Below are positions 1 through 64,000 of a stretch of 64,000 bases of DNA, in pieces. The notes beneath the pieces were generated by a model. It was not told where the DNA came from. It saw nothing but the letters and a program-made list of their open reading frames with translations, and made no database searches. Positions within the stretch are counted from its first letter, which is position 1. The number at the start of each line of letters is the position of its first letter. Made by a program: the position numbers and the translations under genes. Origin of the DNA: Clostridiales bacterium (GTDB lineage: Bacteria > Bacillota > Clostridia > Saccharofermentanales > Saccharofermentanaceae); contig JAFWDK010000010.1 in assembly GCA_017513085.1 (NCBI GenBank), forward strand, positions 256,001-320,000. Direction: 5' to 3'.

Positions 1-8
1 GTTCAAAG

Positions 9-38
9 AGGACTGTTTCTTAGGAAACAGTCCTTTTT
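9..38 (+). terminator. Intrinsic terminator of a gene upstream of the window
   Basis: AGGACTGTTTC-ttag-GAAACAGTCCT followed by a T-run. Confidence 0.8.
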
Positions 39-138
39 CTTTGCTTAGTCTTAAATATATATTTTATATAAATATAAGGAAGTTTCGCCGTTTTGTGGTA
101 GAATACATATCAGATTTTGCAGAATTGAGGAATAAAGA

Positions 139-927
139 TTGAGAGTACTCTTTGTCGGAGATGTTGTGGCCCATCCGGGAAAACGCATGCTCAAGAATAA
201 ACTTAAGACGTTTTTATCCGAGAACGCGGTCGACGCTTGTGTTGTAAACGCAGAGAATGTTGCGGCCGGTCTTGGGATCAATTACAGTTCAGCCAAGGAT
301 CTTTTCTCTTTTGGCGCTGACTGTATCACACTTGGCAATCACTCTTTTTCGTGTGCGGATTATCTTCGCTTTGCTGACGCAGAGATGAAGATCGTCCGTC
401 CGGCAAATGTCAGTGAGGAATGGCCCGGTTTTGATGAATACTGTATCGATCTGAAAGAAAAGGGGCGGCTTCTTGTTATAAGCATGATGGGGCAGGTTTT
501 CATTACGCCTGTTGCCGATTCCCCTTTCAGATATTTTGAAAAGAACATCGATAGATGGAAAAAACAGTATTCCCCAACGAATATACTTATTGATTTTCAT
601 GCCGAAACGACCAGTGAAAAACTGGCTTTCGGACAGTTTGTCGATGGTAAGGTTTCTATGGTTCTCGGAACGCATACACATGTCGCCACTGCGGATGAGA
701 AGATCCTTCCGTGCGGAACCGGATACATTACGGATGTTGGAATGACGGGAACGACAAGCGGAATCATCGGTATGACGCTGGATGCATCTTTGCGGAGAAT
801 GAAAGACAAACTTCCGTCTAAATACGTGGCTGCGGATGGCCCTGCTGAAATGAATGCTATCCTGGCTGACTTGGATATATCGAACGGAAAATGTGTAAAA
901 ATTGAGAGGATAAGGATCTATGAATGA
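139..927 (+). CDS. ymdB: YmdB-family metallophosphoesterase (2',3'-cyclic nucleotide phosphodiesterase)
   Basis: Motifs GDVV, NAEN, TLGNH, DFHAETTSEK, GTHTH, TDVGMTG; TTG start after GAGG. Confidence 0.92.
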   Translation: MRVLFVGDVVAHPGKRMLKNKLKTFLSENAVDACVVNAENVAAGLGINYSSAKDLFSFGADCITLGNHSFSCADYLRFADAEMKIVRPANVSEEWPGFDEYCIDLKEKGRLLVISMMGQVFITPVADSPFRYFEKNIDRWKKQYSPTNILIDFHAETTSEKLAFGQFVDGKVSMVLGTHTHVATADEKILPCGTGYITDVGMTGTTSGIIGMTLDASLRRMKDKLPSKYVAADGPAEMNAILADLDISNGKCVKIERIRIYE

Positions 928-1477
928 ATATAACACGCGTAAAGTAACATGGATCACGTACACTCTGTACGTGGAATTGTTTATTGTGCTTGCAGGTATC
1001 GATCAGTTTACCAAAAGTCTTATCACCAAGTCTTTTGCTGTTGCTCAGATCAAACCTGTTATCAACAACTTTTTTTCGCTGATGTATGTACGTAATAAGG
1101 GAAGTGCTTTTAGCCTTTTTGCCAATCAGAAGTGGGGCGTTACCGTATTGTCTGTTATTTCCTCGATTGCCTTTGTCATTATTCTGGCTATTGCTTTCTT
1201 TGTTTTGGCGAAATTTAAGAGCAGACGTCTTTGTTTATGCCTGATCTTTCTGGCGGCAGGAACTCTTGGTAATCTTATCGATCGCATACGTCTGCATTAT
1301 GTTGTGGATTTTCTAAGATTTGATTTCGGTAGTTATACTTTCCCGATTTTTAATGTGGCGGATATTTATGTGACACTTTCGTGCATAGTCCTTGCCATCC
1401 TTTTATTTTTCAGTGATAAGTTTATTCCCGAGATTCCGTTCGGGGATAAGAAGAAGGACGAGGAAGACGATGATTGA
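920..1477 (+). CDS. lspA: Lipoprotein signal peptidase II
   Basis: DQFTK, NKGSAFS, GNLIDR, VVDF, FNVAD motifs; several TM segments. Confidence 0.95.
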   Translation: MNEYNTRKVTWITYTLYVELFIVLAGIDQFTKSLITKSFAVAQIKPVINNFFSLMYVRNKGSAFSLFANQKWGVTVLSVISSIAFVIILAIAFFVLAKFKSRRLCLCLIFLAAGTLGNLIDRIRLHYVVDFLRFDFGSYTFPIFNVADIYVTLSCIVLAILLFFSDKFIPEIPFGDKKKDEEDDD

Positions 1478-2378
1478 GACTTTTCGCGTTGAGAACTTCG
1501 AGGGACGGATCGATGCATATATTCCTAAAGCCTGTTCCGATCTGTCTCGGTCGCGTGCCGCGCAGCTGATTGCGGACGGTGCCATTCTTGTTAACGGCAA
1601 GCCGGTAAAGGCTTCTTTTAAGGTGTTTGGAGGAGAAGAACTCTCGATCGATTTCCCGGAACCGGTTGATACGGATGCCAAACCGGAGAATATCCCTTTG
1701 GATATCGTTTATGAGGATAAGGACCTCTTGATCATCAATAAGCCGCAAGGCATGGTGGTACACCCGGCACCGGGGCATTATTCCGGTACTTTGGTCAATG
1801 CCCTTCTTTATCATTGTCAGGGTGAATTATCTGATATTAACGGCGTTATCCGACCCGGTATCGTTCACCGTATTGATATGGATACTTCCGGATTGATGGT
1901 CGCTGTGAAGAATAATGAGACGCATATGGCGATGGCACAAATGATTGCTAATCACGAGGTGGTGCGTGAATACCGGGCGTGTGTGTACGGGATCGTGGAT
2001 TCCGACAAGGGAACGATCCATGCTCCGATTGGCCGTGCGCTGAATGACAGAAGAAAAATGACGGTCTGTGAGGGAGGAAAAGATTCCATCACGCATTTTG
2101 AAGTGTTGGAGCGTTTCCGTAAGGGAACTGATCTGTTATGCCGCCTGGAGACGGGAAGAACGCATCAGATTCGTGCTCATATGACTTATATCGGACATCC
2201 TTGTATCGGTGATCCTCTTTATGCACCGAAACGAGAGCGTTATAATTTAGTCGGACAGGCCTTGCACAGTACTTCCATCCGATTTGTCCATCCTAGAACG
2301 GAAGAAGTGATCTCTTACACGGTCGATATACCCGACCATTATAAGAAACTGCTGGAAATTCTTAGAAATGACTGTTAA
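1470..2378 (+). CDS. rluD: RluA/RluD-family 23S rRNA pseudouridine synthase
   Basis: N-terminal S4 domain, NKPQGMVVHP, catalytic HRID, GRTHQIR; start moved to ATG 1470, which overlaps the lspA end. Confidence 0.93.
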   Translation: MIETFRVENFEGRIDAYIPKACSDLSRSRAAQLIADGAILVNGKPVKASFKVFGGEELSIDFPEPVDTDAKPENIPLDIVYEDKDLLIINKPQGMVVHPAPGHYSGTLVNALLYHCQGELSDINGVIRPGIVHRIDMDTSGLMVAVKNNETHMAMAQMIANHEVVREYRACVYGIVDSDKGTIHAPIGRALNDRRKMTVCEGGKDSITHFEVLERFRKGTDLLCRLETGRTHQIRAHMTYIGHPCIGDPLYAPKRERYNLVGQALHSTSIRFVHPRTEEVISYTVDIPDHYKKLLEILRNDC

Positions 2379-2389
2379 GGAGAAGGGTT

Positions 2390-3337
2390 TTGAAAGAAGA
2401 AATATTCGTTGATGTCAAACATCTAAGTGAGCTCAGTGCCAATAACGGAGGCTGGCTTTCTATTGTTTCCGAAATCTTTTCGTGCCGACTTGTTCCTTGT
2501 GACGCCGGTATTTCAGCGGATGGAGATGTTCGTGATCTGGACCATGTTTCCAGTCTGATTTCTTCTGTCGACAGTCTTCTTGATAAAGAAGAACAGCTCG
2601 ATGAGTCTACGATCCGTTACCTTTGTTTTCTCGAGAAAGAGAATAAACTGACAGAGTTTATGGAAGAAGAATCTCCGGTGCTTTTTACAACGCCTTCCGG
2701 TCGCACGATCCGCGCCAAAACACTGGGGCAACGCGTATATGTAGATGCTTTAGCCAACAATGAAGTCGTGATCTGTAAAGGACCGGCCGGTTCCGGTAAG
2801 ACATTTCTCGGCGTAGCGATGGCTGTTCTGGCTTTGCGCAACCGTTCGGTGTCCAGGATCATCCTTACACGTCCTGCAGTGGAAGCCGGAGAGAAACTCG
2901 GCTATCTTCCCGGTGATATTGAAGAAAAGGTCGACCCTTATATGCGGCCTATCTATGATGCGCTTCTGGAACTTATGGGAAGAGAGATGTTTGAGAGAAA
3001 TATCGACAGAGGAATCATTGAAGTGTCGCCGCTTGCTTATATGCGCGGCCGCAATCTGGACGATTCGTTTATCCTTTTGGACGAAGCTCAGAATACTACG
3101 ATCGAGCAGATGATGATGTTCCTTACCAGAATGGGTATGAATTCCCGAGTGTGTGTATGCGGAGATACGACTCAGATCGACTTGCCTTTCGGCTATAAGA
3201 ATGGTCTTGATGATGCGATGCAGATTCTGAAAGATATCAAGGGAATCACGACCGTATCTTTGCAAGAGGCTGATATTGTTCGAAATCCTTTGGTTCAGAA
3301 GATCATTATGGCTTATAATGCTAGAGAAAGGAAGTGA
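2390..3337 (+). CDS. phoH: PhoH-family ATPase (YbeZ/PhoH-like)
   Basis: GPAGSGKT, RPAVEAGEKLGYLPGD, AYMRGR, LDEAQN, GDTTQIDL. Confidence 0.93.
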   Translation: MKEEIFVDVKHLSELSANNGGWLSIVSEIFSCRLVPCDAGISADGDVRDLDHVSSLISSVDSLLDKEEQLDESTIRYLCFLEKENKLTEFMEEESPVLFTTPSGRTIRAKTLGQRVYVDALANNEVVICKGPAGSGKTFLGVAMAVLALRNRSVSRIILTRPAVEAGEKLGYLPGDIEEKVDPYMRPIYDALLELMGREMFERNIDRGIIEVSPLAYMRGRNLDDSFILLDEAQNTTIEQMMMFLTRMGMNSRVCVCGDTTQIDLPFGYKNGLDDAMQILKDIKGITTVSLQEADIVRNPLVQKIIMAYNARERK

Positions 3338-3346
3338 AGAGGTCGG

Positions 3347-5440
3347 GTGAAAAACAATAAGAAAAACCAGAAGCTTTTTAAAGTGCTACGTTATTCTTCG
3401 ATGCCGATCCTTGCGGTTTTGGTCATCGCTATTGTTTATCTTGGCTCGCTTCCGAAGAAATATAATGTTTCCTCGGGTTCCATCAGTGAATACGATATTA
3501 CTGCCTCGCGTTCTGCGACAGATACATACGAGACACAGAAACGTGCACTTATGGCTAAAGCCCAGGTCGTTCCGATCTATGTGATCTCGGATGAAGTGTC
3601 CGAGACAAATAAGAAGACGGTATCCGGTTTTTTCAATTATTGTGAAGAGCTCCGCAATAACAATGTCGACACACTTGGGACAGTTCTAAGAAATAAGCAA
3701 GAGATGGCGGAGCTTTTAAAGACGGCATTGAAGGAATCTTACAATTTGGAATTGTCCAGTTCTGTTTCGTATACATTGGCGAATATATCTTTCGTTGAAT
3801 TCAATCACGTGAAGAATGCTGCAAATGCGATTACGGAAATGCTCTCGATGAATTCGCTGGATACACAGACTCTTCCGATCGAAATCAACAACGCGGTTTC
3901 AGAATTCACGGATTTCAGCGCGAATCCGAATGCAAATTCGAATTATGTGACCAATTCTGAACTTTTGCGAGTTCTTCTGAATTCACTTTTGAAACCCAAT
4001 GCTACTTATGATGCGAAGGGGACGGAAGCGGCCAAAGAGGCTGCTTATGCCAATGCTCTCAGCGAGCCGGCGATGATCCAGAAGGGAACGAGAGTCGTGA
4101 GCGTGGGAGAAACGATTACTCCGAAGATCTATAGTCAGCTCAAGGATCTTGATTTGCTTTCCGGTTCCCGCTTTGACTTTAAGCTCCTTATCGGAATCAT
4201 CGTTTACGTATTCATCATTTTCTTTGCCGGCGCTTTTTATCTTTTGCGGCATGAGAAGGATTACATGGTCGATTCGAAAATGGGTATTTCATTGATCCTC
4301 GCCTTCGTTGTTCCGGTTGTTTCCGGCATATATCTGTCGAATATTCATCCGCTTTTTTCGGCAATCGTGTTTACCAGCGTCATTTTTGCGACGTATCTCG
4401 GCATTCAGGGAGGAATTACTTTAACTTCTTTGGCTTTGCTTTTTATCCTTCCGATGAGTGGATTTAATACTGAACTGGTATTTGTTTCTTTGATCGGGAT
4501 CTTTATCAGCTGTGTGATTGCCGGACAGCGCAATCATCGTTACAACTCGGCTATCCTGATCATTCTGACATGCCTCGGTTCTGTTTTTGCCTCGTTTGCC
4601 TACAATCTGGTTACCCAGGCATCCCGTACCGATACTTTTAATTCCATGTTGTGGAGTGCCGTCGGTTCCGGCTGTTCGGTGATTGCTGCAATCGGTTGCC
4701 AGCCTTTGTTCGAACTCATTTCCAACACCGCTTCACCGATGCGACTCCTCGATCTTGCCCAACAGAGCCATCCTTTGCTGAAAAGATTGTTCCTTGAAGC
4801 TCCGGGTACCTATCAGCACAGTATCATGGTAGCCAATCTTGCGGACTCCGCGGCGGAAGCGATCGGCGCGAATTCGCTTTTGGCTAAAGTAGGTTCATAT
4901 TATCATGACATCGGAAAACTGGAGTGTCCGGAGTACTTTACCGAAAATCAGCAGGATGGTGTTAATCCGCACGATTCTCTGCCGGTCGAAAAGAGTATCC
5001 AGATCATCACTGCACATCCTTCCGATGGATTGAAACTGGCCAAGAAAGCGTATCTGCCTATACCGATCCAGAGTATTATTCTGGAGCATCATGGTACTAC
5101 ATGTCCGGGTTATTTCTATCAGAAAGCGAAAAAGGCTGCGGAAGAGAAGGGTGAGCCGTTGCCGAATAAAGCTGATTTCTGTTATAAAGGCACTGTTCCT
5201 TCTACAAAAGAATCAGCTATCATCATGATTGCTGACTCTTGCGAAGCCGCTATCCGCTCAAAAGGTATCCGTGATCTTGAAGAGACAGAGGCGCTTTGCA
5301 GAAAAATCATTAAGTCGAAAATTGAAGAAGACCAGCTTGTGAAGTCCGATCTTTCATTCCGTGATCTGGAATTGATCATAAGTGCTTTTATACAGGTATA
5401 TGCGGGCTTCTTCCATGAAAGGGTGAAGTATCCTGAATGA
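3347..5440 (+). CDS. pgpH: 7TM-HD phosphohydrolase (PgpH/YqfF-type c-di-AMP phosphodiesterase)
   Basis: N-terminal TM, large extracellular domain, 7 TM segments, then APGTYQHS, YYHDIGK, EHHGT, IADS; conserved position between phoH and ybeY. Confidence 0.85.
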   Translation: MKNNKKNQKLFKVLRYSSMPILAVLVIAIVYLGSLPKKYNVSSGSISEYDITASRSATDTYETQKRALMAKAQVVPIYVISDEVSETNKKTVSGFFNYCEELRNNNVDTLGTVLRNKQEMAELLKTALKESYNLELSSSVSYTLANISFVEFNHVKNAANAITEMLSMNSLDTQTLPIEINNAVSEFTDFSANPNANSNYVTNSELLRVLLNSLLKPNATYDAKGTEAAKEAAYANALSEPAMIQKGTRVVSVGETITPKIYSQLKDLDLLSGSRFDFKLLIGIIVYVFIIFFAGAFYLLRHEKDYMVDSKMGISLILAFVVPVVSGIYLSNIHPLFSAIVFTSVIFATYLGIQGGITLTSLALLFILPMSGFNTELVFVSLIGIFISCVIAGQRNHRYNSAILIILTCLGSVFASFAYNLVTQASRTDTFNSMLWSAVGSGCSVIAAIGCQPLFELISNTASPMRLLDLAQQSHPLLKRLFLEAPGTYQHSIMVANLADSAAEAIGANSLLAKVGSYYHDIGKLECPEYFTENQQDGVNPHDSLPVEKSIQIITAHPSDGLKLAKKAYLPIPIQSIILEHHGTTCPGYFYQKAKKAAEEKGEPLPNKADFCYKGTVPSTKESAIIMIADSCEAAIRSKGIRDLEETEALCRKIIKSKIEEDQLVKSDLSFRDLELIISAFIQVYAGFFHERVKYPE

Positions 5441-6936
5441 GTATACAGATTTATAATCAGACACGTTCTTATTCTAAAGACGAGGAGAAAGTTTTTTCTT
5501 CTGACGTTGCCAATGCACTATCCACGCTGCTTTCGTCTTCCTATATCGATGCGCGGATCCACGATGCATCTTTCGAAGTCGGAGTCGATATCCGTTTGGT
5601 CGGGACTGCGACGATCCGTAAGCTGAATGCAGAACATCGCGGACTGGATAAGGTCACGGATGTGCTGTCTTTCCCGGTCTTGGATATGGTCGATGGCATG
5701 CTTTCTTCTGATCTGATGCCGTACGATTTTTCAGTTTCCGACGGGAAGAAGACGTTGATCCTGGGAGATGTTGTTATCTGTCCGGAGCGTGCCAGAAAAC
5801 AGGCGGAAGAATATGGACATTCACTCGAACGTGAGATGGTTTTCCTCGCGGTGCACTCATTTCTGCACCTTTTAGGTTTTGATCATGAGCATGGACGTGA
5901 TGAAGGTAAGATGTTCTCGATTCAGGAAGAAATACTGGTGAAGATCGGTCTCCCAAGAGATAACGGTTCGGAGATTTCGACTTCGGAAGATCTTCATCCG
6001 GTCGGAGAGATCCTTCCACATTGCGGATATTGCGCGTTGATCGGTAGACCGAATGTCGGAAAATCAACCTTACTGAATGCGATTTCCGGCATGAAACTCG
6101 CGATAGTTTCACATAAACCACAAACTACAAGAACAAACATCTCCGCGATCTATAACAGGGAAGATGCACAAGTAATCTTTGTGGATACGCCCGGTATCCA
6201 TCGCCCGGAGTCGAAGCTTTCCGAATTCATGGTGGATTCTTCCTTCCGTGCGGCAAAGGGCGCTGATGTGGTGGTTCTACTGGTGGACGGACGTTTCAAC
6301 AAGCCGGCAAATGTCGAGAAGAAGGCGGTTGAGACGGCCAAAAAGCTGAAGAAACCTCTGATTCTGGTCGTTAATAAAGCTGATGCCGTGTCCAAAGAGT
6401 CATTGCTTCCGCTTATCGCGAATTATTCACAAATGGCTGATTTTGAAGAGATCATCCCGATTTCTGCACTGAAAGAAGATGGCATCGAAGAATTGATGAA
6501 TGTGATCATCAGTAAACTTCCTTCGCAACCGAGATATTTTCCGATGGAAGAAGTGACGGACCAGTCTGAACGAGAGATTTCAGCGGAACTGATCCGCGAA
6601 CAGATCCTTCATTTTACGAACGAAGAGATCCCGCACGGAACAGCGGTCGAGATCGATTCTTTTGAAGAAGAACTTAAAGAAGATGCAGTGGATAGTTATG
6701 ACCGTTCGCTCATCAAGATCCATGCTTCCATAATCTGTGAGAAGGACTCGCACAAGAGTATTCTTCTGGGCAAAAACGGTCAGATGATCAAGCGTATCGG
6801 TACTGCAGCCCGCCAGAATATCGAAAAAATGACAGATTGTAAGGTGTTCCTGGATCTGTACGTTAAAGTTCGAAAGGATTGGAAAAACAAACAGGTTTTC
6901 CTCAACGAATTCGGTTATACCAAAAAGGATGATTGA
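5437..6936 (+). CDS. ybeY-era: YbeY rRNA-maturation factor fused to Era GTPase
   Basis: N-terminal TDVLSFP, GDVVIC, HSFLHLLGFDH (H3xH5xH); C-terminal GRPNVGKS, QTTR, DTPG, NKAD and KH domain; one uninterrupted ORF. Confidence 0.93.
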   Translation: MSIQIYNQTRSYSKDEEKVFSSDVANALSTLLSSSYIDARIHDASFEVGVDIRLVGTATIRKLNAEHRGLDKVTDVLSFPVLDMVDGMLSSDLMPYDFSVSDGKKTLILGDVVICPERARKQAEEYGHSLEREMVFLAVHSFLHLLGFDHEHGRDEGKMFSIQEEILVKIGLPRDNGSEISTSEDLHPVGEILPHCGYCALIGRPNVGKSTLLNAISGMKLAIVSHKPQTTRTNISAIYNREDAQVIFVDTPGIHRPESKLSEFMVDSSFRAAKGADVVVLLVDGRFNKPANVEKKAVETAKKLKKPLILVVNKADAVSKESLLPLIANYSQMADFEEIIPISALKEDGIEELMNVIISKLPSQPRYFPMEEVTDQSEREISAELIREQILHFTNEEIPHGTAVEIDSFEEELKEDAVDSYDRSLIKIHASIICEKDSHKSILLGKNGQMIKRIGTAARQNIEKMTDCKVFLDLYVKVRKDWKNKQVFLNEFGYTKKDD

Positions 6937-6939
6937 TCT

Positions 6940-7698
6940 ATGGGTGCCACCATTTCTTTGCGTGCTGTTGTGATCCATAACCGTCCGCACCGTGATCAGG
7001 ATGCGATCGTGACGATGCTTTCGCATAAGCATGGCCTTCTGAAAGTAATGGTCCCCGGCGCCAAGAAGCATTCTTCCAGACTGGCACCTCTTGCCACGCC
7101 GCCACTTCTCGGTGATTTTGTGCTGAGTGAAAGCAAAGGATTCTATTATCTGAAAGAAGGAGAGACCGTCGAGAGTTTCAAGGGACTTTATTCTTCTTTT
7201 GAGGCACTAACGGCCGCTTCCCATATTCTTGAAGTCGTGCAGGATACCGTGGTAGATGTGGAGTCGGCTCAGTCGATCTATCCGCTTCTGTTATATGTTC
7301 TCTATGATCTGTCCACACATACGGAAAAATACCGTCAGATCGTAGCGGCGTTTGAGTGGCGTCTGATGGATGCGCTTGGTTTCGGTTTTGATCTTCACGA
7401 ATGTGATTGTGGAAACCCGAATGAGATGCCGACATACGCATTCTCATTCACAAAATGCCGTCTGTTTTGTTCAAATGTTTCCTGTGTAGCCAAAGCCGGA
7501 GACTATCGGTTCGTCTCATCCGGCTGCGTAGAAGCGCTACGGTACATCCGCGACGCCAAACTGGAACGGTTAAGTGCTTTTCACGCAGCAGATTATGTGC
7601 TCGATGACCTGTGCGAAGTTACACACCGTTATCTTTGCGAACGCCTTGAAAAGAACTACGACAAGCTTTCCATCATTGATTCGTTGCCGCCTGTCTGA
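6940..7698 (+). CDS. recO: DNA repair protein RecO
   Basis: N-terminal OB-fold pattern, Cys cluster (CDCG...C..C), canonical position after era. Confidence 0.85.
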   Translation: MGATISLRAVVIHNRPHRDQDAIVTMLSHKHGLLKVMVPGAKKHSSRLAPLATPPLLGDFVLSESKGFYYLKEGETVESFKGLYSSFEALTAASHILEVVQDTVVDVESAQSIYPLLLYVLYDLSTHTEKYRQIVAAFEWRLMDALGFGFDLHECDCGNPNEMPTYAFSFTKCRLFCSNVSCVAKAGDYRFVSSGCVEALRYIRDAKLERLSAFHAADYVLDDLCEVTHRYLCERLEKNYDKLSIIDSLPPV

Positions 7699-7707
7699 TT
7701 ATTCGGT

Positions 7708-10164
7708 CTATAGATCTTCCCAAAGGATCTCGGCCTGATCATGGGTGTATTCTGTAGATCTCCAGTGTTCCGGATAAAGCCCGATGTAATCTTCCCGCGC
7801 ATATCGCTCATCCATTAAGACTATGAAGCCTTTGTCATCTTCGTTACGTATTACTCTACCGGCGGCCTGAAGGACTTTCTCCCAACCCGGAAACTTGTAT
7901 GCGTAAGAGAAGCCGTCATGGAATTTATTCTGGTAGTACTGAGAGAGTATTTCACGCTCTTTCGAGATCTGAGGGAGTCCGACGCCTACGATAAAAGCGC
8001 CTTTCAGGCGGTCTCCGGTAAGATCGATCCCTTCTCCGAAATGACCGCCCAATACGGCCAGACCTAAAAGGGTCTTCTTTCCGTGCGTGTCAAAGCGTGT
8101 CAGATATCGCTTTTTTTCTTCTTCGTCCATTCCCGGCCTTTGCATCATGATCTCCATGTCAGAACGACCGGCAGATTCTTTCATAAGCCGTTCGTATACC
8201 ATTTCCATATAGGCAAAGGAAGGAAAGAATACCATGAAATTTTCCTTGTGCCCTAAAACCATACGCAGGATAGTGCTGCTTATTGTCTCGGCAGTGAAGT
8301 GCCGCTCCTGAAATGTTGTCTTGATATCCTTGATCACCAGTACCTGAAGGTTTTCAGGGGGAAAAGGACTCGGGAGCTGAAGCATCTTGGAAAAGGATGT
8401 ATCTTTTCCGATGATCATGCTCTGGTAATACTGGGAAGGGGACATGGTCGCAGAGAAAAAGACTGCATTATGGGTGTCTTTTAACACATTGCAGATCTTC
8501 TCGGAAGCGTCCAGACAATCCAGACGGATCGTAACATCATATTGCTCGTTGTCGCAGATGCCGGATCTTGTCACCTCAAGAATATACGCATCATCGTAAT
8601 ACAGTTCGAGGATCGTCAGGAAAAAGCGCGCTTCGAAATAAAACTCGGAAAGGATCCGGCGTTTCCCGCGATCTTCCAGTTCGCTTAGAATGTTGATAAT
8701 ATGAAAACAAAGCGCCCATAATATCTGGTAGAGTGTGGACGGGGCGGCTTTGGCCGCACGGAAATCTTCGCCGATAAGTATGTCTTTTTCGGCGATCTTT
8801 CTCTCAACGATATTTATTCCGGCTGATCCTTTTTCAAAAGCATAGTCCAATACATTGAAATAGTCCGAGACTTGTCCCGCATACTTGGCTGTTTTGGGCG
8901 AGATCTCGGTGAGCAGTGGAAGTGCTGCGAGTAAGGTGCTTCTGGAAAAATCCGCGCTGAACATATCTCTGGAACGAGAGATCATGTTGTGTGCCTCATC
9001 GATCAGAAGTGTGTGGCAGAATTCACTGGCGACAAAATAGCGTTGCAAGTGGATCCTCGGATGAAATGCATGGTTGTAGTCGCATATGATCACGTCACAC
9101 ATGTTAGAGGCGTCTAACTGCAATTCGTGCGCACAGATTTTGTGCTTTTGTGCGGTGCGGCGAATATCTTCCGGATATATCGCATCTAAAGAATAGAGTT
9201 CTTCCAACGCGGCATTTAACCGTGAATAGTAGCCTTCCGCGTACTTACAGAACTTGCTGTCGCAGAAGTCTTCTCCGGCTATGCACATGTTTTCTTTCGG
9301 GGAAAGAAGGATCGATTTCACAACCAGCCCCTGTTGTCGCATATCGTTCAAAGCTTTGTCGCAGACTTCACGGGTAGCCTGTTTGGCAGTCAGATAGAAG
9401 ATCTTGCCTTCTTGTGCGTGAGGCAGCCATTTTATAGCTGGATATACGGTACTGATCGTCTTGCCGATGCCTGTCGGTGCTTCGGCAATCAGTGTTTCTT
9501 TGTGCTTAAGCGTGGAGAGCACGGCTTTCATGAAATCACGCTGTCCTGCACGGATCGTAGGATAGGGGAATTTCAGGTCCTCAATCGATGCATTGCGCTG
9601 GTTTTCGTATTCGTAGATCCGATTCGCTTCAGCACAGTATAGCGCGAGGGTTTCATCAAAGAAATCTTTCGCTTCCGCGCGGGTAAAGACGTTTGTCTTT
9701 TCAAGAAACTGGTATGTGATGGCAGATACGTATCGTAAAGTGATCGATAGCTCTTCAATTTCAGGATGAAGGCAATAATACATATGTGCATAGAGTTTAA
9801 CTTGGGCTTCATGAGTGGGAAGAACAAGCTGGTCCACATTTTCTACCACGCGATTATGTGTCTTGATCTCGAATATCACAACTTTAACACTATCGTTCGA
9901 AGCATCTTTCTGTTCTAAAACACAATCTGCTCTTCCGGCGATCTGAAGACGGAATAATTCAAACTCGATTTCCTTGGAAAGAGAATACTCAGATATCACA
10001 TTGTCTGTTTCGTATTGCTTTTTCAGATCCTGGAAAACCCGCTGATGCACACGTGTCCCTTCCTGTCCTGACACACTGCCAAAACCGGCCCCGTATAGTG
10101 AACCGGTCCGGTACAAGCGCTCGCTTAAAGCGCGGACAGAAATTTTGTGCAGTGCTTTTTCCAT
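7708..10164 (-). CDS. Rad3/DinG-family Fe-S DNA helicase with N-terminal PD-(D/E)XK nuclease-like domain
   Basis: APTGIGKT, DEAH, SAT, EGID, QAAGRVIR; Cys cluster; N-terminal GRAD...EIK...QxxxY; start taken at MEKAL (10164), 10197 possible. Confidence 0.85.
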   Translation of the reverse strand: MEKALHKISVRALSERLYRTGSLYGAGFGSVSGQEGTRVHQRVFQDLKKQYETDNVISEYSLSKEIEFELFRLQIAGRADCVLEQKDASNDSVKVVIFEIKTHNRVVENVDQLVLPTHEAQVKLYAHMYYCLHPEIEELSITLRYVSAITYQFLEKTNVFTRAEAKDFFDETLALYCAEANRIYEYENQRNASIEDLKFPYPTIRAGQRDFMKAVLSTLKHKETLIAEAPTGIGKTISTVYPAIKWLPHAQEGKIFYLTAKQATREVCDKALNDMRQQGLVVKSILLSPKENMCIAGEDFCDSKFCKYAEGYYSRLNAALEELYSLDAIYPEDIRRTAQKHKICAHELQLDASNMCDVIICDYNHAFHPRIHLQRYFVASEFCHTLLIDEAHNMISRSRDMFSADFSRSTLLAALPLLTEISPKTAKYAGQVSDYFNVLDYAFEKGSAGINIVERKIAEKDILIGEDFRAAKAAPSTLYQILWALCFHIINILSELEDRGKRRILSEFYFEARFFLTILELYYDDAYILEVTRSGICDNEQYDVTIRLDCLDASEKICNVLKDTHNAVFFSATMSPSQYYQSMIIGKDTSFSKMLQLPSPFPPENLQVLVIKDIKTTFQERHFTAETISSTILRMVLGHKENFMVFFPSFAYMEMVYERLMKESAGRSDMEIMMQRPGMDEEEKKRYLTRFDTHGKKTLLGLAVLGGHFGEGIDLTGDRLKGAFIVGVGLPQISKEREILSQYYQNKFHDGFSYAYKFPGWEKVLQAAGRVIRNEDDKGFIVLMDERYAREDYIGLYPEHWRSTEYTHDQAEILWEDL

Positions 10165-10275
10165 ATATTCATTATAATATAACGTCAGGCTATGCAATAG
10201 TTGGAGTAAAATTTGTCGTTTTGTGACGAGATTGAGAAAAATGCAATTTTGTCAGACAAAAGTTTCATTTTTCGA

Positions 10276-10304
10276 TTGTGCATTGCCTGAATGAGTGTTA
10301 TACT
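10276..10304 (+). promoter_or_regulatory. sigma-A promoter for ddh
   Basis: TTGTGC-17-TATACT with extended TG. Confidence 0.6.
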
Positions 10305-10352
10305 TCGACTAGTTAGTAACAAGTCTGAATATCACAAAGGAGAAAATTGCAT

Positions 10353-11339
10353 ATGGCGATTCGTATTGGTATTTATGGTTATGGTAATTTAGGTAGAGGT
10401 GTAGAGTCCAGTATCATGCAGAATCCGGATATGGAACTGGTCGCGGTATTTACCCGTCGTGATCCGGCATCACTTCAGATCCAGACAAAAACAGCTAAGG
10501 TTTTGTCTGTAAACGATTGTGAATCAATGAAAGATCAGATCGATGTTATGATCCTCTGCGGCGGCAGCGCAACTGATCTTCCGGTTCAGAGCCCGAAACT
10601 TGCTTCTATGTTTAATATCGTGGATAGTTTTGACACTCACGCAAATATTCCTACTCATTTTGATGAAGTAGATGCAGCAGCTAAGGCAGCAGGTACTGTC
10701 GGCGCGATTTCCGTAGGTTGGGATCCGGGTATGTTTTCTCTTGCTCGTATCTATTCTTCCTGCATCCTTCCGGAAGGTGAAAGCTATACATTCTGGGGTA
10801 AGGGCGTCAGCCAAGGCCATTCTGATGCAATCCGCCGCGTTCCGGGTGTAAAGAACGGTAAGCAGTACACGATTCCGGTTGAAAGTGCTCTGGCAGCCGT
10901 TCGTTCCGGTGCCCAGCCGAAGCTTTCCACCAGAGAAAAGCACACACGTGAGTGCTTCGTTGTTGCAGAGGAAGGCGCAGATCTTGCAAAGATCGAGTCG
11001 GATATCAAGAATATGCCGAATTACTTTGCTGATTACGACACGACAGTTCATTTTATCAGCGAAGAAGAACTTGAGAAGAATCACAGCGGCATTCCTCATG
11101 GCGGTTTCTGCATCCGTTCCGGTGTTTCCGGTCTCAATAAGGAAAATAAGCATGTTATCGAGTATAGCCTGAAGTTGGATTCCAACCCGGAGTTTACTGC
11201 AGGTGTACTGGTCGCATATGCTCGTGCCGTATATCGTCTTTCCCAAGAGAAAGTTACCGGCTGTAAGACAGTACTTGATATTGCTCCGGCTTATCTCAGT
11301 CCTTTGTCCGGCGAAGAACTTAGAAAGACTTTGGTATAA
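10353..11339 (+). CDS. ddh: meso-diaminopimelate D-dehydrogenase
   Basis: GYGNLG, CGGSATD, DSFDTH, VGWDPG, TFWGKGVSQGHS, HGG, NPEFT; AAGGAG RBS. Confidence 0.95.
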   Translation: MAIRIGIYGYGNLGRGVESSIMQNPDMELVAVFTRRDPASLQIQTKTAKVLSVNDCESMKDQIDVMILCGGSATDLPVQSPKLASMFNIVDSFDTHANIPTHFDEVDAAAKAAGTVGAISVGWDPGMFSLARIYSSCILPEGESYTFWGKGVSQGHSDAIRRVPGVKNGKQYTIPVESALAAVRSGAQPKLSTREKHTRECFVVAEEGADLAKIESDIKNMPNYFADYDTTVHFISEEELEKNHSGIPHGGFCIRSGVSGLNKENKHVIEYSLKLDSNPEFTAGVLVAYARAVYRLSQEKVTGCKTVLDIAPAYLSPLSGEELRKTLV

Positions 11340-11355
11340 GGTATTTCATTATTCA

Positions 11356-11420
11356 AAAGCAAAGAAGAATGCTTTCGTTGTGTTTCCGGTCAATTGGAAA
11401 TACTCCGAAAGCATTTTTGC
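11356..11420 (+). terminator. Long imperfect stem-loop after ddh (terminator or 3' stabiliser)
   Basis: AATGCTTTCG...GTTTCC / GGAAAT...CGAAAGCATT followed by Ts. Confidence 0.55.
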
Positions 11421-11431
11421 TGTCTTGGGGT

Positions 11432-11462
11432 AAAAAAGAACCGGAAACTGTAAGTTTCCGGT
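11432..11462 (-). terminator. Terminator of tRNA-Leu(CAG)
   Basis: ACCGGAAAC-tgtaa-GTTTCCGGT right after the CCA end; T-run on the minus strand. Confidence 0.8.
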
Positions 11463-11463
11463 C

Positions 11464-11550
11464 TGGTGCGGATAGCAGGACTTGAACCTGTATGACCTTG
11501 CGATCACTAGCACCTGAAGCTAGCGCGTCTGCCAATTCCGCCATATCCGC
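11464..11550 (-). tRNA. tRNA-Leu(CAG)
   Basis: Reverse complement GCGGATATGGCGGAATTGGCAGACGCGCTAGCTTCAGGTGCTAG...GGTTCAAGTCC...TATCCGCACCA; long variable arm; TTGCAT-17-TAATAT promoter at 11591-11563. Confidence 0.95.
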
Positions 11551-11670
11551 AAGTGCTTAATAATATTACCAATAGATTCGGAAAAATGCAAGGCAATTTC
11601 TCAAACAAAATCCTGATTTTTTAAAACTTGTGATAAAATATTAACATAAAGACAATGGAGGTGCTTTTTT

Positions 11671-11892
11671 ATGGATATTAAAGCGAAGATTGAAGAAGTA
11701 GTTAAGAAAGTACAGGCTGATCCTTCTGTAGCTTCCAACTTTGAGAAGGAACCGGTTAAGACAGTAGAAGGCATCATCGGTGTCGACCTTCCGGATGATG
11801 TGATCAATGGTGTTGTTGACGGCGTTAAAGCGAAGTTGTCTGCAGATAGCGCGAGTGGAATCGTTGACAAGGTTAAGGGTCTGTTTTCCTGA
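11671..11892 (+). CDS. Small hypothetical protein (73 aa)
   Basis: GGAGG RBS, extended -10 TGaTAAAAT, own terminator, normal codon usage. Confidence 0.8.
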   Translation: MDIKAKIEEVVKKVQADPSVASNFEKEPVKTVEGIIGVDLPDDVINGVVDGVKAKLSADSASGIVDKVKGLFS

Positions 11893-11925
11893 TCTTTGTA
11901 CTTTTTAAAATATAACGCTTTATCT

Positions 11926-11960
11926 AAATGCCTCTTAGATATTTGTCTGAGAGGCATTTT
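11926..11960 (+). terminator. Terminator of the 73-aa gene
   Basis: AAATGCCTCTTAGA / TCTGAGAGGCATTT stem. Confidence 0.7.
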
Positions 11961-11968
11961 CAGAAGAA

Positions 11969-11997
11969 GAAAGGCCGTTCTATATGAACGGCCTTTC
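11969..11997 (-). terminator. Terminator of the regulator-esterase transcript
   Basis: GAAAGGCCGTTC-tatat-GAACGGCCTTTC; T-rich tail on the minus strand. Confidence 0.7.
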
Positions 11998-12040
11998 AAT
12001 CTATAAAATGAGGAGTGAAAAAAATATTGTTCAGCGGTGT

Positions 12041-15013
12041 TTAGCCGTGAATAAACTTAAAGGATTTCAGCATGACGTCTCCGCCGCCTGTATATGTAAG
12101 GTACAAAGGTTTAACGCCATCTTCGATCTTGCAATCAGCTGTATACTTTTCCCATACTGTCATGAAATGTACCGGGATCTTTGCCAGAACCGGGCCATCC
12201 AAGCTTGTTCGAACTTCAAATGTGCCATCTCCGTAGCCACGTACTTTGATCTCGATTCCGGTTACATTCTTAAAGTCAAAATACTTAAAGCCGATGACTG
12301 TGTTTTCTCGGATCTGAGCGATATAAGCCGGATCTTTGTCGCCATCTTTGCCTTCCTGAACGATCCTGGCAACATTGTGCTGACCGACATATGGATTTTT
12401 CTCCGCTGTCGGATTGAAGATGTTGCAAGCAATGTAGGAAGGGTATTCTTCCGTGTCGCGGAGCGGACCATTGTTCAATCCGCAAGAAGTCATCTCAACC
12501 TGACGGATACTTCCATCTGCTTCAAAAGCAATCTTCTCCGCACAGCCTTGACGGGAATACCAGGTGTTGTTGGTATGACGGTGATAGAAGATATACCAAT
12601 CCGGACCGATCTGAACTATGCTTCCGTGGTTGTTCGCACCATAGGCGGACGGTCTGTCGGCTTCTTTGTAAGAAGAGATTCCCAGATCGCAGTTGCTAAT
12701 GATCACACCACCATAGGTGAATGGACCTTCCGGATCAGTAGCAGTTGCATAGCAAAGCTCATGCATGACCTGTGAAGAATAAACGAAGTAGTAAATACCG
12801 TTTCTTTCACGGATGGAAGGTGCTTCGAAGAATGCGTGGCCTTCATAATCCGTGCCTTTCGCATACATGGTGCCGGGAACGATAAAAGCGGGTGCTTTTT
12901 TGATCGTGAGCATATCCGGACCAAGTATGGTTACCATGGCTCCGTGTCTGGAAGCATCAGTCTGTCCACAGAATCCGGTATAAAGATATGTGGAATCACC
13001 AATCGTGATAACACCCGGATCGAACTGAGGCTCGTCTGTGTCTTTTTTGCCGAGCAATGTGCCGTCTTCGTAATGAACATGGCCATAGAATTTGAATGGT
13101 CCCTGTGGTTTGTCGCTTTGAGCAACCGCGACAACACTTTGGTTGTCGAGAACATAGAACAGATAGTATTTTCCATCCGGTCCGACGGTTACATCCGGTG
13201 CATAAAGACAGCCTTGGTCGTTCTGGTTGTCCGGGTCGTCTGAGCGGCGGTATGAAACACCTTCATACTTCCACGAACCGAGGTCATCGATCGGTGCCGA
13301 CCAGCTGACATAGTCTCCCGGACAGAAAGCGTAACCATTCCAAAAATCGTGCGAACCGTAAACATATACGCGGTTGCCAAACACATACGGTTCACCATCC
13401 GGAATGTATTCCCAGGAAGGCAGATAAGGATTGAAAGCCTGTTTTTTGAGCGGAACCTGCATACTTGCGATACTGGCATCCGGACGGGCAGAAGAAGATA
13501 CTGTTCCTAAAGCACGATCTGTGAGCCAGTCGATAAAGAACTGAATAAACGCTGAATCCTGTACCTTCGCGATAGGTCCATCCGGAGTGAAATGCATTTC
13601 ATTCTGAGCATTATTCTTGTAAGCGAGCCATTTCGGCATTTCGGAACCGTCAATATCCAGACCGTTCGGATTACCATTCTTAATAAAGTTGGTGATGTAG
13701 TTTGTCATTTTGCGGGCGATGTCGAAATGTCTGCCTACAAAAGGTCTCCAGCATGCAGCCAATGTTTCAAAGAAGAACCAAAGATCTACGGAGTGGAATG
13801 TACCCGGATCATCTTCACCTGGAATATCTACTTCAAAACTATAGTAGAATCCCGGTGCGGCCGTTTTATCCAAGGCAGCTTTGACAGAACACTCTATGCC
13901 GCGGACGTTAGCATACTTGTTTCCGTCTTCAACATTATATGATTCAGGGAAGGAGAGGAATTGTTCCGCACGGTCCCCGAAGGTGGCACGAGCTTGTTCT
14001 TCAAAAGCGGCTTTAGAATCTGCGCAAATAAAACTCTTGAATTCATCATAAGTGTTACCGGCAAGGATCGGTACATTGGCTTGCTTACCTTCGAGCATAA
14101 GCTGGAAAGGTTCGCCTTTTAAGTACACATGATCGATACAAGGTGTGAAAAAGAACATATTCTGATTACGGAAATCAGATGCTTTATGAAGCAGTGTCTT
14201 CGCATCGATCTTTCTTGCTTCTTCAATCGTACTGACACCAAGTGTTTCGAGGAATTTCTCACCCATTTTGCACGTTTCTTCGATTGGCTTGGGTGTGATC
14301 ACGCTATCTTTGATGTAAGGACTTTCAATAATTCCGGAATAAATGATAGCCTTTTGATAAAGACCAATGCTAGAAGGACTCGTAAGATGTGTAAGAACAC
14401 TTCCGCCACCGGCAGACTGACCTGCAATCGTAATGTTCTTCGGGTCGCCGCCGAAATTCTTGATATTCTTGATGACCCACTTAATACCGGCTTGTTGATC
14501 AAGGTTTCCGAAATTGGCCGGCGCATCCGGTGATTCTTTGCAAAGATCCGGATGAGTCAAGAAGCCAAAAGCACCCAGACGGTAGTTTACGCTGACGACG
14601 ATTACGCCGCGCTTGGCAATATTCTCTCCGTTGAATTCCATTTCGCGCGGATATCCCCATTGAAATCCGCCGCCGAAAAACCAGATCAAAACCGGAAGGT
14701 TATCATCTACGGAATTGGCACTGGTCCAAACGTTCAAATATAAGCAGTCTTCGTCCATTTCGATATCTTTGTCTACATGCCATTCCCGACAGTAGATATC
14801 TGTTCCGACACCAGGCTGGTCTTGCATGGAAATCGGTGCAAAATGACTGCATTCGCGAATGCCTTCCCAGTTCTCGCAAGGCTGAGGTGCACGCCATCTG
14901 TTTTCGCCGATCGGTGGCTGGGCAAAAGGAATGCCCTTGAAAACGGAGATTCTGGTGTTATTCCCCTGATAACCACGAACCAGACCGTTTTCTGTCTTTA
15001 CTAATTTAAGCAT
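12041..15013 (-). CDS. Type-B carboxylesterase / GH43 glycoside hydrolase / CBM6-like fusion, no signal peptide
   Basis: Esterase FKGIPFA, EDCLYLNVW, GGGF, NYRLG, GQSAGG, FHS; GH43 NPYLP..IPDGEP, YAPD, FDP, FEAP, NNHGS; C-terminal FKYFDF...LYLTY. Confidence 0.85.
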   Translation of the reverse strand: MLKLVKTENGLVRGYQGNNTRISVFKGIPFAQPPIGENRWRAPQPCENWEGIRECSHFAPISMQDQPGVGTDIYCREWHVDKDIEMDEDCLYLNVWTSANSVDDNLPVLIWFFGGGFQWGYPREMEFNGENIAKRGVIVVSVNYRLGAFGFLTHPDLCKESPDAPANFGNLDQQAGIKWVIKNIKNFGGDPKNITIAGQSAGGGSVLTHLTSPSSIGLYQKAIIYSGIIESPYIKDSVITPKPIEETCKMGEKFLETLGVSTIEEARKIDAKTLLHKASDFRNQNMFFFTPCIDHVYLKGEPFQLMLEGKQANVPILAGNTYDEFKSFICADSKAAFEEQARATFGDRAEQFLSFPESYNVEDGNKYANVRGIECSVKAALDKTAAPGFYYSFEVDIPGEDDPGTFHSVDLWFFFETLAACWRPFVGRHFDIARKMTNYITNFIKNGNPNGLDIDGSEMPKWLAYKNNAQNEMHFTPDGPIAKVQDSAFIQFFIDWLTDRALGTVSSSARPDASIASMQVPLKKQAFNPYLPSWEYIPDGEPYVFGNRVYVYGSHDFWNGYAFCPGDYVSWSAPIDDLGSWKYEGVSYRRSDDPDNQNDQGCLYAPDVTVGPDGKYYLFYVLDNQSVVAVAQSDKPQGPFKFYGHVHYEDGTLLGKKDTDEPQFDPGVITIGDSTYLYTGFCGQTDASRHGAMVTILGPDMLTIKKAPAFIVPGTMYAKGTDYEGHAFFEAPSIRERNGIYYFVYSSQVMHELCYATATDPEGPFTYGGVIISNCDLGISSYKEADRPSAYGANNHGSIVQIGPDWYIFYHRHTNNTWYSRQGCAEKIAFEADGSIRQVEMTSCGLNNGPLRDTEEYPSYIACNIFNPTAEKNPYVGQHNVARIVQEGKDGDKDPAYIAQIRENTVIGFKYFDFKNVTGIEIKVRGYGDGTFEVRTSLDGPVLAKIPVHFMTVWEKYTADCKIEDGVKPLYLTYTGGGDVMLKSFKFIHG

Positions 15014-15953
15014 TGTTTTCCTCCTTGATCTCCTTGTTGAAATAATATAGTTTCATTTTTATATTTTGACTGTAATCGCCGAATTCATCTCCGAAAAGCG
15101 TCATGCCGCCACAATTGGCTGTATCTTTCGGTACGGCAAACTTCAGGTTGATCTCACTGTTATAGTCAATGGCAAGATCATTGATCGTTACATCACCGAT
15201 CTTATGTGTTCCATCGATAAAAGTGCCTTTTTCATTGATCAGCAAAGTCTTCAGAAGGCCATACTGATTAAGTGGTGCCGGCCACCAGTTTGGCGAGATC
15301 AGGCCACGACGGTCTCCATAGTCACCGGGACTTACCCAGACTCCTAAGAGTTTGTCGTTTATGTAGAAATGGATATCACTAGGATAGTCATTATTAAACG
15401 ATGGACATTCGGAAGAGATCTCAAAAGAAATCTGTAATTCACGTATCGTTTGTCCGGCGCGAAGACGATTCGGCAGATTGTACTCGATCGAACCGTGACC
15501 AAGCCAGAGGACGCTGGCCTTAAACCGTTCCGGATAAGAAAAGACTCTTGGATCGTCAAGCTCTCCGATGATCTCCTGACTGGTAGCGATTCCACATGTC
15601 GGATGAATATCGGCTTTGGTATATTGACCGATAGCAATGCTGTCTTCGTAGTAGGGAAGAGCACGGTTATTCTGTGGTATAAACATATCAATAATGATCC
15701 TGTCATAGAGAGGAAGGATAATCTTCTGGATGCCACGTTTGCCGGAAGTCGTGGAGATCCGTATCAGTCCTGCCTTTTCCAGTTTGCTGATATGAAGCGT
15801 TACCGCGCTGTTGGTAATACCAAGAAGATTGGCCAGATCATTCATACTCAGATTCTGATTATGGTAAATAAGGTCCATGATCTGAATACGAGTATTAGTA
15901 CTTAAAGCTTTGAAGATTTCAGAAGCATCTTGTAGAGAATGCAAGCAAAGCAT
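15006..15953 (-). CDS. ArsR-type HTH transcriptional regulator with large C-terminal domain (COG4189-like)
   Basis: FKALS..TRIQI, HTH, GKRGIQK, PTCGIA, WVSPGDYG, QYGLLK; overlaps the esterase start by 8 nt. Confidence 0.8.
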   Translation of the reverse strand: MLCLHSLQDASEIFKALSTNTRIQIMDLIYHNQNLSMNDLANLLGITNSAVTLHISKLEKAGLIRISTTSGKRGIQKIILPLYDRIIIDMFIPQNNRALPYYEDSIAIGQYTKADIHPTCGIATSQEIIGELDDPRVFSYPERFKASVLWLGHGSIEYNLPNRLRAGQTIRELQISFEISSECPSFNNDYPSDIHFYINDKLLGVWVSPGDYGDRRGLISPNWWPAPLNQYGLLKTLLINEKGTFIDGTHKIGDVTINDLAIDYNSEINLKFAVPKDTANCGGMTLFGDEFGDYSQNIKMKLYYFNKEIKEENNA

Positions 15954-16215
15954 GCGTTATCCTCCCTTTATCAAATTGTTAATTCAATTATGAAATACTA
16001 TATTTTTATCAGTTTATTTCATCATAAAATAAAATAAAACTCTGTTCAACATGACAAATTCAAGAAATGTTCCTTGAAAACTACATATTTGAGTTTTGGA
16101 CTATTGATATTTTTTTACATGTGGTTTAATTTAATTTAAAGCGAAGAATTAATCACTTTAGTGAAAGGTGAAACACACACCCTTTTTATTTCACTAAAAT
16201 GTGAAAGGAGTCTGT

Positions 16216-17730
16216 ATGTTTAAACTTGTTATCGATCCGCAGAAAGAACTCGGCTATATTCATCCTGAAGTTCAAGGTCATTTTTCCGAGCATCTTGGAA
16301 GATGTATTTATGAAGGTGTTTATGTTGGTGAAAACTCGGATATTCCCAATATTAATGGCATGAGAAAGGATGTTGTAGAGGCGCTTTCTGAACTTCATAT
16401 CCCTGTCCTTCGCTGGCCGGGCGGATGTTTTGCCGATGAGTATCACTGGAAAGATGGTATCGGCGAAAAGTCCAAAAGAAAGAAGATGATCAATACCAAC
16501 TGGGGTGGTGTGGTCGAAGATAACAGTTTCGGTACGCATGAATATATGGAGCTTTGCCGTCAGCTTGGTTGTAAAACATATATCAACGGTAATGTTGGTT
16601 CCGGTACGGTTCAGGAAATGAGCGAGTGGGTCGAGTATATGACGTTTGACGGCGTATCTCCTATGGCTGAATTGCGTAAACAGAATGGCCATGAAGCTCC
16701 CTGGACGGTCGATTATTTCGGAGTCGGTAATGAGAATTGGGGCTGCGGCGGAAATATGCTTCCGGAATACTATGCCGACCAGTTTAGAAGATATCAGTCT
16801 TACGTCAAGAATTATGATCCGAATAAGAAGATCAGCAAAATTGCATGTGGTCCGAATGCACAGGATTATGAGTGGACGGAGACCGTTTTGAGGCAGTGTC
16901 ATAAACTTTCCGGATCCTGGAACAATGCTCACGGATTTATGGATGGTATTTCTTTACATTATTATACATTGCCGTATGACTGGTCCAAGAAAGGCGCGGC
17001 TACCGGTTTTAACGAAAAAGAATGGTATATGACTCTTTCAAAAACTCTGTTTATGGAAGAACTTGTTCGTAAGCATTCTGCAATTATCGAGTCGTTTGAT
17101 CCGGACGGAAATATTGCTTTGATCGTTGATGAATGGGGAACCTGGTACGACGTTGAAGAAGGAACAAATCCTGGTTTCCTTTACCAGCAGAATACTATGC
17201 GTGATGCTCTGGTTGCCGGTATCAACCTGAATATTTTCAATAAGCATTGTAATCGTGTCAAGATGGCAAATATCGCTCAACTCGTTAATGTACTTCAGGC
17301 TGTCATTTTGACAGAAGGTGACCGTATGATCAAGACACCGACTTATCATGTTTTCAATATGTATAAGCATCATCAAGGCGGAACTCTTGTTGCGAGCCAT
17401 ATTAATGCGGATACCATAGGACTTGAAAAAGAATACATGGTTCCGAATCTTCATGAATCCTGTTCGAAAGATAAAAACGGCAAATATCACATTACTCTTG
17501 CGAATCTTTCCTGTTCGGATCCTTATGATATTGAAACTACTCTTACCGGCAACCCCGTTAAATCTGTCAAAGCACAGATCGTAGAGGGCAAAATGGATGC
17601 GAAAAATACGTTTGATGAGCCGGATACGGTTTCGGTAAAAGACTTTGATTCGGTATCATCCGAAAACGATAAGATCCGTTTTACGATCCCTGCCTGCAGT
17701 GTGATGCTTCTTGAGGTCGAATTGGCATGA
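16216..17730 (+). CDS. abfA: Intracellular alpha-L-arabinofuranosidase (GH51)
   Basis: [47 protein letters not shown]; ATG 16216 after AAGGAG. Confidence 0.93.
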
Positions 17731-17978
17731 GCGAGCAAAGGGTCTGCAAAAGATGTCTGCTAAGTCAGATGGATAAAGGACGTTATGATCAAATCGTTCT
17801 TCGCGCTTTGACGGCCATTTCAGATGCGGATCGGACTTGCGAAAAAAACTATGAAGAGCGGTTACATATATGCCGCTCTTGTGATAACTTAATTAGTGGA
17901 ACCTGTCTTTCTTGTGGATGCTATGTAGAGATCAGGGCGGCAATGAAAAAGGGCAGATGCCCGAAGAAAAAGTGGTGA
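17727..17978 (+). CDS. Small Cys-rich protein (DUF6171-like)
   Basis: CxxC...CxxC...CxxCGC...CP..KW; ATGA overlap with the GH51 stop. Confidence 0.75.
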
Positions 17979-17986
17979 GGTGCAAT

Positions 17987-19582
17987 ATGGATGCTAAAGA
18001 GTTATTAATTCAGGGTAAAGCCGTTTTGGGAATTGAGTTTGGTTCTACCAGAATCAAAGCGGTTGTTGTAGATGACAAAGGAAATCCTATCGCGTCAGGC
18101 AGCAAAGAATGGGAGAATGCCCTCGTTGATGGCATCTGGACTTATTCGGATGAGGCGATCTGGTCCGGACTCTCCGAATGCTATTCTGATCTTAAAAAGA
18201 ATATTCAAAATGAATACGGGATTATCGTTAAGAGTTTCGGTGCTATCGGTTTTTCTGCCATGATGCACGGATATCTTCCTTTTGACGCGAATGATAATTT
18301 ACTTGTGCCATTCCGTACCTGGAGAAATACGATCACAGAAGAAGCGGCGGACAAGCTTACGGAGGCTTTCCAGTTTAATATTCCGCAAAGATGGAGCATC
18401 GCTCATTTGTATCAGGCTATCCTGAACGGCGAGGCACATGTACCGTCGATCCGTCATTTCACGACTTTGGCCGGCTATGTTCATTTCCGCTTATGCGGAA
18501 ATAAGGTCCTTGGAGTCGGTGATGCTTCCGGTATGTTCCCGATCGATGACAAAACCGGAAATTATGATGAGGGTATGCTCGCGAAATTTGATTCTCTGGT
18601 TGCCGAAAAAGGCTTTGGTTGGAAATTGAAAGATATTCTTCCCAAAGTTCTTACGGCAGGTGAGAATGCAGGTGTGCTCACAGAGGCAGGTGCGGCTCTT
18701 CTTGATCAAGAAGGCGATCTTCAAAGCGGAATTCCGATGTGTCCGCCTGAAGGTGATGCAGGCACTGGCATGGTTGCCACTAATTCCGTCCGTATGGAGA
18801 CGGGTAATATCTCTGCCGGAACTTCTGTTTTCGCTATGATCGTTCTGAAAGAAAATATGAAACGTCTTCATAAAGAGATCGATATGGTTACCACACCGGC
18901 AGGCGCTCCGGTTGCAATGGTTCACTGCAACAACTGTACTTCCGAGATCAATGCATGGGTAAAGCTTTTTGACGAGTTTGCCAAAGCTATGGGACAGGAA
19001 TATGACCGTGGAGCGATTTTCGAGAAACTTTATGGAATTGCGCTGGATGGTGACAAAGATTGTGGTGGTTTGATCTCTTACAACTATTTCTCAGGTGAGC
19101 CGGTTACCGGTTTTGCCAAGGGTTGCCCACTGTTTGTCAGAAATGCTGAATCCGCATTTACTCTTCCGAATTTTATGCGTATGCATCTTTATTCGGCTCT
19201 GGCAGCTTTAAAAGTTGGCCTGGATATTCTTACAAAAGAAGAAAAAGTTGTTGTTAAGAAAATGTATGGTCATGGCGGTTTCTTCAAGACGCCTAAGGCA
19301 GGACAAACGATTGCATCTGCCGCGATCGGGTCTCCGGTATGTGTTATGGAAACAGCAGGAGAAGGCGGTGCCTGGGGTATTGCTCTCCTTGCATTGTATA
19401 TGATTTCGAAGGGCGAGGGCACGGCTCTTGCAGATTACCTGGATAACGAGATCTATGGTGGTTCTTCCGGTTCTGAAATTTCTGCTTCCAAGGAAGATAT
19501 GGACGGGTTTGCTGCATTTATGGATAAGTATGTTCCTGGTCTTGCAATCGAAAAGAGTGCGGTGGAGATCCTGGATAAGTGA
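17987..19582 (+). CDS. araB: FGGY-family pentulose kinase, probable L-ribulokinase
   Basis: LGIEFGSTRIK, AMMHG, FRTWRN, PPEGDAG, SAGTS, HGGFF, EGGAWG; directly upstream of araD. Confidence 0.8.
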   Translation: MDAKELLIQGKAVLGIEFGSTRIKAVVVDDKGNPIASGSKEWENALVDGIWTYSDEAIWSGLSECYSDLKKNIQNEYGIIVKSFGAIGFSAMMHGYLPFDANDNLLVPFRTWRNTITEEAADKLTEAFQFNIPQRWSIAHLYQAILNGEAHVPSIRHFTTLAGYVHFRLCGNKVLGVGDASGMFPIDDKTGNYDEGMLAKFDSLVAEKGFGWKLKDILPKVLTAGENAGVLTEAGAALLDQEGDLQSGIPMCPPEGDAGTGMVATNSVRMETGNISAGTSVFAMIVLKENMKRLHKEIDMVTTPAGAPVAMVHCNNCTSEINAWVKLFDEFAKAMGQEYDRGAIFEKLYGIALDGDKDCGGLISYNYFSGEPVTGFAKGCPLFVRNAESAFTLPNFMRMHLYSALAALKVGLDILTKEEKVVVKKMYGHGGFFKTPKAGQTIASAAIGSPVCVMETAGEGGAWGIALLALYMISKGEGTALADYLDNEIYGGSSGSEISASKEDMDGFAAFMDKYVPGLAIEKSAVEILDK

Positions 19583-19594
19583 GGTGGATAGATT

Positions 19595-20287
19595 ATGTTG
19601 GAAGAATTGAAACAAAAAGTATTTGAAGCAAATATGCTTCTTCCTAAATATGGACTGGTCACTTTTACATGGGGAAATGTCAGCGCCATTGACCGTGAAA
19701 GCGGTTTGTTCGTGATCAAGCCGAGTGGCGTTCCTTATGAGACGATGTGCGCGGATGATATGGTCGTGATGGATCTTGAGGGAAATCGAGTCGAAGGAAA
19801 ATATAAGCCTTCATCTGACACGCCGACGCACTTGATCCTTTATAAGCGTTTCCCGAATATCGGCGGCGTGGTGCATACTCATTCTTCGTACGCGACATCT
19901 TGGGCACAGAGTGGCCGCAGCATTCCGTGTTATGGTACAACGCATGCGGATTATTTCTATGGAAGCATTCCTTGTGTCAGATGTTTGACCAAAGAAGAGA
20001 TCGAAGCGGATTATGAAACCAATACAGGTATTTTGATCGCAGATTCTTTTGAAAAAGATTCTTTGGATTATGAGGCTGTCCCAGGTGTGTTATGCAAGAA
20101 TCATGGTCCTTTTACATGGGGAAAAGATGCTCATGAAGCCGTTCATAATGCGGTTGTGCTTGAAGAAGTGGCTAAGATGGCTTACCGTACGGAAATCATC
20201 AACAAAGAAGTGCTTCCGGCTCCCTCTGAATTACAAGATAAACATTATTTTCGAAAGCATGGAAAAAATGCTTATTATGGACAATAA
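19595..20287 (+). CDS. araD: L-ribulose-5-phosphate 4-epimerase
   Basis: [44 protein letters not shown]. Confidence 0.96.
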
Positions 20288-20327
20288 AAATGGTATAATA
20301 GAAAAATCAACTTAGGAGGTTTTTGAT

Positions 20328-21809
20328 ATGAACAACATTCCAGAAATCAAATTGGGTATCGTTGCTGTATCCCGTGACTGTTTCCCGATTGCTCTCTCTG
20401 AGAAGAGAAGATCTGCAATCAAGGCTGCTTATAAGGGAGATCTTTATGAGTGCCCGGTAACTGTCGAGAATGAGCTCGATATGCTTAAAGCAGTTGAAGA
20501 TGTTAAGAAGGCTGAGTGCAATGCACTGGTTGTTTTCCTCGGCAACTTCGGTCCTGAAACACCTGAAACTCTCATTGCAAAGAATTTCGATGGTCCTTGC
20601 ATGTTTGTAGCTGCAGCAGAAGGTGACGGAGACATGGTCAATGGCCGTGGCGATGCTTACTGTGGTATGCTCAACTGCTCATACAACCTCGGTATGAGAC
20701 ATCTTGACGGATATATTCCAGAATATCCTGTCGGAACAGCTGAAGATATCGCAAAAATGATCGCTGATTTCGTACCGATCGCTCGTGCGGTTATTGGCGT
20801 TAAGAATCTTAAGATCATCACATTTGGTCCACGTCCGCAGGACTTCTTCGCTTGTAATGCACCTATCAAGGGTCTTTATGAGCTGGGCGTTGAGATCGAA
20901 GAGAATTCCGAGCTCGATCTTCTCGTTTCTTATAAGGAGCACGAGAATGACCCGCGTATTCCTGAGGTCTGCGAAGATATGGCCAAAGAAATGGGCGAAG
21001 GTAAGTACTATCCGGAGATGAGCGCTCGTATGGCTCAGTTCGAACTTACTCTTCTTGACTGGGCAGAAGCTCACAAGGGTTCCAGAAAGTATGTAGCATT
21101 TGCAGATAAGTGCTGGCCGGCATTCCCGTCCCAGTTCGGATTCGAGCCTTGCTATGTTAACAGCCGTCTTGCTTCCCGTGGTATTCCGGTATCCTGCGAA
21201 GTTGATATCTACGGCGCTCTTTCCGAGTATATCGGTATCTGCATCAGCAATGATACTGTTACTCTCCTTGACATCAACAACTCTGTACCGCAGTACATCT
21301 ATGATGAGGAGAAGGATAAGTTCAAGAACTACAAGCTTACAGATACATTTATGGGCTTCCATTGCGGTAACACACCTTCTTGCAAGATGTGCGGCGATCG
21401 TGCGATCAAGTATCAGCTGATCCAGCACAGATTGCTTGAGCCAGCCGGTTCTGATCCGGATTTCACACGTGGTACTCTCGAGGGTGACATCGCTGCTTCC
21501 GATATTACATTCTATCGTCTGCAGTGCAACAGTGACGGAGAACTCGTTTCTTACATCGCTGAAGGTGAGATCCTTGACGTTAAGACACGTTCCTTCGGTG
21601 GTATTGCTATCTTCGCTATTCCGGAAATGGCAAGATTCTATCGTCATGTCCTGATCCAGGGCAGATTCCCGCACCATGGTGCTGTTGCTTTCGGTCATTA
21701 CGGAAAACTGATGTTCGAGACATTTAAGCTTCTCGGCATTTGCCCGTGCAGAATCGGATACAATAAGCCGGCCGGTGATCTCTACAAGACAGAGAATCCG
21801 TTCAGCTGA
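20328..21809 (+). CDS. L-fucose-isomerase-like pentose isomerase (XylA-II-type family), probable L-arabinose isomerase substitute
   Basis: AVSRDCFP, GNFGPE, RGDAYCG, KCWP, SCEVD, FHCG, FPHHGA; strongly biased codons; not canonical AraA. Confidence 0.75.
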   Translation: MNNIPEIKLGIVAVSRDCFPIALSEKRRSAIKAAYKGDLYECPVTVENELDMLKAVEDVKKAECNALVVFLGNFGPETPETLIAKNFDGPCMFVAAAEGDGDMVNGRGDAYCGMLNCSYNLGMRHLDGYIPEYPVGTAEDIAKMIADFVPIARAVIGVKNLKIITFGPRPQDFFACNAPIKGLYELGVEIEENSELDLLVSYKEHENDPRIPEVCEDMAKEMGEGKYYPEMSARMAQFELTLLDWAEAHKGSRKYVAFADKCWPAFPSQFGFEPCYVNSRLASRGIPVSCEVDIYGALSEYIGICISNDTVTLLDINNSVPQYIYDEEKDKFKNYKLTDTFMGFHCGNTPSCKMCGDRAIKYQLIQHRLLEPAGSDPDFTRGTLEGDIAASDITFYRLQCNSDGELVSYIAEGEILDVKTRSFGGIAIFAIPEMARFYRHVLIQGRFPHHGAVAFGHYGKLMFETFKLLGICPCRIGYNKPAGDLYKTENPFS

Positions 21810-21835
21810 TCTTTATCTGAGTAAATGATCTTACA

Positions 21836-21873
21836 CACTGCCTTCCGCCTTATGGGTGGGAGGCAGTGCTTTT
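21836..21873 (+). terminator. Terminator of the ara operon
   Basis: CACTGCCTTCCGCC / GGTGGGAGGCAGTG followed by TTTT. Confidence 0.8.
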
Positions 21874-21922
21874 ATCTGGTATAATGACATGAGTGACGAT
21901 GAGGGGAGCTGCTTTTTCGTAG

Positions 21923-23695
21923 ATGCTGAAAAGAGCACTGAATAAGTTTTTAAATAACCTGAAGCTGCATAATAAATTCCTTATTATGTATATATTCTGC
22001 GTCATCATTCCTCTGATCATTACGGATACTGTTATTTTCTATTCGTTATATACGAAAGAATACAACCGTCGTAAATACGAGATGTATAGTGTTGCGCAAG
22101 GTTACCAGAATGCAATCAGTACGATTATCAGTTATGATGCCAGTATCGTTCACGCAATCAGTGTGAACGGAGGTCTGAAAAAGTTTTTGGATCATGATTA
22201 TTCCGGCGTTAACGAGTACATCAATGCGTATTATGATTTTGTAAATGATTCGTTTTTTGAGACACTTACAGGTATGAGAAATGACCGTATCACAGTATAT
22301 TCAGACAATCCGACCATCTATAACGGTAAATATTTTAAGCGTTTGTCCGCCGCCCGGGATCTGGAATGGTATGATCGTTTTATCCTTTCCGGCCGTGATG
22401 AAAGTTTGATCATATATTATGACAATCAAGTAGATGCCAGATTGGAGTCTCGTCGAAAAATCGTATTTGTGAAGCGCTTCAAGAATATGTATGATAGCAA
22501 ATACGATAAACTGGTTTCCGTTGAAATCGAGAGTTCAAATGTTCAGGCATCGATCCTGCAGGTTTCGGATGTTTTTCGAAGCTATATCTGCTGCGGTGAT
22601 TATGTTGCGATAGCTAAATATGGCGATACGACTACGTCGATCGAATCGGTGATGAATAAATCGCGTAATCGCATCAGCGTACACTATCCATTTACGATCG
22701 CCGGTACGCAGTTGGACATATATTTGTTTGACGATGATCCTTTGATCACCGGGATCATTTCGAATAATTTTTGGATCGTTTTGATCTTTTTGATCATAAC
22801 ACTTGCGCTTCCGGTGTTGATCATGAAAGCAATAGAGGAGACGATCGATACACGTATTACAACGCTTAAAGAAGCTTTTAGCGGAAACAGCACAGATAAA
22901 TTCCAACCTATTTCCAAGATTGAAGGAAATGATGAGATATCTTTGCTGATGACGAGTTATAACCGTATTGCCAAGATCAATAATGAACTGATCAATACGC
23001 TGTACAAGGATAAATTGAAAGAGCGGGAGAATGATCTGGCGAGAAAGAATGCTGAACTTCTTGCTTTGCAAAGTCAGATCAATCCTCACTTCCTTTTCAA
23101 TGCGCTTGAAAGTATTCGTATGCACAGTATTCTGCGTGGAGAAGATGAAACTGCGGATATGGTTGAAAAATTGGCAGTCATGGAAAGACAGAATGTTGAG
23201 TGGGGGGACGATTTGGTTTCAATCAAAAAAGAAACCGAATCTATTGAAGCCTATCTTTATCTTCAGAGTTATCGTTTTGGCGATCGTCTTTCTTTTGATA
23301 TCGATGTGGATAAGGAATGCGAAAACCTTTATATACCTAAGCTGACACTGGTTACTTTTGTTGAGAATGCTTGTGTACACGGCATTGAGGCTAAATCTTC
23401 GGCGGGATGGATCTTTGTTCGAGTATATAAAAAAGATGAATTCTTATGTATGGAAGTTGAAGATACCGGCGGCGGTATGGATGATGCCGAGATTGCTTCT
23501 TTGATCAAGAATATAGAGAACGTCAGTATCGAACAGATAAAAGGAAAGAAGCATGTTGGAATTCTGAATGCTTGTCTGAGACTGAAATTGCATTCTGAAA
23601 ACCAGGCAAAGATAACGATAGATAGCGAAGTCGGAGTAGGAATGTGCGTGTTGATCCGTGTTCCTCTAGATAAACTAATAGGTAATAAGGGGTGA
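21923..23695 (+). CDS. YesM/LytS-type sensor histidine kinase
   Basis: Two TM segments flanking a sensor domain, HAMP, LQSQINPHFLFNALE, ENACVHG, EDTGGGM. Confidence 0.92.
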   Translation: MLKRALNKFLNNLKLHNKFLIMYIFCVIIPLIITDTVIFYSLYTKEYNRRKYEMYSVAQGYQNAISTIISYDASIVHAISVNGGLKKFLDHDYSGVNEYINAYYDFVNDSFFETLTGMRNDRITVYSDNPTIYNGKYFKRLSAARDLEWYDRFILSGRDESLIIYYDNQVDARLESRRKIVFVKRFKNMYDSKYDKLVSVEIESSNVQASILQVSDVFRSYICCGDYVAIAKYGDTTTSIESVMNKSRNRISVHYPFTIAGTQLDIYLFDDDPLITGIISNNFWIVLIFLIITLALPVLIMKAIEETIDTRITTLKEAFSGNSTDKFQPISKIEGNDEISLLMTSYNRIAKINNELINTLYKDKLKERENDLARKNAELLALQSQINPHFLFNALESIRMHSILRGEDETADMVEKLAVMERQNVEWGDDLVSIKKETESIEAYLYLQSYRFGDRLSFDIDVDKECENLYIPKLTLVTFVENACVHGIEAKSSAGWIFVRVYKKDEFLCMEVEDTGGGMDDAEIASLIKNIENVSIEQIKGKKHVGILNACLRLKLHSENQAKITIDSEVGVGMCVLIRVPLDKLIGNKG

Positions 23696-23702
23696 ACGAT
23701 AT

Positions 23703-25295
23703 ATGTTAAAAGTTATGATCATTGATGATGAACCTTATATTCTACAGGGTCTTCAGGTACTGGTTGACTGGAATAATGAAGGGTTTGAAGTTGATGCTTT
23801 AATGACAAACGGCATAGATGCCTTGAAATATCTAAAAGATCACCAGGTGGATCTCATCATTTCGGACATTCAGATGCCTTTGATGACCGGGTTGGAGCTT
23901 TTGGAAGAGATCAATAAGCAGAATCTGTCGGATGCTAAATTCGTGATACTTACAGGTTATGACAATTTTTCCTATGTCCAGAAAGCGATCCGCAGCGGTT
24001 GCTTTGATTATATTCTGAAGCCGGTCAGCAAGGATGACCTGATCTCTTTGCTTCGGAAGGTGGCTAATCTGAAGGAAGAGAAAAATATCGTTGAGGAAAA
24101 ACAGAAAAAACTCGAGGATGCATATTTAGCATCGAATCTGATTTCTATAATAAAAGGTAAATATGATGATACGAATATCGAATATGTCAAGAACCATCTG
24201 CAATTAGCGGGTGGTATCCGATTCGTTGATATCGAGATCATGACGGAAGGAATCGTTGATGATGAGGATGATTACGATCTGCGTGTGCTTCAGAAACAGC
24301 TTTTCAATTCTTTAAAAGAAATCCTTAAAGACAATGCCAACCATTTCATTTTTGATGTTTCTTATGAAAAGGACAACTATGATGTCGGATTTATATACTG
24401 TGAGAATATGGCGACACGACGTGATCTTACCGAGGAGGAATTCTTCCGGATGCTTTTGAAAAAACTGGAAGTTGTTTTTACCAAGCCGGTGCGCATTATG
24501 TGCGGAAAGACTGTCCCGGATGTTTCTTCTTTGTCCAAATCATACAGTTCCTGTGCCAGAATCGATAGTATCAAGGGATTTCATAACCAGAAAAACCTGT
24601 ATTTCTATGAAAATGATATCCAGGTTGGTCAAAATGGTATTGTCCTTTGTAAAAACAGCCTGGATGAATGTATTGCGGCGATCCAGTCGAATGATCATGA
24701 AGCAATCAAAACTGCAGTTAAACAGCTTTATGAGGATATGAATAAAGGTGAGAATACTAATAATGTAATAGATCTGAACATTAACTATCTTTTGTTTCAA
24801 CTTATCCATCTGGCTTCGGAACAGGACGATAATGTTAACCAGGAAGAGGTTATCCAGTATATTTCTGAACAATCTTTTGAAAAGTCGATCAATCGAGGCA
24901 GTGCCCAGCATTTTGAGCGATTTGCCATAGAATATGCTGATTACCTTATGGGATTAAGAAAAAATGTATCCCGAGGCATACTTGCGGAGATCGAGACGGA
25001 AATACGAGATCACTATGCGGAGAATATCAGTTTGAGAAATCTTGGCGAGAAATTTTTTATTAACAGTTCTTATCTGGGACAAATATTCCGGAAAAAGTAC
25101 AATCAATCTTTTAAGGATTACCTGACAAATTATAGGATCAACGAAGCATCCAAACAATTAGTCACTACAGAGAAGAAGATCAACAGGATCGCATTCGATG
25201 TAGGGTATAAGGATTGTGACTATTTTATCCGCAAATTCATTGAAACAAAGGGATGCACGCCTTCCAAGTATAGAAAGATGCATCGCGAGACTTGA
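23703..25295 (+). CDS. YesN-type response regulator (receiver + AraC HTH)
   Basis: IIDDE, SDIQMP, TGY, YILKP; C-terminal SYLGQIF...IAFDVGY..YF..GCTPSKYR. Confidence 0.93.
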   Translation: MLKVMIIDDEPYILQGLQVLVDWNNEGFEVDALMTNGIDALKYLKDHQVDLIISDIQMPLMTGLELLEEINKQNLSDAKFVILTGYDNFSYVQKAIRSGCFDYILKPVSKDDLISLLRKVANLKEEKNIVEEKQKKLEDAYLASNLISIIKGKYDDTNIEYVKNHLQLAGGIRFVDIEIMTEGIVDDEDDYDLRVLQKQLFNSLKEILKDNANHFIFDVSYEKDNYDVGFIYCENMATRRDLTEEEFFRMLLKKLEVVFTKPVRIMCGKTVPDVSSLSKSYSSCARIDSIKGFHNQKNLYFYENDIQVGQNGIVLCKNSLDECIAAIQSNDHEAIKTAVKQLYEDMNKGENTNNVIDLNINYLLFQLIHLASEQDDNVNQEEVIQYISEQSFEKSINRGSAQHFERFAIEYADYLMGLRKNVSRGILAEIETEIRDHYAENISLRNLGEKFFINSSYLGQIFRKKYNQSFKDYLTNYRINEASKQLVTTEKKINRIAFDVGYKDCDYFIRKFIETKGCTPSKYRKMHRET

Positions 25296-25351
25296 TGTAA
25301 AACGCACAAACAAAATCATTTTCGTCTTTGGTTTGTTGTACTTTTTTACCT

Positions 25352-25415
25352 AGACTTTTTCGGGTAACTAGTAAGAGTTTTTCGGGTTGTTGAAAAGTAC
25401 ATACAAAACTAAAAT
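25352..25415 (+). promoter_or_regulatory. ABC operon promoter with tandem activator repeats
   Basis: AGACTTTTTCGGGT (25352) and AGAGTTTTTCGGGT (25374), 22-bp period, abutting TTGTTG-17-TAAAAT (25387-25415). Confidence 0.65.
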
Positions 25416-25471
25416 TAAAACATAAATAGTGTCGCGTAAGCGGCCAAAAACAATTTTGAGGAGGTTATGTA

Positions 25472-27130
25472 ATGAAATCGAAGAAGATTTTCGCGCTTAC
25501 AATGGCTTGCATGATGGGTCTTGGTGCATTTGCAGGTTGCGCAAAGAAAAAAGATGAGATCTTGAATTGGAATTTCTTCGCTGCTATGCATGGTAGTGAG
25601 ATCAACGATGGTAACGAGATTCAGGAACTGATCGCAAAAGACACGGGTATTCGTGTTAAGGAGACTTGGCTTGCCGGCCAGACATCCGCTGAGGCTATTG
25701 GTTCTATCGTTGCTTCCGGTGAGCTTCCGGAATTCATCGATGGTGGTGACGGAAGTGAAGAGCTTTACAAGGCTGGCTATCTTGTTGCTTGGGATGATTA
25801 TCTTGCAAAGCCGGAGTTTGCAAATCTTAAAGAGATGTATTCCGACAAAGAGTGGGAAATGTTCAAGCATGATGGTCACATCTATTGGGCGAACGTTTTC
25901 AACAACAGCTATGGTGGAAAGCCGGTTTCTCACGGATTTAACGATGAGGCTTTCTGGATCCAGGTAAGAGTTCTTGAGTGGGCTAACTATCCGAAGATTG
26001 ATACTCTTGATGAGTATTTTGATCTTCTCGAGAGATACTACAAAGAGAACACAACAAACGCTGACGGAACAAAGATCATTCCTTACACATGTCTCTGTGA
26101 AGACTGGAGATATTTCTGTATTGAGAACGCTCCTGAGTTCCTCGACGGTTATCCGAACGATGGTTCCGTTATCGTAAATCTCGATGATCCGGATCATCCG
26201 AAGATCGTTGACTACAACACTACACCTACAGCTAAGAGATACTTCGCTAAGTTGAATGAGATCTATCATAAGGGTTTGATGGATCCTGAGTTCGCTATCC
26301 AGACATACGACGAGTATATGGCTAAGCTTTCTACTGGTGCTGTTCTTGGTATGTGCGATCAGTGGTGGAACTTTGCTGGTACAGTTAATGATAACTTCAA
26401 GGCTAACAAGCTTGATGAGCAGGGCATGAACTACGTACCGCTTGGTCCGACAATTGATAAGGGCATGACAAACCGTTGGTACATTGGTGCTAACGACACA
26501 TTGAACTCCGCTTCCGGTATCGCTGTAACAACAAGCTGCAAGGATCCGGATAAGGCTTTCAAGTTCCTGAACAGAATGCTGGATCAGGATATGCATAACC
26601 TCCGTTTCTGGGGTATCAAGGATGTTGACTACCTCGTAGAAGAAGGAACAGGCATGTTCTACAGAACACAGGAAATGCGTGACAAGTGGGCAGACTCCAA
26701 CTATACAAAGTCTCACTGCTGCATGTATGCATACTTCCCGCAGTGGGGTGGTATGTCCCGTGATGGTATCAACACCATGCAGCCTGGTGACTCCGTAAGT
26801 GAGTTCTTCGCTGGTATGGCTGATCCGCTCGTTAAGTGCTTCAAGGCTTATGGTTACACAGCTTACAACGAGTTCCTCCGTTCTACAGATGGAACAGTTG
26901 GTATCTGGTATCCTATGTATCAGTTCTCTAACAACCTTAAGACTGATACAGACGCTGGTGTTGCTTGGACAAAGATGGGCGAAGTTAAGCATCACTGGTT
27001 GCCGGAAATCGTAGTTGCTGACGATTTCGAAGCAAAGTGGAATGAGTACATGGCTGCTTACGCAGAGTGCAAGCCGGAAGACTTCCTCGCTTACATGCAG
27101 AAGACTCTGGACGATCTCATTGCATCATAA
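25472..27130 (+). CDS. Carbohydrate ABC transporter substrate-binding lipoprotein
   Basis: Basic N-terminus and FAGC lipobox; LplA-like SBP; GAGGAGG RBS; highly biased codons. Confidence 0.92.
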   Translation: MKSKKIFALTMACMMGLGAFAGCAKKKDEILNWNFFAAMHGSEINDGNEIQELIAKDTGIRVKETWLAGQTSAEAIGSIVASGELPEFIDGGDGSEELYKAGYLVAWDDYLAKPEFANLKEMYSDKEWEMFKHDGHIYWANVFNNSYGGKPVSHGFNDEAFWIQVRVLEWANYPKIDTLDEYFDLLERYYKENTTNADGTKIIPYTCLCEDWRYFCIENAPEFLDGYPNDGSVIVNLDDPDHPKIVDYNTTPTAKRYFAKLNEIYHKGLMDPEFAIQTYDEYMAKLSTGAVLGMCDQWWNFAGTVNDNFKANKLDEQGMNYVPLGPTIDKGMTNRWYIGANDTLNSASGIAVTTSCKDPDKAFKFLNRMLDQDMHNLRFWGIKDVDYLVEEGTGMFYRTQEMRDKWADSNYTKSHCCMYAYFPQWGGMSRDGINTMQPGDSVSEFFAGMADPLVKCFKAYGYTAYNEFLRSTDGTVGIWYPMYQFSNNLKTDTDAGVAWTKMGEVKHHWLPEIVVADDFEAKWNEYMAAYAECKPEDFLAYMQKTLDDLIAS

Positions 27131-27151
27131 GATTTTCTAGTCAATTAGGTG

Positions 27152-27186
27152 GTGGCAACCACAGTTTAAATGACTGTGGTTGCCAC
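27152..27186 (+). other. Intercistronic 14-bp stem-loop between SBP and permease
   Basis: GTGGCAACCACAGT-7nt-ACTGTGGTTGCCAC with only a weak U tail. Confidence 0.8.
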
Positions 27187-27212
27187 TTCTAAACTTTAGG
27201 GGAGGCAATTAT

Positions 27213-28157
27213 ATGAGCCTTATGGGTACAAATTCACCGGCTTTGAAAGAAAAAAATACTAGAGCCGAGATGAAGAGACAGAGAATTCTTCTTATCATAG
27301 CAGGATTATTTGTTATCTATGGTATCGTATTCTATTATTTGCCATTGTTCGGCTGGATCATGGCTTTTCAGAACTATAAGATTAAAGATGGTATTTTCGG
27401 TTCTGAGTTTGTAGGATTAAGATGGTTTAAATTTCTGTTCTCTGATCAAACATTCTTACGAGTTATTCGTAACACTCTTTGCATGGGTGTATTAAATCTT
27501 GTTTCCACAACAATTACAGCGATTGGTTTCGCTATCCTTTTGAATGAGGTAAGGAACACTTTCGGTAAAAAGTTGGTTCAGACAATTTCTTACTTACCTC
27601 ACTTTTTGTCTTGGATCGTTGTAACAGGTATTGTTCATGATGCTCTTTCTATTAACGGTGTCATTAACGAATTATTTGTTAACTTACATATTTTTAAAGA
27701 GCCTATCAGTTTCTTCTCGCATAAAGAATATTTCTGGCCTATCGTTGCTTTGTCCAACGTTTGGAAAGAAACTGGTTGGAATGCTATTATCTATCTTGCA
27801 ACTATCACATCTATTGACCCTGCTCTTTATGAAGCAGCTGCGATGGATGGTGCCGGTAGATGGCAGAAGATCAAGCATATTACTCTCCCGGGTCTTCGTT
27901 CCACAATCATCATTCTTCTTATCATGAATATCGGTAATGTTATCAATGCCGGATTCGAAGTTCAGTACTTGTTGACAAACGGCTTTATTAAGCCTGTATC
28001 TGAGACGATCGATATTTATGTATTGACCTATGGTGTTGGTAAGATGAACTACTCACTTGGTACAGCCGGCGGTATATTTAAGACATTCGTATCTTTGGTC
28101 CTCATCGTAATCTTTAACTTTATTGCGAAGAAGACCGGCGATGAACGGTTGTTCTAA
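27213..28157 (+). CDS. Carbohydrate ABC permease (LplB-type)
   Basis: YLPHFLSW, WKETGW, LYEAAAMDGA (EAA loop); ATG 27213 after GGGAGG. Confidence 0.94.
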   Translation: MSLMGTNSPALKEKNTRAEMKRQRILLIIAGLFVIYGIVFYYLPLFGWIMAFQNYKIKDGIFGSEFVGLRWFKFLFSDQTFLRVIRNTLCMGVLNLVSTTITAIGFAILLNEVRNTFGKKLVQTISYLPHFLSWIVVTGIVHDALSINGVINELFVNLHIFKEPISFFSHKEYFWPIVALSNVWKETGWNAIIYLATITSIDPALYEAAAMDGAGRWQKIKHITLPGLRSTIIILLIMNIGNVINAGFEVQYLLTNGFIKPVSETIDIYVLTYGVGKMNYSLGTAGGIFKTFVSLVLIVIFNFIAKKTGDERLF

Positions 28158-28171
28158 GGAGGTGACATGCT

Positions 28172-29080
28172 ATGAATTCTAAATCTAAAAAGAAGATGCA
28201 GATGAGTAAATGGGATTGGGCATTTGTCATCATCAACACAACGTTCTTGGTTCTCTTTTGTATCGTAACTCTTTACCCTGTTTTGAACACATTGGCTCTT
28301 TCGTTCAATGATGGTCTTGATGCGGTAAAAGGTGGTATCCACCTTATCCCTAGAAAGTTCTCTACTGACGCTTATACAACAGTATTCAACATTCAGGGTA
28401 TTAAGCAAGGTGCTATCGTTACTGTCGCTCGTACAGTTCTCGGTACTCTACTTGCTCTCGGAGCTAATGCTTTGCTTTCGTTCGTCGTTTCTAGAAAGAA
28501 GTTCATGTTCCGTTCCAGTCTTTCACTTTTCTGGGTTATCACAATGTATGCTAACGGCGGTATGATTCCTGGATTGGTTCTTTTGAAGGCTCTCGGTCTC
28601 ACAAACTCTTTCTGGGTATACATCGTTCCTGGTCTGGTTGGTGCTTTTAACATTTTGGTACTTCGTACTTATATGGAAGGTCTTCCGGATTCTTACGAAG
28701 AGTCTGCTCAGCTTGATGGTGCAGGTTATATGACGATCTTTGTTAAGATCATTTCTCCTCTTTGTAAACCGGTTTACGCTACGATCGCACTCTTTATGGC
28801 TGTTGGTCATTGGAACTCCTGGTTTGATGCAATGCTCTATAACCGTACAAAGCCGCAGTATACAACACTGCAGTACGAGTTGCAGAAACTCCTGAGTAAC
28901 GTTATGCAGCAGTCCGGTAATGCTTCCAGCTCCGGTAAGACCGCTTCGACATCCAAGGTTACACCTATCACGGTACGTTCCGCTGCGACGATCGCAACGA
29001 TGCTGCCTATCATCTGCTTGTATCCTTTCTTGCAGAGATACTTTGTAACCGGTTTGACAATCGGTGGTGTTAAAGAGTAA
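28172..29080 (+). CDS. Carbohydrate ABC permease (LplC-type)
   Basis: GGMIP, EESAQLDGA, HWNSWF, YPFLQRYF..G...GGVKE. Confidence 0.94.
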   Translation: MNSKSKKKMQMSKWDWAFVIINTTFLVLFCIVTLYPVLNTLALSFNDGLDAVKGGIHLIPRKFSTDAYTTVFNIQGIKQGAIVTVARTVLGTLLALGANALLSFVVSRKKFMFRSSLSLFWVITMYANGGMIPGLVLLKALGLTNSFWVYIVPGLVGAFNILVLRTYMEGLPDSYEESAQLDGAGYMTIFVKIISPLCKPVYATIALFMAVGHWNSWFDAMLYNRTKPQYTTLQYELQKLLSNVMQQSGNASSSGKTASTSKVTPITVRSAATIATMLPIICLYPFLQRYFVTGLTIGGVKE

Positions 29081-29098
29081 AACTTGTTGCACTTTTTG

Positions 29099-29138
29099 CT
29101 ACCTGCCCCTAATATATAGGGGCAGGTAGTATTTTTTT
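29099..29138 (+). terminator. Terminator after the ABC permeases
   Basis: CTACCTGCCCCTA-atata-TAGGGGCAGGTAG followed by T7. Confidence 0.85.
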
Positions 29139-29191
29139 GTAATAATACTTATGATATTAGTCAAAATCTTAATGATAGAAGGTTATAACGA

Positions 29192-29926
29192 ATGGGAATA
29201 TTCAGACATGATGGTCCGATAATGGAGTTTTTGAGTACTGTGGCAGATTTAATGATCCTGGATCTTATCTGCATAGTTTGTTGTATTCCAATCGTAACTA
29301 TCGGTCCGGCACTCAGTGCCAAATATGCGGTAGCCATGCGTATTGTCAGACATGAAGAACCGACTATTGTAAAGCCATATTTCAAAGCGTTCAAAGAAAA
29401 CTTCAAGCAAGCTTTAATTGTCTGGTTGATCCTTATGGTCGTTGTTTTGCTGGTTTGGATCGACTGGTCCTGGATGATCGACAAAGGTTTTGACAATGTT
29501 TCTCCACTTTACTTTGGAGGCGCTGTTTTTGTCACCACAATAGTTTCTTTTATTATAATGACTATTTTTCCAATCATATCAAGATTTGAGCTAACTGTTA
29601 AGGAAGCCTTCAAGACGGCGGCTCTTTTTTCCATGCTGTATTTTTTCGGCCTTCTTGCTATTGTTATCCTTATGGGATTCTCTGTTTTTGTTTGTATCAA
29701 GTATATCCGTTGGTTACCGCTTGCTTTCACTGTTTGCCATCTTTGTATTGTTTACTGTCTCTGCCTGATATTTGTCCGTGGATTTAAAAAACTGGAAGCG
29801 CAGTTTGTTGATGTGGATGAAAATGAAGATGATGTCGATGAAAATGAAGATGATGTCGATTCTGAAATGGACAGTAAGATCATTGATGTCGGGCAAGAAA
29901 AGTCGGACGAGAAGAAAGACGTGTAA
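29192..29926 (+). CDS. DUF624/YesL-family membrane protein
   Basis: CIPIVTIGPA, YFKAFKENFKQA pattern; multiple TM segments; acidic tail. Confidence 0.85.
   Translation: MGIFRHDGPIMEFLSTVADLMILDLICIVCCIPIVTIGPALSAKYAVAMRIVRHEEPTIVKPYFKAFKENFKQALIVWLILMVVVLLVWIDWSWMIDKGFDNVSPLYFGGAVFVTTIVSFIIMTIFPIISRFELTVKEAFKTAALFSMLYFFGLLAIVILMGFSVFVCIKYIRWLPLAFTVCHLCIVYCLCLIFVRGFKKLEAQFVDVDENEDDVDENEDDVDSEMDSKIIDVGQEKSDEKKDV
29810..29860 (+). repeat. 21-bp coding tandem repeat (~2.4 copies; DENEDDV)
   Basis: GATGAAAATGAAGATGATGTC at 29816 and 29837, with partial flanking copies. Confidence 0.9.
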
Positions 29927-29928
29927 TT

Positions 29929-30594
29929 ATGGATGAGAAGATCCCACTTAAAGAACGCATAAAAAAAGAAAAAGAGAAATTCAGTAAATTTGATGCTGCA
30001 ACGAAGAAAAAGTATTTTCGGGATTATTATTTAATTCCGTGTATTTTGATCATTGCAGTAATTGTTTTTGTCTGTTGGTTTGTTTTTGATTTCTTTTCGT
30101 CGAAGAAAACAGTATATTCCGGAGCAACTGTTGGCTTTCTGATTTCTGATGATGGTTATCAGTATCTGACTTCCGACTTTATGGATAGTTTGGGTTCCGG
30201 ATATAAGAAGAAAAAAGTAGAACTTTCTAGAGATACAGTCATGACGACCTATGATGAGGCACAAAATGACAAAATGACTATGGAGATGGCTTTTACATCG
30301 CAGATTACTGCCGGAATGTTCCAGTATGCGATTTTTACCAAGTCCGGTTTTGATCATTATGCTGGTTATGAGTTTTATATGCCGTTAGACGAGTATAGCT
30401 CCTCAGAGAAATATTCTTCTATGCAATTCATCCGTTCTTCAGATAATCAGATTTCCGGAATCTTATTATCTGAAGAAGTCAAGAATAAAATCGGATATGC
30501 CGGAGATGAAGAGCTTGTTTTCACTTTACTTTATACGGATGAGCATAAAGATCTTAATACTCCGTTCATTGATTATCTGTTCCTGGGAGGCTAA
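29929..30594 (+). CDS. Membrane-anchored hypothetical protein
   Basis: Basic N-terminus, YFRDYY followed by one TM helix and a soluble domain; 2 nt after the DUF624 gene. Confidence 0.75.
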   Translation: MDEKIPLKERIKKEKEKFSKFDAATKKKYFRDYYLIPCILIIAVIVFVCWFVFDFFSSKKTVYSGATVGFLISDDGYQYLTSDFMDSLGSGYKKKKVELSRDTVMTTYDEAQNDKMTMEMAFTSQITAGMFQYAIFTKSGFDHYAGYEFYMPLDEYSSSEKYSSMQFIRSSDNQISGILLSEEVKNKIGYAGDEELVFTLLYTDEHKDLNTPFIDYLFLGG

Positions 30595-30596
30595 TT

Positions 30597-32201
30597 ATGA
30601 AGATTTCAAGTATTTACAGCGATGGCATGATCATGCAGAGAAATAAAAAGAATACGATTTCCGGTGTTCTTGAGACGGAGAAATCGATCAAAGCAGAGCT
30701 TGATGGAGTATCGATTCCGGTCGATGTTAAGGCTGACGGATCTTTTACCGTAGTTATCGATGAACAAGAAGCCGGTGGGCCTCATGTGCTTGCTATCGGC
30801 GATCTTGTGATACATGATGTTTTGTTTGGCGATGTTTATGTGCTGGGTGGTCAATCCAATATGGAACTTCCGGTTCTTTTTACTGCGGATGAACATTTTG
30901 ATGAGATCGAGAGCGCTGACTTCGCGCAGATTCGCCAATTTGAAGTACCTAAGGTTCCTCTGTTTGGAAGAAAAGAAGAGTTTCTGAATGGAGGCAATTG
31001 GGTAAATGCGGATCAGAAGAATATCAATTCTTTTAGCGCAATCGGCTTCTATTTTGCAAAACAGAAGTATTTAAAGGATCAGGTTCCGGTTGGCCTTGTT
31101 CAGACTGCGGTTGGCGGTGCGCCGGTTGAAAGTCTGATGAGTGAAGAAGTGCTTGTGGATACTTTCGAAAAGATCTATCCGAAATATGAATCTTCCGGGG
31201 CCTGCAATGGTGATAAGAGCAAATGTTGCCTTTGGTGTTATAAGGAAAAGCTTGCTCAGAATCGAGATGCAGATTTTGTTGCTAAAACCCAAAAGGAAGA
31301 TTTCGAGTTCGAGCAGAAGTGGCGTTCTGAGCTTGCCGCTAAAGATCCAGGAACAGAAGCGCACTGGGAGAATCTCTGGAATGATGGTGAAGGAGAATCA
31401 TTTACAATGCCGTCCACTTTCTTTAAGACGAAGTATGAAGACCTTCGATTTGGTTCAGTATGGCTTCAGAAAGTGGTCAATGTTCCGGAAGAGTTTTGTA
31501 AAGGACGTATTCAGCTTCGTCTGGGTACCCTGATCGATTCTGATGACACATATGTAAATGGCGTCAGAGTCGGCGGTTTCGGTTTCAAGTATCCGCCACG
31601 CCGGTATTGGTTGCCGGATGGACTTCTTAAGCCTGGTAAGAATGTGATCTCCGTTCGTTTGGTCATGACAGGCAATATCGGCGGTGCTGTTATAGAGACA
31701 CCATTCTGTTTAAAGAACGAAGATCATGAAATATCTCTTTATGGAGAGTGGAAGGTTAGGATGGGTATCAAGGCAGATGAACCGCTGCGTGGCCAGACTT
31801 TCTTCATCTGGGCACCTACTGCGCTTTATAATTCCATGCTTTATCCAATCCGAAATTATAACTGCAAAGCCATCCTGTTCTATCAGGGAGAGTCGAATGG
31901 TGAGTACCCTCAGTATTACGGGGATCTTCTAGTGAAGATGGTCGAAGAGTGGCGTGTGCTTTTTGGACAGGTTCCGTTCTTAATGGCGGAGATCACTATG
32001 TGGGAAGGAGAAGGACCTGAATACGGTGAGGATGTATTCCTTGACATTCGTATGGCACAAAGAGAAGTAGTCGGCCGTATTCCTGATGCATACTTGATCA
32101 AGACCGATGACATAGGTCAATTTAACGACTTGCATCCTCAGAACAAGAAAGATGTTGCAGTTCGTTTCTTCGAAACTTATGAGTCATTAAACCAAAAGTG
32201 A
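30597..32201 (+). CDS. Sialate O-acetylesterase-like (SASA/DUF303) SGNH carbohydrate acetylesterase
   Basis: GGQSNM, FSAIGFYF, AVGG, YQGESN, DLHPQNK; internal galactose-binding-like domain; no signal peptide. Confidence 0.85.
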   Translation: MKISSIYSDGMIMQRNKKNTISGVLETEKSIKAELDGVSIPVDVKADGSFTVVIDEQEAGGPHVLAIGDLVIHDVLFGDVYVLGGQSNMELPVLFTADEHFDEIESADFAQIRQFEVPKVPLFGRKEEFLNGGNWVNADQKNINSFSAIGFYFAKQKYLKDQVPVGLVQTAVGGAPVESLMSEEVLVDTFEKIYPKYESSGACNGDKSKCCLWCYKEKLAQNRDADFVAKTQKEDFEFEQKWRSELAAKDPGTEAHWENLWNDGEGESFTMPSTFFKTKYEDLRFGSVWLQKVVNVPEEFCKGRIQLRLGTLIDSDDTYVNGVRVGGFGFKYPPRRYWLPDGLLKPGKNVISVRLVMTGNIGGAVIETPFCLKNEDHEISLYGEWKVRMGIKADEPLRGQTFFIWAPTALYNSMLYPIRNYNCKAILFYQGESNGEYPQYYGDLLVKMVEEWRVLFGQVPFLMAEITMWEGEGPEYGEDVFLDIRMAQREVVGRIPDAYLIKTDDIGQFNDLHPQNKKDVAVRFFETYESLNQK

Positions 32202-32202
32202 T

Positions 32203-33207
32203 TCAATTCTCTTTTTTAAACCCGGCTAACGGGTTTTTGGAAACCGCTTCGTGAAGAGTGTCGTCATCCACATGGGTATAGATCTGTGTAGTGGCGACAC
32301 TTTGATGTCCAAGTATAGTTTGGAGACTTCGAATGTCAACTTCGCCGTATTTGTACATTAAGGTGGCTGCGGTATGACGAAGCTTATGGACGGAATACAT
32401 GGCAGGATCGATTCCTGAAGCAGATAACAGGTTTTTAATGATATTCTGAATCATCTGAGTACTGATCCGTGTACCACGTTTACTCAGAAAAAGCGCTTGT
32501 TCGTCCTTGACCTTCATTTGATCCCGAATCGGATAATAGTCGCGTAATGCGACTAGACAGGCATTGTTGAGATAGATCGTGCGTTCTTTGTTGCCTTTGC
32601 CTACTACTCGGAGTGTATCATCACGTATATCTGAAAGATTGATCATTTGAAGCTCGGAAAGACGCATGCCGCAATTCAGAAACAGCGTAACGATGCAAAA
32701 ATCTCGTTCTGAACTTGGCTTTGACGAATGTTCGGCTGTTTCCAGAAGGTGAACGCTCTGTTCCAGATTCAGGTATTTTGGTAAACGCTTCGGGCGCTTG
32801 GGTGTTTCCAATTCGTAGGATGGATCATCTTTGATGATCCTCTTCTTTTGGAACAGATATTTAAAGAAAGACTTTAATGTGGCGACTTTTCTGGCACGTG
32901 TGGCGGCAGAAGCTTTGCGTTCGCGGGAAAGAAATATCATAAAGGCGAAAAGATCGTCCTGGGCGATTCGATTCAGGAATTTCTCGTCAACATCGCTGAT
33001 ATCGATATCGTCAAATTGCAGTTTGTCACTGAGTGTGACAAGTCCCCAGTCTTTTTTTAGAAAACGAAAGAAGAGGAGAAGATCGTATTTGTATTCTTTT
33101 ACGGTCAAAGGTGATTTTTCCTGAACAGCCTGCATATATCGCAGGTACTGTTCCAGAATCGGAAAAGTCGCTTGTTCTCCGGATGATTTTCCTTTCGGAC
33201 GCCCCAT
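32203..33207 (-). CDS. xerC: Xer-family tyrosine recombinase (clostridial XerC/XerS-like)
   Basis: TRARK..LKSFFKYL, LPKYL, catalytic R (GMRLSE), K (GKGNKER), HKLRH, LGH, Y (TQIY); GGAGGA RBS. Confidence 0.85.
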   Translation of the reverse strand: MGRPKGKSSGEQATFPILEQYLRYMQAVQEKSPLTVKEYKYDLLLFFRFLKKDWGLVTLSDKLQFDDIDISDVDEKFLNRIAQDDLFAFMIFLSRERKASAATRARKVATLKSFFKYLFQKKRIIKDDPSYELETPKRPKRLPKYLNLEQSVHLLETAEHSSKPSSERDFCIVTLFLNCGMRLSELQMINLSDIRDDTLRVVGKGNKERTIYLNNACLVALRDYYPIRDQMKVKDEQALFLSKRGTRISTQMIQNIIKNLLSASGIDPAMYSVHKLRHTAATLMYKYGEVDIRSLQTILGHQSVATTQIYTHVDDDTLHEAVSKNPLAGFKKEN

Positions 33208-33274
33208 TGATTCCTCCTATAGCTTTATTAAACTCATAGTATCACATTCACATTGAAAAAATGTTGGAAATATC

Positions 33275-33303
33275 TTGTATTTCGATTTCCGTTGCGATAT
33301 AAT
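33275..33303 (+). promoter_or_regulatory. sigma-A promoter for asd
   Basis: TTGTAT-17-TATAAT; hairpin TGTCCACG-gtg-CGTGGACA at 33322-33340 in the 5'UTR. Confidence 0.65.
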
Positions 33304-33364
33304 ACACCCATCAAAGACAAATGTCCACGGTGCGTGGACACACCAGAGAGGAATCGTGATAAAT

Positions 33365-34450
33365 ATGAGTAAGTTAAAAGTTGGCGTAATCGGCGCAACA
33401 GGATATGTCGGACAGCGTTTCATTTCGCTTTTGGATAATCATCCTTGGTTTGAGTGTGTAGCAGTTGTTGCTTCCCCTCGTTCTGCCGGCAAGCCTTATG
33501 CTGAAGCAGTAGAAGGACGTTGGAAGATCGATAAGGAAATGCCTTCCTATGTTAAGGACATGATCGTTGAGAGCACCGAGAATATTGAAGATGTTTGCAA
33601 GAAGGTTGACTTCGTTTTCTGTGCTGTCGATATGAAGAAAGACGAGATCCGTGCTTTGGAAGAGAAGATCGCTAAGCTCGAGACTCCTGTTATTTCCAAT
33701 AACTCTGCAAACAGATGGACTCCTGATGTTCCGATGATGGTTCCTGAGATCAATTCCGATCATGCTGCTATCATTGAGAAGCAGAGAGAGAGACTTGGCA
33801 CCAAGCGTGGTTTTATTGCTGTTAAACCTAACTGCTCGATCCAGAGCTATGTTCCGGCTTTGACACCACTTCGTTCTTTTGGCATCAAGCAGATCTCTGT
33901 ATGTACTTATCAGGCGATCTCCGGAGCAGGCAAGACTTTCAAGGATTGGCCGGAAATGGTAGGAAACATGATTCCTTATATCGGTGGTGAAGAGGAAAAG
34001 AGTGAACAGGAGCCGTTAAAGGTGTGGGGTCATATCGAAGGTAACGAAATCGTTAAGGCAGATGCGCCTGTGATTTCCGCTCAGTGCTATCGTGTTGCGG
34101 TTCAGGAAGGTCATACTGCAGCTGTTTCGGTTTCTTTTGAGAAGAAACCAACAAAGGAAGAAATGATCGAAGCTTGGAAGAACTTTAAGGGTGTTCCGCA
34201 GGAACTTGATCTTCCACATGCTCCGAAGCAGTTCCTCCAGTATCTGGAAGAGGATAACCGTCCGCAGCCGGCTTTGGATGCTATGTTTGGAGATGGCATG
34301 GGTGTTTCCATCGGCCGCTTAAGAGAAGACTCGATCTTTGATTACAAGTTTACCTGTCTTTCCCACAATACTCTTCGTGGCGCTGCCGGTGGCGCAATGC
34401 TTACTGCAGAACTTCTTTATAAGAAGGGTTATCTTTCTGCCAAGGATTAA
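33365..34450 (+). CDS. asd: Aspartate-semialdehyde dehydrogenase
   Basis: GATGYVGQRF..LLDNHPWF, KPNCS, QAISGAG, EEEK, HNTLRGAAG; start moved to MSKLK. Confidence 0.95.
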   Translation: MSKLKVGVIGATGYVGQRFISLLDNHPWFECVAVVASPRSAGKPYAEAVEGRWKIDKEMPSYVKDMIVESTENIEDVCKKVDFVFCAVDMKKDEIRALEEKIAKLETPVISNNSANRWTPDVPMMVPEINSDHAAIIEKQRERLGTKRGFIAVKPNCSIQSYVPALTPLRSFGIKQISVCTYQAISGAGKTFKDWPEMVGNMIPYIGGEEEKSEQEPLKVWGHIEGNEIVKADAPVISAQCYRVAVQEGHTAAVSVSFEKKPTKEEMIEAWKNFKGVPQELDLPHAPKQFLQYLEEDNRPQPALDAMFGDGMGVSIGRLREDSIFDYKFTCLSHNTLRGAAGGAMLTAELLYKKGYLSAKD

Positions 34451-34465
34451 TGTTCAACAAAGAGA

Positions 34466-34499
34466 GAGGGACTTGTTCAGGCAAGTCCCTCATTTCTTT
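34466..34499 (+). terminator. asd terminator
   Basis: GAGGGACTTG-6nt-CAAGTCCCTC followed by ATTTCTTT. Confidence 0.75.
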
Positions 34500-34550
34500 G
34501 CGTAAAGAAGCATTAGCGTAACGGTAAAAAAAAGATTTTCGAAAAAGGTG

Positions 34551-34579
34551 TTGACGTGAGGAAAGATTATCGCTATAAT
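34551..34579 (+). promoter_or_regulatory. Strong sigma-A promoter of the tRNA pair
   Basis: TTGACG-17-TATAAT with A-tract UP element. Confidence 0.85.
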
Positions 34580-34620
34580 CTTTCTTGCGCTTTGAGAAAT
34601 GGGTACAAACTCAAACAAGC

Positions 34621-34697
34621 GGGCCTTTAGCTCAGTTGGTTAGAGCAACCGGCTCATAACCGGTCGGTCTTGGGTTCGAGTCCCTGAAGGCCCACCA
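34621..34697 (+). tRNA. tRNA with CAT anticodon, most likely tRNA-Ile2 (lysidine)
   Basis: GGGCCTTTAGCTCAGTTGGTTAGAGC...CCGGCTCATAACCGG...GTTCGAGTCC...GGCCCACCA; body is Ile-like (paired 1-72, no initiator GGG/CCC stem). Confidence 0.85.
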
Positions 34698-34725
34698 ATT
34701 AGAAGCTAACGTCAATTATATATAT

Positions 34726-34810
34726 GGGAGAATTCCCGAGCGGCCAAAGGGGGCAGACTGTAAATCTGTTGTCACCGACTTCGGTGGTTCGAATCCACCT
34801 TCTCCCACCA
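34726..34810 (+). tRNA. tRNA-Tyr(GTA)
   Basis: GGGAGAA...GCAGACTGTAAATCTG...GGTTCGAATCC...TTCTCCCACCA; long variable arm. Confidence 0.95.
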
Positions 34811-34841
34811 AGAGAGTTGATCTTTGATCAGCTCTCTTTTT
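34811..34841 (+). terminator. tRNA operon terminator
   Basis: AGAGAGTTGATC-ttt-GATCAGCTCTCT followed by TTTT. Confidence 0.8.
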
Positions 34842-34901
34842 ATTTGTTTATTATCTTCATATCTATTATAATTCTTTGTAATACACATTCGGAGGTGCTA
34901 T

Positions 34902-35912
34902 ATGAATATTCTTGTTAGTGGCGGTACTGGTTTTATCGGATCACATACCTGTGTGGAGCTCCTCAATTCCGGTTATGATGTAGTTGTATTCGATAATCTT
35001 TCCAATTCGAAAGAAGATACAATTGATAAGATCTTTACTATTACAGGTAAGCGTCCGAAATTCTATAAGGCCGACATGGTCGTTCCTTCTGAACTGGATC
35101 AGATCTTTGAAGAGAACAGTATTGATGCCGTTATTCATTTTGCCGGGTTGAAAGCAGTAGGTGAAAGTGTCGCTAAGCCTTTGGAGTATTATAAGAACAA
35201 TATTTGCGGAACCCTTAATCTTCTTGAGGCAATGAGAAAACATAACGTGAAGAATTTTGTTTTTTCCTCTTCGGCTACCGTATATGGAACACCTGAATTC
35301 GTTCCAATCACAGAGGAATGCCCTCTTGGTATGACTACCAATCCATATGGAGAAACCAAGAAGATGCTCGAGCGGATTCTTACCGATTTTCAGAAGGCGA
35401 ATCCAGATTGGCATGTGGTCCTGCTTCGTTATTTCAATCCGATCGGATGTCACGAGAGCGGTATCATCGGAGAGGAACCAAATGGTATTCCAAACAATCT
35501 TATGCCTTATATCATGCAGGTCGCTGTCGGAAAACTCCCGTTTTTGCGAGTTTTCGGTAACGATTATAATACACCGGATGGTACGGGTGTTCGCGATTAT
35601 ATCCATGTTGTGGATCTGGCTCGCGGACATGTATCGGTCCTTAAGAAGCTTTCGGATGAAGCCGGAGTGTATGTGTATAATTTAGGAACCGGTATAGGTT
35701 ATAGTGTTTTGGATATCGTTCATGCATTTGAAAAAGTTAACCAAATCACGATTCCGTATCAAATCACAGATAGAAGACCAGGCGATATTGATGTCTCATA
35801 TTCGGATCCCGGAAAGGCTGAAAGAGAACTCGGATGGAAAGCAGAATATGATCTGGACCGTATGTGTCTGGATGCTTTTCGCTTCGCCAGGAATACCATG
35901 ACCTCTAATTGA
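34902..35912 (+). CDS. galE: UDP-glucose 4-epimerase
   Basis: [45 protein letters not shown]. Confidence 0.96.
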
Positions 35913-35952
35913 CAGTCTTTTTCGAGTGTGCTAATATACTTTTCGTCGCAAC

Positions 35953-36037
35953 GGGGTTGTGGCGGAATGGCAGACGCAGCAGACTCAAAATCTGCCGACC
36001 ATAAATCGTATGGGTTCAAGTCCCATCAGCCCCACCA
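35953..36037 (+). tRNA. tRNA-Leu(CAA)
   Basis: GGGGTTGTGGCGGAATGGCAGACGC.GCAGACTCAAAATCTGC...GGTTCAAGTCC...CAGCCCCACCA; TTGACA-17-TAATAT promoter at 35909-35937. Confidence 0.95.
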
Positions 36038-36047
36038 ATTGCAAAAA

Positions 36048-36091
36048 AGATCCCCATTTTCTGCTATTTAAGAATCTGGGGATCTATTTTT
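36048..36091 (+). terminator. tRNA-Leu(CAA) terminator
   Basis: AGATCCCCA...TGGGGATCT followed by a T-run. Confidence 0.65.
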
Positions 36092-36208
36092 GCCTTTTTT
36101 GCGAAATATTAGCGAAAATATGAAAAAAAAGTCATTTGCAAGATCTTATATTATGGAATACTATATATTAGCCAATCAAAATAATTTTGAGCAAGGAGAA
36201 GAAGAAGA

Positions 36209-37198
36209 ATGGAAAATCGCTCAGAAATATCCAATGTAGAATTGGAGAAGTGTAAGGATATTATCACTAAGATTACAACTTCTTATTATGAGAAGATGGT
36301 TGGACAGACAAGACTGGGATGGTCATTGCTGATCGCTATTATTTCAAACGGACATATTCTTTTGGAATCTGTTCCGGGTCTTGCTAAGACAACAGCGGCT
36401 AAAACTTTGACTGATGCCGTAAATGGTAAGTTTTCGCGTATCCAGTGCACGCCGGACCTTTTGCCAAGTGATATTATCGGTACGCAGATCTTCAATTACA
36501 CGACCAACACATTTGAAACCAAACTTGGCCCGGTTTATGCTAACTTCGTTCTTTTGGACGAGATCAACCGTTCCAGTGCAAAAACACAGAGTGCTATGCT
36601 CGAAGTCATGCAGGAGCATCAGACGACTATCGGCGGTCTGAACTACGCGATGCCGAAGATTTTTACGGTTATTGCTACACAGAACCCGATCGAGCAGGAA
36701 GGTACTTATCTTTTGTCGGAAGCACAGCTTGACCGTTTCCTGATCAAAGAGAAGATCGATTATCCGACTCAGGATGAAGAGTTTGAGATATTAAACCGTA
36801 TTGAGAAAGATGTTTTCTCCAAGTCGGAATCCGTTGTAGAACTCGAAGATCTTTATTTCCTGCAGCAGATGGCTAAGAAAGTATATCTGGACGATTCCAT
36901 CAAGAGATACATTATCCGTATCGTGAATGCAACCCGTCACCCGGCCGAAGTCATTGGAAAAGAACTTGCCGAGTACATCACACTTGGTTCGAGTACCCGT
37001 GGCTGTATTGCTCTTATGGAAGTATCCAAAGCTGTTGCGCTGATCAACGGTAGAGGCTATGTGACACCGGACGATGTTAAAACACTTATTCATAGTGTTT
37101 TGCGTCATCGTGTATCACTGAACTTTGCCGCTGTTGCAGATGGTGTAACAGAAGAACAGATTATTGATAAGATTGTAGGAGCTATTGCAACACCATGA
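36209..37198 (+). CDS. moxR: MoxR-family AAA+ ATPase
   Basis: VPGLAKT, RIQCTPDLLPSD, DEINR, ATQNPIEQEGTY, AQLDRF; TTGCAA-17-TACTAT promoter at 36136-36164. Confidence 0.93.
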   Translation: MENRSEISNVELEKCKDIITKITTSYYEKMVGQTRLGWSLLIAIISNGHILLESVPGLAKTTAAKTLTDAVNGKFSRIQCTPDLLPSDIIGTQIFNYTTNTFETKLGPVYANFVLLDEINRSSAKTQSAMLEVMQEHQTTIGGLNYAMPKIFTVIATQNPIEQEGTYLLSEAQLDRFLIKEKIDYPTQDEEFEILNRIEKDVFSKSESVVELEDLYFLQQMAKKVYLDDSIKRYIIRIVNATRHPAEVIGKELAEYITLGSSTRGCIALMEVSKAVALINGRGYVTPDDVKTLIHSVLRHRVSLNFAAVADGVTEEQIIDKIVGAIATP

Positions 37199-38070
37199 TT
37201 CTTGACTATGTTACAAGAATAAAAGCGAATATAGCAATTCATACCAAGATCAAAGCTACCAGCATCCTGGACGGATCCTATAAGTCTGTTTTCATGGGTC
37301 GCAGTTTGAATTTTGAGGATCTTCGTGAGTATATTCCGGGCGACAGCATTCGTGATATCGACTGGAAGGCTTCTTCTCGTAGCCGTTCTTTGCTTGTTAA
37401 GCGATTTGTTGCAGAGAAGAAGCACAATATCCTTATCGTTTTTGATACAGGAGCGAAGATGAATGCTCATACCGACAAGATGGAACTGAAAAAAGATGTG
37501 GCGATTTACTCTGCCGGCACACTTTCTTATCTTGCCTATTCTAATGGCGATTTTGTCGGAGCTTTGTACAATACTGACGGTAAGATTCACTATTATCCGC
37601 TTCGTACACGTCTTTACGATATTGAGAATTTTCTTTCCTCATACGATAAAGATGTTGTGAAATCCCAAAAGTCGGATCTTGATAAGACACTTGAGTATCT
37701 TCTGAAGAATTTCCGCCGTAAGATGGTCGTGTTTGTTGTGACAGATATGGCCGGCATCCGATCAATTTCTGATATAGTATTGAAGAAGCTGATCTGCCAG
37801 CATGATCTTCTGTTTATAAACATCAATGACGCGAACGTAACCGGTGGAAGATCTTTTAAGGTTGAGAATAACAGATACCTTCCTGAGTTTATTACATCTA
37901 GTAAGAAGCTGGCGCAAATGGAGAAGAAGATGAAGGACGAAATTCTTGAGGAGAACAAGAAAAAACTGCTTCATCACGCTATTATCAGTACGGATATTGA
38001 TAGCAAGGAAGATATCACATTGAAAATTACGGAATTACTGGAGAGACACAGATATGCTCAATCCCACTGA
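37195..38070 (+). CDS. DUF58 (VWA-like) protein
   Basis: G.S..FEDLREYIPGD..R.IDWKAS. Confidence 0.9.
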   Translation: MILDYVTRIKANIAIHTKIKATSILDGSYKSVFMGRSLNFEDLREYIPGDSIRDIDWKASSRSRSLLVKRFVAEKKHNILIVFDTGAKMNAHTDKMELKKDVAIYSAGTLSYLAYSNGDFVGALYNTDGKIHYYPLRTRLYDIENFLSSYDKDVVKSQKSDLDKTLEYLLKNFRRKMVVFVVTDMAGIRSISDIVLKKLICQHDLLFININDANVTGGRSFKVENNRYLPEFITSSKKLAQMEKKMKDEILEENKKKLLHHAIISTDIDSKEDITLKITELLERHRYAQSH

Positions 38071-38563
38071 TACTTCACCAATTGATGTTTCTGTTGGTCT
38101 GCAGGACCCGTTTTCTTACATGTTGGCACCGATCATTATTCTTGCCGGCGTGCTGGTTGCAGGAATCATTGCTTTAGTGGTCTTTCATTTTTTGAAAAAC
38201 AGAAAGTCCGTTGTTAAGAAAGTCGCAGAACCGAAACCTGTCGTATTTAAGCCTAAGGATAAGGGTGCTCTTCAGCGAGAGTATCTTGCGAAGATCGCAA
38301 AAGTTCAGGCAGATTACGAATCCGGAGCTATGGATGTCCGTACGGCGCACCAGGAATTATCTGCGATCGTGCGTATGTTTGTACATGAACTGACAGGAAT
38401 CAACGCGCAAAACTTCTCGCTTCTTGAGCTTCGGGCACATAATGTGAATCAGGTCAGTGATCTGATCGAAGAATTCTATGCCCCTGAATTTGCTCTGCGA
38501 ACGGAAAAGGATACGATGAATTCTATTAATGACGCAAGGACGGTAATTAGTACATGGAACTGA
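38054..38563 (+). CDS. Membrane-anchored hypothetical protein of the MoxR operon
   Basis: One TM helix; C-terminal EEFYAPEF; overlaps both neighbours. Confidence 0.75.
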   Translation: MLNPTDTSPIDVSVGLQDPFSYMLAPIIILAGVLVAGIIALVVFHFLKNRKSVVKKVAEPKPVVFKPKDKGALQREYLAKIAKVQADYESGAMDVRTAHQELSAIVRMFVHELTGINAQNFSLLELRAHNVNQVSDLIEEFYAPEFALRTEKDTMNSINDARTVISTWN

Positions 38564-39567
38564 AGAATCCGTTTGTAATTTATATAGGCATTCCGATCAT
38601 CGTAGTTCTTGCGTTGATCAGTTATGGTGCCAGTAGAAAGTACAGTAAAGGTAAAAAGGTAGCAAATACCGGCTTCTTTGAGGAAACAAGTGCTTTTAAA
38701 AGAAGAATGCTTGCTTTCAGGATCTACAAAGTGCTTATGGTGGCTTTACTGTTGATCTCTATTATTTCTTGCATGATCATGATGGCAAGACCGAACAAGA
38801 CCAGACAGGAAACCACAGAGATATATAACCGTGACATCTTTCTTTGTCTGGATACTTCCGGTTCCATGTACGAGGTGGACTTGGAAGTCGTTAAGCGGAT
38901 GAAGGAATTGGTAAGCGGACTGCAGGGTGAGCGTTTCGGTATCACGATCTTTAACTGTCAAACCGTTACTCTGGTTCCTCTTACGACAGATTACGAATAT
39001 GTATTAGATGTCCTTGATCAACTTGAAGCGGCTTGTAAGATTGCAATGGGAATGGATGACTGGTCTTTCTTTGCAGATGATGATTACTATTCAAAATATA
39101 TGTATATGATCGATGGAACAACTGCAAATGATGCAAATGGTTCATCTCTGATCGGAGATGGTCTTGCTTCCACTATCTTCCAGTTCCAGGATCTTGAGAC
39201 CGATGATACCAGAACGCGTGTAATTATCTTTTCGACCGATAATCAGCTTTATGGAACTCCGTTTGTTCAACTTCGTGAAGCTTCTGAATTGTGTAAGAAG
39301 TATAAGATCAAAGTCTTTGGCGCTGCGCCAAGCGAGGTGGAGAATTTCAATGAATTCAATGAGTGCATGAAACTTACGGGCGGAGATCTTTTCACTTTGC
39401 GGTCTTCCACTATGGTTGAAGACCTGATTCGGGCAGTTGAGAAGACGGAGACTTCTGTGCTGATAAAGACAGAGGAGTATGTTACGGAATTCCCTGAAAC
39501 ACTTGTTGCGATCGCTACGATTGCTCTTTGTATATATTTTGTGATAAGCAGAAGGATAAAAGCATGA
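38554..39567 (+). CDS. VWA-domain membrane protein (BatA-like)
   Basis: Two N-terminal TMs, MARP, MIDAS DTSGSM, IGDGL, STD; C-terminal TM. Confidence 0.88.
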   Translation: MELKNPFVIYIGIPIIVVLALISYGASRKYSKGKKVANTGFFEETSAFKRRMLAFRIYKVLMVALLLISIISCMIMMARPNKTRQETTEIYNRDIFLCLDTSGSMYEVDLEVVKRMKELVSGLQGERFGITIFNCQTVTLVPLTTDYEYVLDVLDQLEAACKIAMGMDDWSFFADDDYYSKYMYMIDGTTANDANGSSLIGDGLASTIFQFQDLETDDTRTRVIIFSTDNQLYGTPFVQLREASELCKKYKIKVFGAAPSEVENFNEFNECMKLTGGDLFTLRSSTMVEDLIRAVEKTETSVLIKTEEYVTEFPETLVAIATIALCIYFVISRRIKA

Positions 39568-40529
39568 AAATTAATCCGATACTACCAATATGGTTAATGA
39601 GCATCCTTTGTGTATTGATGCTTTGTATGAAACGAAAAGGTGTCTGGAATTATATTCGACAGATTCTCATCGTTGTGCTGCTTTTTGCCCTAAACCTTCG
39701 AATCATGGTGTTTTCACACGAAGTCGAAAAAAGAGAATTGGATCTTGATGTCCTTTTTGTTGTGGATAATTCCATGAGTATGCTGGCTGAGGACTTTGAC
39801 GGAGATGGACGAAGGATCGATGCAGTCAGAGATGATTGTCAGTATATTATGGATAAACTTCCGGGAGCGAGGTTTTCCGTGGTGTCATTCGGTAATTATG
39901 CCTATCGTCTGACGCCGTATACTTCTGATATCACAGCGCTGAAAACTGCTCTGTCTTCTTTGGAAGGACAGACACAGTATTATGCAAGTGGTACGTCACT
40001 GAATCAGCCTGTTATCGTGGTTAAAGAGGCATTAGAAAAGAATCGTGAGCGGAATCCGGAAAGAACACAGGTCTTGTTTTACTTTAGCGATGGTGAGATT
40101 ACGGCCAAAGAAAAACTTGAATCATATTCAAGCCTTGCTAAATTGATCGACGGCGGTGCCGTGATCGGCTATGGTACCGAGGAGGGTGGACGCATGAAAG
40201 TTCACAGCTATGAAGGTGACCATGGAGAACCGTTCTACATGATGACCCGTGATAAAAAGACCGGAAAGATGGTTGAAGCTATCTCTCATCTTGATGAGAG
40301 CAATTTGAAACAGATCGCTAAGGATCTTGATGTGGATTATTATCTCTCAGAGAATTCTGCTTCGATCAGAGAGCTTTTGCTGGATGTTACTGACTACCTT
40401 GAAAATCTTTCAAGTGAAGGCTTGACCGGCACGGAAGGCTATTCCGAAACATATTTCTGGTTTGCTATTCCACTGGTTGCTCTTCTTGCTTATGACCTTA
40501 TATATTATAAGAGGAGGTTGAGAGGATGA
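39564..40529 (+). CDS. VWA-domain membrane protein (BatB-like)
   Basis: MIDAS DNSMSM, GTSL, FSDGE, GYGTEEGG; start moved to ATG 39564. Confidence 0.88.
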   Translation: MKINPILPIWLMSILCVLMLCMKRKGVWNYIRQILIVVLLFALNLRIMVFSHEVEKRELDLDVLFVVDNSMSMLAEDFDGDGRRIDAVRDDCQYIMDKLPGARFSVVSFGNYAYRLTPYTSDITALKTALSSLEGQTQYYASGTSLNQPVIVVKEALEKNRERNPERTQVLFYFSDGEITAKEKLESYSSLAKLIDGGAVIGYGTEEGGRMKVHSYEGDHGEPFYMMTRDKKTGKMVEAISHLDESNLKQIAKDLDVDYYLSENSASIRELLLDVTDYLENLSSEGLTGTEGYSETYFWFAIPLVALLAYDLIYYKRRLRG

Positions 40530-41266
40530 AAAAGAAGATCATCATTGTCGCATTTACTCTTGTTGGACTTATACTTAGTAAATTTGCATTTACTTTTGTG
40601 TACAATGAATGGGTTATTTCCAAATACGAAGAAAAAGATTATTCAGAAAACTTCAGTCTTTTGGAGATGCTTAACATTACTGAACCATATATAGTTTTTT
40701 ATAACAATGGAAATGTACAGTATCAGTTGAAGAATTATGAAGAAGCAATCAGGTATTACGAAGAGGCATTGGAGAAAGATCCACCGGAAGGAAAAGAGTG
40801 CCCGGTACGCATAAATCTTGCTCTTGCTAAACTTGGTCTTCTTGGGAACGATTGTTTCTCGAGAGAGAATATCGATGACACGATTGAGCTTTTAAAAGAG
40901 TGTCTGGAGATCCTTTCCGAGGAAGAGTGTGCAACAGATGACGGTGATGGTCATGATAACCGTGCGCAGAGACTCTATGATGAGATCAAAGAACTCCTGG
41001 AGCAGGCACAGCAGGAAAAGCAGAAGCAGGAGGAATCTTCTGAATCTTCTGATTCTTCTGAATCATCTGAATCATCTGAATCTTCGAGCGATGGTGATGG
41101 AGAGACCACGCAGGAAACAGGTTCTGGTGATGGCGGCCGTCAAAGTCTACTGGAAAGCCAGCTTCAAAGCCAGATGGAGAGTGCTGCAAGAGTTCGTGAG
41201 ACGCAAAGACGCCAGAATGAGTCGAATGAATGGAACTGGTATTATGATGAAGAACCTGTTTGGTAA
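40526..41266 (+). CDS. TPR protein with low-complexity tail (BatC-like)
   Basis: N-terminal TM, YNNGNVQY..YEEAIRYYEEAL TPR, Ser/Glu-rich linker, terminal W. Confidence 0.8.
   Translation: MKKKIIIVAFTLVGLILSKFAFTFVYNEWVISKYEEKDYSENFSLLEMLNITEPYIVFYNNGNVQYQLKNYEEAIRYYEEALEKDPPEGKECPVRINLALAKLGLLGNDCFSRENIDDTIELLKECLEILSEEECATDDGDGHDNRAQRLYDEIKELLEQAQQEKQKQEESSESSDSSESSESSESSSDGDGETTQETGSGDGGRQSLLESQLQSQMESAARVRETQRRQNESNEWNWYYDEEPVW
41033..41086 (+). repeat. 9-bp coding tandem repeat x6 (ESS)
   Basis: GAATCTTCT / GATTCTTCT / GAATCATCT units. Confidence 0.9.
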
Positions 41267-41311
41267 TTTTGTGTTGCGTTTTAACTGATATTGGATTATT
41301 ATCTTTACAGC

Positions 41312-41449
41312 GTATCCTTTAATCTATTCCAGGAGAGAATAGAAAGGTCGTCTGATAACGATAATCTACCTCCGCTTTGCGGAAGCATATTTTGATATAA
41401 GACCGACTTTTTAAGGGTACTTACGTACAATTACGGAGTCGGTTTTTTG
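41312..41449 (+). promoter_or_regulatory. PyrR-binding attenuator leader
   Basis: Binding loop CCTTTAA-TCTATTC-CAGGAGA-GAATAGA-AAGG (41316-41347); terminator ACCGACT/AGTCGGT-T5 (41402-41448); antiterminator AAAGGTCG pairs CGACTTTT; promoter TTGCGT-17-TATTAT at 41274-41302. Confidence 0.85.
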
Positions 41450-41479
41450 TACTCCGAAAAGCAGGAAGGAGTGGTATTT

Positions 41480-42031
41480 TTGAAGGATTTTCATGAAAAA
41501 ACTCTGATCATGGATGAACAAGCTATTCATCGTGCTTTGATCCGAATTGCGCATGAGATCATTGAGAAGAACAAAGGCCTTGAGAACGTCGTCCTGATCG
41601 GTATTCAGAGAAGAGGAGTTCCTATGGCTGACCGGATCGCCAAAGTCTTGGAAGAGGTTGAAGGAACGAAACCGGATGTTGGTATACTGGACATCACTTT
41701 TTATAGAGATGATTTGTCTACACTGGCTGCGCATCCTGTGGTAAACGGCACTGCTATTCATTTCAATATTAATGACAAGAAAATCGTCTTGATCGATGAT
41801 GTTCTTTATACCGGAAGAACGGTTAGAGCAGCGATCGAGGCGATTTTTGATATGGGGAGACCTGCCTGCATACAGTTGGCGACTCTTGTGGATCGTGGAC
41901 ACAGACAGTTGCCGATCAGATCTGATTATGTGGGTAAGAATGTACCAACATCGAACACCGAATTGATATCTGTTCAGTTCTCTGAAATAGATGGATGTGA
42001 TAAGGTAGTTCTTTGTGAAGAGGTGAAATAA
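41480..42031 (+). CDS. pyrR: Pyrimidine operon attenuation protein / uracil phosphoribosyltransferase
   Basis: [40 protein letters not shown]; TTG start after AAGGAG. Confidence 0.95.
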
Positions 42032-42960
42032 TGGGATTACAAAGTAAGGATTTATTAGGGTTAAAACAGTTGACCGCAGACGAGATCATGGAGATTTTGG
42101 ATACGGCCAAGATGATGAAAATGGTGTTGACTTCCGGAAATAAGAAAACATCACATCTTCAGGGAAAGTCGGTAGTAACTCTCTTTTATGAGAACAGCAC
42201 GAGAACACGTCTTTCTTTCGAATTGGCATCAAAATATATGGGTTCGGCAAGCGCAAACATCTCCACGTCCGGCAGCTCTGTTAACAAAGGCGAATCTTTG
42301 CTGGATACAGCAAGAACGATCGATATGATGGCAACAGACATCATCATCATGCGTCACAGTCAGTCAGGCGCTCCGCATTATCTTGCCCCAAGAGTCAAGG
42401 CTTCGATCGTTAATGCCGGTGATGGTATGAATGAACATCCGACACAGGCTCTTCTGGATATGTTTACACTCTATGAAAAATATGGTCATCTCGATGGCCT
42501 GAAAGTAGCGATTTGCGGTGATTTGTATCACAGCCGTGTAGTAAGAAGCAATGTGATCGGTCTTACCAAACTCGGTTCAACAGTGTCCGTAGCCGGCCCG
42601 CGTACTATGGTTCCTATCGGACTTGAAAAGATGGGCTGCACGGTTTGCCGTTCGGTCTCTGAAGCGGTTAGAGACGCCGATGCAGTAATGGGACTTCGGG
42701 TACAGCTGGAAAGACAACAGAAGTCGCTTTTCCCGTCTGTAGCGGAATACGCAAGATTTTATTCAATTTCCGAGGATGTGCTTAAACTTGCTAAACCGGA
42801 TGCTTATCTGCTTCATCCGGGTCCTTGTAATCATGGAGTGGAACTTCCGACCAGTGTGTATGATTGTCCACAATCTGTTATCAATGAACAAGTTACGAAC
42901 GGTGTTGCCGTCCGTATGGCTGTACTGTACTTATTAATGGCAAGGAGAAATCAGGAATGA
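42031..42960 (+). CDS. pyrB: Aspartate carbamoyltransferase
   Basis: FYENSTRT, KGES, HPTQALLD, HSRV, RVQLER, HPGP. Confidence 0.96.
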   Translation: MGLQSKDLLGLKQLTADEIMEILDTAKMMKMVLTSGNKKTSHLQGKSVVTLFYENSTRTRLSFELASKYMGSASANISTSGSSVNKGESLLDTARTIDMMATDIIIMRHSQSGAPHYLAPRVKASIVNAGDGMNEHPTQALLDMFTLYEKYGHLDGLKVAICGDLYHSRVVRSNVIGLTKLGSTVSVAGPRTMVPIGLEKMGCTVCRSVSEAVRDADAVMGLRVQLERQQKSLFPSVAEYARFYSISEDVLKLAKPDAYLLHPGPCNHGVELPTSVYDCPQSVINEQVTNGVAVRMAVLYLLMARRNQE

Positions 42961-44216
42961 AGAGGATTGAGATTCAAAATGCGACGCACTTCTCCACAAA
43001 TGAGAAGATAACACTTTATATTGAAAATGGTGTTTTTGTAGATGCTCTTTCGGAGAAGGCAGATGAGGTGATAGATGCGGAAGGCCTGACAGTCATGCCT
43101 GGCCTTGTGGATATGCATTGCCATTTGCGTGAACCCGGATTTGAGTATCGCGAAGATATTAAGACCGGAACCTTGAGCGCAGCTAAGGGCGGTTTTTCCA
43201 GTGTTTGCTGTATGCCGAACACTAAACCGGTCTGTGATAATGCGGCTGTTGTTGAGGGTATCCTTCGCAAAGCTGAATTAGTAGGATCAGCGAATGTTTT
43301 CCCGATCGGCGCTGCCAGTAAGGGCCTGGAAGGAAAAGAAATCGCGGAAATGGGCCTGATGAAGGAAGCTGGAATCGTTGCGGTTTCTGACGATGGAAAA
43401 CCGATTGCTACGGCTAATCTTTTGAAAAAAGTACTTGAATATGCTTCCGACTTTGATCTGCCGGTCCTCAACCATTGTGAAGACCTTACTATAGGTGAGG
43501 GCGCAATGAATGATGGTGCGGTGGCTACTTCGCTCGGCTTACGCGGAATCCCGGCTATTGCTGAAGAAATTATGATTTCAAGAGATATACTGACTGCTGA
43601 GTATCTTGATATGCCGATACACATCTGTCATGTCAGTACGGCACGTGGAATCGACTTGATCCGCCAAGCGAAGAAAAGAGGCGTAAAGGTGACATGTGAA
43701 ACATGTCCGCATTACTTCTCATTAACTGAAGATAAGTGTGTTAACTACGACTCCAACTTTAAGATGAATCCTCCGCTTAGAACAGAAGCGGATAGAAAAG
43801 CTGTTATCGAAGGCTTAAAGGATGGGACGATCGATTGCATCGTTACTGATCATGCTCCTCACCATGTGGATGAGAAGGATATCGAGTTTTCTCTGGCTAA
43901 CAACGGTATTATAGGTTTTGAAACTGCTTTTGCCGTAGGTTATACATATCTTGTTAAGCCTGGATATCTTACGCTGACAGAAATGGTAGAAAAAATGACA
44001 ATCAATCCGTCAAAGATTTTACGGCTCGGTCGTGGTACACTGGATAGAGGCGTTCCGGCAGATCTGACTCTGGTCGATCTGAAGCAGGAGTTTGTATATA
44101 CGAAGGAAGAGATCCTGAGTAAATCAACAAATTCACCATATATCGGTGAATCTTTGCAGGGACGTGTTAAAGTGACGATCACGGGAGGAAAGATTACATA
44201 TGATGAACTTCGCTGA
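42957..44216 (+). CDS. pyrC: Dihydroorotase
   Basis: DMHCHLREPG, MPNT, HCED, HICHVS, KMNPPLR, TDHAPH. Confidence 0.95.
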   Translation: MKRIEIQNATHFSTNEKITLYIENGVFVDALSEKADEVIDAEGLTVMPGLVDMHCHLREPGFEYREDIKTGTLSAAKGGFSSVCCMPNTKPVCDNAAVVEGILRKAELVGSANVFPIGAASKGLEGKEIAEMGLMKEAGIVAVSDDGKPIATANLLKKVLEYASDFDLPVLNHCEDLTIGEGAMNDGAVATSLGLRGIPAIAEEIMISRDILTAEYLDMPIHICHVSTARGIDLIRQAKKRGVKVTCETCPHYFSLTEDKCVNYDSNFKMNPPLRTEADRKAVIEGLKDGTIDCIVTDHAPHHVDEKDIEFSLANNGIIGFETAFAVGYTYLVKPGYLTLTEMVEKMTINPSKILRLGRGTLDRGVPADLTLVDLKQEFVYTKEEILSKSTNSPYIGESLQGRVKVTITGGKITYDELR

Positions 44217-45183
44217 CAGACTTTTAAAGAAGATCGAAGAGTGCAACAATCCTACGGTTATGGGTTTGGATCCGAAATTGGACTATCTTCCGGCATCCAT
44301 GCTTGACGAAAAAAGAAAGACAGCCGGCGAAGATGCTCAAGCTGTTACCGCTGAGGCACTTTGGGAATACAACCGTCTTCTGATCGATGCGGTATATGAT
44401 GTTATTCCGGCTATCAAACCACAGTTTGCTTACTATGAAATGTATGGTTTGCAGGGACTTGGCGCATTAAAGAAGACAATCGATTATGCACACGAAAAAG
44501 GAATGATCGTTATTGGCGACGCGAAGAGAAATGATATCGGAACGACAGCGACAGCTTATGCGAATGCGATCATCGGAGAAACCCGGATCATCGATGGCTC
44601 CTCCGCATGCATGTTTGATTGCGACTGTATCACAGTTAACGGATATTTGGGAATCGACGGAATCAAACCTTTCATGGATGTTGCCAAAGAAAAAGGCAAG
44701 GGACTTTATGTTCTTGTTCGTACATCCAATCCTTCGGCCGGTGATCTTCAGGATCTGAAACTTGAAGATGGCCGACAAGTATTTGAAGCAATGGCGGAAA
44801 ACGTTGAAAAATGGGGTCAGGAATTGATCGGAGAATCCGGCTTCAGTTCTGTTGGCGCAGTAGTTGGCGCAACATGGCCGGAACAAGCAGTGAAAGCAAG
44901 ACAGATCATGCCACATGCTTTGATTCTAATCCCGGGATATGGTGCGCAAGGTGGATCCGGAAAAGATGCCGTTGCCTCTTTTGTTAATGGAAAAGGCGGT
45001 ATCGTTAATGCTTCCCGTTCACTTATGTGCGCATGGAAAAAACGTGAAGATATTGAACCTATGGCTCTTACAGACATTAAGGGACCTTCCGGCGAAACAC
45101 TGCTCGGATTCCAGAAAGCAACCAGAGAAGAAGCACTTCGTATGCGTGATGATTTGAATAGTGCCCTTCAAGAGAAAGCTTAA
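44203..45183 (+). CDS. pyrF: Orotidine-5'-phosphate decarboxylase (type 2)
   Basis: GLDP, KPQFAYYE, DAKRNDIGTT, RTSNP, VVGAT, PGYGAQGG, NASRS; start 44200 or 44203. Confidence 0.94.
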   Translation: MNFADRLLKKIEECNNPTVMGLDPKLDYLPASMLDEKRKTAGEDAQAVTAEALWEYNRLLIDAVYDVIPAIKPQFAYYEMYGLQGLGALKKTIDYAHEKGMIVIGDAKRNDIGTTATAYANAIIGETRIIDGSSACMFDCDCITVNGYLGIDGIKPFMDVAKEKGKGLYVLVRTSNPSAGDLQDLKLEDGRQVFEAMAENVEKWGQELIGESGFSSVGAVVGATWPEQAVKARQIMPHALILIPGYGAQGGSGKDAVASFVNGKGGIVNASRSLMCAWKKREDIEPMALTDIKGPSGETLLGFQKATREEALRMRDDLNSALQEKA

Positions 45184-45195
45184 TGAGGAGTTTTT

Positions 45196-45978
45196 ATGAA
45201 GTCGGAATATAATGTTCAACTTGTAAACAAAAGAGTCTTGGGCGATACATGCGCTGTATTGACTTTTTCTTGCCCGGAGATCGCCGCAGAGGGGCGTCCG
45301 GGTCAGTTTATCAATCTGTCCTGCTCAAAATTTTTGAAAAGACCTTTCGGAATTATGTGTACAGATAAGGTTTCCGGAACTTTTTCAATCGGAGTTCGTA
45401 AAGTCGGCAAAGGCACAGAACAGATTTTGACTGCCAATGAAGGAGATCAATTTACTGTACTCGGCCCGCTTGGAAACGGTTTTGATTTTGACGGTGTCGG
45501 TAAACTCATCTTAGTTGGTGGCGGCACCGGTATTTTCCCGATATTCTTTGCTGCGGAATATGCGTCAGAACTCGGTATTCCGGTCACAGTCGTAAACGGA
45601 TACCGTTCCAAGGCAGATGCTTTTCTATACGAAGACTTTTCAAAGATCACCGAGAATTTCATGGTGACCACGGACAGTGGAGATCTTGGAATCAAGGGCA
45701 ATGTCATGGCTTGCTTGAGCGAACTCGACAAAGCAATAACAGATGGCGCTACCTGTTTTGTAGTCGGACCGGGAATAATGATGCAGAAAGTATCCGAATG
45801 GGCTATGGCAAATGGACTTTCCTGCTATGTTTCATTGGAGCAGCGGATGGCATGCGGAATCGGTGCTTGCCTGGTATGTGTTTGCAAGATCAAAGCCGAA
45901 CAGGAAGGAAAAGAATTTGTACACAAGAGATGCTGCAAAGATGGTCCGGTTTTCCGTGCTGAGGAGGTGATCTGGTGA
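45196..45978 (+). CDS. pyrK: Dihydroorotate dehydrogenase electron transfer subunit
   Basis: PGQF, RPF, GPLGNGF, GGGTG, MACGIGACLVC...C.DGPVF. Confidence 0.94.
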   Translation: MKSEYNVQLVNKRVLGDTCAVLTFSCPEIAAEGRPGQFINLSCSKFLKRPFGIMCTDKVSGTFSIGVRKVGKGTEQILTANEGDQFTVLGPLGNGFDFDGVGKLILVGGGTGIFPIFFAAEYASELGIPVTVVNGYRSKADAFLYEDFSKITENFMVTTDSGDLGIKGNVMACLSELDKAITDGATCFVVGPGIMMQKVSEWAMANGLSCYVSLEQRMACGIGACLVCVCKIKAEQEGKEFVHKRCCKDGPVFRAEEVIW

Positions 45979-46892
45979 GTATTGCCGTAAAAGTAGGTGA
46001 AGTAAAACTCAAGAATCCGATTATACTTGCATCCGGTACTTGCGGATTTGGCAGAGAACTGGCTGAGTATATGGATCTTGGCAAATTAGGGGCTCTGTCT
46101 TCAAAAGGATTAACACTTCTGCCAAGAGATGGAAACAAGAGTGTCCGTGTTGCGGAGACTCCTTCCGGTATGCTGAATTGTGTAGGATTGCAGAATCCCG
46201 GCGTCGATGCTTTTCTTGAGACGGAATTAGATTATATGGTTCAGACCGGCGCGGGTGTTGTAGTCAATGTGGCAGGGCATTCTGATGAAGATTATCTGGC
46301 CATGGTAGAAAAACTTGATCCTTATAAAGAAAAGATCGATGCTTTTGAATTGAATTTCTCCTGCCCGAATGTAAAAGAAGGATGTATGGTTATCGGTTCT
46401 TCCCCTAAGGCGATCCAGTCACTCGTTTCCCGCTTAAGAAAGCTGACTGATCTCCCGTTGTGGGTAAAGCTGACTCCGAATGTCACATCTGTTTCCGAGA
46501 CTGCCAAAGGCGCGGAAGCGGGTGGTGCAGATGCCATCGTAGCCATAAATACCATGCTGGGAATGGCTATTGATATAAAAACCAGAAGACCTATCCTTCA
46601 TAACAATACGGGAGGACTTTCCGGACCTTGCGTCAAGCCGGTAGCTATCCGTATGGTACATGAGATCTATGACGCCGTGAAGATCCCGGTTGTCGGATGC
46701 GGTGGTATTTCCACCTACGAAGATGTCCTTGAATTCATGATCGCCGGCGCATCGGCAGTTGAACTCGGCACAATTTCTCTTGTACATCCGACACGTCCGG
46801 TTGAGATCGTAAATGACTTGGAACAATACGTAAAACAGAATAATATCGAAGGTTTAGCTTCCTTGACAGGAACGCTGGAAATGTGGAGGTAA
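45975..46892 (+). CDS. pyrD: Dihydroorotate dehydrogenase (NAD+) catalytic subunit
   Basis: ASGT, SKG, GLQNPG, NFSCPN, KLTPN, INT, GGLSG. Confidence 0.95.
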   Translation: MSIAVKVGEVKLKNPIILASGTCGFGRELAEYMDLGKLGALSSKGLTLLPRDGNKSVRVAETPSGMLNCVGLQNPGVDAFLETELDYMVQTGAGVVVNVAGHSDEDYLAMVEKLDPYKEKIDAFELNFSCPNVKEGCMVIGSSPKAIQSLVSRLRKLTDLPLWVKLTPNVTSVSETAKGAEAGGADAIVAINTMLGMAIDIKTRRPILHNNTGGLSGPCVKPVAIRMVHEIYDAVKIPVVGCGGISTYEDVLEFMIAGASAVELGTISLVHPTRPVEIVNDLEQYVKQNNIEGLASLTGTLEMWR

Positions 46893-46898
46893 GATAAC

Positions 46899-47762
46899 AT
46901 GACAACAATTCAAGATTATTTATTTGCAACAAACGCAGTACGAGTAAGCGATCCGGAAAAATCGTTCTGGTATGCTTCCGGTACGCTTGGTCCTTTTTAT
47001 GTAAATACGCATTTCCTGATCGAATCAGAGGAAAAAGCAAATGAACTTCTTTCAAAGATCGAAGACGCAGCTGCCGGCGATCGTACGGATTTTCTGAGTG
47101 CTATTTTCCCGTTCATCAAAAACCAGTATGAAAGATCGGAATCCTACAAGATGGTGATCGATCAGATCGTTTCTAAGGCAAAAGAACTGGAGTTTGATTA
47201 CATCTCCGGTGGAGAACGCCGTGATTTCTTTTTCAGCGTGATGCCTGCATTCATCTTAGGAAAACCGCATGTAAGTATTTTTAAAGATGGTGAAACATAT
47301 TACTCTTCATCTGTGGAAGCCAAAGCGGTCAAAGTTGGAAAAGGAGACCTTTCCGGTAAAAAAGCACTTCATATTGCAGATTTGATCACTGAAGCTTCCA
47401 GTTATACTAATGCATGGATCCCTTCTATCCGAAATCTCGGATCAGAGATCACGGACACCATTGCCGTCATCAACCGTCTTCAGGGGGGAGAAGAGAATCT
47501 TAGAAAAGAAGGCGTGAACATGTACACCTTCGCAAATATTGAATTCTCGCTCTTTAAAGATGCTGCGGAGAAGGGGATCCTCACCGACGCCCAGAAAGAT
47601 ATGGTGGCCCGTTTTATGAAGGATCCGATCGAGTATATGAAAGAGTTTTTGTTAGCGCATCCTTCTTTCATCGACGACCAGATCGCTCTCGGCGGCAAAC
47701 CGAAGCAGCGCGCTGAAATGGCTATTTCCCGTGGATATGTACCGGGAAGAAGTGAAGTATGA
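46899..47762 (+). CDS. pyrE: Orotate phosphoribosyltransferase (long, divergent form)
   Basis: FWYASG..GPFY, ISGGERRD, PRPP motif HIADLITEASS; terminal pyr operon position. Confidence 0.75.
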   Translation: MTTIQDYLFATNAVRVSDPEKSFWYASGTLGPFYVNTHFLIESEEKANELLSKIEDAAAGDRTDFLSAIFPFIKNQYERSESYKMVIDQIVSKAKELEFDYISGGERRDFFFSVMPAFILGKPHVSIFKDGETYYSSSVEAKAVKVGKGDLSGKKALHIADLITEASSYTNAWIPSIRNLGSEITDTIAVINRLQGGEENLRKEGVNMYTFANIEFSLFKDAAEKGILTDAQKDMVARFMKDPIEYMKEFLLAHPSFIDDQIALGGKPKQRAEMAISRGYVPGRSEV

Positions 47763-48319
47763 CGCCCGGCGAAAGGATCACATCAAAACTGAAGATCCCG
47801 TATTCGTTGCAATACGGAAAACGAAGAAGACTAAAGATCACGCTCGATATTCACGGGCGTGTTCTTGCCTTCGCGCCCTTACGTCTGACGATCCGGGAAA
47901 TCGAAAGCTTTATAGAGGAGCATGCAGACTGGATCGAAAAGAACAGAAAAAAGCTTTTGTCCGACATTGTGCTGTCTTCTGATGACAGTATAGAGAAAAA
48001 GAAACGAAAAGCAGACGAACTAAAGCTTTGGGCCGGTTCTTTTCTTGAAAAATACGAGGGAAGACGTCCGAAAAGAATTACGATCCGCGAAATGAGCAGC
48101 AGGTGGGGATCGTGCTCTTCGTCAGGTAATATATCGCTGAATCTTTATCTGTATGAAGTGGACGAGTCTCTCCGCGAATATGTCCTGATACATGAATTGT
48201 CTCATCTTTATCAGATGAACCATTCGCCGTTGTTTTGGAATAAAGTATCCGAGATTTGTCCGGATTACCGTGAGAGACGGAAAGCGCTCCGCAAATATCG
48301 TCTGCCCGGAAAAAGATAA
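47759..48319 (+). CDS. YgjP/DUF45 (M48-like) HEXXH metal hydrolase
   Basis: MSSRWGSCS, YVLIHELSH, NHSPLFW; ATGA overlap with pyrE. Confidence 0.88.
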   Translation: MTPGERITSKLKIPYSLQYGKRRRLKITLDIHGRVLAFAPLRLTIREIESFIEEHADWIEKNRKKLLSDIVLSSDDSIEKKKRKADELKLWAGSFLEKYEGRRPKRITIREMSSRWGSCSSSGNISLNLYLYEVDESLREYVLIHELSHLYQMNHSPLFWNKVSEICPDYRERRKALRKYRLPGKR

Positions 48320-48396
48320 ATCCTGTAAAATGTGTTGTATTTATTGTTTTTTGGTATACTAGAAATTGATCTAATATCGACGATGAGGGCATAAAT

Positions 48397-50100
48397 ATGA
48401 AAAACATTCCACTTTATGAAGTCCGACACATTGAAGATCTGCGCGATATGCTGAAGCAGAGCGTTGAGTTATACGGTGATCAGCCGCTTTTCTATTATAA
48501 AAAAGTGAAGGGTGGCGACTACGAATACTATACGTTTAAAGAGTATAACCGTTCTGTTCAGGCGATGGGTACAGGTCTTTCGCACCTTTGTGGTTTAGGC
48601 TCGCGTATCGCGATTCTTGCTGAGACCAGATATGAATGGTATGTAAGTTATTTGGCAACTACGAACGGTACCGGCATTGTGGTTCCTTTGGACAAAGAAC
48701 TTCCTCCGGACGAGGTAGCCAGCTGTTTGAACCGTGCAGAGGTCAGCTGCATTATCTATTCTTCCTCAAAACAGAATGTTCTTGATCAGATCAAAGATCA
48801 GATCCCGAATGTAAAGTATTTTATCTGCATGGATAAGACCGATAAGGACGGCGTGCAGTACTTTTACGATGTATTGAATAAAGGTCAGGAACTCCTTGAT
48901 TCCGGAGACCGTCTGTTCCTGGATGCACCGATCGATCGGGAAGCTATGACCGTGCTGCTTTTCACTAGTGGTACTACGGATCGTTCCAAGGCGGTTATGC
49001 TGTGCCAGAAGAATATCTGCAAAAACCTTGAAGGTATGTGCTCCATGCTTTATATCGATCAGAATGATATGTTCCTGTCAGTCCTTCCTTTGCACCATAC
49101 TTATGAATGCACTTGTGGTTTTCTGTGTCAGGTTTATCGTGGCTCACATATTGCGATCTGCGAAGGTCTTCGCTATATCGTGCCGAATATGCAGCAATCC
49201 AAAGTATCCATCATACTGGTTGTACCGCTCATGCTTGAAAAATTTCATAAAAGCATCATGTCCAAGGCGAAAGCAACTAAGAAAATGGCCCGTAAATTTG
49301 AGTTTGGGCGTAAACTCTGCCGTTTCCTTCTGTTCTTTGGTATCGACAAGCGTAAGAAGATCTTCAAACAGGTCCATGAGACATTCGGTGGTAATCTTCG
49401 AATGATCATCAGCGGCGGTGCTGCCATCGATCCTCAGATCATGCAGGACATGCAGGATATGGGTTTTGGCTGTGTACAAGGTTATGGACTTACCGAGTGT
49501 GCACCGATCCTTGCCTTAAACCGTGACTGTGATTTCAATAACCGTGCGGCAGGTCTTCCGCTTCCGGATGTTGATGTACAAGTTATTGATAAAGATGAGA
49601 ATGGTATTGGCGAGTTTATCGCGAAGGGCGACAATGTCATGCTTGGCTACTACAAGGATGAGGAAGCTACCAAGGCCGCTTTAGATGAAAACGGTTACTA
49701 CCATACCGGCGATCTGGGATATATTGATAAAGACGGATTCTGTATCATTACCGGTCGAAAGAAGAATGTCATTATCGCCAAGAACGGTAAAAATGTATTC
49801 CCGGAAGAAATCGAAACTATGCTTTGTATGTCTGAATATGTTGAAGAGTGCCTGGTTTCCGGTGATGAAGAGAATGATGATGTTATTATCACCGCGACGA
49901 TCTTCCCGTGTATGGAAGAAGTCAAGAAACTTCTCGGTGAGAATCCGGATGATGATGCGATACAGAGTCTTTTGGAGGATGAAGTTTCTAAGGTTAATAA
50001 GAATCTGGTCAACTATAAACATATCAAGCGCGTGATCCTTAGAGAGACCGAGTTTGATAAAACAACAAGCAAGAAGATCAGAAGACAATATAAGAAGTAA
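48397..50100 (+). CDS. Long-chain acyl-CoA ligase (AMP-binding)
   Basis: FTSGTT, LPLHH, GYGLTE, YHTGDLG, GRKKN, KKIRR. Confidence 0.9.
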   Translation: MKNIPLYEVRHIEDLRDMLKQSVELYGDQPLFYYKKVKGGDYEYYTFKEYNRSVQAMGTGLSHLCGLGSRIAILAETRYEWYVSYLATTNGTGIVVPLDKELPPDEVASCLNRAEVSCIIYSSSKQNVLDQIKDQIPNVKYFICMDKTDKDGVQYFYDVLNKGQELLDSGDRLFLDAPIDREAMTVLLFTSGTTDRSKAVMLCQKNICKNLEGMCSMLYIDQNDMFLSVLPLHHTYECTCGFLCQVYRGSHIAICEGLRYIVPNMQQSKVSIILVVPLMLEKFHKSIMSKAKATKKMARKFEFGRKLCRFLLFFGIDKRKKIFKQVHETFGGNLRMIISGGAAIDPQIMQDMQDMGFGCVQGYGLTECAPILALNRDCDFNNRAAGLPLPDVDVQVIDKDENGIGEFIAKGDNVMLGYYKDEEATKAALDENGYYHTGDLGYIDKDGFCIITGRKKNVIIAKNGKNVFPEEIETMLCMSEYVEECLVSGDEENDDVIITATIFPCMEEVKKLLGENPDDDAIQSLLEDEVSKVNKNLVNYKHIKRVILRETEFDKTTSKKIRRQYKK

Positions 50101-50115
50101 TAAGGAGGCATCTGA

Positions 50116-51501
50116 ATGTTATCCACCGCAAGTATGGAGCGAATCCTCGCCGCGGCGCTTTCCCACGGCGGAGATTTCTCGGAAATCTATATCGAGCGGA
50201 CAAAATTATCGTCAGTGTCGTTGTTGAACGGCGTAGTAGAGAATACCGGTTCAAGTATTGATTGCGGAATCGGTATTCGCATTTTGGAAGGCGATAAATG
50301 TGTCTACGTGTATTCTAACGATATATACAATGAAGAAAAACTGATCCAAATGGCAAAGAATGCTTCGGCTTCATTGAAGGAAGTGCCTGGAGGAAGAACG
50401 GTTTACCTTAAACCTGTGATCGAATATAAGTCGCAGCCTTGCATTATTTCGCCATCTTCCGTTGCGAAGTCTGATAAAGTATATAAGCTTCGTAAGGCCG
50501 GTGAAACCGCCAAGAACTACTCATCTATGATTTCCCAGACTTCTGCAGCCTGCTCGGATGCGGAAAAGGAAATCTGGATCGCTAATTCGGAAGGCCTTTC
50601 CGTTTCGGATACCCGTTGCCGTACCAGACTCATCATTCAGGCTATCGCCAGTGACGGAAACGACAAACAAACCGGTTATTTCGGCCCTGGAAGTGGAGAA
50701 GGTTTCGAATTCGTCGAGAAATATGATCTTGATGAAAAGGCAAGAGAAGCCGCTCGTATCGCTTCGACGATGATATCCGCCAAACCTTGTCCATCCGGAA
50801 AGATGCCTGTTGTCATCGGCAATGCTTTTGGAGGAGTAATCTTCCACGAAGCCTGTGGACATGCATTGGAAGCTACTGCTGTCGGCATACGTGCGTCCTA
50901 TTTTACCGATAAAAAAGGACTTGCTATTGCCAGCCCGATAGTTACTGCGTATGACGATGCCAAGATCAACAAAGAATGGGGTAGTTACGATGTCGATGAT
51001 GAAGGAACACCTTCCACGACGAATCTTCTTATCAAGGACGGTATTTTGAACAGTTATCTTGTAGATCGTATCGGCAGCCGGAGAATGGGTGAACCTTCTA
51101 CAGGATGTGCAAGAAGACAGAATTACTCCTATGCGCCGACATCCCGTATGTCTAATACATTCATAGCTGCAGGAAAGAGTACGAAAGACGAGATCATTTC
51201 TGACACAGAATACGGGCTTTATGCATGCAACATGGGTGGCGGTTCTGTCGATACATCAACGGGAGAGTTCAATTTTGCCGTGAATGAAGCGTATATTATT
51301 CGTAATGGTAAGATTTGCGAGCCGGTTAAGGGAGCCACTCTGATTGGAAAAGGCAATGAAGTTCTTATGAACATCGATAAAGTGGGAGACGATCTGGCTT
51401 TGTCCCAGGGTATTTGTGGCTCCAGTAGTGGAAACATACCTGTGGATGTCGGACAGCCTACTATCCGCGTTTCAGAGATCACTGTCGGTGGACAGGCATA
51501 A
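50116..51501 (+). CDS. tldD: TldD metalloprotease
   Basis: HEACGHALE, DDEG, SRMSNT, C-terminal GICGS. Confidence 0.92.
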   Translation: MLSTASMERILAAALSHGGDFSEIYIERTKLSSVSLLNGVVENTGSSIDCGIGIRILEGDKCVYVYSNDIYNEEKLIQMAKNASASLKEVPGGRTVYLKPVIEYKSQPCIISPSSVAKSDKVYKLRKAGETAKNYSSMISQTSAACSDAEKEIWIANSEGLSVSDTRCRTRLIIQAIASDGNDKQTGYFGPGSGEGFEFVEKYDLDEKAREAARIASTMISAKPCPSGKMPVVIGNAFGGVIFHEACGHALEATAVGIRASYFTDKKGLAIASPIVTAYDDAKINKEWGSYDVDDEGTPSTTNLLIKDGILNSYLVDRIGSRRMGEPSTGCARRQNYSYAPTSRMSNTFIAAGKSTKDEIISDTEYGLYACNMGGGSVDTSTGEFNFAVNEAYIIRNGKICEPVKGATLIGKGNEVLMNIDKVGDDLALSQGICGSSSGNIPVDVGQPTIRVSEITVGGQA

Positions 51502-51513
51502 GAAGGGAAGAAT

Positions 51514-52872
51514 ATGGAAACAAGAATTCGTTCGTTAATAGATCAGCTTTTAAAGCAAGCAGCCGAAGAAGGCTTTTTGGAGTCTGAAGTATTTTTTGAG
51601 TCTGATGTTTCTACTTCTGTTCAGGCTCTGGAAGGGAAGATCGTCCAATATGAGAGTTCTGATGCTTCCGGACTTTCATTCCGTGGCCTTTTCAATGGCC
51701 AGATGGGTTATGCCTATACTGAGGATATCTCGGAAGATATGATCCCGTTTCTGCTTTCTCAGGCTAAAGATAATTGCCGGATCCTCGAAGTCAAAGAAAA
51801 AGTTACAGTGTATGAGGGAGAAAAGGAGTATCCTGAGTGTGAATTCTTCAACGAAGATCTTATTAAGATCGGGTACAATGAGCTGGCTGACACGGCGCTT
51901 CAACTGGAAAAGAAAACGTTGGCGTATGATTCTCGAATAGAATCTGTCGATGATTGCTATGTGGTGTATTCAAGCGGAGAACTTCTGATCACCAATTCCA
52001 AGGGAATGGTCTGTGAAAGTAAAGAAAACGGCATTTCTGTATATATTGGATGCCGTGCCCGTGATGGCGAAGATGTGCAAACAGCAGGAAAAAGCTGGTC
52101 TTTCACATCTTATGATCAACTGAACATGGACGAATGCGCGATGACAGTCGGTAAAAAAGTAATCGAAAAACTTGGCGCACACTCGGTTCCATCGGTCAAA
52201 ACTTCGATCGTATTAGACAGATTTGCCGCAAGAAGCCTGCTTGGCGCATTTGCGGGTGCTTTTTCCGCAGAAGCCATGCAAAAAGGACTTTCCCGTCTTG
52301 CCGGCCGTGTCGGAGAAAAGATCGCGAATACCAACATTACGCTGATCGATGAAGGTATGATCGGTGATTCTCCACTGTGTATTCCTTTTGACTCGGAAGG
52401 CGTTTCGGCTAAGCGTACTGTTCTGATCGATAAAGGCGTATTTGTCTCGGCACTGCATAACCGGAAAACTGCTTTGGTAGAGGGGACTGTGAGTACAGGT
52501 AATGGATTCCGTGGCGGAGCCAAGGGGTCTCTTGGTATTTCTCCTACGAATCTCCATTTTGAAAAAGGTACTCTTTCATTTGAGGCGCTTCTGGAAAAGA
52601 TGAAGGATGGAATTCTGATCACGGCTCTTCACGGCTTGCATGCCGGTGTAAACGGCATTTCCGGTGATTTTTCTCTTATGACGGAGGGATTCCTTGTAAA
52701 AGATGGAAAAATCACTGAGCCGGTCAATCAGATCACTGTAGCAGATAATTTCTTTGATGTGCTTCTTAAGATTGAAGATCTTGCAGATGATGTGGATTAT
52801 TATGCTTTTGACGGATCCCACATTCAGTCTCCAAGCTTATTGATTCCGAACGTTTCGGTCGCTGGTGAATGA
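51514..52872 (+). CDS. pmbA: TldE/PmbA protein
   Basis: PFDSEG, STGNG, GLHAG, SGDFS; lacks HExxxH; follows tldD. Confidence 0.9.
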   Translation: METRIRSLIDQLLKQAAEEGFLESEVFFESDVSTSVQALEGKIVQYESSDASGLSFRGLFNGQMGYAYTEDISEDMIPFLLSQAKDNCRILEVKEKVTVYEGEKEYPECEFFNEDLIKIGYNELADTALQLEKKTLAYDSRIESVDDCYVVYSSGELLITNSKGMVCESKENGISVYIGCRARDGEDVQTAGKSWSFTSYDQLNMDECAMTVGKKVIEKLGAHSVPSVKTSIVLDRFAARSLLGAFAGAFSAEAMQKGLSRLAGRVGEKIANTNITLIDEGMIGDSPLCIPFDSEGVSAKRTVLIDKGVFVSALHNRKTALVEGTVSTGNGFRGGAKGSLGISPTNLHFEKGTLSFEALLEKMKDGILITALHGLHAGVNGISGDFSLMTEGFLVKDGKITEPVNQITVADNFFDVLLKIEDLADDVDYYAFDGSHIQSPSLLIPNVSVAGE

Positions 52873-52874
52873 TC

Positions 52875-54311
52875 TTATAACACAGTCGGATTTCGATGGT
52901 TTTTGCGTAGTTTTCTTTTCCTGGTCATTTTGATGAAAAGGCTTATTGCGAATACCGTTAAGAAAAGAAGAAGAAGTCCTACAAATGAAACAATGATCAT
53001 GTTTACGATACTAAAGGTTGAAGCATCTTTAGTATCTTTTTTTGTATCTTCTTTAACCGTGCTGTTTACGATTTGGATAGAAATGTAGCCGATGCGGTAT
53101 CTGGTTTCATTGCTGAATACCCGGTCAACCGGAACGACGACTGTCTGCTCACTTAATTGAGGTGAGATCGTGACTTTCGAAAGATCTACGACAGTACTGT
53201 ATCCGCTATCTGTAAGGGATAAAGGTACGGAGTAGTATTTCAGGCTGGTGATATTGATGGAATCGATCCGTAGATCCGTGCCTTCAAGTGCGCTCTGGAT
53301 CTGTGAGATGGTTGTCTTTTCAGGATCGGCAAACTCGGAATCTTCAATTTTGGTCGTGGTATATTTACTGAAACAGTATTCGAGAAGTTCCATCATTTCG
53401 CTGTATCTCTTCTCCGCGTCAGATGCACGCATCATAACACCGACCAGTCGTTTTCCTTCTTTCTCTGCTCCGGCAATGATAGTATATCCTAAGCCTTCCG
53501 TATAACCTGTTTTTCCGCCGATATAGTACTCATATGCAAGCTGCGGGGAAGAGATATATCTGTTTCCGTTATTTAAAATGCGCTTGTCGTTGTACTTATT
53601 TGTTGGCTCCATTGTGTAGGATAGACTTGTTGCAATGCTGATATATGTCGGATGATTCAGTGCTTCTTTAAGGATTAAAGCGAGATCATGGCATGTCGAA
53701 TAATGGTCATAATCAGATTTTCCATAAGGGTTGGAAAAGTGAGTATGGGTACAGCCGAGCTCCATCGCGCGCTTGTTCATTAAATCTACGAATGATTTTT
53801 CGGACCCGGCCATTTCAATGGCCAGCGCCATGCAGGCGTCGTTTGCGGATTTTAAAATGCAGGAATAAAGACACTCTTCTACTGTAACGATCTCGCCCTC
53901 CTCAAATCCAATACGTACAAAATCTCTCGGAATCGTTTCGTACATGCTCGGTTTGAATGTGATCTTATCCGATAACTGCAGGTTTTCCAAAGCAAGAAGA
54001 ACAGTCATGATCTGCGTGATGCTGGCCGGTTCCATCTGGCTTTCATAATCTTTACCGATCAGCATGGTGTCCGAAAGAGCGTCATAGACGAGATATCCGT
54101 TTGCATTCGGCTCGATAAGCCCTGACGGTGAAGGGTCCAGAAGACCTTCTACAGGATTCCCGGGTTGGTCGGTTGATTCTTGACGGACATCCTCAGTATT
54201 CTTGCTTTCGTCTGCAAAAAGAAGTTTGAAAGGAAAGAATGAACATAGGAAAACGACGGCTAGAAAACCGGCGATCATCTCTAACGTACGCGAGTGCTTC
54301 TTCCTGTTCAT
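52875..54311 (-). CDS. D-Ala-D-Ala carboxypeptidase (S11/PBP5)-like protein with SxxQ variant
   Basis: Signal peptide, PASITQIMT, SAN, NPYG, KTG, C-terminal TM anchor; start uncertain (54311 or 54317). Confidence 0.8.
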   Translation of the reverse strand: MNRKKHSRTLEMIAGFLAVVFLCSFFPFKLLFADESKNTEDVRQESTDQPGNPVEGLLDPSPSGLIEPNANGYLVYDALSDTMLIGKDYESQMEPASITQIMTVLLALENLQLSDKITFKPSMYETIPRDFVRIGFEEGEIVTVEECLYSCILKSANDACMALAIEMAGSEKSFVDLMNKRAMELGCTHTHFSNPYGKSDYDHYSTCHDLALILKEALNHPTYISIATSLSYTMEPTNKYNDKRILNNGNRYISSPQLAYEYYIGGKTGYTEGLGYTIIAGAEKEGKRLVGVMMRASDAEKRYSEMMELLEYCFSKYTTTKIEDSEFADPEKTTISQIQSALEGTDLRIDSINITSLKYYSVPLSLTDSGYSTVVDLSKVTISPQLSEQTVVVPVDRVFSNETRYRIGYISIQIVNSTVKEDTKKDTKDASTFSIVNMIIVSFVGLLLLFLTVFAISLFIKMTRKRKLRKNHRNPTVL

Positions 54312-54438
54312 CTTCATGCTCCACCTGTATTTTTTTCGATTCGATCGATTTTTTTCATTCACAAACCCCGTTAATTCATGTATCATTAAAGGGTCAAAAA
54401 CAACGAAATAAATCGAAGTAGAAATCGAGGTAATTTAC

Positions 54439-55932
54439 GTGTCAACAGTTATTGTATCGCAAGATGAATTATTGCGCCATAATTCTGTACTTACGTACCT
54501 GAAAAATGAGATCTCTGCCCGCGCGCAAGAGAAGGGCAGGAGCCTTACATATTTTATCCGTACCTATGGATGCCAATTAAATGAAGCTGATAGTGAAAAA
54601 CTGGCCGGAGTATTCCAAGAAATCGGTCTTGTTGAGGCGCAAGAGCACGAAGCGCCGGATTTTCTTCTCCTGAATACATGTACGATCCGTGAGAATGCAG
54701 ATGTACGACTGTTTGGTAATTTAGGTATGTATAAGACCTGGAAGATCCAGAATCCTGAAATGTTTATCGCAGTTTGCGGATGTATGATGAAGCAGCAGGA
54801 AAACGTCGATAAGATCAAGAAAAGTTTTCCTTTTGTCGATGCCTGCTTCGGACCGGCAGATATCCATTTATTTCCGTCTATTCTTGAGAAGAAACTCAAT
54901 CAGAGAAAACGTGTTTTCTCCATTTCTGAAGAAGATTATCTTGTTGAGGACAACTGTATTCCGGTAAAGCGCAAGCGTAAATTCCGTGCTTTGGTACCGA
55001 TCATGTACGGATGTAATAATTTCTGCACATATTGTGTTGTTCCGTTTACTCGGGGAAGAGAACGTTCCCGTGAATCAGGAATGATCTTGAAACAACTGTC
55101 TGAACTTGCAGCTTCCGGTTATCATGAAGTGATGCTCCTTGGACAGAATGTCAACTCTTATGGAAAAGACCGTGATGACGAGATTTCTTTTGCGGAGCTG
55201 TTGGAAAAAGCAGCTCAGATCGAGGGCTTTTCACGTATACGTTTTATGACTTCTCATCCGAAAGATATTTCTGATGATGTGATAATGACTATGCAGAAAT
55301 ATCCGAATATTGAACGTCATCTCCATCTGCCCATGCAATCAGGAAGTGACCGAATATTAAAAAACATGAACCGGCATTATGATCAGGCACAGTTCTTGCG
55401 CACCGCGTTAAAGTTCCGTGAATGCCTTCCGGATGCAACATTGTCTACCGATATTATTGTCGGATTCCCCGGTGAAACCGAAGAAGACTTTCAGCAGACT
55501 TTGGAAGTTGTGAAGAAATGTAAGTTTGATAGTGCTTTTACCTTCCAGTATTCAAAAAGACCGGGCACCAAGGCCGCCGTCATGCCGGATCAGGTGCCTC
55601 AGGATGTTGTCACTGAGCGGTTCGGCAGGCTCTTGGAACTGCAGAATGAATTGACTTTTGAGTCTAACCGTTCGGTTGTCGGTACGACCGAAGAAATTCT
55701 GATCGAGGGTAGAAGTGCCACTGCTTTTAATATCCTTACGGGACGTACACGTTCGAATCGTCTTGTGAATTTTACTATTCCGGCTGGCGTGACTTATCAG
55801 GGAAAAACCATCGATACATCTGATCCGTCTTTTCAAGCAGATCAATTCGAAGGCGTACTGGCGATGGTCAGATTGACCGGCGCGCGTCCGTTTTCGGTAG
55901 AAGGGGAATTGGAGAGTTTTATTGATGGATAA
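54439..55932 (+). CDS. miaB: tRNA-2-methylthio-N6-dimethylallyladenosine synthase
   Basis: TYGCQLN..DSE, NTCTIRE, CNNFCTYC, LLGQNVNSYG, TSHP, TRAM domain. Confidence 0.95.
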   Translation: MSTVIVSQDELLRHNSVLTYLKNEISARAQEKGRSLTYFIRTYGCQLNEADSEKLAGVFQEIGLVEAQEHEAPDFLLLNTCTIRENADVRLFGNLGMYKTWKIQNPEMFIAVCGCMMKQQENVDKIKKSFPFVDACFGPADIHLFPSILEKKLNQRKRVFSISEEDYLVEDNCIPVKRKRKFRALVPIMYGCNNFCTYCVVPFTRGRERSRESGMILKQLSELAASGYHEVMLLGQNVNSYGKDRDDEISFAELLEKAAQIEGFSRIRFMTSHPKDISDDVIMTMQKYPNIERHLHLPMQSGSDRILKNMNRHYDQAQFLRTALKFRECLPDATLSTDIIVGFPGETEEDFQQTLEVVKKCKFDSAFTFQYSKRPGTKAAVMPDQVPQDVVTERFGRLLELQNELTFESNRSVVGTTEEILIEGRSATAFNILTGRTRSNRLVNFTIPAGVTYQGKTIDTSDPSFQADQFEGVLAMVRLTGARPFSVEGELESFIDG

Positions 55933-58627
55933 CGATGAACTTTTAACCTATAGCTCCGTAAATGCTGCTGATCTTTCACCAATGATGCGTCAGTATTTTG
56001 AGATGAAGCATCTGGCGAAGGATGCTATTCTGATGTTCCGTCTCGGCGATTTCTATGAGATGTTTTTTGACGATGCCATCATGGTTTCCCGTTTGTTGGA
56101 ACTGACGCTGACTTCCCGTGATTGTGGACTTGAGAAGCGTGCTCCGATGTGTGGTGTCCCTCATCATTCTGCTTCTTCGTATATGCAAAGACTTGTTACG
56201 CAAGGGTATAAAGTTGCTATCTGTGAGCAGATGGAGGATCCGGCGTTGGCTAAGGGCCTTGTTAAGCGTTCCATTACTCGGGTTTTGACTCCAGGTACGG
56301 TAACCGATACAAGTGGCTTGGATGATAAGAAGAACAATTATCTGGTAAGTATCTATAAGGTGGGCATGCAGTATGGTGTTGCTTCAGCAGATATTACGAC
56401 CGGTATCATCGAAGCGACGCAACTTATTAACGGAAATACTTCATCACATCTTGTGAATCTTCTTTCCAAGTATCGTGCTTCGGAATTGATCTATAATGAG
56501 GATTTTGTAAAAGATCCGCTCTTTTCCTATATTCAGGATAATCTCGTAGCTTCCGTAACACTTCGCCCGAATGAGGATTTCCGTAGCGGCCTTTCGGATC
56601 GTGTATTGCCGGAAAAATATAAAAAGACTTCTTCGCCATCTTCAAAAAAGAAGGCCAGTTCTTTTGCCGATGAAGCGAAAAACATGCTTTTGATTTCAGC
56701 TATCGATGCGATTCTGGCTTATCTGGATGAGACACAGCAGTCGTGTGTTACGCATTTTTCCGAAGCCAGGATCTTCGAGATCTCGGAAACGATGGAACTG
56801 GATGTTTCGACAAGAACTAACCTGGAAATTACTTCCACAATACGCTCCAAGTCCAAGAAAGGCAGCCTGTTATGGGCCATCGACCTTACCGAGACTTCCA
56901 TGGGGGGGCGTATGCTTCGCCAATTCGTCGAAGAACCTTTGATCGATATCGATCAGATTCGCGAGAGATTGGATGCTGTAGAACAGGCGAAAGAAAACTT
57001 CATGGCACGACAGGAACTGCGTGAAGCTTTACAGGGTGTTTATGACATAGAAAGACTGGCCAGCCGTATTTCGCTTTCTTCTGTAAATGCGAGAGATCTT
57101 CTTTGCCTGCGCAATACTTTATCCAAACTTCCGTATTTGCGGCAGTGTGCCGCTTGCTTCAATAAGGGTATCCTGGCCAAAGCGCATGATGATCTGGAAG
57201 ATCTATCTGACATATATGAACTTCTGGATAGTTCTTTGGCAGAAGATCCGCCGATTTCCATCAAAGAAGGCGGCATCATTAAAGATGGATATAACGAAGA
57301 GGCGGATAAGTTGCGTCATGCTTCGAAAGATGGTAAGTCGATCATACTTGAGATGGAAGCCAAGGAAAGAGAAGCTACCGGTATTAAAAACCTTAAAATC
57401 AGCTATAACAAGGTATTCGGTTATTATATCGAAGTTTCCAAAGGAAATGTGTCGTTGGTTCCGGATCATTATATCCGTAAGCAGACGCTTACGACCGGCG
57501 AACGCTATATCACGGAAGAAATGAAAAAAATCGAGGAATCGATCGTCGGCGCGACGGCAAAACTCATTAACCTTGAGTATGAATTATTCTGCGATATACG
57601 TGAGAAGATTGCATCTCAGGTTCACAGGCTGTTCAAAGTGGCCTCTTCATTATCTATGCTTGATGTCATCATGTCTTTAGGCGAGCTGGCAGAGCGGAAT
57701 AATTACTGCAGACCTCTGATCGATGATTCTACGGTTCTGGAAATTGAAGAAGGCCGTCATCCTGTCGTTGAAAAAATGTTGAAAGAAGGGGAGTTTGTAC
57801 CGAACGGGATCCATATGGATCAGGAAAGCAAACGGATCATGATCCTGACCGGCCCGAATATGGCCGGTAAATCCACCTTTATGCGTCAGACGGCACTGAT
57901 CGTTTTGATGGCTCAGATAGGAAGTTTTGTACCTGCTACATCCGCGCATATAGGTATTGTCGATCGTATTTTCACCAGGATCGGTGCATCCGATGATATC
58001 TCACTGGGTCAATCCACTTTTATGGTCGAGATGAATGAGGTTTCAACGATCCTTCGTAACGGAACCTACCGAAGCCTGCTATTACTCGACGAAGTCGGCC
58101 GTGGAACAAGCACTTATGACGGACTTGCCATAGCTTGGGCAATTATCGAGTTTATTGCTAATCGTTCCATTATGTTTGCCAGAACTATATTCGCCACACA
58201 CTATCACGAATTGAATCAGCTTGAGAAGACGATCGAGGGCGTATACAATTCGCATGTTGAAGTGGAAGAAAAGGATAAAGAAGTACATTTCCTTCATAAG
58301 ATTTCAGATGGTGGTACTTCTGACAGTTATGGTATTGAGGTTGCACGTTTGGCAGGTGTTCCTGTTGACGTGGTCGACCGTGCCAATATTATTCTTTCCG
58401 AATTGGAAAACATGAAGAAGATGTCGCTCACATATACGTCCGGCGCAGAAGGGTTCGAAGCACCCTTATCCGGACAGCTTCCGATATTTGCACCTAAGGG
58501 GACAACTTCCAACGGAAGTGACAGTTTGCGAAGTGAACTGGTCAATCTGGACATTTCCACGATCACACCATTGGAAGCGATTAATATTCTCTATTCTTTG
58601 ATTGAAAAAGCGAAAGGAGATAAGTAA
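55925..58627 (+). CDS. mutS: DNA mismatch repair protein MutS
   Basis: SPMMRQY, GDFYEMF, TGPNMAGKST, STFMVEM, DEVGRGTST, ATHYHEL, clamp motif QLPIF. Confidence 0.97.
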   Translation: MDNDELLTYSSVNAADLSPMMRQYFEMKHLAKDAILMFRLGDFYEMFFDDAIMVSRLLELTLTSRDCGLEKRAPMCGVPHHSASSYMQRLVTQGYKVAICEQMEDPALAKGLVKRSITRVLTPGTVTDTSGLDDKKNNYLVSIYKVGMQYGVASADITTGIIEATQLINGNTSSHLVNLLSKYRASELIYNEDFVKDPLFSYIQDNLVASVTLRPNEDFRSGLSDRVLPEKYKKTSSPSSKKKASSFADEAKNMLLISAIDAILAYLDETQQSCVTHFSEARIFEISETMELDVSTRTNLEITSTIRSKSKKGSLLWAIDLTETSMGGRMLRQFVEEPLIDIDQIRERLDAVEQAKENFMARQELREALQGVYDIERLASRISLSSVNARDLLCLRNTLSKLPYLRQCAACFNKGILAKAHDDLEDLSDIYELLDSSLAEDPPISIKEGGIIKDGYNEEADKLRHASKDGKSIILEMEAKEREATGIKNLKISYNKVFGYYIEVSKGNVSLVPDHYIRKQTLTTGERYITEEMKKIEESIVGATAKLINLEYELFCDIREKIASQVHRLFKVASSLSMLDVIMSLGELAERNNYCRPLIDDSTVLEIEEGRHPVVEKMLKEGEFVPNGIHMDQESKRIMILTGPNMAGKSTFMRQTALIVLMAQIGSFVPATSAHIGIVDRIFTRIGASDDISLGQSTFMVEMNEVSTILRNGTYRSLLLLDEVGRGTSTYDGLAIAWAIIEFIANRSIMFARTIFATHYHELNQLEKTIEGVYNSHVEVEEKDKEVHFLHKISDGGTSDSYGIEVARLAGVPVDVVDRANIILSELENMKKMSLTYTSGAEGFEAPLSGQLPIFAPKGTTSNGSDSLRSELVNLDISTITPLEAINILYSLIEKAKGDK

Positions 58628-58629
58628 AA

Positions 58630-60603
58630 ATGTCCAGAATTCATGTTCTTGATGCGGCAACCGCCAATGCGATCGCTGCCGGTGAAGTTATTGAACGCCC
58701 GATGTCTATAGTAAAAGAACTGATGGAAAACTCAATTGATGCCGGGGCCACGCAGATCACAGTTGAGATCAAAGATGGCGGCATCACTTTTATCCGTGTC
58801 CGGGATAACGGTTGCGGAATGGATGAAGAAGATGCAAAGAATGCATTCATTTGTCATGCCACCAGTAAGATCACGTCTCTGGACGAACTTTTCTCTCTTC
58901 ATTCTATGGGATTCCGTGGTGAGGCGCTTGCTAGTATATCTGCCGCTGCCAAAGTTACACTTACTACAAAAGAACCGCTTGCCGAACGTGGAACATGCAT
59001 CCGTTATGAAGGTGGTCAGTTTATTTCCTGTACGCCTGTGGGCGCTTCCTCCGGCACCACCGTCGAAGTATCCGATCTGTTCTATAATCTCCCGGCGCGT
59101 TTTAAGTTCTTAAAGAAAGACCAGACCGAAGCCAACTATATTCAGGTACTTGTAGAGCGCTTTATTCTTTGTCACACAGACATTTCTTTTAAGTTTATCA
59201 AGAATGGAAAGACGATCCTGAACAGTCCGGGAAACTGCGACCCTGCATCCGCTCTTTATACTGTATATGGAAAAGAAATCGTGAATAATTGCCGTCCAAT
59301 CGATTGTACGATCGACGGAATCACGGTAAAAGGATTTGCCGGACTTCCACATATCTCCCGAGCATCCCGTTCGGAACAGATCATTTTCGTAAATCAGCGT
59401 CTGATCCGCTCAAAAACAATTTCTGCGGCTATCGATGCTGCTTACACTAATATGCTGATGAAAGGAAAATATGCTTTTGTGATCCTGGATATCCTGATGC
59501 CGTCTTCAGATCTGGATGTCAATGTTCATCCGCAAAAAGCTGAAGTTCGATTCTCCAATGAATCTGTGATCTATCGTGCTGTGTATCATGCCATTATGAA
59601 CACACTTGCGCAAGAATCCATGAGCGTCGATTATTCTTTTTCTAAAGAAGACAAAGCGGAAAAAAACCAGGTAGAAGAGAAGAAAGAAGCAGTACATGAG
59701 GCGATTAAACCGGAACCGGTCAGGGATCCGGGATTCGTTGCGCCACTTCCGCAAACACCCCCTAAGGCTGTATCTTCATCCGCATCTTCATATCCGCCCA
59801 AGGATTTTACATCTTCAATCGGATACAAAAATGCATACTTTACCGAGAGCACTTTACAAGAGACTCCATCTTCCTATTCTGTGTCTTCAACTGACATTCC
59901 GAATCTGGTATCACCGGTTGAGAACGATAAACAAGAACCATCATTATCGGAACCGGAAAAAGAATTCACACAGCCTGAACTTCCGGCTTCTGCTTTCACG
60001 TCAAAAGAGGAAAGCCTTTCGGAATTGTTATCTTCCCGAGTGATCGGTACTTTGTTTGATACATATATACTTATGGAATCTCCGGACAAGCAGCTTCTCA
60101 TGATCGATCAGCATGCCGCACATGAAAAAATACTTTATGAGAAACTTGTTGATAAAGAGCAAAAGAAAGAAGTTGTTTCCCAGCCATTGCTTGCTCCTGT
60201 CATTATATCAATGTCCCGTTCCGATATTTCATTTATTGAAGAAAACATGGAACAGTTGACCGGCATAGGCTTTGAAATCTCTTCGCTGGGAGATAATGAT
60301 CTGGCAATCCGGTCCATTCCTGCTCAGATCGAACCTGAATCGGTTAGGGAATCCTTCATTGCTATGGTCGATGAGTGGATGCATGCAAGTAAGACTCAGA
60401 AAGATGCATTGATATTGTCTTTGGCGACCAGTGCTTGTAAAGCTGCAGTGAAAGGTCATGACAAACTACATGATATTGAGATACAAGGTTTGATCGAACA
60501 GCTTTCTAAGCTCCGTGATCCTTATCATTGTCCTCACGGAAGACCGATACTGATCCGTCTATCTCAGAACGAAATTGAAAAAGAGTTCAAACGTATAGTG
60601 TAA
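58630..60603 (+). CDS. mutL: DNA mismatch repair endonuclease MutL
   Basis: IAAGEVIERP, GFRGEAL, DVNVHP, DQHAAHE..LYE, ACK, CPHGRP. Confidence 0.97.
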   Translation: MSRIHVLDAATANAIAAGEVIERPMSIVKELMENSIDAGATQITVEIKDGGITFIRVRDNGCGMDEEDAKNAFICHATSKITSLDELFSLHSMGFRGEALASISAAAKVTLTTKEPLAERGTCIRYEGGQFISCTPVGASSGTTVEVSDLFYNLPARFKFLKKDQTEANYIQVLVERFILCHTDISFKFIKNGKTILNSPGNCDPASALYTVYGKEIVNNCRPIDCTIDGITVKGFAGLPHISRASRSEQIIFVNQRLIRSKTISAAIDAAYTNMLMKGKYAFVILDILMPSSDLDVNVHPQKAEVRFSNESVIYRAVYHAIMNTLAQESMSVDYSFSKEDKAEKNQVEEKKEAVHEAIKPEPVRDPGFVAPLPQTPPKAVSSSASSYPPKDFTSSIGYKNAYFTESTLQETPSSYSVSSTDIPNLVSPVENDKQEPSLSEPEKEFTQPELPASAFTSKEESLSELLSSRVIGTLFDTYILMESPDKQLLMIDQHAAHEKILYEKLVDKEQKKEVVSQPLLAPVIISMSRSDISFIEENMEQLTGIGFEISSLGDNDLAIRSIPAQIEPESVRESFIAMVDEWMHASKTQKDALILSLATSACKAAVKGHDKLHDIEIQGLIEQLSKLRDPYHCPHGRPILIRLSQNEIEKEFKRIV

Positions 60604-60611
60604 GGTTGAAT

Positions 60612-61556
60612 ATGGAAGAGAATGCACAACAGTTGTTTGCTTTGACAGGGTATAGAAGCATACCGGTTATTTGTGGTCCGACAGCAAGCGCAAAAACTTC
60701 ATTGGCGATCCGCGTTGCCCGTGAACTGGACGGACAGATATGCTGTTGTGATTCGATGCAGATCTATAAACATCTCTCGATCGGAACTGCGAAACCGACT
60801 AGAGAAGAGTGTGCTCTGGTACCTCACCATTTGATTGATCTTGTTGAACCGGATACTTCATTTCATGTTGCTTCGTATTTAGATGCTGCTTACACTAAAA
60901 TCGAAGAATTACTTGACTCACATATTCTTCCTGTTTTTTGCGGAGGAACCGGACAGTATGTTTCCGCTCTGCAAAAAGGGATCTCTTTCGATGAGGCACC
61001 GGTAGATCATGAGTTGGAAGAGAAGTATTGGGAAAAATACAGAAAAGATGGAATTGATGACATCTTTGAGAAGCTTCGCGTTATCGATCCCAAAGCAGCA
61101 GAGAAGATACATCCTAATAACACGAAGCGAGTTATTCATACTCTTGCACTTTGTGAGTCATTAGGAAAGACTACTGAGGAGATTCATAAAGATTCAAATA
61201 AGGAAGGTCCACGGTATCCATTTACTCTCTTTTGCATAGATTGGCCGAGAGATGAATTGTATCAAAGAATCAATTTACGTGTGGATCAAATGATGAACGA
61301 TGGTCTTCTTGAGGAAGCCAAATGGCTCTATGATCAAAAGTATGAAAAGAATGTCACGGCACTCCAGGCAATCGGGTATAAGGAGTTTTTTCCATATTTC
61401 GATAACCGTTGCACCTTGGAAGAATCAATTTCATTATTGAAGCAGCATACTCGTAATTATGCTAAGAGACAATTGACCTGGTTTCGCCATTTGGATGGGA
61501 TTCATTGGATTTCTTTTGAGCATATCAAAGATTACTCTGTAAAATCTTTCCTATAA
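60612..61556 (+). CDS. miaA: tRNA dimethylallyltransferase
   Basis: GPTASAKT, DSMQIY, IGTAKP, GGTG, AIGYKE, YAKRQLTWF; start 60606 or 60612. Confidence 0.95.
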   Translation: MEENAQQLFALTGYRSIPVICGPTASAKTSLAIRVARELDGQICCCDSMQIYKHLSIGTAKPTREECALVPHHLIDLVEPDTSFHVASYLDAAYTKIEELLDSHILPVFCGGTGQYVSALQKGISFDEAPVDHELEEKYWEKYRKDGIDDIFEKLRVIDPKAAEKIHPNNTKRVIHTLALCESLGKTTEEIHKDSNKEGPRYPFTLFCIDWPRDELYQRINLRVDQMMNDGLLEEAKWLYDQKYEKNVTALQAIGYKEFFPYFDNRCTLEESISLLKQHTRNYAKRQLTWFRHLDGIHWISFEHIKDYSVKSFL

Positions 61557-61659
61557 TGCCGGAATATACTTTTGAAGTATAAAATAGTGCTTATATTATC
61601 AAGATTAATTTTCATATCCGTGTTATTATTTCCTCACAAGAAGTTTAAAGGAGGAAATA

Positions 61660-62040
61660 ATGATGAAAACAGTCCTAAAGAACACTCACATTCCAAGCCG
61701 TAATGTGGCGAGAAAACCGCATACGAATAATGGGCACAATGCCATAAAAGTTCGTGATCCCGGAACTCGCACACCCATCCACGTTCACGAGATCTTTCTC
61801 AACAGTTGTCGTAAAGATTACACAAGCGTAGAAGTCGTAACCAAGTCAGGTGAGATCATCGATGGAATCATAGACTGTTATGATAAAGACACGATCGTGC
61901 TTCATAACGACATGGCACAATTATTGATCTACAAGCACTCTATCAATTACATTTCTCCCCGAAACGGAAAAAAACTCATCATTCCTGAAGGAGAGATGAG
62001 TCAAATTCCAGATGATGAAGCGTTAATGATTGAAGATTGA
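61660..62040 (+). CDS. hfq: Divergent Hfq-like Sm protein with N- and C-terminal extensions
   Basis: EIFLNSCRK..V....SG..I.G.I..YD...Q.LIYKHSI; follows miaA; AAAGGAGG RBS. Confidence 0.78.
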   Translation: MMKTVLKNTHIPSRNVARKPHTNNGHNAIKVRDPGTRTPIHVHEIFLNSCRKDYTSVEVVTKSGEIIDGIIDCYDKDTIVLHNDMAQLLIYKHSINYISPRNGKKLIIPEGEMSQIPDDEALMIED

Positions 62041-62043
62041 TCT

Positions 62044-62688
62044 TCAGTTGACCTTCGAGCGGAAAACTCCATCGACTACCCCAAGAATGCGACAGTCGTC
62101 ATCTTCGAACGGAATAGGGGAGTAGGCAGGATTTTCAGGAAGAAGCAAAGCGTGACCGCCCTTGTAAGATAATCTCTTTACTGTAGCTTCATTGCCAATC
62201 AGCGCTACAATGATCTGATTCATATTGGCCATGTTATCGCGTCGTACGATCACATAATCTCCATCCATAATGTGAGCATTGATCATACTGTCGCCACGAA
62301 CTTTCAACATAAAATATTCGGAATTTCCGAAATATTCAGACGGAAAGGACATATAACTGTCAATATTCTCCTCAGCAAGGATGGGCACTCCGGCTGTAAC
62401 AGTACCGACCAAAGGAATCTTGGTCGTTGTCATAGCCAGGGAAGTCTTCTTAGCAGGTTCCTTGATCTGGATTGCGCGACGCTTCCCGGGTGTGTACTCA
62501 ATCTTATCCATCTCCACAAGTCGATGAAGATGGGCATGGACTGTGGAGGTGGATTTGATACCCACACCTTGGCATATCTCACGAACAGAAGGCGGATATC
62601 CTTCCTTCTTAACATAAGACACGATAAAGGAATAGATGATTTCCAAAGTTTCACTCAGATTGCTCTTCGTAAATCTGTAAACGCTCAT
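62044..62688 (-). CDS. lexA: SOS repressor LexA
   Basis: GYPPSVREI, STSTVH, TAG cleavage site, GDSM, ATVK, ENP. Confidence 0.96.
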   Translation of the reverse strand: MSVYRFTKSNLSETLEIIYSFIVSYVKKEGYPPSVREICQGVGIKSTSTVHAHLHRLVEMDKIEYTPGKRRAIQIKEPAKKTSLAMTTTKIPLVGTVTAGVPILAEENIDSYMSFPSEYFGNSEYFMLKVRGDSMINAHIMDGDYVIVRRDNMANMNQIIVALIGNEATVKRLSYKGGHALLLPENPAYSPIPFEDDDCRILGVVDGVFRSKVN

Positions 62689-62714
62689 AAATCAACCTCC
62701 ATACGTTTTTATTA

Positions 62715-62754
62715 ATCTTAACATTCCATAGAACAGTTGTCAAACGATTGTTCG
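62715..62754 (-). promoter_or_regulatory. lexA promoter with overlapping SOS box
   Basis: Minus strand TTGACA(62743-62738)-17-TAAGAT(62720-62715); CAAAC-GATT-GTTCG (62741-62754) matches GAAC-N4-GTTC with one mismatch; weaker GAAC-AGTT-GTCA at 62731. Confidence 0.8.
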
Positions 62755-62776
62755 TATTTCGGGAGAGGAGAAGTAT

Positions 62777-62893
62777 ATGAAGAAAAACGGATCGGATACG
62801 CTCACATTACGAGTACTGATCGGATGTCTTGGTGTGATGCTGGTTTTAATCATACTCACTATGCTTGAATATGTGCGATTGATGTGCATTTGA
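62777..62893 (+). CDS. Putative 38-aa single-TM micro-protein divergent from lexA
   Basis: GAGAGGAG RBS 6 nt before ATG; MKKNGSDTLTLRVLIGCLGVMLVLIILTMLEYVRLMCI; below the ORF-track cutoff. Confidence 0.6.
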   Translation: MKKNGSDTLTLRVLIGCLGVMLVLIILTMLEYVRLMCI

Positions 62894-62948
62894 TGCAAGA
62901 GTTTTTTCGTTGTGCTATAATTTTGTGTGAATTAAAGGAAAAAGCAAA

Positions 62949-63518
62949 ATGAGCGATAACGAGAATAATATAGAATTAGAAGAAATAAACCAGGAAGATT
63001 TTGAGCAGGAGCCGGCGGATGAGAAAACCAGAAACGACTCCTGGTGGGAACGTGCATTATTTGCAGTTCTTGGTTTTTTTGCATTTCTGGGAAGAACTAC
63101 ATGGAATTTCTTTAAAACTTTACCGAGCCGTATTTCAGCAAAGATAAAAGAAAAAATTGCCCAGAAAAAGAGGATGCCTAAGCGTAAATCTATTCATAAA
63201 GTCTATGTACTGGTTGGATATACGACCAAAGAATACGTTAATCGGAAATATCGTAAAGAACGTATTTTATTGATCGTTCGAAGGATCTTGGTAGCATGTA
63301 TCATTTTGATCATTCTGGTTATGGCATATCGTTGGATCATGCCACAGTTGGATACTGACGAATATAAACAGATGATCGGAATCAATGATATCAATGATCT
63401 GACTAAGAGTGATCCTTTTGCCAAAGAATCTACAACAGCAGCTGTGCAATTAGATTCACAAGCAGTTACACCAATTCCATCTGCCACGTCAGAAACAATC
63501 GATAGTAGTAATTCTTGA
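62949..63518 (+). CDS. Hypothetical membrane protein
   Basis: AAGGA RBS, TGcTATAAT at 62913-62921, acidic N-terminus, two hydrophobic segments, basic middle, S/T-rich tail. Confidence 0.75.
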   Translation: MSDNENNIELEEINQEDFEQEPADEKTRNDSWWERALFAVLGFFAFLGRTTWNFFKTLPSRISAKIKEKIAQKKRMPKRKSIHKVYVLVGYTTKEYVNRKYRKERILLIVRRILVACIILIILVMAYRWIMPQLDTDEYKQMIGINDINDLTKSDPFAKESTTAAVQLDSQAVTPIPSATSETIDSSNS

Positions 63519-63526
63519 ATATAAGA

Positions 63527-63560
63527 AGGGGCCTTGAAAAGAAAAGGCCCCTGATTTTTT
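63527..63560 (+). terminator. Terminator of the hypothetical gene
   Basis: AGGGGCCTT / AAGGCCCCT followed by GATTTTTT. Confidence 0.75.
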
Positions 63561-63567
63561 ATAGATG

Positions 63568-63599
63568 CAATTAAACAAAATCACAGTTTTGTTTAATTG
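63568..63599. other. Perfect 13-6-13 palindrome, candidate dif site
   Basis: CAATTAAACAAAA-TCACAG-TTTTGTTTAATTG; AT-rich arms, 6-bp asymmetric spacer. Confidence 0.5.
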
Positions 63600-63623
63600 G
63601 GAAGAGGTTTTATAATATAGAAG

Positions 63624-63684
63624 AAACTCTTTCCGAAATATGTTCCAAGCTTACTGAAAGCTTTGTTTTCCGGAAAGAGTTTTT
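63624..63684. terminator. Long hairpin, probably a bidirectional terminator downstream of leuA
   Basis: AAACTCTTTCCG / CGGAAAGAGTTT with internal AAGCT/AGCTT; T-rich on both sides. Confidence 0.55.
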
Positions 63685-63744
63685 GTAAACAAAATCGATG
63701 ACCGCTCAGGAGCGTTTTATTTTCTTTCAGATGATGAATCGTAC

Positions 63745-64000
63745 TTAACGGATCATTCTATTTAATGCGCATACGACAGCTCGCAGTGATGATTTGGTTA
63801 CAGAACTTGAAATTCCTGCTCCAAGATGCAACTCTTTATTATCGTCTTCAAGTTGTACATATGTTATAGCCGCAGAATCTGATCCGCTCTTAATGGCGTG
63901 CTCATTATACATCTTGATGGATATTTTAATGTTCAAGTTCTTTTCAAGACCATTACAGAATGCATCCAATAAACCAATACCATCTCCGTTGATCGTGATG
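63745..64000 (-). CDS. leuA: 2-isopropylmalate synthase, C-terminal regulatory domain (partial, runs off the window)
   Basis: NGDGIGLLDAF...YNEHAI..GSDS.AITYV...GAG......SSLRAVVCALNR. Confidence 0.75.
   Translation of the reverse strand, partial: ITINGDGIGLLDAFCNGLEKNLNIKISIKMYNEHAIKSGSDSAAITYVQLEDDNKELHLGAGISSSVTKSSLRAVVCALNRMIR

Follow-up and report, generated by a model that had tools for sequence, protein, structure and literature searches.

In the XerCD/dif system of E. coli and the CodV–RipX/dif system of B. subtilis, as set out in the accessible parts of PMC5357621 and PMC3025954, two paralogous recombinases act at a single-copy site at the GC-skew shift point, a 28-bp sequence in which distinct 11-bp XerC and XerD half-sites flank a 6-bp centre. 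Systems with one recombinase have also been described. XerS of streptococci and lactococci acts at one terminus site, difSL, in cells that have FtsK; the site is 31 bp long with unequal, imperfect arms around a long central region, the inner ends of the arms form an A-run and a T-run, and site and recombinase gene form a module in which the site comes immediately before the gene (accessible parts of PMC1914069 and PMC5357621). XerH of Helicobacter and Campylobacter acts at difH, the natural arms of which are unequal with AAAA and TTTT at the centre (PMC5241119; see also PMC3325230). A small asymmetry outside the centre of difH is thought to order the reaction, and XerH forms stable, still structurally asymmetric complexes on an artificial left-arm palindrome (available part of PMC5241119), so that a symmetric site is workable. 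The archaeal XerA/dif system also relies on a single recombinase and is described as FtsK-independent (PMC5357621, accessible part).

For Clostridia, whether of the Oscillospirales type or others, literature searches listed no paper that describes a dif system with a single Xer, and none is described in the accessible parts of PMC3025954, PMC5357621, bioRxiv 10.64898/2026.07.08.737213, 10.1101/542381, PMC1914069 and PMC5241119. The dif predictions in the available text of PMC3025954 are confined to genomes with XerCD orthologues, and its supplementary dif lists may include Clostridia. Here we analyse a palindrome at the end of a 64,000-nucleotide stretch of a Clostridiales genome (the window), which we consider with a probability of roughly 0.85 to be the core of a chromosomal dif-type site served by the lone Xer recombinase of that genome. 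The system is very probably of a known kind, a one-enzyme version of the Xer/dif terminus system, in uncultured rumen and gut Clostridia. What is new is the combination of a distinct Xer subfamily, identical loxP-like arms, a one-sided tract coupled to the spacer and, in the family of this genome (f1), a site unlinked from its gene.

The window corresponds to G000:C5:256001–320000, in an assembly of 3,059,185 bases in 36 contigs that is 99.4% complete, and the site lies at C5:319,568–319,599, where the plus strand reads CAATTAAACAAAA TCACAG TTTTGTTTAATTG. Perfect 13-bp arms around a 6-bp spacer that reads CTGTGA on the minus strand had been noted in a preliminary description of this DNA, and both the sequence and a repeat scan agreed (inverted repeat I2, 13-6-13, arms 100% complementary). 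This is the layout of a dif-type site, with two inverted arms around a central region of 6–8 bp. Cre/loxP, a phage plasmid-maintenance system, likewise has a short asymmetric spacer between perfect inverted repeats of 13 bp and works as a homotetramer. Compared by architecture only, the arms and spacer described here resemble those of loxP, which differs in its spacer length and in not being a chromosomal terminus site. Compared with difSL, the site is 32 bp long, with identical 13-nt arms and a 6-nt spacer, and shares the A-run and T-run that flank the central region; compared with difH, it shares the AAAA and TTTT at the centre and differs in the identity of its arms. The arm ends given in the preliminary description, one arm ending in AAAA and the other starting with TTTT, are indeed printed for both difSL and difH in the accessible part of PMC5357621. 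With respect to XerCD/dif, the 6-bp centre is common to both, whereas identical 13-mers here replace the distinct 11-bp half-sites.

Since the arms are identical, asymmetry resides only in the spacer and in a flanking G-rich tract, and not, as in difH, in the arms themselves. The description of the site as fully symmetric therefore holds for the 13-nt arms and fails for the conserved unit, in which the one-sided tract is coupled to the orientation of the spacer. We found no counterpart of this conserved tract in the accessible accounts of difSL. The palindrome gave one match in the window at up to three mismatches, and none of 100 dinucleotide-preserving shuffles gave any. Across the whole assembly it was unique even when up to four substitutions were allowed, in line with the single copy that had been anticipated. 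One copy per chromosome, as in dif-type sites, was found in the genome of the window, in 21 of 23 same-genus genomes and in each of the more distant genomes G207–G210 and G075. The features of the locus are collected in Table 1.

Table 1. Coordinates in the window of the candidate recombination site, its presumed enzyme and neighbouring hairpins.
Feature	Position	Strand	Remarks
Only Xer-type tyrosine recombinase gene of the genome, 334 aa, presumed enzyme	32203..33207	-	30.4 kb from the site
Intrinsic terminator of ORF 62949-63518, outside the site	63527..63552	+	9-bp stem, 6 G-C pairs, T-run; -19.9 kcal/mol
Candidate core recombination site (arm-spacer-arm)	63568..63599	.	Perfect palindrome, unique in the assembly
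Arm 1 (CAATTAAACAAAA), presumed site for one Xer monomer	63568..63580	+	AATTAAACAAAA invariant across genera and families
Asymmetric central region CTGTGA, presumed strand-exchange region, gives direction	63581..63586	-	Spacer conserved in genus
Arm 2 (TTTTGTTTAATTG), exact reverse complement of arm 1	63587..63599	+	From sequence and inverted-repeat listing
One-sided purine tract (GGAAGAGG) abutting arm 2	63600..63607	+	Conserved asymmetric part of the unit
Hairpin downstream of LeuA-like gene, probable terminator, outside the site	63624..63682	-	Inverted repeat I1; -23.5 kcal/mol

The genome encodes four tyrosine recombinases, of which only the 334-aa protein is Xer-like, so that in a genome of this completeness the claim of a lone Xer gene some 30 kb away was borne out; the others are a 267-aa protein beside hsdS and a pair of phage-type integrases (390 aa and 368 aa). 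The proposal that the enzyme is XerS/H-like fared less well. The protein scored below all curated cut-offs, with 226 bits against the XerC model (cut-off 335), 203 bits against XerD (330), 197.2 bits against XerA (NF040815, 220) and 136.1 bits against XerS (NCBIfam NF003462, 267), and it therefore falls outside the XerS, XerC and XerD equivalogs and below the XerA threshold. Its nearest solved structures were XerD (E 1.2e-33) and XerA (5hxy, 4.9e-33), and XerH (5jjv) was far weaker (1.4e-16); nor did the protein match any curated XerH model. By sequence the enzyme is thus nearer to XerD and XerA, about equally, than to XerS or XerH, and the proposal stands only in the sense that there is one recombinase, as in XerS, XerH and XerA and in contrast to the two paralogues of XerCD. 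Aligned with XerD, the enzyme shows the same residues in the R, K, HxxR, H and Y motifs of the active site, giving the intact catalytic set of a cognate Xer; the connection between enzyme and site comes from gene adjacency in other lineages, as described below. Of 90 genomes of the order, 89 contain an orthologue (49–82% identity), with one strong match in each except G154, which has two. An FtsK of 856 aa with alpha, motor and gamma domains is encoded on C5 about 48 kb from the site. The presence of FtsK is shared with the XerS system and, together with the gamma domain, with XerCD, and sets these bacteria apart from the FtsK-independent XerA.

Separately, the gene of the 267-aa tyrosine recombinase adjoins an hsdS-like gene for type I restriction specificity (L002, G000:C9:8490-11394), an arrangement that is probably a phase-variable restriction-modification shufflon.

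A dif-type site is expected at the replication terminus, where the GC skew shifts. On C5 all 10-kb bins up to 320 kb had positive skew and all later ones negative skew, and the cumulative skew reached its maximum at C5:319,797, about 200 bp from the site, which coincides with the only switch from positive to negative among the 32 oriented segments of the assembly. The inversion of skew that had been put forward as a check was therefore found in the genome of the window, and all 16 genomes tested (the genome of the window, 10/10 same-genus genomes, G024, and G207, G208, G075 and G210) had positive skew to the left of the site and negative skew to the right; 10 of these tests are not independent because synteny is conserved within the genus. 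In G024, a complete chromosome from family f2 in a single 1.81-Mb contig, the site and the skew maximum are 310 bp apart; in G207, G208, G075 and G210, with GC contents of 39–54%, the switch falls within 2–11 kb of it, and in some genomes the maximum is up to 10.9 kb away. The only switch in the opposite sense in the assembly, on C10 at about 158,522, marks the probable replication origin.

The second check, an inversion of strand polarity, gave a corresponding result, in that replication-polar words invert within about 2.5 kb of the site. The word AGAGAAGA is biased towards the leading strand in co-oriented genes (257:39) as well as in anti-oriented ones (95:23), and on C5 it is distributed 47:4 to the left of the site and 0:17 to the right. 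GGGGAG similarly converges on the site in G207 (18:1 and 1:15), G208 (18:2 and 1:21), G210 (9:2 and 1:11) and G024 (11:4 and 1:8). As the orientation of genes changes at the terminus together with the polarity of the words, what these counts show is replication polarity and not recognition by FtsK. A further word, CCGGAGG, is the most strand-skewed 7-mer of the genome (394 leading, 50 lagging), with a bias that holds in anti-oriented genes (67:14). We rejected it as an FtsK-orienting word, since it does not invert on C5 (14:4 to the left of the site, 4:0 to the right).

We then consider conservation, which had likewise been proposed as a check. Of 23 species genomes of the genus, 21 contain a single copy of the core AAACAAAA-N6-TTTTGTTT. 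A control with the pattern reversed matched one genome. The spacer is CTGTGA in 18 of these 21 relatives, with single-base variants in the remaining three. In oriented alignments of the genus the conserved block extends over about 55 bp, beyond which the flanks cannot be aligned. The 32-bp site is invariant, yet the product of the adjoining ORF is only 55–81% identical within the genus. Order-wide, among 196 genomes at least 90% complete, 25 match (including the genome of the window), with 22 of 88 in family f1 and 2 of 25 in family f2. Genera g14–g19 keep the arms CAATTAAACAAAA with the spacers CTATCA, CTTTCA, CTTTAA, CTTGCA, CATACA and CATTCA, and in G024 the site has different neighbours and the spacer TTATTA. 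Across genera and families the arms thus stay the same, and it is the spacer and the flanks that differ by lineage.

A wider scan, with one genome per GTDB species, gave at least 118 loci; among 80 of their titles most were Oscillospiraceae, Oscillibacter, Vescimonas, Scatomorpha, Mageeibacillus or 'Clostridiales' MAGs. Arms across these loci are typically 12–13 nt long (AATTAAACAAAA plus one base), and TTTTTA and TCTTTA are the typical spacers among the matches listed. The site was found in none of 43 genomes of family f3 and none of 39 of family f4, which hold the Xer orthologue at 49–66% identity. Nor was it found at up to two mismatches in any of 42 genomes of g20, the sister genus and the largest in the family; with spacers of 3–12 nt, two of 31 g20 genomes matched, both in a chance-like manner. 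Searches within 80 kb on either side of xer, within 20 kb on either side of miaA, with arm mismatches and with variable spacer lengths all failed to locate it. The sites used instead by g20, f3 and f4 were searched for and not found. In the g20 genomes sampled (G111, G152, G117, G131 and G151), xer and miaA are both far from any skew switch, and the terminus region of this genus is rearranged.

Outside the clade, none of three pattern matches examined had a clear skew switch (two had none and one was ambiguous). A match in Psychrobacillus is a chance hit, with skews of −0.146 and −0.148 across the site and no switch. Matches in Chloroflexota/Dehalococcoidia, in which the arms enclose the spacer TGCCTG, were not counted as the same system, as they showed no clear switch and no adjacent Xer: in a Dehalococcoidia MAG the skews were +0.03 and +0.09, with no switch and with Xer not adjacent, and in a Chloroflexota MAG the skew was weak and ambiguous. 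These loci (L082, L086, L109, L111, L122, L131, L146, L172, L173 and L176) share the form CCTTA-TTAAACAAAA-TGCCTG-TTTTGTTTAA-TAATAGCAC with conserved flanks, and, from the two genomes tested, represent a different, unexplained palindrome.

Taken with its single copy, its position at the skew switch and the convergence of polar words, this conservation supports the original proposal of a dimer-resolution (dif-type) site of a single Xer. A palindromic, single-copy sequence at the skew switch in every genome tested would also suit a terminus-specific protein without any part in recombination, such as a replication-fork trap or a terminus-organizing factor. In model bacteria, fork-trap and terminus-organizing sites occur in several copies, unlike this unique site. 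Conserved arms around a free 6-bp spacer are, moreover, the core anatomy of tyrosine recombinase sites, and in the wider clade the site is physically linked to the orthologous tyrosine recombinase gene in 54 of the 118 loci listed and forms an int–attP-like pair with it in a phage (see below). We therefore regard binding by a terminus protein as very unlikely.

The linkage is as follows. The recombinases whose genes adjoin the site in G207, G208, G210 and G075, starting 85–283 bp from it, share 44–51% full-length identity with the 334-aa Xer. In the 54 linked loci the N-terminus of the orthologous xer is 16–210 bp from the site, and transcription of the gene always leads away from the site, a module that recalls the position of difSL just upstream of xerS and that is found in most lineages of the wider clade. 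G210 has an additional, canonical XerD-like gene 3 kb from the site, 32% identical to the Xer of the window, so that a single recombinase is established for the genome of the window and not for the whole clade. Family f1 differs from the wider clade, and from the XerS arrangement, in that gene and site do not adjoin: where they share a contig (G000, G014, G002 and G099) they are 30–54 kb apart, and 30–46 kb apart in this genus. At 29 family-f1 loci, no palindrome was found at a distance of 1.5 kb or less from xer. In the preliminary description the site was considered unusual for being unlinked from its recombinase gene; unlinked it is, both in this genome and in family f1, of which the layout is typical rather than odd. 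In G024 the gene asd separates site and xer by 1.4 kb, and in the window asd neighbours xer.

The proximity of site and gene in most lineages, with xer always pointing away, and the perfect palindrome, which is typical of operators, raise the question of whether the sequence is simply bound by a regulator, possibly by the recombinase itself, and takes no part in resolving dimers. Within this genus and family, however, the site is 30–54 kb from xer and is nevertheless kept in 21 of 23 genomes, and a search for a half-site near xer in the window found none. In the window the site lies between two convergent gene ends, so that there is no promoter there to control. Its position tracks the terminus and not any particular gene. 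That the site keeps its place on the chromosome when xer moves favours a positional role over a purely xer-regulatory one, and we consider it highly improbable that the sequence is merely an operator. The natural split between linked and unlinked lineages also offers a means of separating the positional role of the site from any regulation of xer.

Eight viral contigs matched the pattern. One of them, G216 (L300–L303; 41,402 bp, rated 96% complete), encodes portal, tail, replisome-organizer and Sak4-like proteins, and its sole tyrosine recombinase (25,002-25,874, minus strand) is an Xer orthologue 44% identical to that of G207. Beside this gene, between the late and early gene blocks, lies a palindrome at 24,933 with the same arms and the spacer TAAAAC. 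The pair has an int–attP layout, and G216, a near-complete tailed temperate phage, probably integrates at host dif-type sites by means of a captured Xer module. Two further viral contigs, of 5.7 and 25.6 kb (L296 and L297), contain identical fragments in which the site (locus 2001-2026), accompanied by the AAGGGGAGG tract, lies between an NYN-domain gene and the large terminase gene. With regard to whether these represent an integrase-less phage that exploits Xer, the longer record carries a serine recombinase and is only 57% complete.

An Xer-orthologous integrase beside a palindrome with the same arms, and the viral contigs that carry site and tract together, could be taken to mean that the chromosomal sequence is chiefly an attB for phages or elements with Xer-family integrases, kept for that purpose or by accident. 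Serving as attB would, however, bring no benefit that could hold 32 bp invariant over 21 species. The recombinase is chromosomal in 89 of 90 genomes, not located inside an element, and is the single strong match in all but one; in the genome of the window, neither a second copy of the site nor an element junction was found beside it. The use of host dif sites by phages is a known consequence of such sites and not an alternative to them (PMC5357621, accessible part), and an attachment site as the primary function is in our view most improbable.

In the genus, the gene order around the site is mutS-mutL-miaA-hfq-lexA-ORF / site / leuA-like, and in the window the site falls between ORF 62949-63518 (plus strand, no Pfam family) and the 3′ end of a gene for a LeuA dimerization domain (minus strand, ending at 63745). 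The flanking genes had been said to have their own terminators on both sides. On the left this is correct, with a canonical terminator; on the right it is only plausible, for the hairpin is strong and lacks a T-run, which is why the terminator scan missed it. That the palindrome itself is a transcription terminator or another RNA hairpin is extremely unlikely: as RNA it folds at −12.5 and −10.5 kcal/mol (z-scores near −6), and in a minority of lineages complementary bases lengthen the stem, but no T-run follows it on either strand, stronger hairpins belong to both flanking genes, the arm sequence itself and not just its pairing is conserved across families, and no Rfam model matched at its gathering score (best 28 bits against 60).

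Two further observations concern the neighbourhood. The Hfq homologue of the window (61660-62040, plus strand; 126 aa, with the Hfq domain at residues 44–102) has a basic, histidine-rich N-terminal extension of about 40 residues. In G009, 2.3 kb is inserted between the site and the LeuA-like gene (L037 309-2360, right of the site), with a GC content of 39.8% against 46.8%, and encodes a 683-aa secreted S8-peptidase-like ORF with repeats; a remnant of the leuA 3′ flank remains beside the site. We considered whether this insertion is a dif-targeted element and rejected the idea, as it is an ordinary inserted gene with its own terminator, to which a nearby arm-like 12-mer belongs.

Returning to the dif-type site, we infer binding, the positions of cleavage, dimer resolution, a dependence on FtsK and any role of the tract by analogy with the described systems. 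Each of the two identical 13-nt arms would be occupied by one monomer of the Xer encoded at 32203-33207. In a chromosome dimer, a pair of these sites would synapse in parallel, with the non-palindromic spacer CTGTGA setting the register, and the resulting tetramer would exchange strands at the spacer borders and so resolve the dimer. FtsK is presumed to deliver the sites and to license the reaction at the septum; what is observed in this respect is an FtsK with a gamma domain and polar words that converge on the site.

The site provides a sequence-defined marker of the terminus and a candidate dimer-resolution system for a large and mostly uncultured group of rumen and gut Clostridia. It could be used to orient draft genomes and MAGs, to recognize dif-integrating elements and to develop unmarked genetic tools in Clostridia. 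It also constitutes a natural test case for how a single-recombinase Xer system orders strand exchange and how FtsK activates it, questions that are discussed in PMC5241119.

The flanking tract merits separate consideration. In the genus it reads CYTCTTCYC on the strand that bears the spacer as CTGTGA, and in other lineages CTCCCCT. The C-rich tract lies on the 5′ side of the strand with the pyrimidine-rich spacer, and the G-rich strand always reads away from the site. Among 51 xer-linked sites, the side of the tract follows the orientation of the spacer in 43 of 44 clear cases; 31 of these 43 concordant tracts are on the side away from xer and 12 on the xer side. As the tract follows the spacer, it belongs to the site and not to gene expression signals. 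A reading of the purine tract as a ribosome-binding site was likewise rejected, since flanks inspected by eye showed no start codon at a consistent distance, and the tract-side gene of G208 points towards the site and stops 66 bp short of it. In the window the tract is the last plus-oriented GGAAGAGG on C5, and the direction of its G-rich strand is opposite to that of the replication-polar words on the same side.

The resemblance of the tract to replication-polar words raises the doubtful idea that it is a built-in polarity element, which might dock, load or block FtsK at just one side of the site. If this were so, a symmetric site bound by identical monomers would gain a defined 'activating' side, which would order strand exchange in a manner unlike the arm asymmetry of XerCD, XerS and XerH, and the tract would offer a direct handle on the licensing of single-recombinase Xer systems by FtsK.

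Some loci of the wider clade depart from the usual form. The arms are extended to 15 nt or more by complementary outer bases in 11 of the 118 loci listed, some of which are chance hits, and such extensions could hint at a hairpin role. In L120, L156, L106, L167 and G024 (L005) the arms reach 17–22 nt, with outer bases that are lineage-specific yet complementary; this could reflect templated correction of quasi-palindromes or a role as a hairpin or cruciform. Finally, one Oscillospiraceae MAG contains three palindromes with the same arms and different spacers (L079, L080 and L125). The first two are about 900 bp apart on one contig and the third is on another, where it alone is linked to xer; the three may represent a dif-flanked module or an integrated element.
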